A stretch of DNA of 57,636 bases from an uncultured Bacilli bacterium (GTDB taxonomy: Bacteria > Bacillota_I > Bacilli_A > RF39 > UBA660), in NCBI GenBank assembly GCA_944332435.1, contig CALVJW010000005.1, positions 1-57,636 on the forward strand. Reading direction: 5' to 3'. Of this stretch, positions 1 through 57,636 are shown in pieces (positions within the stretch are counted from its first letter, which is position 1; the number at the start of each line of letters is the position of its first letter). The notes under the pieces were generated by a model. The model was not told the DNA's origin. It did no database searches and saw nothing but the letters and a program-made list of their open reading frames with translations. The translations under genes were made by a program, and so were the position numbers.

Positions 1-603
1 TATAAACCAGATAATAGTTTAAATCAAAATAAAAGTGGATGTATGAAATGGTATGCATTTAATGATAGTGAAAGTAGGGATACTGTAAATGTAATCTTAG
101 ATCATAATACAACTTATCAAGTAGCATGGAATTCAAGTGGAAATAATGCTGACGGAATGAACGAAGTAAAAGAAGCATTAGAAAACGATGCCAATAATTG
201 GCATGATGATGTTAAAAGCACAGCACGATTAATCGAAGCGAATGAGATTGCCAAAATTACAGGAAATACCGAGTTTGATGCAACAGTACCAGGAAAAGAT
301 AAAGTATTTTGGCTGGAGGATCCAACATTTGATTTAGATTCTGAAATTATGCCTCCACTTCCACAACCAGGCGAAGCAAAATATAAATGGTTGTTTGATT
401 ATATTGTGTCTTGTACTTATTTTGGATGTAGTGTTGCTGATGATAATACTTGGGGATATTGGACCAGTACCCCTTCAGTATCGTATAAATGGGACGCATG
501 GGGGATGGACAGCACTGGCGGCTTGGGGCACGGCAATATAGACGTTACGGAGTTCGGTGGAGTACGCCCAGTTGTGACTATCTCAAAATCTATTCTCTCA
601 TAA
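1..603 (+). CDS. 5'-truncated surface/pilin-associated protein with C-terminal CLec/DUF6273-like domain
   Basis: Frame is open from base 1 (YKPDNSLNQNKSGC-MKWYAF), so the ATG at 43 is internal. C-terminal GYWTSTP...AW...G...GVRPVV motif. Paralog of 43332-43964. Confidence 0.75.
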   Translation, partial: YKPDNSLNQNKSGCMKWYAFNDSESRDTVNVILDHNTTYQVAWNSSGNNADGMNEVKEALENDANNWHDDVKSTARLIEANEIAKITGNTEFDATVPGKDKVFWLEDPTFDLDSEIMPPLPQPGEAKYKWLFDYIVSCTYFGCSVADDNTWGYWTSTPSVSYKWDAWGMDSTGGLGHGNIDVTEFGGVRPVVTISKSILS

Positions 604-664
604 AGAGGCAAATGAAAGAAGAAAAAAACAGTGTGTGGCACTTGTATTATTGATTTGTGTTAAG

Positions 665-689
665 AGCAGTCGAAGACTGCTTTTTTTTT
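665..689 (+). terminator. Intrinsic terminator
   Basis: agcagtc-gaa-gactgct stem followed by a T run. Confidence 0.8.
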
Positions 690-708
690 AGCAACTATTA
701 TTTTTTAT

Positions 709-744
709 TTACTACTTGACAATGTAAGGTAGTAAGTATACAAT
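709..744 (+). promoter_or_regulatory. sigma-A promoter overlapped by a palindromic operator (likely PadR autoregulation)
   Basis: TTGACA (716) -17 bp- TACAAT (739). Inverted repeat TTACTAC...GTAGTAA (709-735) spans the -35. Confidence 0.7.
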
Positions 745-762
745 GATAGTGTGAGGTGATTT

Positions 763-1092
763 ATGAACGCACAATTTAAAAAAGGAGTATTGGAATTAAT
801 TGTTCTTTTGTGTGTAAGTCACAAAGATAGGTATGGTTATGAATTAATTGTTGAAGTATCAAAAATTGTTGATATTAATGATGGAACGATTTATCCGTTA
901 TTGAAAAGACTTACAAATGAAAAATACTTTGAAACTTATTTAGTAGAATCAACAGAAGGTCCCAGTCGAAAATATTATAAAATAACATCATTAGGGGAAG
1001 CTAGGTTATCAGAGTTAAAAGAAAGTTGGTTAGCCTTTTCATCGTCAATTAATGAATTTATTAGGGAGAGTGAAGAAAGTGACAAAGAATAA
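763..1092 (+). CDS. PadR-family transcriptional regulator
   Basis: KKGVLEL, YGYEL, GTIYPLLKRL and RKYYKIT motifs. Confidence 0.92.
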   Translation: MNAQFKKGVLELIVLLCVSHKDRYGYELIVEVSKIVDINDGTIYPLLKRLTNEKYFETYLVESTEGPSRKYYKITSLGEARLSELKESWLAFSSSINEFIRESEESDKE

Positions 1093-2536
1093 ATTTTTGA
1101 AAGAATTAGATAAAAGTTTATATGTTTTAGCCGAAGCGGAACGTCAAGATATTATGAATGAGTATCGTGATATTATTGAAGAAAAGATGAAACATGGAAA
1201 AACGGAGAAGGAAGCAGTAGAAGAATTTGGGAGTATTGAAGAACTATCAAGAGAAATTTTATCAGCATATAAAGTAAATCCAAATTATGATAAAAAAGAA
1301 GATGATTTAAAAGAAAGTGCGAAAAAGTTAGGAAATGATTTTGATTCTTTTGTAAAGAAAGGTGCAACGAAAGCAACAGAATTTACCAAAGAACTAGTAG
1401 AAGAAATAAAAAATAAAAATCAAGACATTACGATTGAATTTGTTTTTGAATTATTATTTAAAGCGTTTGCAACGTTAATTATTATGTTTATTGCAACGAT
1501 TCCATTCTTTATAATTAAACAAATAGGAAATAGTATTTTAAATATGGCGGTTTATCCAATTAACAAAATCTTACTCGCTTTATGGAGTTTAATAATAACC
1601 GTATTGTTTATTGGATGTTGTTTTTTAATCTTTATCGCAATGTTTAAACAATATTTTAGAAAAAATGAGAATAATAAAAGTGTAAAAAAAGAAGAAAAAG
1701 AGCCAACCTTAAAACAGGAAGAGAATAAGAATGAAAAAGATTCTACAATAAAATTGGAAGAAAAGAAAGTAGCAAAAGTAAAAAAGAAAAGGGATGGGAC
1801 ACCTCTATTAGATGTATTTATGGCGCTAACGAAAGTAGTTTTAGTTATGATGATGATTCCACTGATTATCTTTAATATTTCTCTTTTAATTGGAATTGTT
1901 ATGAGTATTTACTTTTTAATAAAAGGGATTATGATATTTGGAATTTTAATTGGTTTAATTGGATTATTTATTTTCTTTGGATACTTACAAAAAATGATAT
2001 TTGATGTGCTTTTTTTCCATAAAAAATTTCATATTTATCCATATATCATTGGAGTCGTTTTATGTATTATTGGTGGTGTTTTATGTTTTGATCGTGTTAT
2101 GAGTTTAAATTATTATGATGAGGCACCAAAACATCATTTACAAGAAATTACTAATGTAGAGGAATTTAATATTACAACTGATATTGTTCAAATTGAATAT
2201 TGGGATTACCGTTATCATGTAAAAGCAGTTGTTAATCAGACCCTAAAAGATAATCAAATGAAAGTTACAACCACTAATTATCAAGGAACGATTAGAGATG
2301 CAAGATTAACATCGAATGATTTGTATACGAATGAAAATAATCAAACTGTAGAATCATTTTCTATTCAAACTAGAGAAACAAGTTTCTTATCAAAAGAAAT
2401 GAAAGAAGTATGGCAGTTAATGATCGATAATTTTAACAATAATAAAATTTATAATTATGAAAAATTAAATGACGTAGAAATTATCATTGAAACGAATGCA
2501 TCAACTGCAAAAAAATTGAAACTTTATAACTATTAG
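1079..2536 (+). CDS. DUF1700/HAAS-domain membrane protein
   Basis: N-terminal FLKEL...ERQDIMNEY...GKTEKEAVEEFGS followed by TM helices. Usual PadR partner. Probable GTG start at 1079. Confidence 0.75.
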   Translation: MTKNKFLKELDKSLYVLAEAERQDIMNEYRDIIEEKMKHGKTEKEAVEEFGSIEELSREILSAYKVNPNYDKKEDDLKESAKKLGNDFDSFVKKGATKATEFTKELVEEIKNKNQDITIEFVFELLFKAFATLIIMFIATIPFFIIKQIGNSILNMAVYPINKILLALWSLIITVLFIGCCFLIFIAMFKQYFRKNENNKSVKKEEKEPTLKQEENKNEKDSTIKLEEKKVAKVKKKRDGTPLLDVFMALTKVVLVMMMIPLIIFNISLLIGIVMSIYFLIKGIMIFGILIGLIGLFIFFGYLQKMIFDVLFFHKKFHIYPYIIGVVLCIIGGVLCFDRVMSLNYYDEAPKHHLQEITNVEEFNITTDIVQIEYWDYRYHVKAVVNQTLKDNQMKVTTTNYQGTIRDARLTSNDLYTNENNQTVESFSIQTRETSFLSKEMKEVWQLMIDNFNNNKIYNYEKLNDVEIIIETNASTAKKLKLYNY

Positions 2537-2558
2537 AAACGAGAAATCGTTTCTTTTT

Positions 2559-2591
2559 TGTCGATGAAAATAAAGTTCTAGTTTTGTCGAA
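2559..2591 (+). promoter_or_regulatory. Spo0A boxes upstream of spoIIA
   Basis: TGTCGAA at 2585-2591 (consensus TGNCGAA) and TGTCGAT at 2559-2565, upstream of a known Spo0A target operon. Confidence 0.65.
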
Positions 2592-2646
2592 ACTGTATAA
2601 TTTTTTATTTTGGCGTGCTAAATTATAGTAGCAAGAGGGTGATAGA

Positions 2647-2982
2647 TTGTTAGAAATTAATATGGAATTTCGAAAAGGAATATTATTTGTTAGACTTATT
2701 GGCAAATTAACAAAATATACGGTTTCTGTATTAGAAAAAGAAGTAACAAGAGTGGTAAAAGAGTATGGAATTGGAAATGTTGTATTTAATGTATCTGGTT
2801 TAACAGAACTAGATCAAGTAGGGATGCAAGCACTTATTCAAAATGGACATAATCATGGAAAACTTGTGATTTGTGGATTAGAACAAAAAGAAATGAAAAA
2901 ACAGATGAAAAAACAGCACATGTTTGATTATTTAATGGAAGTGAGTGATGAACTAAGTGCGTTACATTATTTAGAAAGGTAG
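2647..2982 (+). CDS. spoIIAA: Anti-sigma-F antagonist (STAS domain), divergent
   Basis: GILFVRLIGKL...VVFNVSGLTELD..G...KLVICG. Directly upstream of sigF. Confidence 0.75.
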   Translation: MLEINMEFRKGILFVRLIGKLTKYTVSVLEKEVTRVVKEYGIGNVVFNVSGLTELDQVGMQALIQNGHNHGKLVICGLEQKEMKKQMKKQHMFDYLMEVSDELSALHYLER

Positions 2983-2985
2983 AAA

Positions 2986-3657
2986 ATGATGAAAGAGAGT
3001 TTAGAACAATTAATTGTAGAAAATGCCAATTTAATTTATAAAATAGCGAATATGTTTCGTAATAGTAATTGTGATATGGATGATTTAAAACAAGTTGGGA
3101 AAATGGGATTTATTGAAGCTTATCAACATTTTGATTCTAGTCATGGGGTAAAATTTACAACTTATGCTTATCCTTACATTTATGGAGCTATTAGCAAATA
3201 TGTAAGAGAAAATAAAGGCTTAAAAATTAGTAGAGAATTAACGAAACTATATTACAAAATAGAAAAAGCTTCTCTATTACTTACACAAAGGTTTTTTCGA
3301 GAACCGACAACATTAGAATTAGCGAATGAATTAAATTTACCGGAAGATATCATTATTGAAGCATTATTGTCAAAAAATACCATTCATAGTATTGATGAAC
3401 CAGTAGGTAAAAAAGATAAAGAATTAACATTACATGAAGTAATTCAAGATCCAGTTATCATTGATATTGATGATCATATGATGTTAGAAGAAGCGTTACA
3501 GTATTTAACAGAAGAAGAATATGCATTAGTAGAAAATCGTTACATAAAAGAACTAACGCAAAGTGAAGTAGCATCATTACTTCATACCAGTCAAGTACAA
3601 GTATCAAGAAAAGAACAGAAAGTAATGAAAAAATTAAGAAGTTATATGATGAGCTAA
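2986..3657 (+). CDS. sigF: Forespore sigma factor SigF
   Basis: DDLKQVG, KFTTYAYPYIYG and LTQSEVA..L..SQVQVSR motifs. Lies between spoIIAA and spoVA. Confidence 0.85.
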   Translation: MMKESLEQLIVENANLIYKIANMFRNSNCDMDDLKQVGKMGFIEAYQHFDSSHGVKFTTYAYPYIYGAISKYVRENKGLKISRELTKLYYKIEKASLLLTQRFFREPTTLELANELNLPEDIIIEALLSKNTIHSIDEPVGKKDKELTLHEVIQDPVIIDIDDHMMLEEALQYLTEEEYALVENRYIKELTQSEVASLLHTSQVQVSRKEQKVMKKLRSYMMS

Positions 3658-3681
3658 CTTGGAAAATTTTCCAAGTTTTTT
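3656..3681 (+). terminator. Terminator hairpin after sigF
   Basis: aacttggaaa/tttccaagtt plus T run. Confidence 0.65.
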
Positions 3682-3710
3682 GCATAAAAAATAAATTTTA
3701 TCGCACATTA
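3682..3710 (+). promoter_or_regulatory. SigG/SigF-type promoter for spoVA
   Basis: GCATA -17 bp- CACATTA, matching the SigG consensus GNATA/CATNNTA with one mismatch. Confidence 0.55.
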
Positions 3711-3725
3711 GTAATAGGTGATAAG

Positions 3726-4166
3726 ATGGAAAAAAATAAATATAAAGAACTTGTTACAAAAAATACACCGAAAGAAAATCGGTTGTATAATGGGATGCTT
3801 GCCTTTTTAATTGGTGGGTTAGTAGGAGTCATTGGCCAACTTCTTATAGATTTTTATTCTTGGAAATTTCATATTCCTACAACCGAAGCATCTAGCTATA
3901 TGATTGTAACGCTTATTTTTGTTGGTTGTATTCTAACTTGTTTTGGATTTTTTGATAAATGGGTAAACTTTGCAAAAGCAGGACTTATCGTACCAATTAC
4001 GGGATTTGCCCATTCTATGATGAGTGCAGCACTTGAGTACAGAAAAGAAGGAATGGTAACGGGAATTGGTGCTAATATGTTGAAATTAGCCGGATCTGTT
4101 ATTATATTTGGCGTTGTAAGTGCTTACCTTTTTGGTATGATTCGATTTATAATATTTGGAGGTTAA
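3726..4166 (+). CDS. spoVAC: Stage V sporulation protein AC
   Basis: AFLIGG..GVIGQ, AGLIVPITGFA and KLAGSVIIFG motifs. Confidence 0.93.
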   Translation: MEKNKYKELVTKNTPKENRLYNGMLAFLIGGLVGVIGQLLIDFYSWKFHIPTTEASSYMIVTLIFVGCILTCFGFFDKWVNFAKAGLIVPITGFAHSMMSAALEYRKEGMVTGIGANMLKLAGSVIIFGVVSAYLFGMIRFIIFGG

Positions 4167-4169
4167 ACT

Positions 4170-5159
4170 ATGACATTTCGTTATAATAATGTTTATATTA
4201 ATGAAACAGGGACGGTTGCTGGTCCTTATGAAAAAAAAGGATTACTAAATAGTTATTTTGACAAAACGTATCAAGATTTTTATTTTGGAAAAACATCTTG
4301 GGAACAAGCAGAATCAAAATTAATAGAGGATAGTGTAGAAATTGTTTTAAATAAAATAGGAAAAACGAAATTTGATATAGATGTTCATATTTCCGGTGAT
4401 TTATTAAATCAAATTACGGCTTCTAATTATGCATCGTCTAATTTAAAAATACCTTATTTAGGAATTTATAGTGCTTGTGCGACAAGTGTAGAGGGACTGA
4501 TTATTGGTGCCAATATGATTGAAGCAAAACAAATTCAACATTGTATTTGTTCTACCTCTAGTCATAATAATGCTGCAGAAAAACAATTTCGTTATCCAGT
4601 TGAGTATGGTGGACCAAAACCGAAGACTACAACGTTTACAACTACTGGTGCCGCTAGTGCATATTTAACTTATCATAAATCTGGAATGAAAGTAGATAGT
4701 GCGACAATTGGAATTGTACAAGACTTAGGTATAAAAGATGTCTATCATATGGGTGCAGTAATGGCTCCTGCAGCAGCTGATACGATTTATCGTCATTTGC
4801 GTGATACGAAACGGGAAATTGGTTATTATGATTTGATTTTAACAGGAGATTTAGGAATTTATGGGAAACAAATCTTAAAAGATTATATGCAAACTGAGTA
4901 TAATATAGTATTAAAAAATTATGAGGATACAGCTTGTTTAATTTATGATCCTAATAATCATGAACATTATGCCGGTGGTAGTGGACCTGCTTGTGCTCCA
5001 TTAGTTACTTATAGTTATATTTTTGATAAAATGCGTAAAAAAGAATATCGCCGTGTTTTATTAGTTGCAACTGGTGCTTTAATGTCACCAACAATGGTAA
5101 ATCAAAAATTAACAATTCCTAGTATTGCTCATGCAATTAGTTTGGAGGTAGTTGAATGA
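4170..5159 (+). CDS. spoVAD: Stage V sporulation protein AD
   Basis: GDLLNQ, AEKQFRYPVEYG, MGAVMAPAA, GGSG and ATGALMSP motifs. Confidence 0.96.
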   Translation: MTFRYNNVYINETGTVAGPYEKKGLLNSYFDKTYQDFYFGKTSWEQAESKLIEDSVEIVLNKIGKTKFDIDVHISGDLLNQITASNYASSNLKIPYLGIYSACATSVEGLIIGANMIEAKQIQHCICSTSSHNNAAEKQFRYPVEYGGPKPKTTTFTTTGAASAYLTYHKSGMKVDSATIGIVQDLGIKDVYHMGAVMAPAAADTIYRHLRDTKREIGYYDLILTGDLGIYGKQILKDYMQTEYNIVLKNYEDTACLIYDPNNHEHYAGGSGPACAPLVTYSYIFDKMRKKEYRRVLLVATGALMSPTMVNQKLTIPSIAHAISLEVVE

Positions 5160-5506
5160 TCTATGTAAACGCGTTTTTATTTTGTGGTATCATTTGTTTA
5201 ATTGGTCAAATTATCTTAGATAATACCAAGCTAACACCTGGTCATGTTACAACGATTTTTGTTTGTGTAGGTGCTTTTCTAGATTCTTTTGCTTTTTATG
5301 ACAAAATGATTCAATTATGTGGTGGTGGAGCTTTAGTTCCAATTACGAGTTTTGGACACTCTCTCATTCATGGTGCTTTAGATCAGGCTTCTGATTTAGG
5401 ATTTATCGGTCTTTTATCTGGAATATTTAGTTTAACATCTGTTGGAATTATTTCCGCTATCATCTTTTCCTTCTTTTTATCCCTTATATTTCAACCAAAA
5501 GACTAG
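5156..5506 (+). CDS. spoVAE: Stage V sporulation protein AE(b)
   Basis: GIICLIGQIILDNTKLTPGH and GGGALVPITSFG motifs. Confidence 0.92.
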   Translation: MIYVNAFLFCGIICLIGQIILDNTKLTPGHVTTIFVCVGAFLDSFAFYDKMIQLCGGGALVPITSFGHSLIHGALDQASDLGFIGLLSGIFSLTSVGIISAIIFSFFLSLIFQPKD

Positions 5507-5575
5507 AATATCTAAAATAATAGATATTCTTTTTGAATTATGGTATAATGATACGGATGTGAAAGGGAGAGGAAT

Positions 5576-6973
5576 ATGAGAGTCAATATTACAACCGATT
5601 CTAGAAAGGTACAATCTGGTGATATTTTCGTTGCTGTAAAAGGATATACCGTAGATGGACATGACTTTATTGAAAAAGCAATTGCAAATGGTGCATCAAA
5701 AATTATCTGTAATCATGGTAGTTATGATGTGGAAACAATTGTGGTAGAAGATACATTAGGATATATGAGTACGTACTTAAAAGAACATTATGGTAAATAT
5801 TTAGAACAGATGAAATTAATCGCGATTACTGGTACAAATGGAAAAACAACAACTGCTTGTTTACTACATAATGCTCTAAATAGTATTGGACATAAATGTG
5901 CTTATATTGGAACAATTGGTTTTTATGTAGGAAAGAAAATCTGTGCTTTGAATAATACAACGCCTGCTTTAGATGACTTATATCGTTTATTTATGGATGC
6001 CTATGAAATGGGATGTGAATATCTTGTTATGGAAGTAAGTAGTCAAGGTCTAGCGAATCGTAGAGTAGAACAAATTCTTTATGATTATGCAGTATTTACG
6101 AATTTGACACAAGATCACTTAGATTTTCATAAAACAATGGGAAATTATGCACTAGCAAAACAGCAATTATTTAGACAATTAAAACCAGGTGGAAAGGCTC
6201 TAGTAAATGCTGATGACTCATTTAAACAATATTATTTGTTAGAAGAAAATGAAAACATTACCTATGGCTTACAAATGGGAGATTATAAAGCAGAAAATAT
6301 TCGTATGACACATCGTGGTTCTAGTTTTCGATTACGTACGAAAGACTTTTTAGAAACCATTGAAACACCATTGATTGGCAATTATAATATTTATAATGTT
6401 TTAGTAGTCATTGTATTATTATTACAACTAGGGTTATCAATCGAAGAAGTAAAAAATATTATCGTGAAATTGAAAGCCCCAGATGGTCGTATGGATACCG
6501 TTGCTTATGGTACCAATAGTATTATTGTTGATTATGCGCATACACCAGATGCGATTAAAAATTTATTGGATACAATGAAAGGTGTTGCAACTTCTCATAT
6601 TTATGCAGTATTTGGGTGCACTGGAGATCGGGATCGTTTAAAACGACCAATTATGACAAAAATGGTAACGGATATGGTAGATTATGCTATTATAACGATT
6701 GATGATCCACATAATGAAGATCCAAGACACGTTGTTTCAGATATGATAGAGGGATTAGATAATACCAATTACGAAGTAATTTTAAATCGTGGTAAAGCAA
6801 TCGAAAGAGGAATTGATTTACTAAAAGAAGAAGATATTCTACTTATTTTAGGAAAAGGACATGAAAGTGTTATTATTATGAAAGATAAAAAAATTCCTTT
6901 TAATGATAAAGAACATGTTATTCAATATATAAAAGAAAAAGAAGCTGTTTTTAGCAATTTGGAGGTGGATTAA
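5576..6973 (+). CDS. murE: MurE ligase paralog 1 (DDPH motif, probably L-Lys-adding)
   Basis: DSRKV, GTNGKTT, EVSS, DHLDFH, DYAHTPD and GKGHE motifs. Confidence 0.92.
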   Translation: MRVNITTDSRKVQSGDIFVAVKGYTVDGHDFIEKAIANGASKIICNHGSYDVETIVVEDTLGYMSTYLKEHYGKYLEQMKLIAITGTNGKTTTACLLHNALNSIGHKCAYIGTIGFYVGKKICALNNTTPALDDLYRLFMDAYEMGCEYLVMEVSSQGLANRRVEQILYDYAVFTNLTQDHLDFHKTMGNYALAKQQLFRQLKPGGKALVNADDSFKQYYLLEENENITYGLQMGDYKAENIRMTHRGSSFRLRTKDFLETIETPLIGNYNIYNVLVVIVLLLQLGLSIEEVKNIIVKLKAPDGRMDTVAYGTNSIIVDYAHTPDAIKNLLDTMKGVATSHIYAVFGCTGDRDRLKRPIMTKMVTDMVDYAIITIDDPHNEDPRHVVSDMIEGLDNTNYEVILNRGKAIERGIDLLKEEDILLILGKGHESVIIMKDKKIPFNDKEHVIQYIKEKEAVFSNLEVD

Positions 6974-7504
6974 TTGATTACAGATGATCAAAATAAATTT
7001 TTGATAGAACGAAATGGTAGATATGAATATTATGATTTTAATTTATATCCAGCTTATTTGATTCATCCACAAGCACAATTATTTATTACACCAACTGGTG
7101 AAAGCTATGTGGTAAGAAACCTGGATACAGCAGCAAATGGTGTTAGTCATTTTGAATTTGCGAAAATGTTAGTAAATAGTAAAATTTTTAGTTTAAGAGA
7201 GTTAGAAGAAGCAAAACATAATCCAAGTGCCAAAAGATGGGTAGTGGAGAGAAATTATTCAGAATCTAATTCAGAATTAGAATATTTAATTGAAGAAAAA
7301 GGATTTATTTTATTTTCTCCACCAACAAATGCTCAGTCGAAAAAAGTTCTTATTCCAAGAGCATTTTTTCCTAGTAATTTATCGTTGCTAACGAATATTC
7401 AAATTAATACATTTCTAACATTTTATGAAAGAGAAGGAACGATGGAATTACCAAAAGAATTTGAAGAGACGTTATATCAAATGGTAGTAACAAAAAACAA
7501 ATAA
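6974..7504 (+). CDS. Hypothetical protein
   Basis: 176-aa ORF abutting murE with a GGAGG SD. No motif recognised. Confidence 0.6.
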   Translation: MITDDQNKFLIERNGRYEYYDFNLYPAYLIHPQAQLFITPTGESYVVRNLDTAANGVSHFEFAKMLVNSKIFSLRELEEAKHNPSAKRWVVERNYSESNSELEYLIEEKGFILFSPPTNAQSKKVLIPRAFFPSNLSLLTNIQINTFLTFYEREGTMELPKEFEETLYQMVVTKNK

Positions 7505-7532
7505 AAAATTGTACAAGTCGTACAATTTTTTT
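7503..7532. terminator. Bidirectional terminator
   Basis: aaaaaattgtac-aagtc-gtacaattttttt between convergent genes. Confidence 0.75.
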
Positions 7533-8478
7533 ATTTATTCTCAATAAAGTAAGCATAATATTCATCAAAAGTAATACCAAGTTCATGAATTTTTTTGGCA
7601 ACATCAACACCAACATAACGGTAGTGCCATGATTCATAATCATACCCTGTAATATCTTCTTTTCCTTTTGGATATCTTAAAATAAATCCATATTCATGAG
7701 CATGCTTTTGTAACCATTTAAATTCATCAGTATTTTCAAAATCATTTAATATACTATTATAAGTAACAATGTCTAAAGTATAACCAGTTTGATGTTCTGA
7801 AGAACCTGCTCTTGCAGAAATGCTATCTGCCCAAGCTTGTCCTTGTTGATCTTTATATCGATTCCATAAAATTTCTTGTGTTTCATAGTCACGATAAGAA
7901 GAAGTAATAATTAAAGTTAAATTTTCTTTTTTGGCAGCATTCCACATATCTAAGAAAGCATCAAATACTTCTTCTTTTATTTCATTTTCGCCATAACAAT
8001 ATTGATTACTAATTGAAACAATATTGGTTGGTTGATAATCTTTTCCAAGTGCATAATATTTATTAACTAACATTAATTCTTTTTTACTAGTATCTGTTTT
8101 TTTAGAATTTTCGTAAAATTCTCTATCACGATTGACATTGACGAGTGTTACAACATCTTTCATACTTTTATTTGGATGTTTTTTACTATAAGCTAAATAA
8201 CGGTCTAAATGATCTAATAGGAAATATTGTTCTTGTAATAAGGATACCATATTTTTGTGATATTCTTTTTTTAAAATCGTATCGATTTCTTTTGGACTTT
8301 GTTTTAAAATTATTTCAATTTCATCTTTTTGGTATCCTATTTGTTTTAATAAATAGGAGTTACTATGGATATATTGAAAGTAAGAAAATCCTCCAATTCC
8401 AACACCAATTAATAAAATAAGACCAATGAGACAATTACGTATTCTTTTTTTTCTTAATCTTCTTTTTTTCTTTTTCAT
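7531..8478 (-). CDS. Membrane-anchored M15B (VanY/LdcB-like) carboxypeptidase
   Basis: SSYR, SEHQTG...D and YESWHYRYVG motifs. N-terminal basic stretch plus TM helix. Confidence 0.9.
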   Translation of the reverse strand: MKKKKRRLRKKRIRNCLIGLILLIGVGIGGFSYFQYIHSNSYLLKQIGYQKDEIEIILKQSPKEIDTILKKEYHKNMVSLLQEQYFLLDHLDRYLAYSKKHPNKSMKDVVTLVNVNRDREFYENSKKTDTSKKELMLVNKYYALGKDYQPTNIVSISNQYCYGENEIKEEVFDAFLDMWNAAKKENLTLIITSSYRDYETQEILWNRYKDQQGQAWADSISARAGSSEHQTGYTLDIVTYNSILNDFENTDEFKWLQKHAHEYGFILRYPKGKEDITGYDYESWHYRYVGVDVAKKIHELGITFDEYYAYFIENK

Positions 8479-9021
8479 ATTCTCACCATTACTATTATAA
8501 AATAATTTTTTTAATATCGCAATGAAAACAAGAAGTGGAATGTCAACCTGTTATTTGTTTCATTAAGTTATTAGCGAAGTGACTTATAAAAATAAAAGGT
8601 ACCCTAGAAAAGGGAAATTGGGAGATGCTTTTATTGCAATGAAAATTTTTATAAAGGTGGACATGATTATGTTAAAGAACCCATGTTTATTATTCAAAAT
8701 ATGCTTCAAAATTTAGATAGAAAAATTATGAAACAGAAGAAAATTGTATGATAACTATGACTAAGGGTATACAAAAGTGTGAAAAAAGTGATATATTGTT
8801 AGTACTTGAAAAAAGGGTATGGGGAGTATCAGATTATAAAAGAAAATATATTTTAGTGATCGAGAAATTATCGAGAACTTAATAAGATAATAGAGGTGAT
8901 AGTATGTTAATCCTGACAAAAGCGATTCTAGCAATGCTAATAGGTTTTATTCTTTCCATAATAATGGGATTAATTGCCGTTCCTTTACTTAAAAAATTGA
9001 AAATCAAACAAAAAGTAAGTA
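8461..9021 (+). pseudogene. Decayed tandem duplicate of promoter-murE2-mraY(5') with ~1 kb internal deletion
   Basis: 8461-8680 aligns to 9022-9240, and 8675-9021 aligns to ~10258-10611. Start codon lost and frameshifts present. Confidence 0.88.
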
Positions 9022-9145
9022 TCTTTTTTTCTTTTTTATATTCCTACCATTATTATAATAAAATCACTTTTTTGCTATCGCAACGAAAACAAAAAGTGGA
9101 GTATCAATCTATCATTTTTTACATAAGTTACTAGTGAGGTGGCTT

Positions 9146-10480
9146 ATGAAAATAAAATGTGACTCTAGAAAAGTAAAACCGGGAGATACTTTTGTTGCAA
9201 TAAAAGGGTTTTATAAAGATGGACATGATTATATTGAAGAAGCGATTGCGTCTGGAGCAAAAAAGGTTATAGCAGAACATGGATTATATTCTGTTGATAC
9301 TTTGATCGTAAAAGATACGAGAGAATATTTAGTTCAAACATTGAAAAAAGAGTATTATGATCAAATCAAAAAATTAAAATTAATTGGTATAACAGGGACA
9401 AATGGGAAAACAACAACTTGTTTCTTATTATATCAAGCATTAAAAAAAGCGGGTTATCAATGTGCTTATATTGGAACAATTGGATTTTATATTGATAAGA
9501 AAAGGAAAGATTTATTAAATACAACGCCGGATATTTTAGATTTGTATGAAATGTTAATAGAGTGTGAGAAAGAACAAGTCGAATATGTAATGATGGAAGT
9601 AAGTAGTCATGCACTTGATATGAACAGGGTTGGGGGATTAGAATTTGATTATGCAATTTTTAGTAATTTAACAAAAGATCATTTAGATTATCATTTAGAT
9701 ATGAAAAGTTATGCATTAGCAAAACAAAAATTATTTTATCAGTTAAAAAGAAATGGAAAAGCAATTGTAAATGTAGACGATGATTATAAGAATTTCTTTT
9801 TGGTTCATAATAATACTATTACTTATGGTCTAAAAGAAGGAGAGTATCAACTTACAGATTATAAGATGGATATTCACGGTAGTAAATTTATAATTAACAA
9901 TGAAAAGTATCAATCAAAATTGATTGGTAAACATAATTTGTATAATTTATTGGTTACCGTTATTATGTTAAAAGAGTTAAAAATTTCTAATATTGAACAG
10001 TTGATTTCTTCTTTAGAAGCACCAAAAGGAAGAATGGAAATGATTCCATATCATGATAATATTATTGTTGTAGATTATGCGCATACACCTGATGCAGTTG
10101 CCAATATGATTCAAGCATTTCAAGAAATAGAACATCAGCATATTTATACGATTATTGGTTGTGGCGGTAATCGAGATAAAACGAAAAGACCAATTATGGC
10201 AGATATCGCAACAAAATTATCTGATTATGTAATATTCACCAGTGATAATCCTAGAAATGAAGATCCAATGACAATTATTCAAGATATGATACAAAATTTA
10301 GACAGAAAAAATTATGAAATTGAAGAAAATCGTGCGATTGCTATTACTAAGGGTGTACAAAAGTGTGAAAAAAATGATATACTGTTAGTGCTTGGAAAGG
10401 GACATGAGGAGTATCAAATTATAAAAGAAAATAAAATACATTTTAGTGATCGAGAAATTATTGAGGATTTAATAAAGTAA
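9146..10480 (+). CDS. murE: MurE ligase paralog 2 (DNPR motif, meso-DAP-adding)
   Basis: GTNGKTT, EVSSHA, DYAHTPD, SDNPRNED and GKGHE motifs. ATG at 9146 after a GAGGTG SD. Confidence 0.93.
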   Translation: MKIKCDSRKVKPGDTFVAIKGFYKDGHDYIEEAIASGAKKVIAEHGLYSVDTLIVKDTREYLVQTLKKEYYDQIKKLKLIGITGTNGKTTTCFLLYQALKKAGYQCAYIGTIGFYIDKKRKDLLNTTPDILDLYEMLIECEKEQVEYVMMEVSSHALDMNRVGGLEFDYAIFSNLTKDHLDYHLDMKSYALAKQKLFYQLKRNGKAIVNVDDDYKNFFLVHNNTITYGLKEGEYQLTDYKMDIHGSKFIINNEKYQSKLIGKHNLYNLLVTVIMLKELKISNIEQLISSLEAPKGRMEMIPYHDNIIVVDYAHTPDAVANMIQAFQEIEHQHIYTIIGCGGNRDKTKRPIMADIATKLSDYVIFTSDNPRNEDPMTIIQDMIQNLDRKNYEIEENRAIAITKGVQKCEKNDILLVLGKGHEEYQIIKENKIHFSDREIIEDLIK

Positions 10481-10493
10481 TAGAGGTGATAGT

Positions 10494-11486
10494 ATGTTAA
10501 TCCTAACGAAAGCGGTTCTGGCAATGATGATTGGTTTTATTCTTTCTGTAATAACCGGATTAATTGCCATTCCTTTGCTTAGAAAACTAAAAATTAAGCA
10601 AAAAGTAAGTATCTTTTTAAGTAAAAAACACAAAGAAAAAAACGGAACTCCAACAATGGGAGGAATTATTTTTATCATTCCAACATTGGTTACAGTATTT
10701 ATTTTATTATTGATGGATAAGATGCAGTTTAGTGAAAACTTATTTATTGTAATATTAGTTTTTGTCCTATATGGTATCTTAGGTTTCGTAGACGATTATT
10801 TAAGTATTAAACGAGGACATAATGAAGGATTAACAGAACTTCAAAAATTATTTGGTCAATTAGTAATTGCTTTAATCTTCTTTTATATTTTTATGAAGAG
10901 TGGTTCTCAACCAATTTTTGATGTTCATACATTAGGAATTAAAATTAATATGGGGTGGTTTTATGGAATCTTCTTATTATTCATTTTAGTTGCAAGCTCT
11001 AATGCTGTTAATTTAACGGATGGACTAGATGGATTGGCTGGAGGATTATCACTTATTGCCTTCTTAGCGTTTGCACTTATTAGTTGGAATTCAAAATATG
11101 TAACAGGAAGTGAAGATATTGCCATCTTCTGCTTTATCCTTGTTGGTTCATTATTCGGATTTTTACTATTTAATACACATCCTGCTAAAGTATTTATGGG
11201 AGATACCGGATCTTTAGCACTTGGTGGTACTCTTGCTAGTGTAGCTGTGATTACAAGTCATGAAATTACATTAATTATTGTTGCCGGAGTATTTGTAGTA
11301 GAAACTTTATCATGTATTATTCAAATGCTATCTGTTCGTTTCGCTGGTAAAAAAGTATTTATTATGGCACCACTTCATCACCATTTTGAAAAACTCGGAT
11401 GGGATGAAAGAGATGTTGTAAAAATCTTTTGGACAGTAGGAATGTTACTAAGTATGGCAGCAATCGCTTTTGGAGTATGGATTTAA
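10494..11486 (+). CDS. mraY: Phospho-N-acetylmuramoyl-pentapeptide transferase
   Basis: GTPTMGG, NAVNLTDGLDGLA, FMGDTGS and APLHHHFE motifs. Confidence 0.97.
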   Translation: MLILTKAVLAMMIGFILSVITGLIAIPLLRKLKIKQKVSIFLSKKHKEKNGTPTMGGIIFIIPTLVTVFILLLMDKMQFSENLFIVILVFVLYGILGFVDDYLSIKRGHNEGLTELQKLFGQLVIALIFFYIFMKSGSQPIFDVHTLGIKINMGWFYGIFLLFILVASSNAVNLTDGLDGLAGGLSLIAFLAFALISWNSKYVTGSEDIAIFCFILVGSLFGFLLFNTHPAKVFMGDTGSLALGGTLASVAVITSHEITLIIVAGVFVVETLSCIIQMLSVRFAGKKVFIMAPLHHHFEKLGWDERDVVKIFWTVGMLLSMAAIAFGVWI

Positions 11487-11726
11487 AAAGTATCGTTGGA
11501 TACTTTTTTTGTTGCTAAAGGATTATGAAAGGATAGAGTAGTTGTATAAAGAAAAGAATAAAATCCGTTATCTAATTTAATCAGTACTTTCATAAGAATT
11601 AAGATAGACTTATCATAGAAAAATTTTCATCCTAAAATTGTTTGCACAATAGAATGATTTTCCCATAAAATAGTTGGAATCTTAAAGGAGATATGCTATA
11701 ATGTGGTTAATGATAGAGGGGATACT

Positions 11727-12275
11727 ATGGATGGACTATTAACAGAAAGTAAAAAAAGACCAATCATTGCGTTAGATGATATTAAAATAAAATTTTTTGA
11801 AGAAATCGTAGTAGAAGAGACTCATGAAAAAAAAGAGATTCCTGTTGAACACAAAGTAGAAGAAGTTGATTTTATTCATGATGTGGTTGGAAGAACGGAA
11901 CAGAGTGAATCAATTCATGAGGTAGAAGAGACAATTTCATCATTAGAAAATTCAATTGATTCTTTAACACCAAAAGTACCAGTGATACCAGAAAAGAAAT
12001 TAGAGAAAATAAAAGATACTGCTAAGATAAAATTAATGAAGAAAACGGTACGAGAAGATCTAAAAAATGTCCATTATGATGAACAACCAGAGCTTGCTAA
12101 TTTAGAAAATACGATTATTTTAAATGCTGATATTTTGAAAAAAGATATGGTGATGGAAAAACCGGAAAAAGATGAAGAAAAAAGTAATAAACGTTCCAAA
12201 ATTATCATATTATCATTGTTTATTATTTTGATTTTATTTGCATGTTCCATTCCATTATTTATTCGATTTTTATAA
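11727..12275 (+). CDS. Hypothetical acidic protein with C-terminal TM anchor
   Basis: ORF with SD (GAGGGG) and TATAAT upstream. Hydrophobic C-terminus. Confidence 0.6.
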   Translation: MDGLLTESKKRPIIALDDIKIKFFEEIVVEETHEKKEIPVEHKVEEVDFIHDVVGRTEQSESIHEVEETISSLENSIDSLTPKVPVIPEKKLEKIKDTAKIKLMKKTVREDLKNVHYDEQPELANLENTIILNADILKKDMVMEKPEKDEEKSNKRSKIIILSLFIILILFACSIPLFIRFL

Positions 12276-12334
12276 AAAAAGTGGAGGGTGGAATACATCC
12301 TCTTTTTGCTTAATTAGGTAGTAAGGAGTATAAA

Positions 12335-13648
12335 ATGAAAAAAGTTGTAATCATTGTAATTGCCATTATTGGTATTATAGGGGTTGCTTGTGCTACTTAT
12401 TTTGGATTACAGTGGAAAGAAGAAAAAGAAATAGCAGCTTATGTAGCACAACTAGATCAAGATTTTAAATTATTGTATCAAGATGAAGATTGTAAGATTC
12501 CGAAAGAAGATCTTACTGAAGAAGAAGTTGATGAAGTAATAGAGAAAATAGAAGAAAATAAATATTCTATCAACAAAGAAAAGCAATTAGAACAATTAAA
12601 AGAATTAAAACAGTATCTTTCATTCAAACAAGAATTAAATGATTTTTTTGAGGAAGAAGTATTAAAAGCAGATGTTTCAAACGAACAGTTAGAAACGTTA
12701 CAAAAAGAAGTGGAGAAGTTACCAGAGAATCTTCAAGAATTACTTGATGAAAAGATGAACTTAGCATTAGAACAAAAGAAGAAAATAGATGAAGCAGTTG
12801 CTTCTTTAGAACAATTATTTGTAAGTAAAGAAATGAAACAAGTAAAAGAAAAGGTAACAAGAAAAGAATTAGAAACGGCTAAAAATAAAATGAAAGAATT
12901 ACCACAGAAAGAGTTGTGGACAAAATATCAAGAAAAATATACGACAGTAGAAAAATTTATCAAAGATAGAGAAGAAAAAGAACGAGAAGAACGAGAAGAA
13001 CGAAAAGCTGAATTAGAACGTCAAAGACAAATTGAATTGGAACGACAAAGAAAATTAGAAGAAGAAGAAAGAAGAAAAGAAGAGGAGAGACAAAAAATTC
13101 AAAATGCTTATGTTGAGATAAAAAACGTCCCTTATATCAATCAAAAATATAATAAAGTATATAATGGATGTGAAGCTGCATGTCTTTTGATGTCTTTACA
13201 ATATCGAGGTTTAGCAACTAATCACAATTTAACTTCTTTTGCAACCATCATGCCAAAACATGAAAGTAATCCCCATCTTGGGTTTATCCATTCTATTTTT
13301 GATTTAGAACCAAGAGATGTAACACATTGGATTGCACCAGATGCTTTAAGTTCATTTGGATCACAATTTGGAAATGTAAAAAATGTATCAGGTAGTACGG
13401 CTGGACAAATTCGATCTTATATTGATCAAAACATTCCCGTAATTGTCTATGTAACGGCTAATTTTCAAAGTCCAACCAAGTGGTATGGAGAAGTACCTTT
13501 AAATTTACATGTTGTCTTAGTAACTGGTTATAATAAGATTACTGGTGACTATATTATTAGTGATCCATGGAGTGGACGAATGGTAGTATCAAAAAATACG
13601 TTTGAATCTATCTACAATTTACTTAGATATGCGGTTATTGTGCAATAA
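12335..13648 (+). CDS. Membrane-anchored coiled-coil protein with C39-like cysteine peptidase domain
   Basis: N-terminal TM, E/K/R coiled coil, then VPYINQ...GCEAA...HVVLVTGY...DPW triad. Confidence 0.82.
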   Translation: MKKVVIIVIAIIGIIGVACATYFGLQWKEEKEIAAYVAQLDQDFKLLYQDEDCKIPKEDLTEEEVDEVIEKIEENKYSINKEKQLEQLKELKQYLSFKQELNDFFEEEVLKADVSNEQLETLQKEVEKLPENLQELLDEKMNLALEQKKKIDEAVASLEQLFVSKEMKQVKEKVTRKELETAKNKMKELPQKELWTKYQEKYTTVEKFIKDREEKEREEREERKAELERQRQIELERQRKLEEEERRKEEERQKIQNAYVEIKNVPYINQKYNKVYNGCEAACLLMSLQYRGLATNHNLTSFATIMPKHESNPHLGFIHSIFDLEPRDVTHWIAPDALSSFGSQFGNVKNVSGSTAGQIRSYIDQNIPVIVYVTANFQSPTKWYGEVPLNLHVVLVTGYNKITGDYIISDPWSGRMVVSKNTFESIYNLLRYAVIVQ

Positions 13649-13748
13649 GAATTGGAAGAAATCCAATTCTTTTTCATTTTCATATAACGAGAAACGTGTT
13701 ATAATTGTTATGTTGAGAAATGTTTGTTATTAGAAAAAAGGAGGAAAC

Positions 13749-14048
13749 ATGGAACAGTTAAGTAAAGAGCAATTAGATCATGTTGCAAATCTTGCAAGAT
13801 TAAATCTAAGTGAAGATGAAAGAGAAAAGTATGCGACAGATTTTGTAACAATTTTAAATGATATTGAAAAAATTAATCAAGTTGATTTAAGTGATGTAAC
13901 GGATGAAATGATGATTAGTCCTAGTACCAATATCAATGAATATCATGAAGTAGAAACAGTGGAAGAAATTAGAAAGGAGGAGGCACTAAAAAATAGTAAA
14001 CTATCAGATGGAGACTATGTTGTAGTGCCACAAGTAATCCATGACTAA
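13749..14048 (+). CDS. gatC: Asp/Glu-tRNA amidotransferase subunit C
   Basis: HVANLARL...VVPQV. Precedes gatA. Confidence 0.93.
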   Translation: MEQLSKEQLDHVANLARLNLSEDEREKYATDFVTILNDIEKINQVDLSDVTDEMMISPSTNINEYHEVETVEEIRKEEALKNSKLSDGDYVVVPQVIHD

Positions 14049-15495
14049 TTATTTAGATTTAAGTGTAACAGAGTTACATGAATTATTAAAAAAGAAAGAA
14101 ATTAAACCAATTGATTTGGTAGAAGAAGCATTTGCACGAATTGAACAAAGAAATGATAATGCTTTTATTACATTAAATAAAGAAGAAGCAATTCGTGTTG
14201 CAAAAGAATTAGAAGAGAAAGAAGTAGATCATATCTTATTTGGAATTCCCGTTGCGATAAAAGATAATATTTTAACGAAAGATTTACGTACGACTTGTGC
14301 ATCTTATATGTTAAATGACTTTAATCCAGTGGTGGATGCAACTGTAGTAGAAAAATTAAAAGCGTGTCATGCTATTATTATTGGAAAGACGAATATGGAT
14401 GAATTTGCCATGGGATCTACTGGAGAAACTTCTTACTTTGGACCTTCTAAAAATCCTTGGAATGAAAAGAAAGTAACAGGGGGATCTTCTAGTGGTAGTG
14501 CTAGTGCTATTAGTAGTAGAAGTGTTGCAGTAGCACTGGGTTCAGATACAGGTGGAAGTATTCGTCAACCAGCTAGTTTCTGTGGATTAGTAGGATTAAA
14601 ACCAACGTATGGAAGAGTTTCTAGAAATGGTCTTGTTGCTTTTGCATCTAGTTTAGATCAAATTGGTCCGATGACAAAAAATGTAAGTGACAATGCAATC
14701 GTGCTTTCTGTCATTAGCGGAAGAGATGAAAGAGATTTGACGAGTTCTCATGTAGAAGTACCAGATTATACAAAGTTCTTAAATCAAGATATTAAAGGAA
14801 TGAAAATCGCCGTTCCACGTTATTATATGAGTGATGTCATTGATGAAGAAGTAAGAAAACAAGTAGAGAAAATGATAACACTATTACAAGAGCATGGAGC
14901 AATTGTTGATTATGTTGATGTCCATCATATGGAACATGCAATTAGTTTATATCAAATTATTGCTCTTGGAGAAGCAAGTAGTAATTTAGCTCGTTTTGAT
15001 GGAATCCGTTATGGTCATTTAACAGAATCTTATGATAATATCGAAGAACTTTATAAAAAAACACGTTCTGAAGGATTTGGACGTGAAGTAAAACGCCGTA
15101 TTATGATTGGAAGTTATGTATTAAGTGGAGAAAATGCCGACATTTACTATAAAAAAGCATTAAAAGTAAGAAAGGCTTTAGCAAATAGTTTTGCAAAAGC
15201 ATTTGAAGATTATGATTTAATTATTGGCCCAACCAATACGAATGTTGCTTATGATTTAGGAACAAAAAAAGACGATGCATTAAAAAGTTTCTATGATGAT
15301 ATTTTAACAATTCCCGTGAATATGGCAGGACTTCCAGGTATGAGTTTACCAATTGGTTTTAATCACGAACACTTACCAATTGGAATGCATATTATTGGAA
15401 ATTATTTCGAAGAAGGAAAAATTTATACATTAGCAAGTTTTATTGAACAAGAATTAAAGTTAGAATTAAAACCAAAGGAGGGAGAAACATGTTAG
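14041..15495 (+). CDS. gatA: Amidotransferase subunit A
   Basis: GKTNMDEFAMGS, GGSSSGS and GSDTGGSIRQPA amidase signature. Confidence 0.97.
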   Translation: MTNYLDLSVTELHELLKKKEIKPIDLVEEAFARIEQRNDNAFITLNKEEAIRVAKELEEKEVDHILFGIPVAIKDNILTKDLRTTCASYMLNDFNPVVDATVVEKLKACHAIIIGKTNMDEFAMGSTGETSYFGPSKNPWNEKKVTGGSSSGSASAISSRSVAVALGSDTGGSIRQPASFCGLVGLKPTYGRVSRNGLVAFASSLDQIGPMTKNVSDNAIVLSVISGRDERDLTSSHVEVPDYTKFLNQDIKGMKIAVPRYYMSDVIDEEVRKQVEKMITLLQEHGAIVDYVDVHHMEHAISLYQIIALGEASSNLARFDGIRYGHLTESYDNIEELYKKTRSEGFGREVKRRIMIGSYVLSGENADIYYKKALKVRKALANSFAKAFEDYDLIIGPTNTNVAYDLGTKKDDALKSFYDDILTIPVNMAGLPGMSLPIGFNHEHLPIGMHIIGNYFEEGKIYTLASFIEQELKLELKPKEGETC

Positions 15496-16907
15496 TACCA
15501 ACAATTGGAATAGAAGTACACGTAGAGTTAAAGAGTAAAGCCAAAGTATATTCTAATAGTTTAAATGCATTCTCTCCAGAAGCAAATAAGAATATGACAC
15601 TAATAGATTATGGATATCCAGGAAGTTTACCAGTATTAAATCGCGAAGTAATTGATATGGCATTAAAAGCATGTCTTGCATTACATTGTAAAATTAATAA
15701 AGAAATGCATTGGGATCGTAAAAATTATTTTTATCCAGATTTACCAAAGGGATATCAAATTACACAACAAGATACTCCAATTGGCTATGATGGATACTTA
15801 GAAATTGAAGTAAATGGTAAAAAGAAGAAGATTGGAATTGAACGAATTCATATCGAAGAAGATACTTGTAAAAGTATTCACAGTATAGCAGGAACAAAAT
15901 TAAACTTCAATCGTGCTGGAGTGCCACTAATTGAAATTGTTTCTAAACCAGATATGGAAAATGGAGAAGAAGCAAAGGCATATGCCGAAACATTACGTTC
16001 TATTCTTTTATACTTAGGTATTAGTGACGTAAAGATTGAAGAAGGAAGTATGCGATGTGATACCAATGTTTCCCTAAGAGAAGAAGGTAGTGACAAATTA
16101 GGAACAAAGTGTGAAATTAAAAATATTGGTTCTATTAGTAATGTGGCACGCAGTATTGATTTTGAAATAGCAAGACAAACCAAGTTATTGGAAGCAGGAG
16201 AAACGATTAAAGAACAAACACGTCGTTTTGATGATAGTACAATGGAAACAGTATTAATGAGAGAAAAAGAAACGGGAAATGACTATCGTTATTTTCCAGA
16301 ACCAGATATTCCATATGTTATTTTAACGGATGAAGAAATTGAAGCGGTAAGAAAAGAATTACCAGTTTTACCAAATGAGTTAAAAATGAAATATCGTGAA
16401 ACGGGAATGAGTGAACTTGCAATGAATACAGTAATTGCAAACCCTGAACTTTGTGCTTGGCTAGAAAATTTATTTACAAAAGTAAATCCAGTCATTACAG
16501 CAAACTTACTTACAGGAGATATCTTATCTTATTTAAATAAAGAAAAAATTTCATTAAAAGATACAAAATTAGAACAAGATATGCTGCAAGATTTAGTAGA
16601 AGCATTAGATAAAAAAGAAATTTCTAGTAAGCAAGGAAAAGAAATATTAGAGATATTACTTACAAAGGGTGGAAATGTAAAAGAAATTAGAAAAGAATGC
16701 GGAATGGAACAAATAAGTGATGATGCAACGTTAAGAAAGATGATTACAGAAGTAATTGAGAATAATAAAGAAAGCGTTGAAGATTATAAAGCTGGACGAG
16801 ATCGAGCAGTAAAATATTTAATGGGACAAATTATGAAAGCATCAAAAGGTCAAGCAAATCCAGCTAAAGTAAATACGTTATTATTAGAAATGTTACAAAA
16901 ATATTAA
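15489..16907 (+). CDS. gatB: Amidotransferase subunit B
   Basis: IGIEVHVEL, RKNYFYPDLPKGYQI and DYRYFPEPD motifs. Confidence 0.97.
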   Translation: MLVPTIGIEVHVELKSKAKVYSNSLNAFSPEANKNMTLIDYGYPGSLPVLNREVIDMALKACLALHCKINKEMHWDRKNYFYPDLPKGYQITQQDTPIGYDGYLEIEVNGKKKKIGIERIHIEEDTCKSIHSIAGTKLNFNRAGVPLIEIVSKPDMENGEEAKAYAETLRSILLYLGISDVKIEEGSMRCDTNVSLREEGSDKLGTKCEIKNIGSISNVARSIDFEIARQTKLLEAGETIKEQTRRFDDSTMETVLMREKETGNDYRYFPEPDIPYVILTDEEIEAVRKELPVLPNELKMKYRETGMSELAMNTVIANPELCAWLENLFTKVNPVITANLLTGDILSYLNKEKISLKDTKLEQDMLQDLVEALDKKEISSKQGKEILEILLTKGGNVKEIRKECGMEQISDDATLRKMITEVIENNKESVEDYKAGRDRAVKYLMGQIMKASKGQANPAKVNTLLLEMLQKY

Positions 16908-16961
16908 TTTGATAGAAAACATAAAATATAGTATAATGAGTAACGATTGAGGTGAAGAAAA

Positions 16962-17405
16962 GTGAAGTTTTTTAAAAAGAATAAAAAGATTGTAATTGGA
17001 GTTACAATTGCGGTTATTGTATTATTAGTAGTATTTTTAGTAAAAATTCTTGTTTTTCCAACATTTGAGAAAGACCGTTATGGAAATCGTTTAGACGGTA
17101 TCGAACAAGTAAGAATTAATTCTGATTCTATGACAAAAATGGAACAAGAATTATCGACTGCTAATAATATAGAAAGTGTTAGTACAGATGTAAAAGGTAG
17201 AATTATCAATATTATGATTGAAGTAAAAGCAGGAACAAAAGCAGAAGATGCGAAAAAAGTAGCTGATCAAACACTAAAATATTTTACTGGTGATCAAAAA
17301 GAATATTATGATATACAAGTATTTTTAACATCAAGTGATGAAAATTATCCATATATTGGATATAAACATAAAACATCAAAAAGTTTTAAATGGACAAATA
17401 ATTAG
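16962..17405 (+). CDS. Hypothetical membrane-anchored protein
   Basis: Basic N-terminus plus TM helix. SD and TATAAT upstream. Confidence 0.7.
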   Translation: MKFFKKNKKIVIGVTIAVIVLLVVFLVKILVFPTFEKDRYGNRLDGIEQVRINSDSMTKMEQELSTANNIESVSTDVKGRIINIMIEVKAGTKAEDAKKVADQTLKYFTGDQKEYYDIQVFLTSSDENYPYIGYKHKTSKSFKWTNN

Positions 17406-17409
17406 TTAG

Positions 17410-19461
17410 GTGGTAATAATGAAAAAGAGTACAATTATTACATGGATTGTAATAATTCTGATTTTAGCCGGAATTTCTTTTGGAGCTTATCAGTATTATT
17501 TTAAAGAAGATAGTAAATCTACTTTAACATTAGTAGAGAAACAATGGATTGAAAGTAACCGAAACGAAATTATTGATTTTGGAATTACTAATGATATTGA
17601 AGTATTTACTAGTGAAGGAACGGGAATTGTCTTTGATTTTTTAGCTGATTTAGAAGAAGATACAAAGTTAGAATTTAATAAAATACCGGTTAATAAAGGA
17701 GAAAAATCAAAGAGTGAATATCGATTTGAAATTGTTGATAAAAAAGAAAAAAATGATATTTTAGTTTATCAAGATCATTATGTTTTAGTAGATAATGAAA
17801 AACAAGAATATCATAGTATCAATGATATTACGAATTTAAAAATAGGAGTATTAAAAAAAGACTTAGAAAAAGTAAATCATTATTTAGTAGATCGTAATAA
17901 GTTAGCATTTCAAACTTATAATACAGTTGAAGAATTAGTAGCTGCAATGAATGAAAAAGATAAAGCAAAAATAGATGCGATTGTATTACCTAAAATGTAT
18001 TATTTAAAGGAGATTGCAACGAATAAACAATTCAATATTGTTTATAATATGAATGATATCACTTTAGATTATGTAATCAAGTTAGGAAATACGAAACGTT
18101 TAAATAATATTTTAACGAAGTATTTTAGAAAGTGGTCTAAAGAAGATTATCGAAATTCTTTTAATGACAATTTAGTTAATGTTTATTTTAAATTATATGA
18201 TATTGAAGAACAAAAGGCGAGTGAATTTAGAAGTAAAACTTATACTTATGGATTTGTCAATAATCGACCATATCATGTAATGATAGAAAATAAACTTTAT
18301 GGATATATTCCAAAACAATTAGAATCTTTTGCAGAGATGGCTGGAATTGAAATTGAGTATCAAACTTACCGTAATATAGAGGAATTACAAAATGCTTTTG
18401 ATGAAAATAAGATTGATTTCTTCTATAATGATGGAAAAGAGAGAAAATATAATATTGATACTTATGTGACTGCACCAATTGTAAGCGATAGAATGGTAAT
18501 TACATCACCATATCGATATGATTTAGCAATCAATTCTTTACAATCGCTAAAAGATCAAGAAGTAGCAGTTGTAAAAAGTAGTAAATTAGAGCAACAATTA
18601 AAAGAAGTTGGGGCAAAAGTAAAAACATATGATACAGTAGAAAGTTTAGTAATGAGTGAAAGCAACATTATCGCTTTAGATTATTATAATTATGAATATT
18701 ATAAAGCGGGAGCTTTAAAACATTATAAATTAGATTATACGGTAGCAACAGAAAATAATGGATATTTAGTTCGTGATATCAAAGCAAATCATACATTTGA
18801 AAACTTTTTAAGTTTTTATATCCAAATTGTTGGAGAAAATACTTCTATTCATGATCATATTTATCAATTATTACAAATTGGTAATAAACCAGCTATTTTA
18901 AAAAACTTATTAATTTTAATTACAAGTATTGTGGTTCTAACATTAGGATTCTTAGGAATAAAAAAATATAAAGAAATAAAAAATAGTATGACATCTATTA
19001 GTAAAACGGATAAATTAAGATATATTGATAGTTTAACATCATTAAAAAATAGAACATATTTAAATGAACATATTGAATCTTGGGATGATAGTGAAGTTTA
19101 TCCACAAGCAATTGTTATTGTCGATTTAAATAATATTGCTTATATTAATGATAATTATGGACATCAAGAAGGGGATGCGGTTATCAAAGAAGCTGCTAAT
19201 AAGTTAATTACAACACAAATTGAAAATAGTGAGATTATTAGAACAGATGGAAATGAATTCTTAATTTATTTAGTTGGATATGATGAAAAACAAGTTGTTA
19301 CTTATATACGTAAATTAACAAAAGAAATGAAAGACTTAACGCATGGATATGGAGCTGCAGTTGGATATAGTATGATTCAAGATGCAATTAAAACAATTGA
19401 TGATGCAGTCAATGAAGCAACACTAGATATGCGTAGCAATAAAGAAGAATTAAATAATTAA
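17410..19461 (+). CDS. Membrane sensor with tandem solute-binding-like domains and degenerate GGDEF domain
   Basis: Two TM helices, IDSLTSLKNR, DLNNIAYINDNYGHQEGD and RTDGNEF. Confidence 0.82.
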   Translation: MVIMKKSTIITWIVIILILAGISFGAYQYYFKEDSKSTLTLVEKQWIESNRNEIIDFGITNDIEVFTSEGTGIVFDFLADLEEDTKLEFNKIPVNKGEKSKSEYRFEIVDKKEKNDILVYQDHYVLVDNEKQEYHSINDITNLKIGVLKKDLEKVNHYLVDRNKLAFQTYNTVEELVAAMNEKDKAKIDAIVLPKMYYLKEIATNKQFNIVYNMNDITLDYVIKLGNTKRLNNILTKYFRKWSKEDYRNSFNDNLVNVYFKLYDIEEQKASEFRSKTYTYGFVNNRPYHVMIENKLYGYIPKQLESFAEMAGIEIEYQTYRNIEELQNAFDENKIDFFYNDGKERKYNIDTYVTAPIVSDRMVITSPYRYDLAINSLQSLKDQEVAVVKSSKLEQQLKEVGAKVKTYDTVESLVMSESNIIALDYYNYEYYKAGALKHYKLDYTVATENNGYLVRDIKANHTFENFLSFYIQIVGENTSIHDHIYQLLQIGNKPAILKNLLILITSIVVLTLGFLGIKKYKEIKNSMTSISKTDKLRYIDSLTSLKNRTYLNEHIESWDDSEVYPQAIVIVDLNNIAYINDNYGHQEGDAVIKEAANKLITTQIENSEIIRTDGNEFLIYLVGYDEKQVVTYIRKLTKEMKDLTHGYGAAVGYSMIQDAIKTIDDAVNEATLDMRSNKEELNN

Positions 19462-19484
19462 AAAATAAGAGAGCGCGATATTTT

Positions 19485-20321
19485 ATGGATAAGTTAAAAA
19501 GAGTAATAAAGCATTTATGGGATATCATTGGAAAAGAAGAAATGAGAATATTGCCAGGTAATCTGGCATTCTTTCTTGTTTTATCAGCTATTCCGATTAT
19601 CACATTATTGGGATTATTAGCATCCATGTTTTCAATATCTGTATCAACAGTGATTGAATTTATGACTGATACTTTTCCAAAAGAAGTAAGTGATTTATTA
19701 GTTCCATTTATTAGTGGGAATGGCTTCGATGTTAACATTTTGACATTTATGACAATTGGTTTCTTTTTAGCAAGCAATGGGCCACATTCCATTATTATTG
19801 CGAGTGACACTGTTTATGGAATTGAACCAGATGACTTACTCTCTAGAAGAATTAAATCCCTTTTTTTAACCATTCTCTTAGTCAATTTATTTATTTTTAT
19901 TTTAATCGTTTTAGCATTTGGAAATAATATTGTAGCAACCTTATTAAATATGAAAATATTACAATCTCTTAGTTCCGATTTATATCATATCTTTGTATTA
20001 TTAAAGTGGCCAGTAGCCTTCATTCTTATCTTTTTTACAATTAAACTATTATATACTGTTGCACCAGATAAGAAAATACCAAGTAAATATATGAATCGTG
20101 GAGCAATTTTTACAACATTAGGTTGGATGGTTATAACAGCAATTTATTCTTATTACGTAAGTCATTTCGCATCTTATGATATCTTTTATGGTGGATTATC
20201 CAATATTATTATCATGATGATGTGGATTTATATTTTATCCTATATTTTAGTAATAGGAATTGCTATCAATGCCAATACTTACCAAGCAATAATGGAGCAA
20301 ACAAAGCATAAAGAAAACTGA
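19485..20321 (+). CDS. YihY/BrkB family membrane protein
   Basis: LAFFLVLSAIP...YDIFYGGL...MMWIY. Six TM helices. Confidence 0.88.
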   Translation: MDKLKRVIKHLWDIIGKEEMRILPGNLAFFLVLSAIPIITLLGLLASMFSISVSTVIEFMTDTFPKEVSDLLVPFISGNGFDVNILTFMTIGFFLASNGPHSIIIASDTVYGIEPDDLLSRRIKSLFLTILLVNLFIFILIVLAFGNNIVATLLNMKILQSLSSDLYHIFVLLKWPVAFILIFFTIKLLYTVAPDKKIPSKYMNRGAIFTTLGWMVITAIYSYYVSHFASYDIFYGGLSNIIIMMMWIYILSYILVIGIAINANTYQAIMEQTKHKEN

Positions 20322-20438
20322 TTTGGGTATATTATGATTGAATACATACCAATTACCATATGTATTTACAATATAGACTACGCTAGTACCGAATTTAGTT
20401 TTACTGTGAACTAGTAAGTATTAATATTGAATTGGTAA

Positions 20439-20478
20439 TAAAAAAGAAAGGTAATAGTATCGTGTCTTTCTTTTTTTG
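20439..20478. terminator. Terminator
   Basis: aaaaaagaaagg...tctttcttttttt. Confidence 0.65.
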
Positions 20479-20580
20479 TTTGAAATAATTGACAAAGATA
20501 GTAGTATGTGTTATATTACGTATAGACACGCAGGTGTTTTTATTTTGGAAAAACACATATAGTTAAAAGTAGGTGATAGT

Positions 20581-20760
20581 ATGAAAAAAATTCGTACATT
20601 TATGATTGGTGTCAAAAAAGAAATGGGCAAAGTTAGATGGCCTAATAAAAAGGAATTAACTAAATATTCTATCGCAACGCTTTCTTGTATTTTATTTTTT
20701 GGATTGTTCTTTACAACCGCTGATATTATTTTAGCATTTGTAAATAGGATGGTTGGATAA
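20581..20760 (+). CDS. secE: Preprotein translocase SecE (absent from the ORF track)
   Basis: Manual translation MKKIRTFMIGVKKEMGKVRWPNKKEL...TM, 59 aa, immediately before nusG. Confidence 0.93.
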   Translation: MKKIRTFMIGVKKEMGKVRWPNKKELTKYSIATLSCILFFGLFFTTADIILAFVNRMVG

Positions 20761-20761
20761 A

Positions 20762-21295
20762 ATGCAAAAAGAATGGTATGTAGTAAATACTTATTCAGGA
20801 CATGAAAATAAAGTAAAAGAAAAATTAGAAATGCGTGCAAATTCGATGGGGATGGAAGATTACATTTTCCGAGTTGTCGTTCCTGAACAAAAAGAAATTG
20901 AAATGAAAGATGGGAAACAAGTTGAAAAAATTAAAAAGATGTTTCCTGGTTATATCTTAGTAGAAATGGTAATGAATGACGAAGCTTGGTTTGTTGTTCG
21001 TAATACACCAGGGGTTACTGGATTCATTGGTTCAAGTGGTAAGGGTGCAAAACCATTTCCATTAACACCAATGGAAGTAGACAAAATTTTAGGTTCTATG
21101 GGAATGAGTCGTCTACAAATTGGTAATGAACTAAAAGAAAATGATGCAGTAAAAGTAATTAATGGACCATTTTCTGGAATGTTTGGTACAGTAAAATCAT
21201 TTGATGTAGCAACTGGAACATTAGAAGTAGCTGTTGATTTATTCGGTCAAGAAACGATTGTCGAATTAAATTTATCAGAAATTGAGCGTGCATAG
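20762..21295 (+). CDS. nusG: Transcription factor NusG
   Basis: WYVVNTYSGHENKV, FPGYILVEM, VRNTPGVTGF and KOW motif. Confidence 0.97.
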   Translation: MQKEWYVVNTYSGHENKVKEKLEMRANSMGMEDYIFRVVVPEQKEIEMKDGKQVEKIKKMFPGYILVEMVMNDEAWFVVRNTPGVTGFIGSSGKGAKPFPLTPMEVDKILGSMGMSRLQIGNELKENDAVKVINGPFSGMFGTVKSFDVATGTLEVAVDLFGQETIVELNLSEIERA

Positions 21296-21360
21296 TTGAA
21301 AAATATAAGATTATGTGCTATTATGATAGGGCTATATAGTTATTTTATATAGATTTACAA

Positions 21361-21397
21361 GTGGGAGCAAATGTTTTAGCGGATGCATTAGGACCAC
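21361..21397 (+). promoter_or_regulatory. Putative L1-binding leader before rplK
   Basis: GTGGGAG...GACCAC stem. Confidence 0.55.
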
Positions 21398-21426
21398 TCG
21401 CGAAAAAAATATAGGAGGTGTTTTTC

Positions 21427-21852
21427 GTGGCAAAGAATGTAACAAGAATAGTTAAGTTGCAAATCCCAGCCGGTGCAGCTACACCAGCACCACCAGTTGG
21501 AACAGTATTAGGACCTGCAGGTATTAACTTACAAGAGTTCTGTACAAAATTTAATGATGCAACAAAAGATAAAAGAGGAGATATTTTACCAGTTGAAATT
21601 ACTGTTTATGAAGACAGAACATTTGACTTCGTAATTAAAACTCCACCAGCAGCATTCTTAATTAAGAAAGTAGCTGGAATTAAAAAAGGTGCTAGTAAAG
21701 GTTCTAAAGAACAAGTTGGAACTTTAACAAGAGCACAATTACGTGAAATTGCTGAAACAAAGTTACCTGATTTAAATGCATATACTGTAGAAGAAGCTAT
21801 GAAAATAGTAGAAGGTACTGCTTTAAATATGGGTGTTAAAATTGTTGACTAA
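21427..21852 (+). CDS. rplK: 50S ribosomal protein L11
   Basis: [16 protein letters not shown]. Confidence 0.98.
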
Positions 21853-21887
21853 TTAGTTAGTTAACGACGCATATAGGGATAACCTAT

Positions 21888-21913
21888 GTGGGAGGATAAT
21901 CCGCATGAACCAC
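21888..21913 (+). promoter_or_regulatory. Putative L1-binding leader before rplA
   Basis: GTGGGAGG-ATAAT-CCGC...AACCAC. Confidence 0.6.
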
Positions 21914-21928
21914 AAGGAGGTAAAAAGA

Positions 21929-22624
21929 ATGAAGAAAAGTAAAAGATATTTAGAAGCTTCTAAGAAAGTTGAAAAAAATAAAGTTTATTCAAAAGAAGAA
22001 GCTGTTAAATTAGTAAAAGAAACATCAACTTCTAGCTTTGATGCATCAGTAGAATTAGTATTAAGATTAAACCTTGATACGAAAAAAGCTGATCAACAAT
22101 TAAGAGGTGCTACTGTTCTTCCTAATGGAACTGGAAAAGTAAAAAAAGTGTTAGTAATCGCAAAAGGAGATGCTGCAAAAGCTGCGAAAGCTGCTGGAGC
22201 TGATTATGTTGGAGACCAAGACATGTTAGATAAAATTGCTAATGAAAATTGGTTTGATTTCGATGTAATGATCGCTACTCCAGATATGATGCCTGCACTT
22301 GGTAAATTAGGTAGAGTATTAGGACCAAAAGGTTTAATGCCAAACCCTAAAACTGGAAGTGTAACAATGGATACAGCAAGAGCTGTTGAAGATGTCAAAA
22401 AAGGACGTGTTGAATACCGTGCTGATAGTTATGGAAACGTAGCTGTTATTATCGGTAAAGTATCTTTTGATGAATCTAAATTACTTGAAAATATGAATGC
22501 TTTTGTATCATTAATGTTAAAATCAAAACCAAGTACAGTAAAAGGTGCTTATGTTAAAAACATTAGTATTTCTAGTACAATGGGGCCTGGTATCAAAGTT
22601 AACATTAATGACTTTGACAAGTAA
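21929..22624 (+). CDS. rplA: 50S ribosomal protein L1
   Basis: [17 protein letters not shown] and STMGPG. Confidence 0.98.
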
Positions 22625-22668
22625 TTTTGATTGTGCTATAATAAAACATGTGTGAAGAAAATATATAG

Positions 22669-22772
22669 TACCGTAGACAGTAGGTGTTACTTGTAACTTA
22701 ATTTCCTACCGAGGACTTAATTTATTAAGTTAGAAAAAAGTCTCTACGGGTATAACCATGGAGACTTTTTAT
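22669..22772 (+). ncRNA. L10 leader (ribosomal protein attenuator)
   Basis: ccgtagacagtaggt...cctaccgagg followed by terminator aagtctc...ggagacttttt, upstream of rplJ. Confidence 0.85.
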
Positions 22773-22803
22773 TACGTACTATGACATGAAAGAGAGGTGT
22801 AGT

Positions 22804-23307
22804 ATGGCAAATCAAAAAATTATTGAAGCAAAACAAAATATTGTAAATGAAATTGCAAACAATGTAAAAGAATCAGCAACTTTTGTATTATTTGAATATC
22901 AAGGATTAACTGTTTCTGATATGACAACATTAAGAAGAAAGTTAAAAGAAACTGGTTCAGATTTAAAAATCTACAAAAACACATTAACAAAACGTGCGCT
23001 TGATTCATTAAATATTGATATGGATAGTGAATTAGTAGGACCTAAAGCAATGGCTTTTGGAACTGACGCAATCGCACCAATTAAAGTATTAAGCGATTTT
23101 GCAAAAGAACATGAAGCATTACAAATGAAAATTGGTATGGTAGATGGAGAAATCGCTGATATCGAAACATTAAACAAATACGCATCTATTCCATCAAGAG
23201 AAGGATTACTTACAATGCTTGCTGGTGGACTTATGCAAACTGTTAAGGACTTTGCAATTTGCTTAGACTTACATGGACAAAATTTAGAAGAAAATAATAA
23301 TAATTAA
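22804..23307 (+). CDS. rplJ: 50S ribosomal protein L10
   Basis: YQGLTV, KNTLTKRA and IPSREGLL. Confidence 0.97.
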   Translation: MANQKIIEAKQNIVNEIANNVKESATFVLFEYQGLTVSDMTTLRRKLKETGSDLKIYKNTLTKRALDSLNIDMDSELVGPKAMAFGTDAIAPIKVLSDFAKEHEALQMKIGMVDGEIADIETLNKYASIPSREGLLTMLAGGLMQTVKDFAICLDLHGQNLEENNNN

Positions 23308-23329
23308 TTAAATATAAGGAGGAAATAAA

Positions 23330-23698
23330 ATGGCAAAATTAACTAGTGAAGAAATTTTAAATGCAATTGAAGAAATGACTATTCTTGAAGTAAAAGAATT
23401 AGTTGACGGAATGAAAGAAAGATTTGGAGTAGATCCAAGTGCTGTAGCAGTAGCTGCACCAGTAGCAGGAGCTGCTGTTGAAGAAGGACCAAGCTCTCAA
23501 GATGTAGTATTAGCAAGTGCTGGTGCTAACAAATTAGCTGTTATCAAATTAATTAAAGAAGTAACAGGATTAGGATTAAAAGAAGCGAAAGAAATTGCAG
23601 ACAACGGTGGAGTTGTTAAAGAAAAAGCTAGTAGTGATGAAGCTAACGAATTAAAAGCTAAATTCGAAGAAGCTGGAGCTACAATTGAATTAAAATAA
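23330..23698 (+). CDS. rplL: 50S ribosomal protein L7/L12
   Basis: KLAVIK...TGLGLKEAK...EEAGATIELK. Confidence 0.98.
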   Translation: MAKLTSEEILNAIEEMTILEVKELVDGMKERFGVDPSAVAVAAPVAGAAVEEGPSSQDVVLASAGANKLAVIKLIKEVTGLGLKEAKEIADNGGVVKEKASSDEANELKAKFEEAGATIELK

Positions 23699-23784
23699 TT
23701 TTGAAATAAGGGTTAGCCTATACTAAGAAATTTAGTATGGGCTTTCACCGTTTCTAAAAGAGGTATATAGACGGGAGATAAAAA

Positions 23785-24372
23785 GTGGCGCATTATTTTG
23801 AAAATGACAATCATTTAAAAAGCGAAATTAAATTGACAAAGATTTCAATTCGAAATGTGGAATATACCTTTTATACAGATCATGGCGTCTTTGCCAAAAA
23901 AGGATTAGATTATGGAACTCATGTGTTACTAGATACCGTATTACAGGAACCATTACAAGGAGATATTCTGGATTTGGGATGTGGATATGGACCAATTGGA
24001 ATTAGTGTGAAAAAAGAATTTCCTAGTGTTCATGTTGATATGATTGATGTGAATCATCGCAGTTTAAAATTAGCAAGTATGAATGCAAAAGCGAATAACG
24101 TTGAAACTTCAATTTTTGAAAGTAACGGATATCAAAATGTTACCAAAAAATATGATTACATCATCAGTAATCCACCAATTCGTGTGGGAAAAGAAATCTT
24201 ATATCAATTACTATTTGGTGCTTATGATGCTTTAAAAGAACATGGTGAATTGTGGATTGTTATTCATAAAGATCAAGGTGCAAAAACAACGAGTAAAAAA
24301 CTAGCGGAAAAATATGATGTAGAAATCAAAAAAAAGGATAAGGGATTTTTTGTAATTTGTGCTAGGAAATAA
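23785..24372 (+). CDS. RsmC/YbxB-like class I SAM methyltransferase
   Basis: LDLGCGYGPIG and NPPIRVG. Conserved position between rplL and rpoB. Confidence 0.9.
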   Translation: MAHYFENDNHLKSEIKLTKISIRNVEYTFYTDHGVFAKKGLDYGTHVLLDTVLQEPLQGDILDLGCGYGPIGISVKKEFPSVHVDMIDVNHRSLKLASMNAKANNVETSIFESNGYQNVTKKYDYIISNPPIRVGKEILYQLLFGAYDALKEHGELWIVIHKDQGAKTTSKKLAEKYDVEIKKKDKGFFVICARK

Positions 24373-24473
24373 TTGACTTGTTGAACTTGTTATGCTAAAA
24401 TTATAAATTGACGACATATACTTTTTTTAAGAATATGTTTTTACTGTTTTATTATAGTTATAGGGGTGAATAA

Positions 24474-27400
24474 ATGGCTTATACAGTTATAAAATCTGGG
24501 GATCACCGAGAAAGACGCAGTTATGCGAAAACAAAAAATGCAATTGAATTAGGGAATTTACTCGAAATTCAAAAGAAAAGCTATGATTGGTTTATTAATG
24601 AAGGAATCAAGGAAGTTCTTGATGAAATTTTTCCTGTGGAAAGTTTTACTGGAAAATTAAAACTGGAATTTGGAGATTATTCTTTTGATGAACCAAGATA
24701 TACAATTAAAGGATGCAAAGAAAAACAAGCAACTTATGCAGCGCCTTTAAAAGTAGAAGCAAGATTATTTAATGAAGAGACTGGAGAAGTAAAAGAACAA
24801 GAAATTTACTTAGGGGACATGCCTATCATGACGGATGCTGGTACCTTCATTATTAATGGTGCTGAACGTGTTATTGTATCACAATTAGTTCGTTCACCAT
24901 CTGTTTATTTTGGCCGTGAAACAGATAAAAATGAAAGAACAGTTGTAACAACACAAATGATTCCAAACCACGGTACTTGGTTGGAATTCGAAACAGATGC
25001 AAGAGATGTTATCTATGTACGTATTGATCGTACAAGAAAAGTACCAATTACAACATTACTTCGTGCATTAGGACTTTCTAATGATGAAGATATTATGGAT
25101 TTATTTGGAAAAGACGACTATCTAGAACGTACGATTGCCAAAGATACGAATAAGAATACCGATGAATCATTAATTGATATTCATTCTAAGTTAAGACCAG
25201 GAGAACCATCAACATTAGATAGTGCGAAAAATCAACTGATTTCTCGTTTCTTTGATGCGTTCCGTTATGATTTAGCTCGTGTAGGACGTTACAAATTTAA
25301 TCGTAAATTAGGTGTTTGTGAACGTTTACTTGGATGCAAATTAGCAACTGATATTAAAGTAGATGGAAACGTAGTTGTAGCCAAAGATACAGTAGTAACA
25401 AAACAAGTATTAGAAACACTTCGTCCAATTATGAAAAATGGATATGGAGTAAAAGAAGCTTTGATTAACACGGAACTCGATACATATGGACGTGTTCAAG
25501 TAGTAGAAGTTTACTCTAAAAACAATCCAGAAAAAATTGTAAAAGTAATTGGAAATGATCAAACAATTGATAGTAAACGTTTAACGATTTCTGACGTTTA
25601 TGCAGCTGTTTCTTATTACTTAAACTTATTAGAAGGAATTGGTAATTTTGATGAAATCGATCATTTATCAAATCGTCGTGTTCGTCAAGTAGGAGAATTA
25701 TTACAAAATCAATTCCGTATTGGTATTACTCGTATTGAACGTGTAATTCGTGATAGAATGTCAACACAAGAAATTACGGAAGTAACACCAAAAACATTAA
25801 TTAATATTAGACCACTTACAGCTAGTATTAAAGAATTCTTTGGAAGCAGTCAATTATCACAATTCATGGATCAAACAAACCCAATTGCCGAACTTACGAA
25901 TAAACGTCGTTTATCTAGTTTAGGACCAGGTGGTTTATCAAGAGATCGTGCAGGAATGGAAGTGCGTGACGTTAACCCATCACACTATGGAAGACTTTGT
26001 CCAATTGAATCTCCTGAAGGACCAAACATTGGACTTATTACATCACTTTCAAGTTATGCAAAAGTAGATGAATATGGATTTATTATGACTCCATATCGTA
26101 AAGTAAACGATACTGTATTAACAGATGATATCGTTTATATGACAGCAGATGAAGAATTAGATTATAATATTTGCCAAGCAACTGTTAAAGTAGAAGACAA
26201 TAAAATCGTACAAGAACGAGTACCTGCTCGTTATCGTGGCGACAACGTGATGATTTCACCAAAAGAAGTAGATTATATGGACGTATCACCACAACAAGTT
26301 GTATCAATTACAACAAGTGCAATTCCATTCTTAGAGCATGACGATGGAAAACGTGCCCTAATGGGTTCTAACATGCAACGTCAAGCAATTCCACTTCTAA
26401 AAGTAGAAGCCCCAAGAGTAGGAACAGGGGTAGAAGCCATTGCTGCTAGAGACTCTGGAGCGGTTATTTTAGCAAAAGCAGATGGTATTGTAGATTATGT
26501 AGATGCTCGTAAGATTGTTATTAAAACAAAAGGTGGAGTAGATACTTATTACTTAAATGGATTTGAACGTTCAAATGCTGGAACTTGTTATCATCAAGTA
26601 CCAATTGTAAGATGTGGACAAACTGTTACAAAAGGAATGAGTATTGCTGATGGACCATCTACAGATAAAGGTGAATTAGCACTTGGTAAAAACGTTACCG
26701 TAGCATTCATGAACTTTAATGGATATAACTACGAAGATGCGGTTATTCTAAATGAAAGATTAGTAAAAGATGATGTTTATACATCAATTCATATTGAACT
26801 TTATTCAACAGAATGTCGTGATACGAAACTAGGACCTGAAGAGTTTACACGTGATATTCCAAATGTTAGTGAAGAAGCACGTAAAAACTTAGATGAAAAT
26901 GGTATTATTCGTATTGGAACAGAAGTAAAAGATGATGATATCTTAGTAGGTAAAGTAACACCAAAAGGTATGGCTGAACTTACAAGTGAAGAAAAATTAC
27001 TACATGCTATTTTCGGAGAAAAAACACGTGAAGTAAGAGATACCTCACTTCGTGTACCACATGGAGCAGGTGGAATTGTTCATGATATTAAAATCTTTAC
27101 GAAAGAAAATTCTGATGAACTTCCAGCCGGTGTATCAAAAATTGTTCGTGTATACATTGCTCAAAAACGTAAAATTAGCGTTGGAGATAAAATGGCTGGA
27201 CGACATGGTAACAAAGGTGTTATTTCCTTAATTTTACCAGAAGAGGATATGCCATACTTACCAGATGGAAGACCAGTGGATATCTTACTTAACCCACTTG
27301 GAGTACCTTCTCGTATGAACTTAGGACAAATTCTAGAAATGCACTTAGGATATGCTGCACAAACTTTAGATATTCATGTAGCAACACCAGTATTCGATGG

Positions 27401-28085
27401 AGCAAATAAAGAAGAAATTATTGATGCTTTAGAAGAAGCAGGACTTGCTCGTGATGGAAAAGAATGGTTACATGATGGACGTACGGGAGAATTATTTGAT
27501 AACCGTGTTAGTGTTGGTGTTATGTATATGATTAAGCTTGACCACATGGTTGACGATAAACTTCATGCACGTAGTACAGGTCCATACTCACTTGTTACAC
27601 AACAACCTCTTGGAGGAAAAGCACAAATGGGTGGACAACGTTTTGGAGAAATGGAAGTTTGGGCTCTATATGCTTATGGAGCAGCGCATGTACTTCAAGA
27701 AATGATTACGATTAAATCAGATGACGTTGTAGGACGTGTTAAAGTATACGAAGCATTAGTAAAAGGAACACCAATTCCAAAATCAGGAATACCAGAAAGT
27801 TTCCGTGTATTAATTAAAGAATTCCAAGCATTAGGACTTGATATTACAGTACTAAATGAAGAAGGTAAATTCTTAGATTTAAAAGATTTAGAAAAAGAAG
27901 ATGGAGATACTTATTTAACAACGGAAGAAGTAGAAAAAGAAGTTGTTGAAGTAGAACCAAGTGAAGAATTAGAAACACCAGAAATTGAACCAGAAGATGA
28001 AGAAAACTTTGATTTAGAAGAAGAACCATCAATGGAAGAAATGGAAGAAATTGAAAAAGATATGATGGAAGGAGATGCTATGTAA
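24474..28085 (+). CDS. rpoB: RNA polymerase beta subunit
   Basis: [21 protein letters not shown] and GGQRFGEME. Confidence 0.99.
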
Positions 28086-31000
28086 TGGATGTAAATCAAT
28101 TTGAAGGAATTAGAATTAGTATCGCCTCTCCAGAAACAATTCGTAAATGGTCTTATGGAGAAGTAAAAAAAGCAGAAACTATTAACTATCGTACGTTAAA
28201 ACCAGAACGTGATGGATTATTCTGTGAAAAAATCTTTGGACCTACCAAAGACTATGAATGTTCTTGTGGAAAGTATAAAAGATTAAGATATAAAAATATT
28301 ATTTGTGATCGTTGTGGAGTAGAAGTTACTAGTTCTAAAGTACGTCGTGAACGTATGGGACACATTGAACTTGCTACTCCAGTAAGTCACATTTGGTTCT
28401 TTAAAGGAGTACCAAGTCGTATGGGACTTGTTCTTGATATGAGTCCTCGTGACTTAGAGGAAGTATTATACTTCGTATCTTATGTTGTACTTGACCCAGG
28501 ACCTGCACCATTAGAAAAGAAACAAACTATTAGTGATAAAGAATACCGTGCTTATTATGAAAAATATGGGAATACATTCCGTGTAGGTATGGGTGCAGAA
28601 GCAATTAAAGAATTACTTGAACAAGTAAACTTAGAAGAAGAAGTTGCTGCGATTAGAAAAGAAATTGATGAGATTAAAGATTCAACGAGTCAAAGAAGAG
28701 TACGTTTAATTAAGCGTTTAGATGTCTTATCTGCTTTACTTGAATCTGGAAATCGCCCAGAATGGATGATTTTGACAGCACTTCCAGTTATTCCACCAGA
28801 ACTTAGACCAATGATTCAACTTGATGGTGGAAGATTTGCAACAAGTGATTTAAATGACTTATATAGACGTGTTATTAACCGTAATAATCGTCTTAAAAAA
28901 TTAATGGAATTAGGAGCACCTAGTATCATCATTCAAAATGAAAAACGTATGCTTCAAGAAGCAGTAGATGCGTTATTTGATAATGGACGTCGTGGTAGAA
29001 ATATTACCGGTGCAGGAAATAGACCACTGAAATCTTTAAGTAGTATGTTAAAAGGAAAACAAGGTCGTTTCCGTCAAAACTTACTAGGAAAACGTGTTGA
29101 CTATTCTGGTCGTTCTGTTATCGTAGTAGGACCTAACTTGAAGATGTATGAATGTGGAGTACCAAAAGAAATGGCACTTGAATTATTCAAACCACATGTT
29201 ATTAATGGATTAGTTAGTAAAGAAATAGCAAGCAATATTAAAGCTGCAAAACGTATGATTGAAAACCAAGATCCACGTGTATGGGACGTTGTAGAAGAAA
29301 AGATTAAAGAACATCCAGTACTTTTAAACCGTGCCCCTACATTACATAGACTTGGAATTCAAGCATTCGAACCAAAATTAATTGAAGGTCGTTCTATTAG
29401 ACTTCACCCACTTGTGTGTGCAGCATTCAATGCTGACTTCGATGGAGACCAAATGGCAATTCACGTGCCAATTACAGAAGAAGCACAAGCAGAAGCAAGA
29501 CTTCTTATGTTAGGAGCAAATAACATTCTTTCACCAAAAGATGGAAAACCAATCGTTGCTCCAGGACAAGATATGATTCTTGGTAACTACTATATTACAA
29601 TGGAAAAAGCGGGGCTTCCAGGAGAAGGAAGAGTATTTAAAGATGAAAATGAAGCAAGAATGGCTTATGAACGTCGTGAAATTACTCTTCATACGAGAAT
29701 TGCACTTCCTGTTCGCTCATTTAAACATAAAGTATTCCCAGATACTTATATGGATAAATACTTAGTAACAACAGTAGGAAAATTAATTTTCAATGAAATT
29801 TTTCCAGATAGTTTCCAATATATTAACGATGGAAGCACAGAAAATATTGAAAAAATTACACCAAGTAAATATTTCCTAGATAAAGGAACCAATATCAAAG
29901 AAGCAATTGCTAATATGCCAATTGTAGAACCATTATTAAAAGGTGCTTATGTAAAATTAATTGCTCAAGTATATAAACGTTATCAAACAACAGAAACATC
30001 TATTATGCTTGATAAATTAAAAGATTTAGGATTTAAACATTCTACATTAGCTGGTATTTCAATTGGAATCGGCGATATTATTGAATCTAAGAAAAAACCA
30101 GAAATATTAAAAGCAGCTAGTGAAAAAGAAACTACAATTAATAAACAATATAAACGTGGATTAATTACAGATCGTGAACGTTATGAAAAAGTAGTAGATG
30201 TATGGAGTAATGCGAAAAAGGATATTGAAAGTGAATTAAAAACAATTATTCAAGATAATCCAGATAATCCAATTTCTATTATGATTGCATCTGGTGCTCG
30301 TGGTAATATGAGTAACTATAACCAAATGGCTGGTATGCGTGGACTTATGTTAAAACCTAGTGGGGATGTTGTAGAAATTCCAATTACATCATCATTTACG
30401 GAAGGTGCAAGCGTAAGTGAATTCTTCTTAGCAACACACGGTGCTCGTAAAGGAGCCGTTGATACCGCTTTAAAAACTGCTGAAGCAGGATACTTAACAA
30501 GACGTTTAGTAGACGTTGTACAAGATGTTATTGTAAAAGAAGAAGATTGTGGAACTGAAAATGGTGTACTAGTAGAAGCGTTTGTAAATGAACAAGATGG
30601 TACAGTAGTAGAATCACTTAAAGATCGTATTACTGGTCGTTATACAAATAAACGTATTTTACATCCAGAAACAAAAGAAGTAATTGCAGAACGTAATACT
30701 TATATTACAGAACAACTTGCTGATAAGATTATTGCTGCTGGAATTACAAAAGTGCCAATCAGAACAGTTCTTACTTGTAAAACAGAAAATGGTGTATGTA
30801 AACACTGTTATGGACGTAACCTTGCAACTGGACAGGTTGTTGAAATTGGAGAAGCCGTTGGTATTATGGCAGCTCAATCAATTGGAGAACCAGGTACTCA
30901 GCTTACAATGCGTAACTTCAACAGTGGAGGAGTTGCTGGTGGAGACGATATTACACAAGGGTTACCTCGTGTACAAGAAGTTTTCGAAGCACGTAATCCA

Positions 31001-31723
31001 AAAGGAAAAGCAACAATTTCGGAAATTAACGGAGTTGTTACGAAAATTGAAGATGAAAACGGTAAATTTGTTATTAGTGTTAAAAATGATGTTGAAACAA
31101 AAGAACATACTTCTAACTACGGAGCAAAACTTGCAGTAGAAAAAGGAGAAGAAGTCCGTGCTGGACAACGATTAACACATGGTGCAATTAATCCAAAAGA
31201 ATTACTTGTAGTAACAGATCCAATTACCGTACAACAATATATCTTACTTGAAATTCAAAAAGTATACCGTAGCCAAGGAGTAGATATCGACGATAAACAC
31301 GTTGAAATTATGGCACGTCGTATGATTTCAAAAATTAAGATTATTAATTCTGGTGATTCATTATTCTTACCAGGAACAATGGTAAATATCAATGAATTTA
31401 CAGAAGCAAATAAAACATTAATTCTTGAAGGTAAAAATCCAGCAACTGGTAGACCAGTATTGTTAGGTATTACAAAAGCTTCATTAGAAACAGATTCATT
31501 CTTATCTGCAGCATCATTCCAAGAAACAACACGTATCTTAACAGATGCAGCAATTCATGGAAAAGTGGATCATTTAACAGGATTAAAAGAAAATGTTATT
31601 ATTGGAAAATTAATTCCTGCTGGTACAGGAGCAAAAAAATATCGTCAAGCAGATTATACACTTGAAAATGATATTTTAAGCGAAGAACCTCTTGAAGCGT
31701 TAGAACAAGAATTAATGGATTAA
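28085..31723 (+). CDS. rpoC: RNA polymerase beta' subunit
   Basis: NADFDGDQM and Zn-binding Cys motifs. TAATG overlap with rpoB. Confidence 0.99.
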
Positions 31724-31754
31724 GAAGTAGAGTAGACAATCTACTTCTTTTTTT
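31722..31754 (+). terminator. Terminator after rpoC
   Basis: aagaagtaga...tctacttcttttttt. Confidence 0.8.
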
Positions 31755-32271
31755 GTTATAATGACAATCGCAATAAAAATGTGAATGGATTGTGTAATAT
31801 GGAATATCAAGATTGACTAGAAATTAATGTATATGATGCAATGAGTTATATAATACGTATTATAGTCTACTTTAATCAAGATGAATATGTGTTGAAGGAA
31901 TTTTTCAATGGCCGAAAGAGAGAGAGGAAAGTTTTTGTATTCATTATAAAATCTTTAAAAGAAAAGAACCAGATTGCCCCTTGATACTAGTAACAGTAAG
32001 ATGAAAAAGGTTATCATATGGTTATAGTTTAGAAACAATTTCTAAAAACAATGAAATTACATATGATAGTTTGATTGCGATGCTTAGTGAAAAATGTTAT
32101 CAATATCCTTGGATTTATAAGTTTTGTGAATTGCTCGAAGGATATGATGATTTAAGGACAGAAAGACTTAGTAATATGATTGGAATAAAATTTTTAATAT
32201 TATAATTGGAGGAAAAAGTCTATCATTAAAGATGGAATTTGCCGATTGTTAAAAATGTACGTTACTTTTAC

Positions 32272-32320
32272 TTGACAAATAGATTAAAAGATTTTATAAT
32301 AGTCCGTGTATTTAGAACAC
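32272..32320 (+). promoter_or_regulatory. sigma-A promoter with NrtR-type operator
   Basis: TTGACA-17-TATAAT, then GTGT-N7-ACAC at 32306-32320. Confidence 0.7.
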
Positions 32321-32332
32321 AAAGGAGATAAT

Positions 32333-32992
32333 ATGAAAGGCGAGCTGAATTATGTTGAAGCAATTGCAACGATTTTCACTGTTATGAATAGTGAAATTTG
32401 TGTATTACTTCAAAAAAATAAAAAAGAACCATATAAAGGGTATTGGATTTTACCTAGTAAAATGATTAAGAAAGATATTTCTTTAGAAGAAACAATTTCT
32501 TCTTGCTTAGAAGAACAAGCTGGACTACCAGTAACTTTTATCAAAGAAGGAAATACTTTTAGTGCAGTAGATCGTAAAGTAGAGAAACGTGTAATTGGAA
32601 TTAATCATGTTTGTTTGGTAGATAGTAAAACCGTAGAGTTGAAACAAAGAGAAATTTCTAAAGAAGAATTAGACTGGTTTCCTATTCGTAATTTACCAAA
32701 AGTAGGATTTGATAATTTAGATATTATTGAGTCTTCTATTCAACAATTGCAAACATTGTTAATGAATAAAATAGGGTTAAAGTATTTATTTCCTAGCGAC
32801 TTCTCTTTACCTGAAATGCAACGGGTATATGAATCTGCACTAGGACACCCTTTAGATAGGCGTAACTTTAGAAAGCGTTTTATGCAAAATGATTTAATTG
32901 AAGAAACAGGTTATAAAACAGAGGGAACAACGGGAAGACCTGCTAAATTATATCGTTTAAAAGAAATTGAAGAGGAACCAAAAATATTTTAG
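32333..32992 (+). CDS. nrtR: NrtR-family Nudix/wHTH transcriptional regulator
   Basis: EPYKGYWILP...FSLPEMQRVYE...LDRRNFRK...GRPAKLY. ATG at 32333 after AAGGAG. Confidence 0.85.
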   Translation: MKGELNYVEAIATIFTVMNSEICVLLQKNKKEPYKGYWILPSKMIKKDISLEETISSCLEEQAGLPVTFIKEGNTFSAVDRKVEKRVIGINHVCLVDSKTVELKQREISKEELDWFPIRNLPKVGFDNLDIIESSIQQLQTLLMNKIGLKYLFPSDFSLPEMQRVYESALGHPLDRRNFRKRFMQNDLIEETGYKTEGTTGRPAKLYRLKEIEEEPKIF

Positions 32993-32998
32993 AAGAAG

Positions 32999-33478
32999 GT
33001 GAAGAAAATGAATGAAAAGGGATTTGGACAAGTAGATGTTATCGCATTTATTTTCGTGATATTACTTTCTATTACGATTGTCTCTATTTTATATCATCAA
33101 TTAGAGACTGATTATCCTAGTATTTCTGCTGATATTCCAGCGACTGATTTCACTAAAGTAGAAGAAGACGATCGTTTAGAAGCAGAAAAAGCAATTCACG
33201 CTAGTACTTATCAAGAATTAGAAGATAAGATTGCAGAAAAAAGTATTACATATTTTAAAACAAATAGTACTACGAATAATATAGAGAGTGTTACTTTACA
33301 AAAATTGATTCAAAATGATTATATTCCTACTATTTATTCAATAGAAGATTCTGAAATTGATTGTTTAGGATATGTAGAATATGATAAAACAGATGAGAAG
33401 TATACAACGTATTTAAGATGTGGTACTCTTTATGAGACAAGTGGATATGATATGACAAAAGAGGTTAATGAAAATTAA
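32999..33478 (+). CDS. Pilin/pseudopilin-like protein
   Basis: NEKGF-GQVD plus hydrophobic helix. C-terminal C-x-GYV...YLRCG pair. Confidence 0.6.
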   Translation: MKKMNEKGFGQVDVIAFIFVILLSITIVSILYHQLETDYPSISADIPATDFTKVEEDDRLEAEKAIHASTYQELEDKIAEKSITYFKTNSTTNNIESVTLQKLIQNDYIPTIYSIEDSEIDCLGYVEYDKTDEKYTTYLRCGTLYETSGYDMTKEVNEN

Positions 33479-33629
33479 CTTCTTTTTTAGAATGTATAGA
33501 AATTTATTGACATACATAGTATTAAGTGGTATATTATTATTGCGTTTAATTAAGGTTTACTTAGGTAAATCTTTAATTAAGGGAAAATATGAAACACCTG
33601 GATGTGTGTAGTGGAGAGGAGGATACGAA

Positions 33630-34046
33630 ATGCCTACAATTAATCAATTAGTAAGAAAAGGAAGAAGCAACAAGACTAGAAAAAGTAAAGCACCAGTACT
33701 TGGAATTGGATTTAACAGTAAAGAAAAGAAATATACTAGTTTAAATGCACCACAAAAACGTGGAGTATGTACTCGTGTTGGTACAATGACACCAAAGAAA
33801 CCAAACTCAGCGTTACGTAAATATGCTCGTGTTAGATTAAGTAATAACATGGAAGTAACTGCTTATATTCCTGGAGAAGGACATAACTTACAAGAACACA
33901 GTGTTGTATTAATTCGTGGAGGACGTGTTAAAGACTTAGTCGGAGTACGTTACCATATTATTCGTGGTACATTAGATACTGCTGGAGTTGATGCTCGTCG
34001 TCAAGGTCGTAGTAAATACGGTACGAAAAAACCAAAGAAAAAATAA
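33630..34046 (+). CDS. rpsL: 30S ribosomal protein S12
   Basis: MPTINQLVR and [10 protein letters not shown]. Confidence 0.99.
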
Positions 34047-34081
34047 TCACTGTTTAAAAATAGAAAAGAAAGGAGAAACCT

Positions 34082-34549
34082 ATGCGTAAAAATCGTGCAG
34101 TAAAAAGAGATGTTTTAGCAGATCCTATTTACAATTCTAAGGTTGTAACAAAATTAATTAATACAATTATGTTAGATGGTAAAAAGGGAAAAGCACAAAC
34201 AATCGTATATAAAGCATTCGATATTGTGAAAGAAAAAACAAACAAAGAACCAATGGAAGTTTTTGAAGCTGCTATGGAAAACATCAAACCAGCATTAAAA
34301 ATTAAAACTCGTCGTGTTGGTGGGGCAAACTACCAAGTACCGATGGAAGTTAGAGCAGATGAAGCTCAAACATTAGCTCTTCGTTGGTTAAAAGAAAATG
34401 CTCGTAACCGTGGTGGTCATTCAATGGCTGAAAAATTAGCAAACGAAATCGTTGATGCTAGTAATGGAATCGGTGGAGCTGTTAAAAAACGTGAAGATAC
34501 TCACAGAATGGCTGAAGCTAATAAAGCATTCGCTCATTACCGTTGGTAA
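34082..34549 (+). CDS. rpsG: 30S ribosomal protein S7
   Basis: [11 protein letters not shown] and [13 protein letters not shown]. Confidence 0.99.
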
Positions 34550-34576
34550 TCAATTATAAGAAAGGAAATAGAGAAT

Positions 34577-36649
34577 ATGGCTCGTGAATATAGTTTAGAA
34601 AATACACGTAACTTCGGTATCATGGCTCACATCGATGCTGGAAAAACAACTTGTTCAGAACGTATCTTATTCCATACAGGTAAAATTCACAAGATTGGGG
34701 AAACTCATGATGGTGAAGGAACTATGGACTGGATGGAACAAGAACAAGAACGTGGAATCACGATTACATCAGCAGCTACAACTGCTTTCTGGAAAGGTCA
34801 TAGATTAAATATTATCGATACTCCAGGTCACGTAGACTTTACAGTTGAAGTATTACGTTCTCTTCGTGTACTTGATGGTGCTGTAGCGTTACTAGATACA
34901 CAAGCAGGAGTTGAACCTCAAACAGAAACAGTATGGCGTCAAGCTGATGAATACAAAGTACCTCGTATTATCTTCTGTAATAAGATGGATAAAATGGGAG
35001 CTGACTTTGAATATTGTTTAACAACAATTAAAGATCGTTTAGGAGTTAACTTTGCTCCAATTGAATGGCCAATTGGTGCTGAAAGTGAATTTAAATCTAT
35101 CATTGATTTAGTAACTTTAAAATGTTATCAATATGATAGAGAACAAGCTGAAAATGCTGTAGAAATTGAAATTCCTGATGATTTTAAAGACATCGCTGAA
35201 GAAAAACGTGCTGAATTAATTGAAGCAGTTGCTGAATTCGACGATGAATTAATGAATCTTTACTTAGAGGGTGAAGAAATCCCAGTAGATATGTTAAAAC
35301 GTGCAATTCGTCGTGGTACTCTTGGTGCTAAATTCTTCCCAGTAATGTGTGGAACAGCATTAGGAAATACTGGAATTAAATTATTACTTGATGCAGTAAT
35401 TGATTACTTACCTGCACCAACTGATATTGAATCAGTAAAAGGAACTGATTTAAATGGAGATGAAATTGTTCGTCATCCATCTGATTCAGAACCATTTAGT
35501 GCATTAGCATTCAAGGTAATGACTGACCCTTATGTTGGAAGATTAACATTCTTCCGTGTTTACTCAGGACACTTAAATAGTGGTTCTTATGTATTAAATT
35601 CAAATAAAGATGCAAAAGAACGTATTGGTCGTATTCTACAAATGCATGCTAATAATCGTACAGAAATTAGTGAAGTATTTGCTGGAGATATTGCTGCTGC
35701 AGTAGGTCTTAAAAATACGACAACAGGGGATACTTTATGTGATGAAAAGAAACCAATTATCTTAGAATCAATGGTATTCTCAGAACCAGTTATTGAACTT
35801 GCAATTGAACCTAAATCAAAAGGTGATCAAGATAAGATGGGAATTGCTTTACAAAAATTAAGTGAAGAAGATCCAACATTTAGAGCAAGTACAAACCATG
35901 AAACTGGTCAAACAATTATTGCAGGTATGGGTGAACTTCACCTAGATATCATTGTAGACCGTATGAAAAGAGAATTTGGTGTTGAAGCAAATATTGGTCA
36001 ACCTCAAGTATCTTATCGTGAAACATTAACACAAGCTGCAGAATGTGAAGGAAAATATATTAAACAATCTGGTGGACGTGGACAATATGGACATGTATGG
36101 ATTAAATTTGAACCAAATCCAGATAAAGGATATGAATTCGTTGATGCAGTTGTTGGTGGAGTAGTTCCTCGTGAATATATTCCAGTAACAGATAAAGGTT
36201 TACAAGATGCAATGAAAACTGGAGTTCTTGCTGGATACCCTATGGTAGACGTAAAAGCAACATTATTCGATGGTTCTTACCACGATGTAGACTCTAGTGA
36301 AATGGCATTCAAAGTTGCTGCAAGTCTAGCTCTTAAAGAAGCTAAAAATAAATGTAAACCAGTACTATTAGAACCAATTATGAAAGTTCAAGTAGTAGTA
36401 CCTGATGAATACTTAGGAAACGTTATGGGAGATATTACTTCTCGTCGTGGACGTCCACTAGGGCAAGAATCTCGTGGTAATGCCCTTGCAATTGATGCAA
36501 TGGTACCACTATCAGAAATGTTTGGTTATGCTACAAGTTTACGTAGTAATACACAAGGTCGTGGAAACTTTTCAATGGTATTTGACCATTATGAAGAAAC
36601 ACCTAAAAACATTGCTGATGAAATTATTAAGAAAAATGGTGGAAATTAA
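34577..36649 (+). CDS. fusA: Elongation factor G
   Basis: [17 protein letters not shown] and GMGELHL. Confidence 0.99.
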
Positions 36650-36775
36650 TTAGGTAGGGGTGAATCCCTTCCTGATTATTTCAATAAAGATAGTAAAATT
36701 ACTGAAAAATACTTGATATTTTAAGTGATTTTCTATAAAATAATAATTGTAGATAAATAAAGGAGGAAATTTAAT

Positions 36776-37960
36776 ATGGCAAAAGAAAAATTTGACCGTT
36801 CGTTACCACATATGAATATTGGTACAATTGGACACGTAGACCACGGTAAAACAACTTTAACTGCTGCTATTACAAAAGTATTATCTGACAAAGGATATGC
36901 TCAATTCGAAGATTATGCTAATATCGATAAAGCACCAGAAGAAAGAGAACGTGGAATTACAATTAACACTGCTCACGTAGAATATCGTACTGACAAACGT
37001 CACTACGCTCACGTAGACTGTCCAGGACACGCTGACTATGTAAAGAACATGATTACAGGAGCAGCTCAAATGGATGGAGCAATCTTAGTTATTGCTGCAA
37101 CTGATGGACCTATGGCACAAACTCGTGAACACATCTTACTTGCTCGTCAAGTTGGAGTACCTCGTATGGTAGTATTCATGAACAAATGTGATATGGTTGA
37201 TGATGAAGAATTATTAGACTTAGTTGAAATGGAAATTCGTGAATTATTAAGCGAATACGGATTCGACGGAGACAACACTCCAATCGTTCGTGGATCAGCA
37301 TTAAAAGCTCTTGAAGGAGAACAAAAATATGTTGATGCAATTAATGAATTAATGGATGCTGTTGATAACTGGATTGAAGATCCTGTTAGAGAAAATGACA
37401 AACCATTCTTAATGCCAATTGAAGACGTTTTCACAATTACAGGTCGTGGAACTGTTGTTACAGGACGTGTTGAACGTGGTCAATTAAGACTTAATGATGA
37501 AGTTGAAATCGTTGGTATTAAAGAAACTCAAAAAGCTGTTGTTACAGGAATTGAAATGTTCCGTAAACAATTAGACTACACTGAAGCAGGAGACAATACT
37601 GGATTATTACTACGTGGTATTGCTCGTGAAGATGTTGAACGTGGTCAAGTAATAGCTAAACCAGGAAGTGTTACTCCACATAAAAAATTCAAAGCTCAAG
37701 TTTATGTACTTAGCAAAGAAGAAGGTGGACGTCATACTCCATTCTTCAGTAACTACCGTCCACAATTCTATTTCAGAACTACAGACGTTACAGGAGTTAT
37801 TGAATTACCAGAAGGTGTAGAAATGGTTATGCCTGGTGATAACGTTGAAATGACAGTTGAATTAATTGCTCCTATCGCTGTTGAAAATGGAACAAAGTTC
37901 TCTATTCGTGAAGGTGGTAGAACAGTTGGTGCTGGTAACGTTACAGAAATTATTGAATAA
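36776..37960 (+). CDS. tuf: Elongation factor Tu
   Basis: GHVDHGKTT and [15 protein letters not shown]. Confidence 0.99.
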
Positions 37961-37973
37961 TTACTAGTAAAAT

Positions 37974-38006
37974 AAAATAGATTACAATTTGTAATCTATT
38001 TTTTTT
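37974..38006. terminator. Bidirectional terminator
   Basis: aaaatagattaca-att-tgtaatctatttt. Confidence 0.85.
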
Positions 38007-38433
38007 ATTGTCTAGTTAGTGTTCCATCAGGATTAATTTGAAACGAGAAACGATAAATTTTCATATGACCACCAACAACATTTCCTTTGGTATCAAACTT
38101 AATTACTCCGGAACTTGGATAATGGTCAATGATTCCGACATAAATATATTCTCGATAACTAATTTTACAAAAACGGGGATTGTTGCCAACTTTGCATTGT
38201 CTTGGTGATTTATAATTACTATTTTGGTTCATATTTATTTTAATATCATTTTCTACAGCAGTAATGTAGTGTTTAATTGATGTTTCAGCTTCTTCTACGT
38301 GTTCTTCGGTTAAAATATAAAGAGTTTGGTTCTGTAATTGTTGTTCAATTGGCTTAATAACTTTTTTTAAAACATATAAGAAACCACCAAATAAGAAGCA
38401 TCCTAATAATACCATACCAAGTAATTGTTTCAT
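38005..38433 (-). CDS. Hypothetical membrane-anchored protein, possibly pilin-like
   Basis: N-terminal TM, helix and Cys pair. SD GAGGTG. Confidence 0.6.
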   Translation of the reverse strand: MKQLLGMVLLGCFLFGGFLYVLKKVIKPIEQQLQNQTLYILTEEHVEEAETSIKHYITAVENDIKINMNQNSNYKSPRQCKVGNNPRFCKISYREYIYVGIIDHYPSSGVIKFDTKGNVVGGHMKIYRFSFQINPDGTLTRQ

Positions 38434-38497
38434 TTCATCACCTCAATCAATTTTAGTATACCCAAAAATAATAAAAAAATAATTTCATGTATGGAAA

Positions 38498-39769
38498 TTA
38501 TTTTTTTAAAATATTTCTAATTGGTGACATATTACGATATAGTCGGTATAGCATCCGATTTGTAATCAATTCTAAGTCGCCCATGTATTCATATACTTGA
38601 GGATTAAAACTCAATTTAAACTGATTTAAACCTTGATAAGGATTATCTTTTACATTCATTGCGGTCATACCACCTAAATTAAATTTTTTATACCCTAATT
38701 TAGAATATCGTTCCACGAGTTGCCAAATTAAAAAGTTTTTAGAATGAAAATATTTAAAACGATTATCATAGCCATCGGCTAAAATTCTTACCTCGTCTTT
38801 GTGAAGAGATACCATAATTGAGGCAGTAATTAAACCATCGGGAAATTCAGCAAGTAAATTAGTAGCACTGATTAAATTTTTTTGACAGTTAGCAAATTCT
38901 AAATCTAATTTCATTTTTTTATTTAATAAATGACTTTTCTTATTTTCATCCGCTTTTTGAATTAATTGATTAATTTGCCATACTTTTGCTTCATAGTATT
39001 CATATTGCTGTTTTACTGTTTTTAAATAATGTTCCGTATTAACTTTAGCATAAAAGAATTCAACCATATTCTTTTTTTTCATATATTCAAAGCAATCTTG
39101 ATAATACTTTAAATCTCTTGGGTATTTGTCCTTTGCTTGCAGATACAAATATTCTAGATTAGATTCATTCCCTTTATAAATTTGTACACCTTTTTTTGCA
39201 GCACTTCTAATTTTTGTACGTACCTGTTTTTTTAAATGTTGAAAAATTTGATAATAAGGTTTGTTTATATCAATAACAGCTTCAAACCTTGGTTTATGAG
39301 CTTCAAAATATAAATTGTAACCCATATGAAAATAGCCATATTTCCTTAATGTTTCATAAATTTTATCATATTGATTATTTTGATAAAGCATCTTTGTTTT
39401 TTCATCATAAATATTGCGTGGAATCATTGGACTAATTTTAATGGCAATTACATCTTTTTTTCCAAGATATTGTTTTAAAGCAATGGTAAAATTTTTTACT
39501 AATTCTTCATTTTGATAATCAATTAAAAACCCTCTTGGAGCATAAGCGTATTTAAAACCATTTAAACGTTCAATTAAAACAAGTGATGCAGCGATTAAAT
39601 TATTCGCATCATCAATATAACCTAGTAATAAACTTTGATAATCCTGATGACTCATAACGAGAGCATATTCAATTGTTTGATAGATACTACTCATCGGATA
39701 TACAGAAGTAAATTGTCTAAATTGATCATTTGTTAACTCTCGTATCTGCATCAAATCATTCCTCTCCAA
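38498..39769 (-). CDS. FemABX/MurMN peptidoglycan bridge aminoacyltransferase
   Basis: YAPRGFLIDY, coiled-coil insert and GLNQFKLSF...EYMGD. Confidence 0.88.
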   Translation of the reverse strand: MERNDLMQIRELTNDQFRQFTSVYPMSSIYQTIEYALVMSHQDYQSLLLGYIDDANNLIAASLVLIERLNGFKYAYAPRGFLIDYQNEELVKNFTIALKQYLGKKDVIAIKISPMIPRNIYDEKTKMLYQNNQYDKIYETLRKYGYFHMGYNLYFEAHKPRFEAVIDINKPYYQIFQHLKKQVRTKIRSAAKKGVQIYKGNESNLEYLYLQAKDKYPRDLKYYQDCFEYMKKKNMVEFFYAKVNTEHYLKTVKQQYEYYEAKVWQINQLIQKADENKKSHLLNKKMKLDLEFANCQKNLISATNLLAEFPDGLITASIMVSLHKDEVRILADGYDNRFKYFHSKNFLIWQLVERYSKLGYKKFNLGGMTAMNVKDNPYQGLNQFKLSFNPQVYEYMGDLELITNRMLYRLYRNMSPIRNILKK

Positions 39770-39906
39770 TTACATTATTATACCATAAATAAAAGAATTA
39801 ATACAAATTTAGTAATATCAAAAAATGTTATTATTTTGGTGTAAAGAAAGATGTCTAATGCTTAACAAGTCAATATTAGAATGTTATAATGTAATAGGGT
39901 GGTAAT

Positions 39907-42481
<2,575 letters not shown>

Positions 42482-42564
42482 ATTTATTTCTCTTTTTTAT
42501 TAGATATCTTGAAAACAAATTCTAAATGTGATACAGTGTAAGAGAAAGTAGAATAGGTGAGAAT

Positions 42565-42942
42565 ATGGTTAAAATGAATGAAAAAGCATTTACTCTAATA
42601 GAATTATTAGCAATTATTGCTATTTTAGCATTGATTGCTTTAATATCAGTTCCTACTATAGGAAATATTATTAATCAAAATAAGGAGAAGACTTATCGAA
42701 ATCAAATTTTTGAAATAGAGCGTGCAACAGAAGGATTTGTAGCTGAAAATATTAGTGAAATATTGCCAGAAAATACTACTTCAGCTAAGTTATCTTTAAC
42801 TTTATTAAAAGAACGAGATGTTATTGAAGAAAAAGATATTATTAATCCAATCAATGGAAGTGTAATGAATGGTTGTGTTACCGTTTCAATGGATGAAAAT
42901 GGTCAATTTCATGCCAAGTATTCAGAAACACCATGTAATTAA
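42565..42942 (+). CDS. Type IV pilin / ComGC-like prepilin
   Basis: KAF-TLIELLAII cleavage/methylation motif. Confidence 0.88.
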   Translation: MVKMNEKAFTLIELLAIIAILALIALISVPTIGNIINQNKEKTYRNQIFEIERATEGFVAENISEILPENTTSAKLSLTLLKERDVIEEKDIINPINGSVMNGCVTVSMDENGQFHAKYSETPCN

Positions 42943-42956
42943 TAAGGAGCGATTAT

Positions 42957-43964
42957 ATGAGAAGAAAAGGATTTACATTAGTAGAGCTACTAGCAGTACT
43001 AACAATTTTTAGTATTATTTGTCTTTTAGCAGTACCACTTATTTTGAATCAAGTAAAAAATAATCAAGAGCAACTTTCCGAAACACAGAAAGAAATTATT
43101 TATCATGCTGCGTATCTTTATTCTGAAGATACATTATTACCAAATCAAACTAGTTGTGTAACATTACAACAGTTAATTGACGCAGATCTATTAGATGATC
43201 CAGTTCAGGATTTAGAAACGGGAACGACTTTAGAACCAGATCGATATGTTAAAATTGTAACAGATGATAAAAATAAAGTAAGTTATGAATTATTAAAAAA
43301 GAGTGAAGTTTGTACTCCAAGTATAAAATAACCTAAATATAATAATGGAACAGTTATTTATTTTAACCCAGAAACGAATCGAAAATGTAGTAGTAGTGAA
43401 GCCGTAAGTACAACTGGAACAAAAACGGGATGTATGAAATGGTATGCATTTAATGATAGTGAAAGTAGTAATAAGGTAAATGCTATTTTAGATCATAATA
43501 CAACGGCAAAAGTACCATGGAATTCTAGTGGAAGCAATGACCAAATGGTTGAAGCAAAAGAAGCACTTATTAAGGATACTAAAACATGGAATAGTAGTTT
43601 ACAACCAAGGTTTATAGATGCAAATGAGATTGCTAAAATAACTGGAAAGACAGGATTTGATGTAGCGGTTTCTGGAGAAGATAATTGGTTTTATTTTGAA
43701 AATAACACACAAACAGCTCCAAGTTTAAGTCAAGGACAAGCAAAATACAAGTGGTTATTTGATTATACAAATAATTGTACTGAAAATGGATGTGCGATAT
43801 CTGATAGTAGTACCGAAGGATACTGGTTAATTAATAGTTCGGCAACACTTATCAATCGTGCATGGGCTGTGTATAAATATGGTACTGTGAATGATGATCT
43901 TGCAGAGTATGATAACTGTGGAGTACGACCTGCTATAACTATTTTAAAATCGCTTCTTTCTTAA
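42957..43964 (+). pseudogene. Type IV pilin fused to CLec/DUF6273-like domain, interrupted by a single in-frame TAA (43329-43331)
   Basis: KGFTLVELL N-terminus. After the TAA the same frame continues (PKYNNGTVIYFNPET...KTGC) straight into the 43434 ORF, which has no clear SD. Confidence 0.8.
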
Positions 43965-43979
43965 AAAAACAAAATGAAA

Positions 43980-44014
43980 TTGTTCAATATCATAAAAGTT
44001 GAACAGCTTTTTTT
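43980..44014 (+). terminator. Terminator
   Basis: tgttcaa...ttgaaca-gc followed by a T run. Confidence 0.6.
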
Positions 44015-44106
44015 ATTGTCTTTTATATTAGTTTTGGCAAAATACTTTTTTCTTTTATAAAAAGTTGGTATAATATAAAAGAAGATAAAAAGAATAGAGG
44101 GATAGT

Positions 44107-46518
44107 ATGGCGAATTTAGGTGAACATTTTAGAGTAAATTATAGCAAAGCAAAAGCAAATCAAAAAAATATTTTTCAAGGAGAAAAATATCGTATTACTG
44201 TTTTGACAGAACGCTTACTCCGTTTAGAATATCATCCAAATGGTAAATTTGAAGATCGTCCAACCCAAATTGTTGAAAAACGTGATTTTCCACAAGCTGA
44301 ATTTCAATATAACGATGATACGGGGATTTTACAAATTGCTACGAAATATTTTCGTATGACTTATGTGAAAGAAAAGCCATTTGAAGGTCCTAAATATAAT
44401 GCTACTGCGAATTTAAGAGTTGAATTATTAAATACGGATCGTATTTGGTATTATAAGCATCCAGAAGTTAGAAATTATGGTACTCCAGGTCTTACGATGG
44501 ATATGACAGATGGTAAAGTAAAATTTAGTAAAGGATTATATTCAGCTGATGGGTTTGCTGCTATTTATGATCATAGTGGAATTGTATATAATGAAGATGG
44601 TTCTATTACTAATAGAGAACCAGGATACGTAGATGTTTATGTTTTCTTGTATTTAAAAGATTTTGCTCAATGTTTAAAAGATTATTTTTATTTAACAGGA
44701 GAGCCTGCTCTAATTCCAAGATTTGCTCTTGGTAGTTGGTGGAGTAGAAATGTTGGATATGATGATCAATCATTAAAAGAGTTAGTTGATAAATTTGAAG
44801 ATGAAGAAATACCACTATCTGTTTTAGTGTTAAACTCTGATTGGCATGAAAAAAATCAACATGGTAAAGAGATTGTAGAATCAGGATTTACTTGGAATCA
44901 AAGTAAATTTCGTAATCCAGCCGGTATGATTGAATATTTACATTCACAAGGAATTCGCGTTGGTTTAGAAATTAATCCTGGTGCTGGAATTTATCCAACG
45001 GAAACTTATTATGATAAAGTAATTAATTATTTACCTACTGATAAAGACGGTGTTGTGGCATTTGATATATTAAATCCCCATTTTTTAGAAGTCTATTTAA
45101 AATTGTTAATTCATCCATTAGATGCCATTGGGGTAGATTTTTATAATATTACTTATCGTGATCCAAATAATCTATCAGGATTATGGGCTTTAAATCATTA
45201 TGAATTTAATGATATGAAACGAGATTATAAACGTCGACCGTTAGTTTTATCTAATAATTCTCTTGTTAATCCTCATAAATATCCAGTATTATATGCAGGA
45301 CGCTCTACTGTAGGTTGGGATACATTAAGAGAAGTGCCATTTTATAATGTAAGTGCTGCTAATAATGGAGTTAGTTTCTTTGCTCATGATATTGGAGGAT
45401 ATTATAAAGGAACAGAAGATAATGAGTTATATACAAGATTCGTTCAATTAGGAACCTTTAGTCCTATTTTAAAATTTGGTAGTGAAGCAGGAAAATATTA
45501 TAAGAGAGAACCTTGGCGTTGGAGTTATAAAACATCACAAATTGTAAAACGTTATTTAACACTGCGTAAAAAATTAATTCCTTATTTATATGCGGAATCT
45601 TATAAATATTATAAATATGGAATGCCACTCGTTATGCCAATTTTCTATAAAGCTCCAGAATACTATGATGATATTCGCTATCGTAATGAATATTATTTAG
45701 GTACAGAATTATTTGTAAGTCCAATTATCCATAAGAAAGATTATGTCATGAATCGTTCCGTTCATAAATTTTATATTCCAGATGGTACTTGGTATGATTT
45801 TATGACTGGAAAGAAATTTCCGGGAGGTAGAGAATATATTTCTTTCTTTAAAGATGAAGATTATCCAGTTTTCGCAAAAGCAGGAGCAATCATCCCACTT
45901 GGTGATAATGAACGGTTAAATGATATTAACCCACCAAAGAATATGGAAATTCATGTTTTCCCTGGTAAAAGTAATCAATATAATTTATATGAAGATGATG
46001 GAGTAAGTGATTTATATAAACGTGGATTTTATCTACTTACTGCGATTGAATATAATTACTTACCAAGTAATTATACGATGATTATTCGCTCTATGGAAGG
46101 AAAAAGTGGAATTGTACCAGATAAGAGAAATTATAAAGTTCGTTTTCGTAATACAAAACAAGCAAATGATGTAGTTGTTTACTTTAATAATGAAAAACTA
46201 GAATGTAAGTCTTATGTGGATGGTCCTGACTTTATTGTAGAAGTAGAAAATATTCCATCTATTGGACAACTTACTATTAATTGTAAGGGAAAAGACATTG
46301 AAATTGATGCGGTTCGTTTGATTAATGATGACATTGAATCAATTATTAGTGATCTAGAATTACAAACAGAAATGAAAGAACGAATTGATCGAATTTTATT
46401 CAGTGATGCACCAATTAAGAAAAAACGTATTGGTATTCGTAAATTAGGAAGAAAAGGATTAGAAAAGAAATTTATTAAATTATTCTTAAATTTACTTGAA
46501 TATATTGGACAAGTATAA
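44107..46518 (+). CDS. GH31-family protein with degenerate catalytic motifs
   Basis: YRITVLTERLLRLEY, GSWWSR, HDIGGY, LIPYLY and YEDDG. Confidence 0.85.
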   Translation: MANLGEHFRVNYSKAKANQKNIFQGEKYRITVLTERLLRLEYHPNGKFEDRPTQIVEKRDFPQAEFQYNDDTGILQIATKYFRMTYVKEKPFEGPKYNATANLRVELLNTDRIWYYKHPEVRNYGTPGLTMDMTDGKVKFSKGLYSADGFAAIYDHSGIVYNEDGSITNREPGYVDVYVFLYLKDFAQCLKDYFYLTGEPALIPRFALGSWWSRNVGYDDQSLKELVDKFEDEEIPLSVLVLNSDWHEKNQHGKEIVESGFTWNQSKFRNPAGMIEYLHSQGIRVGLEINPGAGIYPTETYYDKVINYLPTDKDGVVAFDILNPHFLEVYLKLLIHPLDAIGVDFYNITYRDPNNLSGLWALNHYEFNDMKRDYKRRPLVLSNNSLVNPHKYPVLYAGRSTVGWDTLREVPFYNVSAANNGVSFFAHDIGGYYKGTEDNELYTRFVQLGTFSPILKFGSEAGKYYKREPWRWSYKTSQIVKRYLTLRKKLIPYLYAESYKYYKYGMPLVMPIFYKAPEYYDDIRYRNEYYLGTELFVSPIIHKKDYVMNRSVHKFYIPDGTWYDFMTGKKFPGGREYISFFKDEDYPVFAKAGAIIPLGDNERLNDINPPKNMEIHVFPGKSNQYNLYEDDGVSDLYKRGFYLLTAIEYNYLPSNYTMIIRSMEGKSGIVPDKRNYKVRFRNTKQANDVVVYFNNEKLECKSYVDGPDFIVEVENIPSIGQLTINCKGKDIEIDAVRLINDDIESIISDLELQTEMKERIDRILFSDAPIKKKRIGIRKLGRKGLEKKFIKLFLNLLEYIGQV

Positions 46519-46534
46519 TATAATATACTAAGTA

Positions 46535-46760
46535 AATGAAAAACGAAAGAAAAGAGTAGTAATGATAGACCTGAGCTTAGAGAAAAAGTGGTTGGTGAAA
46601 ACTTTTGTCATTGATATCATGAACTTGCTTTTCTAGTTGCGAATCTTCGCCGCATGGATAGTAGCGTTAAAACAAAAAAGATAATCAAAGTATTATGAAT
46701 TAAGGTGGTACCACGGTCATACGTCCTTAAATCCATAGTACTTTTTTTGTATGTGGGAGG
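46535..46760 (+). ncRNA. T-box riboswitch (Leu specifier)
   Basis: AGAGA (46579), GGTG (46594), GAA-CTT specifier (46621-46626), and AAGGTGGTACCACG/CGTCCTT antiterminator (46702-46728). Confidence 0.85.
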
Positions 46761-46764
46761 TAAT

Positions 46765-47112
46765 ATGAAACAATTGATCTTATGGCTCTTTTCTTACAGT
46801 ATCGTTTATTTCGTTTATACGATGTTAGTAATAAGAAAAGAAGAAAAATTACAAAAAATGAAAAAAAGTACAGAATTTAATTATTTAAAAAAAGTATATC
46901 ATTTAAAGTTGAATCAATTTGATTTAAAATGGCTTACCAAAAAAGTGATTATGGTAAATTGCTTTATTATTAGTATTACCGTTACACTTGCAAGTTTAGT
47001 AACGAATATGATAGGAATGCTACTGTTAGGATTCATCATCTTATTTCCAAGTATTTTACTTGGTTACCATGTATTAGGAAAATATTTACAGAAGAAAGAA
47101 AGTAGGAGATAA
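46765..47112 (+). CDS. Small membrane protein co-transcribed with leuS
   Basis: ATG at 46765 after GGGAGG. Three hydrophobic segments. Confidence 0.7.
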   Translation: MKQLILWLFSYSIVYFVYTMLVIRKEEKLQKMKKSTEFNYLKKVYHLKLNQFDLKWLTKKVIMVNCFIISITVTLASLVTNMIGMLLLGFIILFPSILLGYHVLGKYLQKKESRR

Positions 47113-47113
47113 T

Positions 47114-49516
47114 ATGTATCAATTTAGTAAAATAGAGAAAAAATGGCAACAATATTGGGAAGAACATAAAACATTCGAAGCATCTAATACAAGTGATAAA
47201 GAGAAATTTTACTACTTAGTAGAGTTTCCTTATCCAAGTGGAGCTGGTCTTCATGTTGGACATGTAAGAAGTTATACAGCACTTGATGCAATGGCACGTA
47301 AAAAAAGAATGATGGGCTATAACGTACTTTATCCAATTGGATGGGATGCATTTGGACTTCCTACAGAACAATATGCAATTAAAAATCATATCCATCCAGT
47401 AGAAGCTACAAAAACGAATATTAAGGTATTTAAAAAACAAATTAAAGACTTAGGAATTTCTTTTGATTGGAGTCGAGAATTTGCAACAACTGATCCTGAT
47501 TATTATAAATGGACACAATGGCAATTTTTACAATTTGTAAAACATGGAATGGCATATAAAGCGAAAACAGAAATTAATTGGTGTCCAAATTGTAAAATTG
47601 GTCTTGCGAATGAAGAAGCAGAAGGTGGCGTTTGTGAACGTTGTGGTGGGCCAGTTACCAAAAAAGAAAAAGAACAATGGATGCTTAAGATGAAAAGTTA
47701 TGCAGATAAATTATTAAAAGGGCTTGATGATACAGAATTTCAAGATCGTATTAAAACTGCACAAATTAATTGGATTGGAAAAAGTGAAGGAGCACTTGTT
47801 AATTTTGGATTAAAGGGATTAGAAGATCAGTTAACGGTGTTTACTACGCGTTGTGATACGTTATACGGTGTTACATTTATGGTAATATCACCAGAACATC
47901 CATATATTGAAAAATATAAAGAACAATTAAATAATTATGATGAAGTTGTAAATTATAGAATAGAAGCAAATAAAAAATCGGAAATTGAACGTACTGATAT
48001 GACAAAAGAAAAAACAGGAGTTAAATTAGATGGGATTGTTGCAATTAATCCGGTTACTGGTAAAGAAATAGAAATTTGGGTAAGTGATTATGTCCTTATG
48101 AATTATGGTACTGGAGCAATTATGGCTGTTCCGGCACATGATGAAAGAGATTATGCTTTTGCAAAAAAATTTAATATTCCAATTATTGAAGTAATTAAAG
48201 GTGGAGATATTACCAAAGAAGCTTACACTGGTGATGGTGAAATGGTAAACTCTGGAGTACTAAATGGAATGACCAAAAAAAGTGAATCAATTTTAAAAAT
48301 GTTAGATTACTTAGAAGAAAAAGGAATTGGACATAAACAAATAAATTATCGTCTTCAAGATTGGGTATTTTCTCGTCAACGTTTCTGGGGTGAACCAATT
48401 CCAATGGTACACTGTGAAACATGTGGTTGGGTACCAGTAAAAGAAGAAGATTTACCAGTTACTTTACCAGACGTCGCATCTTATGAGCCAACGGATAATG
48501 GGGAAAGCCCACTAGCTAAAATAGAAGATTGGGTTAATACGACTTGTCCAAAGTGTGGAAATAAAGCAAGAAGAGAAACTGATACGATGCCAAACTGGGC
48601 TGGATCTAGTTGGTATTACTTACGTTATATGGATTCAAAAAATGACCAGGCGTTTGCTAGTACTGAATCTATGAAATATTGGGGTATGGTAGATTATTAT
48701 AATGGTGGTATGGAACATGCAACAAGACACTTGTTATATGCAAGATTCTGGCATCGTTTCTTATATGACCAAGGATTAGTACCATTTCCTGAACCATTTA
48801 AAAAACGTGTTGCCCATGGTATGATACTAGGTGCCAATGGTGAAAAAATGAGTAAGAGTAAAGGAAACGTAGTTAATCCAGATGATATGGTTTGTGAATA
48901 TGGTGCCGATGCGCTTCGAACTTATGAAATGTTTATTGGCGATTATACATCAGATGCGGCATGGAGTGAAAATGGATTAAAAGGATGTAAACGTTTCTTA
49001 GACCGTGTTTATCGCTTGAAAGATCATGTAACAGAAGAAGAAACTTATACACCTAGTTTAGAAATAATCATCAATCAAACCATTAAAAAAGTAGATGAAG
49101 ATTTAGATAATATGAAATATAACACAGCAGTATCTGCTTTAATGATATTATTAAATGAATTTGAAGCACAAGAAAAAATCACAAAAAAAGATTATCATAC
49201 TTTCTTACAATTATTAAATCCAATCGCTCCACATATTACAGAAGAATTAAATGAATTATGTGGGTATAAAACAACGATTTCCGATACTCCTTGGCCAAGT
49301 TATGATCCAAATAAATTAGAAAATAATACCTTCCAATTAGTAGTACAAGTAAATGGAAAAGTACGTGGAAAAATAGAAGTACATACGAATACGACGAAAG
49401 AAGAAATGGAAAAACTTGCTTTCCAAATTGAGAATGTAAAAACATTTACAGATGGAAAAGAAATTGTCAAGGTAATTACAATACCAAAGAAATTAGTAAA
49501 TATTGTTGTAAAATAA
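47114..49516 (+). CDS. leuS: Leucyl-tRNA synthetase
   Basis: FPYPSGAGLHVGH, KMSKS and editing-domain GTGAIMAVPAHD. Confidence 0.97.
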   Translation: MYQFSKIEKKWQQYWEEHKTFEASNTSDKEKFYYLVEFPYPSGAGLHVGHVRSYTALDAMARKKRMMGYNVLYPIGWDAFGLPTEQYAIKNHIHPVEATKTNIKVFKKQIKDLGISFDWSREFATTDPDYYKWTQWQFLQFVKHGMAYKAKTEINWCPNCKIGLANEEAEGGVCERCGGPVTKKEKEQWMLKMKSYADKLLKGLDDTEFQDRIKTAQINWIGKSEGALVNFGLKGLEDQLTVFTTRCDTLYGVTFMVISPEHPYIEKYKEQLNNYDEVVNYRIEANKKSEIERTDMTKEKTGVKLDGIVAINPVTGKEIEIWVSDYVLMNYGTGAIMAVPAHDERDYAFAKKFNIPIIEVIKGGDITKEAYTGDGEMVNSGVLNGMTKKSESILKMLDYLEEKGIGHKQINYRLQDWVFSRQRFWGEPIPMVHCETCGWVPVKEEDLPVTLPDVASYEPTDNGESPLAKIEDWVNTTCPKCGNKARRETDTMPNWAGSSWYYLRYMDSKNDQAFASTESMKYWGMVDYYNGGMEHATRHLLYARFWHRFLYDQGLVPFPEPFKKRVAHGMILGANGEKMSKSKGNVVNPDDMVCEYGADALRTYEMFIGDYTSDAAWSENGLKGCKRFLDRVYRLKDHVTEEETYTPSLEIIINQTIKKVDEDLDNMKYNTAVSALMILLNEFEAQEKITKKDYHTFLQLLNPIAPHITEELNELCGYKTTISDTPWPSYDPNKLENNTFQLVVQVNGKVRGKIEVHTNTTKEEMEKLAFQIENVKTFTDGKEIVKVITIPKKLVNIVVK

Positions 49517-49545
49517 AAGGAATGATTATTAGTCATTCCTTTTTT
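49515..49545. terminator. Bidirectional terminator
   Basis: aaaaggaatga-ttattag-tcattcctttttt. Confidence 0.85.
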
Positions 49546-50773
49546 ATCCATAAATTCCTTTTAACATATTAGATACTGCTGCATATACATAAGATATTCT
49601 ATACCAAGTTGCAAAATTAACAATTCCTGTTACGGGAAGATTAAAGACACTTTGAAATTTTTTGACTGCTGCTACTGTGTCTGTTCCAAATATACCATTG
49701 GCATTTTTAATAGCAGGAATTGCTGGATAACTACCACGTATTTTATTGAGGGCATTTTGTAGTTGTCTAACTTCTTCCCCACAGGCACCTTCACTTAAAT
49801 TATAGCCAGGAAAAGAAGTAGGAAGATTATCGACTAATTCGGCTGTTTTTAATTCAATTGTATTCCCATAATAATATCTTACGATTTGTAATGAATGATA
49901 TCCTTGATCACCTAATGATTTAGACCCCCATTGACTAAGCCATCCTTTTCTAATTACATTTTTACCATCACAGTATTGTGCTAAAAAAGGATAACCACGA
50001 TCAGGAAAAGTTAAATATTCCATAAATACTTCATCAACGGCATTAGAAATCGTATCAAAAATAGTTCTATTATGAGTATATTTTTGATCATATGCAGTAG
50101 AAGAAGTAATCGTAAAATTATATCCCTTTGATAAATACCATTCTGTATAAATACGGTTTAATGTAAAAGATACAATCGCATGAATATTTGCTTTTAATGT
50201 TTCCTTTGGCCAACTTGGATATATTTCTGAACAAGTTACATTTTTAATATAATCCGTAAATGTTACATAATAATTAGGTGCTGATGTATCACTAGGAATA
50301 CCATCATGTACAATAATATATCCAGGTATAATTACTTTTGGTAATACTTTTCCCTCTGGATTTAAGTTATCAGGATTTTCAATAATTTTAGGATCTCCAT
50401 TTTCCCATAAAGTAGGAGGAGTAATGATTGTTATATTTCTACCATATCCTTCTTGTGATGTATGAAAGAATACATCTTGATATGATTCAATCCCATCATA
50501 AATTTGTACACCAACAATGGAACTGATGCCAAGACCTTCTTTCGTAACAGTAATATTGTAAGTACTAAACGGTTGTATTTCTGTTTGTGGTTCTAAAGAA
50601 TAATTTTTATCTGGGGCATCTAATTCTATGATTTTTGTTTTCCCAGATTGGTCTGTTATAAGATCAATTTCCGTATTATTCCCACTAATATGAACCTTTG
50701 CCCCTTGAATAGGCTCTGCAATATTATCAACAAAAACACTTACAACTAAGCGACCTTTTGCCATATCTTTCAA
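49544..50773 (-). CDS. sleC: SleC-like spore cortex-lytic enzyme (SpoIID-like catalytic domain plus PG-binding domain)
   Basis: IIVHDG.P, DYIKNV..SEIY..WP, FTLNRIYTEWY, ITSSTAYD and QWGSK.LGDQGY. Confidence 0.82.
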   Translation of the reverse strand: MKDMAKGRLVVSVFVDNIAEPIQGAKVHISGNNTEIDLITDQSGKTKIIELDAPDKNYSLEPQTEIQPFSTYNITVTKEGLGISSIVGVQIYDGIESYQDVFFHTSQEGYGRNITIITPPTLWENGDPKIIENPDNLNPEGKVLPKVIIPGYIIVHDGIPSDTSAPNYYVTFTDYIKNVTCSEIYPSWPKETLKANIHAIVSFTLNRIYTEWYLSKGYNFTITSSTAYDQKYTHNRTIFDTISNAVDEVFMEYLTFPDRGYPFLAQYCDGKNVIRKGWLSQWGSKSLGDQGYHSLQIVRYYYGNTIELKTAELVDNLPTSFPGYNLSEGACGEEVRQLQNALNKIRGSYPAIPAIKNANGIFGTDTVAAVKKFQSVFNLPVTGIVNFATWYRISYVYAAVSNMLKGIYG

Positions 50774-50793
50774 ATCCTTTCTACTATCAATTT

Positions 50794-50820
50794 ATTATAT
50801 GTTTTATATAAAATAATTAT
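50794..50820 (-). promoter_or_regulatory. Putative SigE promoter for sleC
   Basis: On the minus strand ATA-16 bp-CATATAAT. AT-rich context, so a chance match is possible. Confidence 0.4.
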
Positions 50821-50879
50821 CAATCTAAGAGAAACATATTTTATATTTTTAATATAATGATAGTAATGGAGGCGTTTTT

Positions 50880-51635
50880 ATGAATAATGAATTAGAAGCA
50901 AAGCAATTAGTATTTCGGTATCCACCATTAGAAGAGGGGAGTACAGGAAATGAGGTTATTATCTTACAAGAAAAATTGAAATTATTAGGTGATTATGATG
51001 CTAGTATTACTGGTAGTTTTGGACCTCGTACTACAGAATCAGTAAAAAGATTTCAGCAAGATCAAAGGTTAGAACCAACAGGAGTAGTTGGGAAAGATAC
51101 TTGGGAAGCATTATTTCGTCTAACGAATAATATGTTGCCAGCTAGTAAAATACAGACAAAACCAACACTTCGCCTTGGCAGTAGTGGGCCATATGTTATC
51201 GAACTACAGAGAATTTTAACGGATTTATTGTATTATAAGGGACCAATTAATGGAATTTTTGATTCTAGTGTACAAACTGCGGTAAAGTCATTTCAAAGTA
51301 TCAACCATTTAACTGCTGATGGAATTGTTGGAAGAGATACTTGGAGTGCACTAGATACGCTTTATTCACCACTGGCAATTTGTGAAGGAGAAACAGGAGA
51401 GGAAAATACGATTTCTTACACTGTTGTAGCAGGGGATAGTTTATGGAGTATTGCCAAAAAATTTGGTACAACCGTTGATGAAATCAAACGATTGAATAAT
51501 TTAACAAATGACACCATTTTTATCGGTCAAGTATTAAAAATTCCGGTAAAGGGAGAGTCTATCCCGCCACAAGATATATCTACTTATACTGTTGTAGCAG
51601 GGGATACGCTTTTTATGGGGAATAATGAGTATTAA
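50880..51635 (+). CDS. PG-binding x2 plus LysM protein, interrupted in its second LysM repeat by an integrated element
   Basis: Two PG_binding_1 domains and a full LysM (YTVVAGDSLWSIAKKF). The second LysM breaks off after YTVVAGDTL. Confidence 0.9.
   Translation: MNNELEAKQLVFRYPPLEEGSTGNEVIILQEKLKLLGDYDASITGSFGPRTTESVKRFQQDQRLEPTGVVGKDTWEALFRLTNNMLPASKIQTKPTLRLGSSGPYVIELQRILTDLLYYKGPINGIFDSSVQTAVKSFQSINHLTADGIVGRDTWSALDTLYSPLAICEGETGEENTISYTVVAGDSLWSIAKKFGTTVDEIKRLNNLTNDTIFIGQVLKIPVKGESIPPQDISTYTVVAGDTLFMGNNEY
51586..51617 (+). repeat. attL of the serine-recombinase element
   Basis: Host arm ...gttgtagca, core GG (51600-51601), element arm ggatacgctttttatg. Confidence 0.85.
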
Positions 51636-51660
51636 ATTAAATTTTATATATAAAACATTG

Positions 51661-51696
51661 CTTAAGTTTTCCCAACTTAAGTTTTTTTGGTATAAT
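51661..51696 (+). terminator. Element-borne terminator overlapping the cargo promoter
   Basis: cttaagtt-ttccc-aacttaag plus T run, then TGgTATAAT. Confidence 0.65.
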
Positions 51697-51724
51697 TTAA
51701 TTATCAAGAACTTTTGAAAGGAGT

Positions 51725-52138
51725 ATGATTTTTATGGAAGTAAAATTAAGTGAAGTAATTGATGCCCTATACTTTACAAACGATGAAATTGAATACTATT
51801 ATAATCCAACTAATGGAGAAATATTTATGTCAAATATTGGAGATTATGAAAACTTAAATGAAGATGAATTGGATGAACTATTTGAAAAATCTATTATGTT
51901 ACCCACTAGATATGACATTAATGAATATGAAATGATGGAAGATTTTGTAGAAACTATTGAAGATATTAGACTTCAAAATCAACTATATATTTCTCTAAAT
52001 GGTAGTGGTGCATTTAGAAGGTTTAAAGATACTTGCATTAATTCTGATATTATTAACGATTGGTATAAATTTAGAGATGAAAAATATAAAGAAATTGCTA
52101 TAAATTGGTGCAAAGAGAATAATATCAAATTTGAATAG
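51725..52138 (+). CDS. UPF0158-family protein
   Basis: LP...INEYEMMEDF...G.GAFRRFKD...W....A..WC. Confidence 0.82.
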   Translation: MIFMEVKLSEVIDALYFTNDEIEYYYNPTNGEIFMSNIGDYENLNEDELDELFEKSIMLPTRYDINEYEMMEDFVETIEDIRLQNQLYISLNGSGAFRRFKDTCINSDIINDWYKFRDEKYKEIAINWCKENNIKFE

Positions 52139-52148
52139 GAGATGAATA

Positions 52149-53705
52149 ATGAAGAAGCTTTTAAGAAATTATGATTTTGAAGATTATTTTGACTCACTTA
52201 TACTATCTCGTGGAAAAAGTTACTATAAAGAAAATAGAATATTAGATATTTGGTGCCAACAAGACTTAGTAACTGCTTATATTGATGGCTCTGAAATATA
52301 TAGAATTGAAATAAGAGCAAATGATAAGGAGTTGAATAATTTTTATTGTTCCTGTCCATATTCAGAAGATGGTGAATACATGTGCAAACATATTGCTGCT
52401 GTGCTTTATTATTTAGAAGAAAATGATATTCCAGAATTAGAAATTTCAAATAGAAAGAAAGTAAAAAAAGAAAAAGACAAATCCGAGCTTTCTAAAATAT
52501 ATGATGAAATGAATTATAAATTAAGAAAAATAAGTGATAGAAATGGTTTTGTTAATTATTATAATGGAAGATACTTTGTAGATTTAATTTCTAATGTATC
52601 TGATTACATAGATGATTTTATAGATAACGAAGAATATAACAATGCTTTTGAACTAATCAAATATACATATAGATTTATAAAGGATACTTCTATGGACGGT
52701 TCTAATGGTGAATTTCAAGATTCATTATATTTAATTAATGAAAGTGTAAGTAAACTTTTATATAATGATGAGTATTTTGATATCTTTTTAGATTATACTG
52801 AAGATATAGCATTAAATAATACTCTAGATGATTTTTCTGATTCCCCATTGCATGCATTTATCCTTTATGTTCATGATAACGGTTCAGCTAAAAAAGTTGT
52901 TAAAATACTAGATGAAATTGAGTTGAACACTTATGGAATATTTGTTAGTCAAATTTTAGATAAAATATCATTAACTTATGATTTCATTGATAAAAATGAT
53001 GCTATAAAAATGTGCTATGAAAGTATTGAACATTGTGGAGTAAAAGAATTATTAATTAAGTATTTAAAAAATGATAATAAAATAGATGAAGTAATACGAA
53101 TACTAAAAAATGATATTAAAAATCATGTAAGAAAAGATATGGCTTATGACAAATTACTAGATATTTATGATGAATATGGTAAATTAGAAGAAAAGAAAAA
53201 ATTACTGCCGGAAGTTATAGTAGAAACAAATAGTTTTGCAAGATATAAGGAACTAAAAGATATGTATAGTGATTCTGAATGGAATTCTGTAAAAGAAAAA
53301 ATAATTTCTAAAATTAGACCTAATAATAAGGATATTTTAGAAGATATTTATATGGAAGAGAATGAAACTAATAAATTATTTGAATTATTGAAGAAAAATC
53401 CTAGTTTGTATAGATTAGCAAAATATCAAGATGCAGTAAAAGATAAATATAGTAAAGAATTATTAAATTTTTATAAACCACAAATAATTGAAGAGTCAAA
53501 AAGAGTATTAGATAGAAAATGGTATCAAGAATTATGTCTCTATATTAGAAAAATGAAAGAACTTGATAATTCTGATGATTTTATCTTTGATATGTTAAAG
53601 GAAATGTATCCTAATTATAGGAGTAAACGAGCATTTAAAGAAGAAATAATGAATGTTTTAAGTCCTAAAAATAAACAAAGGTTTTATGAATTAATAGAAA
53701 AATAG
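52149..53705 (+). CDS. SWIM zinc-finger protein with helical C-terminus
   Basis: RGKSYY...CSCPY......CKHIAAVL. Confidence 0.85.
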   Translation: MKKLLRNYDFEDYFDSLILSRGKSYYKENRILDIWCQQDLVTAYIDGSEIYRIEIRANDKELNNFYCSCPYSEDGEYMCKHIAAVLYYLEENDIPELEISNRKKVKKEKDKSELSKIYDEMNYKLRKISDRNGFVNYYNGRYFVDLISNVSDYIDDFIDNEEYNNAFELIKYTYRFIKDTSMDGSNGEFQDSLYLINESVSKLLYNDEYFDIFLDYTEDIALNNTLDDFSDSPLHAFILYVHDNGSAKKVVKILDEIELNTYGIFVSQILDKISLTYDFIDKNDAIKMCYESIEHCGVKELLIKYLKNDNKIDEVIRILKNDIKNHVRKDMAYDKLLDIYDEYGKLEEKKKLLPEVIVETNSFARYKELKDMYSDSEWNSVKEKIISKIRPNNKDILEDIYMEENETNKLFELLKKNPSLYRLAKYQDAVKDKYSKELLNFYKPQIIEESKRVLDRKWYQELCLYIRKMKELDNSDDFIFDMLKEMYPNYRSKRAFKEEIMNVLSPKNKQRFYELIEK

Positions 53706-53720
53706 AAAGTTGGTGAAATC

Positions 53721-54698
53721 TTGAAAAACAATATAATTATATATATATCAAAAGATGGTAATGTAAAAGTTGATGTTAATGTACAAAATGAAGATATTTG
53801 GATGAGTCAAGATGTAATGGCTAATCTTTATGATACAACTAAAAATAATATTTCAATACACCTAAAAAATATTTTTGATGAAGGTGAGTTAGAAAAAGAT
53901 TCAGTTGTTAAGAAATTCTTAACAACTGCCAGTGATGGCAAAAATTACAATGTTTTACACTATAATTTAGATGCTATCATTGCTGTAGGTTATAGAATAA
54001 ACTCTAAAAAAGCAACTGAATTTAGAATATGGGCAACTAGAGTTTTAAAAGAATACATGGTTAAAGGTTTTGCCTTAAATGATGAGAGATTAAGAAATAA
54101 TGGAGGTAGTCCTTACTTTGAAGAATTATTAGCTAGAATTCGTGATATTAGATCTTCTGAAAAAATATTTTGGAGAAAAGTGTTGGATATTTATGCGACT
54201 TCAATTGATTACAATCCTAAAGATAATTTATCAATAGACTTTTTCAAAACTGTACAAAACAAAATGCATTATGCTACACATGGCAACACAGCAGCCGAGG
54301 TAATATTTACACGAGTTGATTCTAATAAAGAAAATTTAGGACTTACTAATTTTAAAGGTAATTATCCAACAAAAAGTGAAACTGAAATTGCTAAAAACTA
54401 TTTAACTGAGGAAGAGCTTAATACTCTAAATAGAATGGTATCAGCTTATTTGGATATTGCAGAAATTAATGCTTTAGATAGACATCCCATGACAATGAAA
54501 GATTGGGTTAATGAGTTAGATTCATTTTTAAAGATGACAAGAAAAGATATTTTAAAAGATAACGGAAAAATATCACATGAAGAAGCGTTAAAAAAAGCAC
54601 ATGAAGAATATGATAAATATATGCAAAAGCATTTAACTACTGCCGAACAAGATTACTTAGAAATACTAAATAAAGAAATAGAAGAAATCAATAAATAA
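53721..54698 (+). CDS. RhuM-family (virulence RhuM) DNA-binding protein
   Basis: YNLDAIIAVGYRINS, FRIWAT, ELLARIRDIRSSE and IAKNYL. Confidence 0.9.
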   Translation: MKNNIIIYISKDGNVKVDVNVQNEDIWMSQDVMANLYDTTKNNISIHLKNIFDEGELEKDSVVKKFLTTASDGKNYNVLHYNLDAIIAVGYRINSKKATEFRIWATRVLKEYMVKGFALNDERLRNNGGSPYFEELLARIRDIRSSEKIFWRKVLDIYATSIDYNPKDNLSIDFFKTVQNKMHYATHGNTAAEVIFTRVDSNKENLGLTNFKGNYPTKSETEIAKNYLTEEELNTLNRMVSAYLDIAEINALDRHPMTMKDWVNELDSFLKMTRKDILKDNGKISHEEALKKAHEEYDKYMQKHLTTAEQDYLEILNKEIEEINK

Positions 54699-54702
54699 TA
54701 GG

Positions 54703-55428
54703 TTGGTGATAATAGTGAGAAAAGTTTTAAAAACGAATTTGTGTAAAATAAATTATTCACAGAGTTTAGAAAAATTAGCAGAAGCAACTATCCAATTACT
54801 TGATAAAAAGATAATTGAATACAGATTGTTTTTTGAATCACCTATTAGTGAACAGATAGTTGTTAATTACTTTGATACTGTAGAAGAGTTTAGAGAATTT
54901 ATATATGAAATTAGAGGTGAAAGAGATTCATTACCTGAATATGCTAGAGGAACTTATGATAATGGAATGGTTAATGCATGTGTAAATCCTAAATTTCAGT
55001 TAAAAAGGTTATATACTGCTAGTCATGAGTTGTTTCATATTTTGTATATGCAATATATATTAAATAATGATTATTCAAAAAGAATAGTTTGGTATGATGA
55101 AGGCATGGCACAATTTATGTCGGGAGAAAAAGATTCGTTGAATGACGACGGCATTTTTAAAGAATTTTATTTGAAAGTAAGAGAAGAAACAAAAGTAATC
55201 CCTCAGTTGAATAGCTTAGAACATGGGAATTCTTTTATTAATGAAGCTTATAATGGCTATGACCTAAGTTATTTATCTATAAAGTATTTATCAGAGATGT
55301 TAAGTGTTGAACAATTTAAAGGTTTAATGTCTGATTTTTCAAAGATTAGTCAATATGGAGATGATATAATTCAGAAAATGTTTAGTTATTATGATGCAAA
55401 GTTAGAAAACGAAATTGTAAAAAAATAA
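54703..55428 (+). CDS. Putative zinc metallopeptidase (gluzincin/MA-like)
   Basis: HELFH followed by WYDEGMAQF. Confidence 0.65.
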   Translation: MVIIVRKVLKTNLCKINYSQSLEKLAEATIQLLDKKIIEYRLFFESPISEQIVVNYFDTVEEFREFIYEIRGERDSLPEYARGTYDNGMVNACVNPKFQLKRLYTASHELFHILYMQYILNNDYSKRIVWYDEGMAQFMSGEKDSLNDDGIFKEFYLKVREETKVIPQLNSLEHGNSFINEAYNGYDLSYLSIKYLSEMLSVEQFKGLMSDFSKISQYGDDIIQKMFSYYDAKLENEIVKK

Positions 55429-55432
55429 ATTT

Positions 55433-55670
55433 AATCATCTTATAAAATTTAGTGAAAACTAGAAATTAGGATGATTTTTTGTGCTATAAATTATTCTTAT
55501 TATTAGGTTTATCCTATATATCATCCTACAAATTAGGATGAATTTCGTAAGTACGAAATAAGAATGGTGCATATATGAACCCTTATTTTATAAGGAAAAG
55601 CGAGTGTATATGCACCATCTTCTTATCCTGCTAATCAGTAATTAATTAATTTTTTTGAATTTTAGGATAA
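55433..55670. repeat. Cluster of inverted repeats and TAGGAT motifs
   Basis: At least four adjacent hairpins in non-coding DNA. Confidence 0.75.
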
Positions 55671-55698
55671 TATAAAAAATTAACAATAAAAATATAAC

Positions 55699-55727
55699 TT
55701 GACTCCCATATTTTAAAGAGGTATCAT
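55699..55727 (+). promoter_or_regulatory. sigma-A-type promoter for the recombinase operon
   Basis: TTGACT-17-TATCAT. Confidence 0.55.
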
Positions 55728-55872
55728 CCATGCAAAAGGAGATGATGCTTATGAAAAATATAATGGAGGAATATGAAGTTAAGTAATATTTTTGAGTATG
55801 TAATATGCATACCAAATAATATTACTAAAATTAAAGTTAATGCCATAGGTTTAAATGGAGGTAATAAACTCT

Positions 55873-56052
55873 ATGGTTGAATACAAAGTTAATTTAAAGT
55901 TTAAAGAAAATGGAAAATCTTTAAACGAAACAATAACTGAAGTATTAAAAATTGAATTACAAAAAAAGATTAATAAGACTTGTAATATTTTAAATTTAGA
56001 GCTACCATTCAATCATACTCATTATTTCCAAAAGGAAAGGAGAAATAATTAA
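55873..56052 (+). CDS. Small protein coupled to the recombinase (candidate directionality factor or regulator)
   Basis: GGAGG SD. TAATG overlap with the recombinase start. Confidence 0.55.
   Translation: MVEYKVNLKFKENGKSLNETITEVLKIELQKKINKTCNILNLELPFNHTHYFQKERRNN

Positions 56053-57636: not shown

Follow-up and report, generated by a model that had tools for sequence, protein, structure and literature searches.

A probable DGR-written variable region on the C-type-lectin-like head of a type IV pilin-like surface protein in an uncultured gut Bacilli genome

The window, by which we mean the whole stretch of 57,636 nt analysed here, is contig C5 of G000, a 943-kb MAG of 25 contigs (66% complete, 28% GC) from an uncultured gut Bacilli with a genome size of about 1.4 Mb. 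It opens inside a gene whose remaining 3' part encodes a lectin-like head, and continues with an intrinsic terminator and a PadR-like gene (763-1092); farther downstream there is a second member of the same family, preceded by a small pilin-like gene. These features are listed in Table 1 together with all copies of the head that tblastn and DNA searches identified in the MAG.

Table 1. Features of the window and copies of the family head in G000. Positions without a contig name are those of the window; GC, NNC codons and non-adenine differences from TR1, the template repeat of G004, refer to the last 84 nt before the 3' boundary.
Feature	Position	Strand	Remarks
Family gene, 3' part	1..603	+	200 codons and TAA; 5' part lost at the contig start; encodes the lectin-like head of what is probably a type IV pilin-like protein
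Variable-region core	469..567	+	99 nt aligning codon for codon with the G004 TR; variable codons 475-558
GC-rich 3' boundary, IMH-like by position	559..571	+	end of TR/VR homology; window copy reads GGAGTACGCCCAG
Intrinsic terminator	662..692	+	hairpin 662-684, 10 pairs, 3-nt loop, then T run
Small pilin-like gene	42565..42942	+	upstream of second family member; FTLIELL-type prepilin motif at the translation start, read by eye
Second family member	42957..43964	+	prepilin-type N-terminal ORF 42957-43331 (124 aa), in-frame TAA 43329-43331, lectin head 43332-43964 (211 codons)
Family copy (window copy)	C5:1-603		GC 0.55; NNC 9/28; 17 non-adenine differences
Family copy (C5b)	C5:43332-43964
Family copy (C1)	C1:15097-16266		only complete copy, 389 aa
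Family copy (C4)	C4:1-963		GC 0.45; NNC 6/28; 19 non-adenine differences and an extra codon
Family copy (C9)	C9:47996-48406		GC 0.48; NNC 9/28; 13 non-adenine differences and a 3-nt deletion
Family copy (C20)	C20:3-398
Family copy (C21)	C21:11142-11492		GC 0.57; NNC 13/28; 0 non-adenine differences
Family copy (C14a)	C14:37-669
Family copy (C14b)	C14:31415-31831

Nine copies of the head are thus found in G000, and their flanks are near-identical. A contig end cuts the 5' side in six of the nine, which means that the assembly breaks at the conserved front parts; the five family genes that were found first all lie at contig ends. Since it is evidently the near-identical pilin front parts that interrupt the contigs, the number of copies in G000 and the pairing of front parts with heads may differ from those in the assembly. 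The contig ends with family genes are nine in number (C4:1, C5:1, C20:1, C9:48406, C21:11493, C14:31833, C6:2, C13:32436 and C2:1). Both ORFs of the second family member in the window are in the same frame and separated by a single TAA, at a position aligned with a Lys codon region in full-length relatives, and this member is either a split gene or a pseudogene.

The N-terminus of the complete copy, C1, is a prepilin motif, which matches N_methyl (PF07963) with 22.8 bits (cut-off 21.2); the score of the same protein against DUF6273 (PF19789) is 18.6 bits, below the cut-off of 23.5. A protein search with C1 yielded 3,140 proteins at E<=1e-5 among 5,881 candidates, and precomputed Pfam assignments place PF07963 on most, and PF19789 on many, of the 120 homologs listed. 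One relative, P0034, scores 26.9 bits against DUF6273, while the 200-aa fragment encoded in the window matches no Pfam family at E<=1. By these profile scores, the window head is a divergent relative of DUF6273 and not a scoring member of it.

The nearest full-length relatives of the window protein (P0002, P0006, P0004, P0009, P0003, P0007 and P0010; 357-362 aa) are 71-78% identical to it, and the prepilin motif starts all seven; an eighth relative, at 64% identity, also carries PF07963. Alleles of the window protein were also sought by protein search, and no match exceeded 64% identity among proteins of near length or 78% among longer ones. Homologs occur in four of 41 genomes (40 relatives and G000), with two matches in G003, six in G004 and 15 in G010. 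A preliminary description of the window had proposed that a paralog of the gene is fused to a pilin, and a type IV prepilin N-terminus is indeed present in the full-length family members. In Streptococcus sanguinis there are type IV pilins of modular build, some modules being lectins. As for the pilus machinery, one T2SSE ATPase match was found in the 66% complete G000, where Peptidase_A24 and T2SSF gave no match; the latter two are encoded side by side in all four of G003, G004, G010 and G301. We therefore consider display of the head on a type IV filament plausible.

The AlphaFold2 model of the 200-aa fragment (42-row alignment) has pLDDT 87.5 and pTM 0.85. Its comparison by VIA-align gave 54 chains at Z>=5, and the best 50 of the 54 are mostly C-type-lectin-like domains or DGR-type lectin folds, aligned over residues 12-197. 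The best chain is the N-terminal part of the Thomasclavelia IgA peptidase (Z 8.5, 140 residues aligned, rmsd 3.2), followed, among others, by the C-terminal domain of Legionella Lcl (Z 7.8), the CTLD of CD72 (Z 6.5), the DGR protein TvpA (2y3c; Z 6.1, rmsd 4.2, 138 residues) and the Bacteroides tip pilin 4eps (Z 5.6). According to the note of the tool, such values are middling, and even the best one, 8.5, is at a common level. Foldseek retrieved no PDB chain at E<=0.001, and its weak rows are mostly C-type-lectin-like chains. We assign the head to the C-type-lectin-like group because the VIA-align list is uniform and because DUF6273 is presented as lectin-like in a passage of PMC10743442. The earlier proposal of a GC-rich stretch at the C-terminus of a CLec-like head thus agrees with the predicted structure, in which the variable region would occupy the last strands and loops.

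This stretch had attracted attention in the preliminary description by the count of 50 G+C in the 80 nt of 491-570, by the codons GAC, AGC, GGC, GGC, CAC, GGC, GAC and TTC, and by the scaffold YWTSTP, AW and GVRP around them. A recount again gave 50 of 80, the codons are in frame, and the scaffold shows no or almost no change in alignments of 42 and 11 relatives. GC content of 481-560 is 57.5%, vs about 25-38% on either side. The entire MAG of 943 kb was sampled in 94,093 stretches of 80 nt, at a step of 10 (mean GC 0.285, sd 0.060). A value of 0.575 is reached in no more than 14 of them, and the two top ones, both with 0.625, are the one at position 491 and the equivalent stretch of the paralog C21. 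The third codon position is G or C in 18 of 28 codons within 475-558 and in 30 of 158 upstream (Fisher p 3e-6). In particular, the GAC:GAT ratio for Asp is 3:0 inside 475-558 vs 1:15 upstream, and the GGG:GGA ratio for Gly is 2:0 vs 0:7. Hence the GC richness is a codon-level effect and does not come from the amino acid content. Moreover, 469-567 is the most variable stretch among the paralogs.

The hairpin that follows the gene, given as 665-681 in the preliminary description, is real, and a scan of 400-900 for terminators found one site vs 0.1 expected. In all eight paralogs examined there is a different hairpin with a T run, 43-154 nt after the boundary; since each of them has a hairpin of its own, the one in the window is an ordinary terminator. 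A role as a DGR cruciform is therefore rejected; the hairpins of the other paralogs are unrelated to it. A promoter-like sequence of the next gene (716-744, 11 of 12 positions matching) lies 3' of the terminator.

Complete DGR cassettes are found in relatives. RVT_1 matches are present in 22 of the 41 genomes, including 15 of the 24 from the same family. In G004, which belongs to the same genus and is 94% complete, one strand carries in this order sufC, sufD, sufS, a 160-aa ORF with a MutS_I domain, a 114-aa bAvd-like ORF, a 399-aa RT, the template repeat TR1 and a prepilin family gene; TR1 (L034) is a non-coding AAC-rich repeat, and the family gene 3' of it is cut by the contig end. The avd-RT-TR cassette of G010 is on a contig of 2,782 bp, the end of which enters a family gene, and in G301 the target that comes after avd, RT and TR is complete, a prepilin protein of 357 aa including its VR. 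Thus, in all three genomes the cassette lies directly upstream of a family member. The cassette proteins match the Pfam profiles bAvd, RVT_1 and MutS_I, and the RTs carry IGNM[ST]SQ (IGNMTSQ in G004) and YMDD, which we take to be hallmarks of DGR RTs. The TRs of G004, G010 and G301 align both to 469-567 of the window and to their own VRs. At the DNA level, the RT end and TR of G004 match 65 of 401 sampled family genomes.

TRs were also compared with targets of the same genome. Within the core, about 19 adenines of the G301 TR and 2 of its other bases are changed in the VR, according to a count by eye on the alignment. In G010, five of eight VRs differ from the TR at 15-18 adenines and 1-6 other bases, two are far off (18 and 14 adenines, 21 and 18 other bases, respectively), and one could not be aligned; taken together, the G010 sequences show one TR with many targets and a gradient of decay. 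Two of the six assembled paralogs of G004 have 16-18 non-adenine differences from TR1, and the other four gave no alignment; the clean targets of this genome may simply be unassembled. One contig of G004, C53 (L080, 1-50), starts exactly at the VR 3' boundary GGGGTGCGCCCAG of a C9-type paralog, which looks as if the assembler had stopped at a heterogeneous VR. In the public relatives P0002, P0003, P0007 and P0009, variation falls exactly on the Asn positions of TR1, while the scaffold residues are kept.

In G000, the clearest relation to TR1 is that of C21, which differs at 21 of 37 adenines and at none of the 62 other bases (Fisher p 8e-12). By this clean adenine-only relation C21 is a textbook VR, and G000 or its very recent ancestor had a TR identical to that of G004 at all non-adenine bases. 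The window copy (469-567) differs from TR1 at 25 of 37 adenines and at 17 of 62 other bases, i.e. the differences are 2.5-fold enriched at adenines (Fisher p 1.3e-4). All its adenine-site changes are at codon positions 1 and 2, while 11 of the 17 non-adenine changes are at codon position 3, and seven are G>A. The preliminary description had suggested looking for a copy that differs almost only at A, and with 17 non-adenine differences TR1 is not such a copy for the window gene. Some of these departures are common to other paralogs (seven to C20, six to C4, six to C1, four to C9 and none to C21, with 16-17 positions comparable). Therefore, a part of what separates the window copy from TR1 is an old family scaffold, and, as none of it is shared with C21, TR1 did not overwrite the window copy recently.

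TR1 homology stops at GGGGTGCGCC. The boundary of C21 and C9 reads GGGGTGCGCCCAG, and that of the window copy, GGAGTACGCCCAG, carries two G>A departures; we suggest that 559-571 may act as an IMH. The last 84 nt before the boundary form a gradient among the copies (Table 1), with C20, C1, C5b, C14a and C14b at its lower end: their GC is 0.32-0.39, NNC codons number 1-2 of 28, and none is clean in comparison with TR1. The VR equivalent of C5b (GC 0.39, NNC 2/28) is without the DGR signature, and its head end is identical at the protein level to that of C14a. Encoding the same head end, these two are a built-in control for an undiversified copy.

These data make it likely that 1-603 encodes the C-terminal, C-type-lectin-like head of a surface protein resembling type IV pilins, with 469-567 as its DGR-written variable region. 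In such a system, the RT copies the template repeat, misreading adenines (mostly in AAC and AAT codons), and the end of the target gene is replaced by the cDNA; GC-rich NNC and NNG codons in a genome of 28% GC would be the result of such rewriting. We infer that the window copy itself was written in this way. One could also explain the stretch without any retroelement: ordinary mutation, together with diversifying selection and amino acid preference, would then have shaped a loop that evolves fast in this paralog family. This would fit the 17 of 62 non-adenine differences, which set the window copy apart from a clean TR product, the lack of a cassette in the MAG, and the five of nine paralogs that vary here with no GC signal. 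However, ordinary mutation at 28% GC does not yield the third-position and Asp codon counts given above, the only equally GC-rich stretch of the MAG is the VR that matches a real TR at 62 of 62 non-adenine sites, and the differences of the window copy itself concentrate at adenines. We consider an origin with no retroelement improbable.

The retroelement was sought in G000 by several approaches. RVT_1 has no match in the 943 kb assembled, and the MutS_I-domain ORF, Avd and RT of G004 gave no tblastn match at E<=0.01, while SufS, SufC and SufD were found in the same search on contig C2 at 95, 95 and 88% identity. Comparison of C2 (1-420) with L034 shows the end of sufS with 140 nt downstream at 88% identity, followed by the upstream region and start of the pilin gene at 82%; between them, at the sufS-pilin junction, there are 38 bp in G000 vs a 2,316-bp cassette in G004. 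At this site the two species thus differ by insertion or deletion of the cassette, which could be elsewhere in the missing third of G000. DNA searches for a non-coding template copy, which the preliminary description had recommended, returned only coding paralogs in the 66% complete MAG.

The search for the own template of the window copy was extended to other genomes. DNA search with 455-606 against 401 family genomes found matches in 12 of them, all in the conserved tail only (query positions 91-152) and none across the VR. Among 160 loci around relatives of the G004 RT, taken from public genomes and metagenomes, none fits the window VR better than TR1 (25 adenine and 17 other differences), and other TRs align in pieces. 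Of 313 proteins retrieved, 41 fit the VR pattern of the same length, and none of them has the window scaffold; their scaffolds form groups of 10, 5, 4 and 3 and singletons, the TR1 scaffold occurring in four. The PadR-like gene downstream of the window copy is conserved in the genus (88% in G004, 74% in G003), and no family gene is present upstream of its orthologs in these two genomes. In G004 the upstream position is occupied by unrelated DNA and a contig end, and in G003 (C3, L094) by a long array of evenly spaced direct repeats resembling CRISPR.

The template of the window copy is therefore not of the TR1 type known from the sister species, no template is present in the assembly, and the window copy is an orphan target here. 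In the preliminary description it was called a remote DGR target. The homology to TRs of real avd-RT-TR cassettes in relatives bears this out in part, whereas the assembled genome has no RT or TR, the cassette is absent from the syntenic site, and the differences are not confined to adenines. For the window copy being frozen in this strain, we see the balance as about even.

It is also possible, if on the doubtful side, that the window copy is a live remote target: a template with its scaffold and an RT would then belong to the third of the genome that is not assembled, or to a short contig that escaped binning, and 475-558 would still be rewritten. The GC content and third-position GC of the window copy are as extreme as those of the clean C21, and long neglect in an AT-biased genome should erode both. 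Moreover, such cassettes assemble badly, as exemplified by the 2.8-kb contig of G010 and by the contig ends at the five family genes found first. Against a live target are the lack of such a template in the 401 family genomes, 160 RT loci and 313 proteins, the absence of the cassette from the syntenic site, and the absence of an RT from the MAG.

Metagenomes bear on the same question. The stretch is present in chicken-gut, gut and faeces metagenomes (18 runs from 11 studies, seven of the runs with at least half of its words). Logan contigs of four runs were compared with 1-1500 of the window; such contigs hide minor variants. Over 565-1500, the unique flank, identity is 99% or higher in each of the four. 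In X15, one contig spans 435-927, with a depth of 30.6 over 501-550 and 30.6-41.2 in the flank. In the other three runs the flank contig ends at the 3' edge of the VR: at 565 in X1 (depth 4.5 over 501-550, 8.1 in the flank) and X3 (0 and 6.8), and at 546 in X2 (0.5 and 5.1). These breaks and the low VR depth are hints of a live target, as is the single difference in the X15 contig, 521 G>T, at position 2 of a GGC codon aligned to AAC of the TR. On the other hand, contigs miss rare variants, and X15 may be the source sample, so its near-identity to the window is not independent. Joints of 474 to 565 were also observed, which we read as paralogs because their ends diverge after 606, where they match C9-type downstream sequence. 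The contig breaks would fit more than one VR at the locus in other samples, and we take them as a hint only, the alternative versions not being among the contigs. Exact matches to a 38-nt piece of this flank were sought in JGI metagenome contigs, and none was found.

Differences between samples, if real, could also come from recombination or gene conversion among paralog heads and not from fresh retrohoming, which is compatible with a DGR origin of the variable region. The nine paralogs with near-identical flanks would provide the substrate, the breaks at 565 border on a conserved tail, which might direct the exchange, and C5:43332-43964 and C14:37-669 share an identical head end. However, none of the eight other copies is a donor for the window VR, the best of them (C21) being 74% identical, and the alternative alleles of X1-X3 were not seen, so that nothing ties them to the paralogs. 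We regard recombination or gene conversion among paralogs as an unlikely source of such differences.

The DGR-written variable region proposed here has parallels in several known systems. In Treponema denticola, according to passages of PMC4891356, one TR serves several dispersed genes of lectin-fold surface proteins, some strains lacking RT and TR retain VRs in which mainly adenines of the TR are changed, and there are "suspicious" targets with excess mutations. These features resemble our case, and TvpA aligns to our model (Z 6.1); unlike the lipoproteins with FGE/CLec heads of T. denticola, the proteins studied here have a type IV prepilin N-terminus and a DUF6273-like head, and belong to an uncultured gut Bacilli with a genome of about 1.4 Mb. 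DUF6273 (PF19789) is described in parts of PMC10743442 and PMC11792537 for lectin-like DGR targets of gut phages, namely tentaclins and targets of Faecalibacterium prophages, with a C-terminal VR. The head family is the same by the precomputed Pfam assignments of our homologs, the VR is also at the C-terminal end of the domain, and structure comparison gives a C-type-lectin-like fold; however, those are receptor-binding or decoration proteins of phages, while ours are chromosomal, pilin-fused and multi-copy, the window fragment scoring below the Pfam cut-off.

Type V pilins of Bacteroides are diversified by DGRs as well, as is stated in a part of bioRxiv 10.1101/2024.11.15.621889. There, as is proposed here, the part of the pilus subunit that a DGR rewrites is its lectin-fold head, and 4eps aligns to our model with Z 5.6, whereas type V pilins are lipoproteins assembled with strand exchange and have no homology in the carrier part to the proteins considered here, which bear a type IV prepilin signal. 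The gene order of the G004 cassette (MutS_I-domain ORF of 160 aa, bAvd, RT and TR on one strand) is that of DGR architecture D, MSL-avd-RT-TR, in the relevant passage of Wu et al. (PMC5758913), with the difference that here the cassette is found in sister genomes only and is absent from the assembled G000. A "G-type pilin" domain is named in one sentence of PMC11661182 among rare VR-bearing domains; apart from such a passing mention, the portions of the literature searched contained no dedicated study of DGR targets on type IV pilin carriers.

Three cues are sufficient to reveal a retroelement-written tip when the retroelement itself is missing: an extreme rise of GC at the codon level within an AT-rich genome, a sister copy in perfect agreement with the template of a relative, and a gradient of decay among paralogs. 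Our observations suggest that uncultured Bacilli with very small genomes, from the gut of chickens and other animals, devote a gene family to lectin heads that are borne on pili and have programmable binding, and that gain and loss of the rewriting cassette set close relatives apart. With little confidence, we also sketch a broader picture. A gut Bacilli of about 1.4 Mb would keep a repertoire of type IV pilin-lectin proteins, at least four of the nine with the footprint, rewritten in trans by more than one template, that of the TR1 type and an unseen one with the window scaffold. The 2.3-kb MSL-avd-RT-TR would be a presence/absence element between sufS and the pilin gene, and strains would switch between evolving and frozen sets of adhesins.

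A second AAC-rich TR, of another type than TR1, was observed in G004 (contig C42, L033) at about 5502-5591 on the minus strand, about 1.2 kb from a 353-aa RT, with a front part of the pilin family nearby at 6885-7458. Together with this RT it would be a second DGR of G004. It was considered as a template and rejected, as it fits none of the G000 copies. Finally, the translations of ORFs at 2647-5506 of the window, inspected by eye, presumably represent an anti-sigma-factor antagonist, a sporulation-type sigma factor and SpoVA-like proteins, which would mean sporulation genes in a genome of about 1.4 Mb.

Follow-up and report, generated by a model that had tools for sequence, protein, structure and literature searches.

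A large serine recombinase cassette that docks at LysM motifs in a gut endospore-former, and its predicted excision in the mother cell

The stretch of DNA analysed here, the window, is the whole of contig C5 (57,636 nt) from an uncultured Bacilli genome of 943 kb that is 66% complete. Near its end, a gene with LysM repeats is interrupted by a large serine recombinase cassette of 6,029 bp, delimited by GG cores at 51600 and 57629. Our principal finding is that this cassette and its relatives dock where the glycine of the LysM motif YxVxxG-D-[TS] is encoded, on the GG of its codon, in any repeat and in many different genes, a rule of which we are nearly certain. We further propose that the cassette leaves its target by a one-way excision in the sporulating mother cell, for which the promoter-like motifs described below make a case slightly better than even; the explanation taken whole, docking together with mother-cell excision, we regard as modestly probable.

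The 5' part of the host gene occupies 50880-51599 (all features lie on the forward strand unless stated otherwise), and consists by Pfam of two PG_binding_1 domains, LysM repeat 1 and the start of LysM repeat 2 as far as YTVVA. An earlier sequence-only reading of this DNA had noticed that the left arm of the element itself encodes GDTL, followed by FMGNNEY and a stop codon, and this is how the open reading frame at 50880-51635 reads: two PG_binding_1 domains and one complete LysM, with the C-terminus YTVVA-GDTLFMGNNEY-stop. The same reading reported a duplicated 18-mer, which is indeed present at 51421 and 51589 within a maximal exact repeat of 19 nt (51420-51438 and 51588-51606); the second copy is composed of 12 nt of host, the 2-nt GG core and, as its last 5 nt, element arm. 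The repeat is longer than chance would give because two tandem LysM repeats lie in one gene. Contigs from sequencing runs X2 and X3 pass from position 51608 into LysM-like sequence without the element, which is an empty allele with three repeats, while a contig from run X1 extends beyond 57636 into another LysM repeat, whose substitutions are those of repeat 3 of the empty allele. The 6,029 bp between the cores therefore interrupt the second LysM repeat of a gene that has three or more. Six uninterrupted orthologues of this gene were found among 41 genomes. The runs that match this stretch come mostly from chicken gut. Divergent from the target gene, on the reverse strand at 49544-50773, lies a SpoIID-domain/PG-binding (SleC-like) gene, which also adjoins the orthologue in genome G004. 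At the other end of the contig, an exact repeat of at least 31 nt is shared between the contig start (from position 37) and the open reading frame at 43434 (from 43428), and similar stretches seem to recur at the ends of other contigs.

The cassette has the features of a large serine recombinase element: a protein with Resolvase, Recombinase and Zn-ribbon domains at one end, inverted attP arms around a 2-bp core that is common to attB, an empty target, and occurrences of the same element at other sites. The attL core (51600-51601) falls in the glycine codon of LysM repeat 2 and marks the dyad centre of the two attP arms; when the arms are joined, 13 of the 16 inner bases are mirrored around GG. 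The left arm (P') covers 51602-51635, its stop codon being 51633-51635, and the right arm (P) with the attR core covers 57599-57636, with GG at 57629-57630 and the contig ending 6 nt later in host sequence. In 75 relatives the sequence switches from host to element at the attL GG, and loose contig ends fall at 51600/51599 in runs X2 and X5. A crossover 3' of GG was considered, given that the empty allele matched as far as 51608, and was dropped: the dyad centres on GG, the matching piece contains one difference in both comparisons, and at another gene the element again comes with these arm bases. Immediately 3' of GG, attL and attR have the same base in 26 of 56 elements, against 17 in shuffles.

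The recombinase gene (56052-57617) places its last codons and stop inside the right arm and ends 12 nt 5' of the second GG; its product has no match to DUF4368 at E 0.001. Cargo genes occupy 51725-55428 and encode UPF0158, SWIM-finger, RhuM-family (PADLOC candidate PDC-S05) and HExxH peptidase-like proteins, and a second hairpin with a T-run after the last of them (55432-55483, -13.8 kcal/mol) is a likely terminator. Cargo varies among elements with 98% identical recombinases. The element does not qualify as a prophage, there being no virion or replication genes among the cargo families, and all paired elements are smaller than 8 kb.

The comparison set consisted of the top 80 out of 528 recombinase relatives (76-98% identical) together with 38 regions surrounding left arms that a pattern search had located in 401 genomes, duplicates being removed; locus L085, in which the recombinase end and attR occur twice (531 nt identical, possibly an assembly artefact), was entered once. 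Left arms were found at 39 sites in 36 of the 401 family genomes, and a reversed control gave none. At 71 of the 75 unique left junctions the preceding residues fit [YFH]x[VI]xx, within the docking motif YxVxxG|D[TS]; this conservation is partly built in because left junctions were located by a motif. Right arms run directly into a LysM body in 76 of 84 cases, and the other eight comprise the window itself, where the contig ends, three junctions of arm to arm inside elements, two bodies that are LysM-like but diverged, and two sites that are decayed or non-LysM. Upstream pieces of at least 40 aa (n = 63) carry Amidase_3 in 35 cases, LysM alone in 12, PG_binding_1 in seven, GH25 in two and M23 in two, with five lacking a match. 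Across this wider family, with recombinases 76-98% identical, 57 reconstructed targets fall into 19 clusters at 50% identity, and recombinases at least 90% identical to the window's have entered amidase-LysM, LysM-only and PG-binding-LysM genes alike.

Nor is any one repeat favoured to the exclusion of others. In 50 multi-LysM targets the split repeat is the first in 20, a middle one in 20 and the last in 10, where a uniform choice would give 14.4 at each end; four of 54 paired elements with closed reading frames sit in single-LysM genes. Orthologues of the window's own target are interrupted in repeat 1 (L050), repeat 2 (the window, L068, L079, L088 and L132) and repeat 3 (L094 and L103). Run X2 has the same left arm, with one difference in 601 nt, joined to a different LysM start while the window's gene is empty there; run X5 has the left arm at a third LysM start; and in L035 the whole cassette, matched at 88%, lies inside a LysM-only gene. 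The suggestion that LysM GD[T/S] codons serve as multi-copy landing pads is thus borne out by both sets of junctions, and a survey of homologue flanks, proposed as its check, returned LysM motifs in many gene types. Since orthologues are used in repeats 1 to 3, and X2 and X5 show other LysM starts, the family is neither tied to a single repeat nor spread over unrelated sites.

The neighbouring LysM repeat 1 had also been named as a second attB-like site. It is a credible candidate: the site at 51414-51457, with its GG core at 51432-51433, scores 53.1 bits with a matrix derived from other loci and ranks top among the 43,907 GG sites of the genome, where sites that have been used score a median of 45.8. 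Six further LysM sites in the genome score 32-48 and the next site 14. These scores express eligibility rather than use, because the matrix largely encodes the LysM consensus. The further idea that several islands might share one genome or one gene fares less well. Two copies occur in three of 36 carrier genomes, in different genes on different contigs, which is weak support against a Poisson expectation of 1.8, although assemblies may undercount repeats; and none of 57 paired elements has a second family member in a separate repeat of the same gene. Genes with more than one element do exist, in the sense that at least nine of 75 targets are split again by elements with unrelated recombinases (26-39% identical; L032, L034, L046, L055, L073, L097, L129, L071 and L102). 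In amidase genes the resplitting falls at two recurring places in the amidase domain, and the pieces are still open.

Several loci have a more complex structure. Intact or decayed attP-like junctions lie inside elements at L058 11525-13121 (the same as L127), L106 4042-5385, L083 3352, L098 8325 and L148 137-170; in L058 and L106 the internal junction is followed by cargo without a recombinase and then by the true attR. Such forms likely reflect tandem accretion, a second circle integrating at attR. At 17 loci, 0.4-1.7 kb of extra DNA lies between the recombinase and attR. L119 contains, at 2076-2687, a 611-bp mini-element with both arms, one open reading frame and no recombinase, and its genome, G158, also carries a complete element, inserted in a different LysM gene. 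In a pair of viral contigs (L151/L152, 4344-8100) an element splits an M23-LysM endolysin-like gene, so prophage lysin genes could act as a vehicle for spread; annotated phages gave only distant recombinases, the best about 35% identical.

The left arm was said to mimic its target and to leave a tidy protein; for an arm shaped to that end we found no support. The bases encoding GDTLFM mirror the other attP arm, the variable positions of the D-T-L-F-M bases are likewise mirrored there, and after 24 of 54 insertions not a single complete LysM remains. Judged from the aligned arms, the 'mimicry' is one arm of a mirror-symmetric attP, conserved as DNA and not as peptide. Across 71 arms, differences fall almost evenly over codon positions 1, 2 and 3 (42, 44 and 51), 85 codon changes are non-synonymous against 32 synonymous, and third codon positions are frozen in the arm while the host half wobbles. 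A stop within 13 codons is found in 60 of 71, another frame stops even sooner in all 71, and composition alone gives a chance of about 76% for a stop within 12 codons; because the DNA is this AT-rich, an early stop is unremarkable. Arm codon 11 is TAA in 21 arms, TAT in 20 and TAG in 18, hence TAA or TAG in 39 of 71, and TAG there is commoner than local G content suggests, so there may be a mild preference for a stop at this codon.

The terminator claimed at 51661-51688 stands in part. A weak hairpin with a T-run is present and is a likely terminator (51660-51682, nine pairs, T's to 51688, -7.3 kcal/mol), while a consensus terminator scan gave nothing, because the hairpin has only two G-C pairs. 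It abuts the extended -10 box from which the first cargo gene would be read (TGnTATAAT, 51688-51696), the whole feature thus spanning 51660-51696. Under a rule looser than the consensus, a hairpin with a T-run occurs at the same place in the left arms of 32 of 72 relatives and in none of 1,440 shuffles, and the hairpins among relatives are of several unrelated sequences. The feature is therefore real and recurrent, though not universal; it could terminate the host transcript, or the recombinase transcript of an excised circle.

Immediately 5' of the recombinase, and overlapping its start, is a small conserved gene (55873-56052) of 59 aa, or 65 aa if read from the ATG at 55855, which a strict pattern places before the recombinase in 77 of 103 loci. 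Its family has no match in Pfam, NCBIfam, PHROG or PADLOC, and an atlas search returned only unnamed clusters below 0.9. From its position we regard it as a candidate directionality factor. A mother-cell (sigma-E-type) promoter is predicted before it at 55825-55851, from a CTA element, a 16-nt spacer and CATAGGTT, and directly 5' of that box lies a conserved, imperfect inverted repeat (55782-55826, -16.2 kcal/mol) that is a possible operator. Published mother-cell promoters have the -10 boxes CATATTAT/CATATAAT and, at a spacing of 16-18 bp, a -35 element of ATA for sigma-E or AC for sigma-K (PMC3789822), the two classes being described as differing at -35 (PMC517825). The host is an endospore-former on the evidence of Spo0A, SpoIVA, SpoIIID and sigma-K genes that all score over their cut-offs, and a second sigma-E/K-like gene falls just below the sigma-K cut-off.

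Within the family this box is fixed. CATA...T stands 20-35 nt before the small gene in all 64 unique upstream regions, which are not 64 independent observations because family members share ancestry, and in 57 of them a -35 element stands exactly 16 nt before the box (CTA in 40, the canonical ATA in 17). First cargo genes have the box in 0 of 58 cases, and 41 of them have a sigma-A-type extended -10. Sister recombinase clades (G000:C4:20136-21665; L162-L181), 42-57% identical, resemble the family in their small gene and share its promoter-like box, which is kept in 16 of 21 loci whose recombinases are 49-57% identical, with two more having it further upstream and three not scored positive; by eye, several of these elements run into a His-rich coat-like, P-type ATPase-like or ZIP transporter-like gene, none of them LysM. 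Among genes of the host genome the box is found before 48 of 746, its position peaking between -22 and -29; those genes include YlbD, YabP, YabG, CotJB, GerQ and both sigma-E/K-type genes, as well as some housekeeping genes (MetRS, UDG, aldolase).

Target genes carry the box in 35 of 53 cases against 51 of 918 neighbouring genes, and the sigma-K-type AC-N16-CATA in 18 of 53 against six of 918; 20 of 73 targets were dropped from this count, their starts being unclear. A preference for sporulation genes as such is unsupported, because comparison LysM genes not chosen as targets carry the box too (7 of 19, three of these being themselves targets). As a mother-cell-specific gene the window's own target is ambiguous: it lies beside the SleC-like gene and has AATATAAT rather than CATA...T, a box that can alternatively be read as a sigma-A -10. 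Some of the targets are genes of lysin type, one of them located on viral contigs, and this too counts against the mother-cell reading.

We propose a mechanism in which the recombinase would cross over at GG, the two hairpins would insulate a sigma-A-type cargo unit, and the small gene, expressed from its sigma-E-type promoter, would act as the directionality factor. A single excision in the mother cell would restore the whole gene in that compartment, the spore retaining the cassette, and many target genes would be expressed late in the mother cell, so that the short protein would be a by-product, seldom produced. This model gives no account of how the recombinase is made without the small gene for integration. 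We looked for the products of excision. No excised circle or joint of attR to left arm was seen in four runs that cover the whole element, whose contigs drop rare forms; an intact attP in metagenome contigs was limited to one short contig, L148, where circle and tandem junction look alike; and the target gene's LysM2 flank gave 0 matches in metagenome contigs. Empty alleles could come from strains that never had the element.

Three other readings of these data deserve to be weighed against mother-cell excision. The sequence-only reading can be put as a model in which the arm has evolved to finish the protein and the gene switches back and forth between functional LysM forms, short and long, as the element enters and leaves; its attractions are the early stops, the TAA or TAG at codon 11, the recurrent left-arm hairpin and the existence of both filled and empty alleles of the gene within the species. 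We consider this very improbable. The arm varies evenly over codon positions and mostly non-synonymously with its third positions frozen, another frame stops sooner in every arm, composition alone makes an early stop probable, nearly half of the insertions (24 of 54) lack a complete LysM, and the RNA run X15 covers only 50938-51429, ending 5' of the junction; serine integrases of this kind are moreover described as requiring a directionality factor for excision (PMC5595907, PMC5025042). For toggling itself we found no evidence, and a one-way sporulation excision is the likelier because of the sigma-E-type box before the small gene and the mother-cell-type boxes in many targets.

The most substantial rival, which we nevertheless think unlikely, is a cassette, selfish or with defence cargo, that takes advantage of a DNA motif which is conserved, repeated and dispensable, leaves the gene truncated and excises rarely, for transfer only. 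The near-uniform use of repeats, the low carriage (36 of 401 genomes) beside common uninterrupted orthologues, the variable cargo with its PADLOC candidate and the lack of a circle in four runs all fit such an element, but it leaves unexplained why a mother-cell-type box should be fixed before the small gene across clades about 50% identical, and why amidase genes split by two unrelated elements should still have open pieces. TnpX of Tn4451 is among the multi-targeting, TndX-like large serine recombinases, and a transposon of that type, whose recombinase alone would excise and re-insert it, might hop among LysM repeats in growing cells. Near-identical recombinases at many targets and the tandem and recombinase-less forms (L058, L106, L119) would suit it; against it, the window's recombinase lacks DUF4368, its targets are defined by a long, strict motif, genomes with two copies are no more frequent than chance would give, and a conserved partner gene is present. 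We give this idea very little credence.

The cassette has close analogues in two known systems. In skinCd of Clostridioides difficile (CD1231 with the directionality factor CD1234; PMC5025042) a serine recombinase element likewise splits a gene in frame and comes with a small gene as its partner; gin of Bacillus cereus (GirC with GirX; PMC5595907) shares the in-frame split, the small partner gene, the lack of phage genes and the accessory cargo. In skinCd, the small sigma-E/SpoIIID-controlled factor is reported to confine excision to the mother cell (PMC5025042); a mother-cell promoter on the partner gene is described for both systems and is predicted for the cassette. Excision has been proven for skinCd and gin, however, whereas for the cassette it is predicted, and both of those elements are described at one site in one gene, whereas the cassette family addresses a domain motif with about eight places in the genome and is found in many unrelated genes.

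A member of the family appears to have been catalogued before. Cluster10319 in the large serine recombinase survey of Durrant et al. (PMC10083194, file 3, row 24), with two proteins and two target genes, is labelled a dsDNA phage; compared by eye, it belongs to the same recombinase family (521 aa, with a common N-terminal motif), has the same attP arms, and has an attB that reads, like the cassette's, as the start of a LysM. The term 'LysM' is absent from the main text of that paper in the portions consulted, and LysM is not significantly enriched among targets in its table (5 against 1, p = 0.15). The survey defines its multi-targeting clade by over three clusters of target genes per recombinase cluster at 90% identity, and reports DUF4368 in 63% of this TndX-containing clade (PMC10083194). 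Close relatives use many different genes in those recombinases and in the cassette family alike; the cassette family differs in having no DUF4368 and, in the window's cargo, no relaxase, and the number of its targets reflects a repeated domain whose DNA motif is long and conserved, rather than a relaxed specificity. We found no description of a LysM-targeting family in the literature searched, a search whose scope ended short of subscription papers and bioRxiv supplements, and the supplement of the virtual-pulldown paper PMC12286644 gave no match to the terms sought. What is new here, then, are the tests of the mimicry and stop claims, the counts of repeat index and occupancy, the same cassette at different LysM genes in one run, and the promoter comparison.

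The mimicry and the stop codon that first drew attention to this junction are ordinary outcomes of att-site symmetry and AT-rich DNA. The broader reading of mother-cell excision is that a domain, and not a gene, serves as the attachment site, that sigma-E-timed excision before the late LysM genes are needed would cancel the cost of carriage, and that several genes would be rebuilt at each sporulation; this we put a little short of an even chance. In practical terms, the recombinase, whose natural multi-site motif is defined and which has a candidate for its directionality factor, could become an integration tool for gut Firmicutes. If the proposal is true, the rebuilding of genes by excision during development, known for a few single genes, would extend to a protein domain that occurs in repeats, and programmed excision would offer cassettes in general a cheap ride in spore-formers. 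Taken with the sister clades at other genes, it would then mean that gut spore-formers rebuild several genes, some of them in more than one place.
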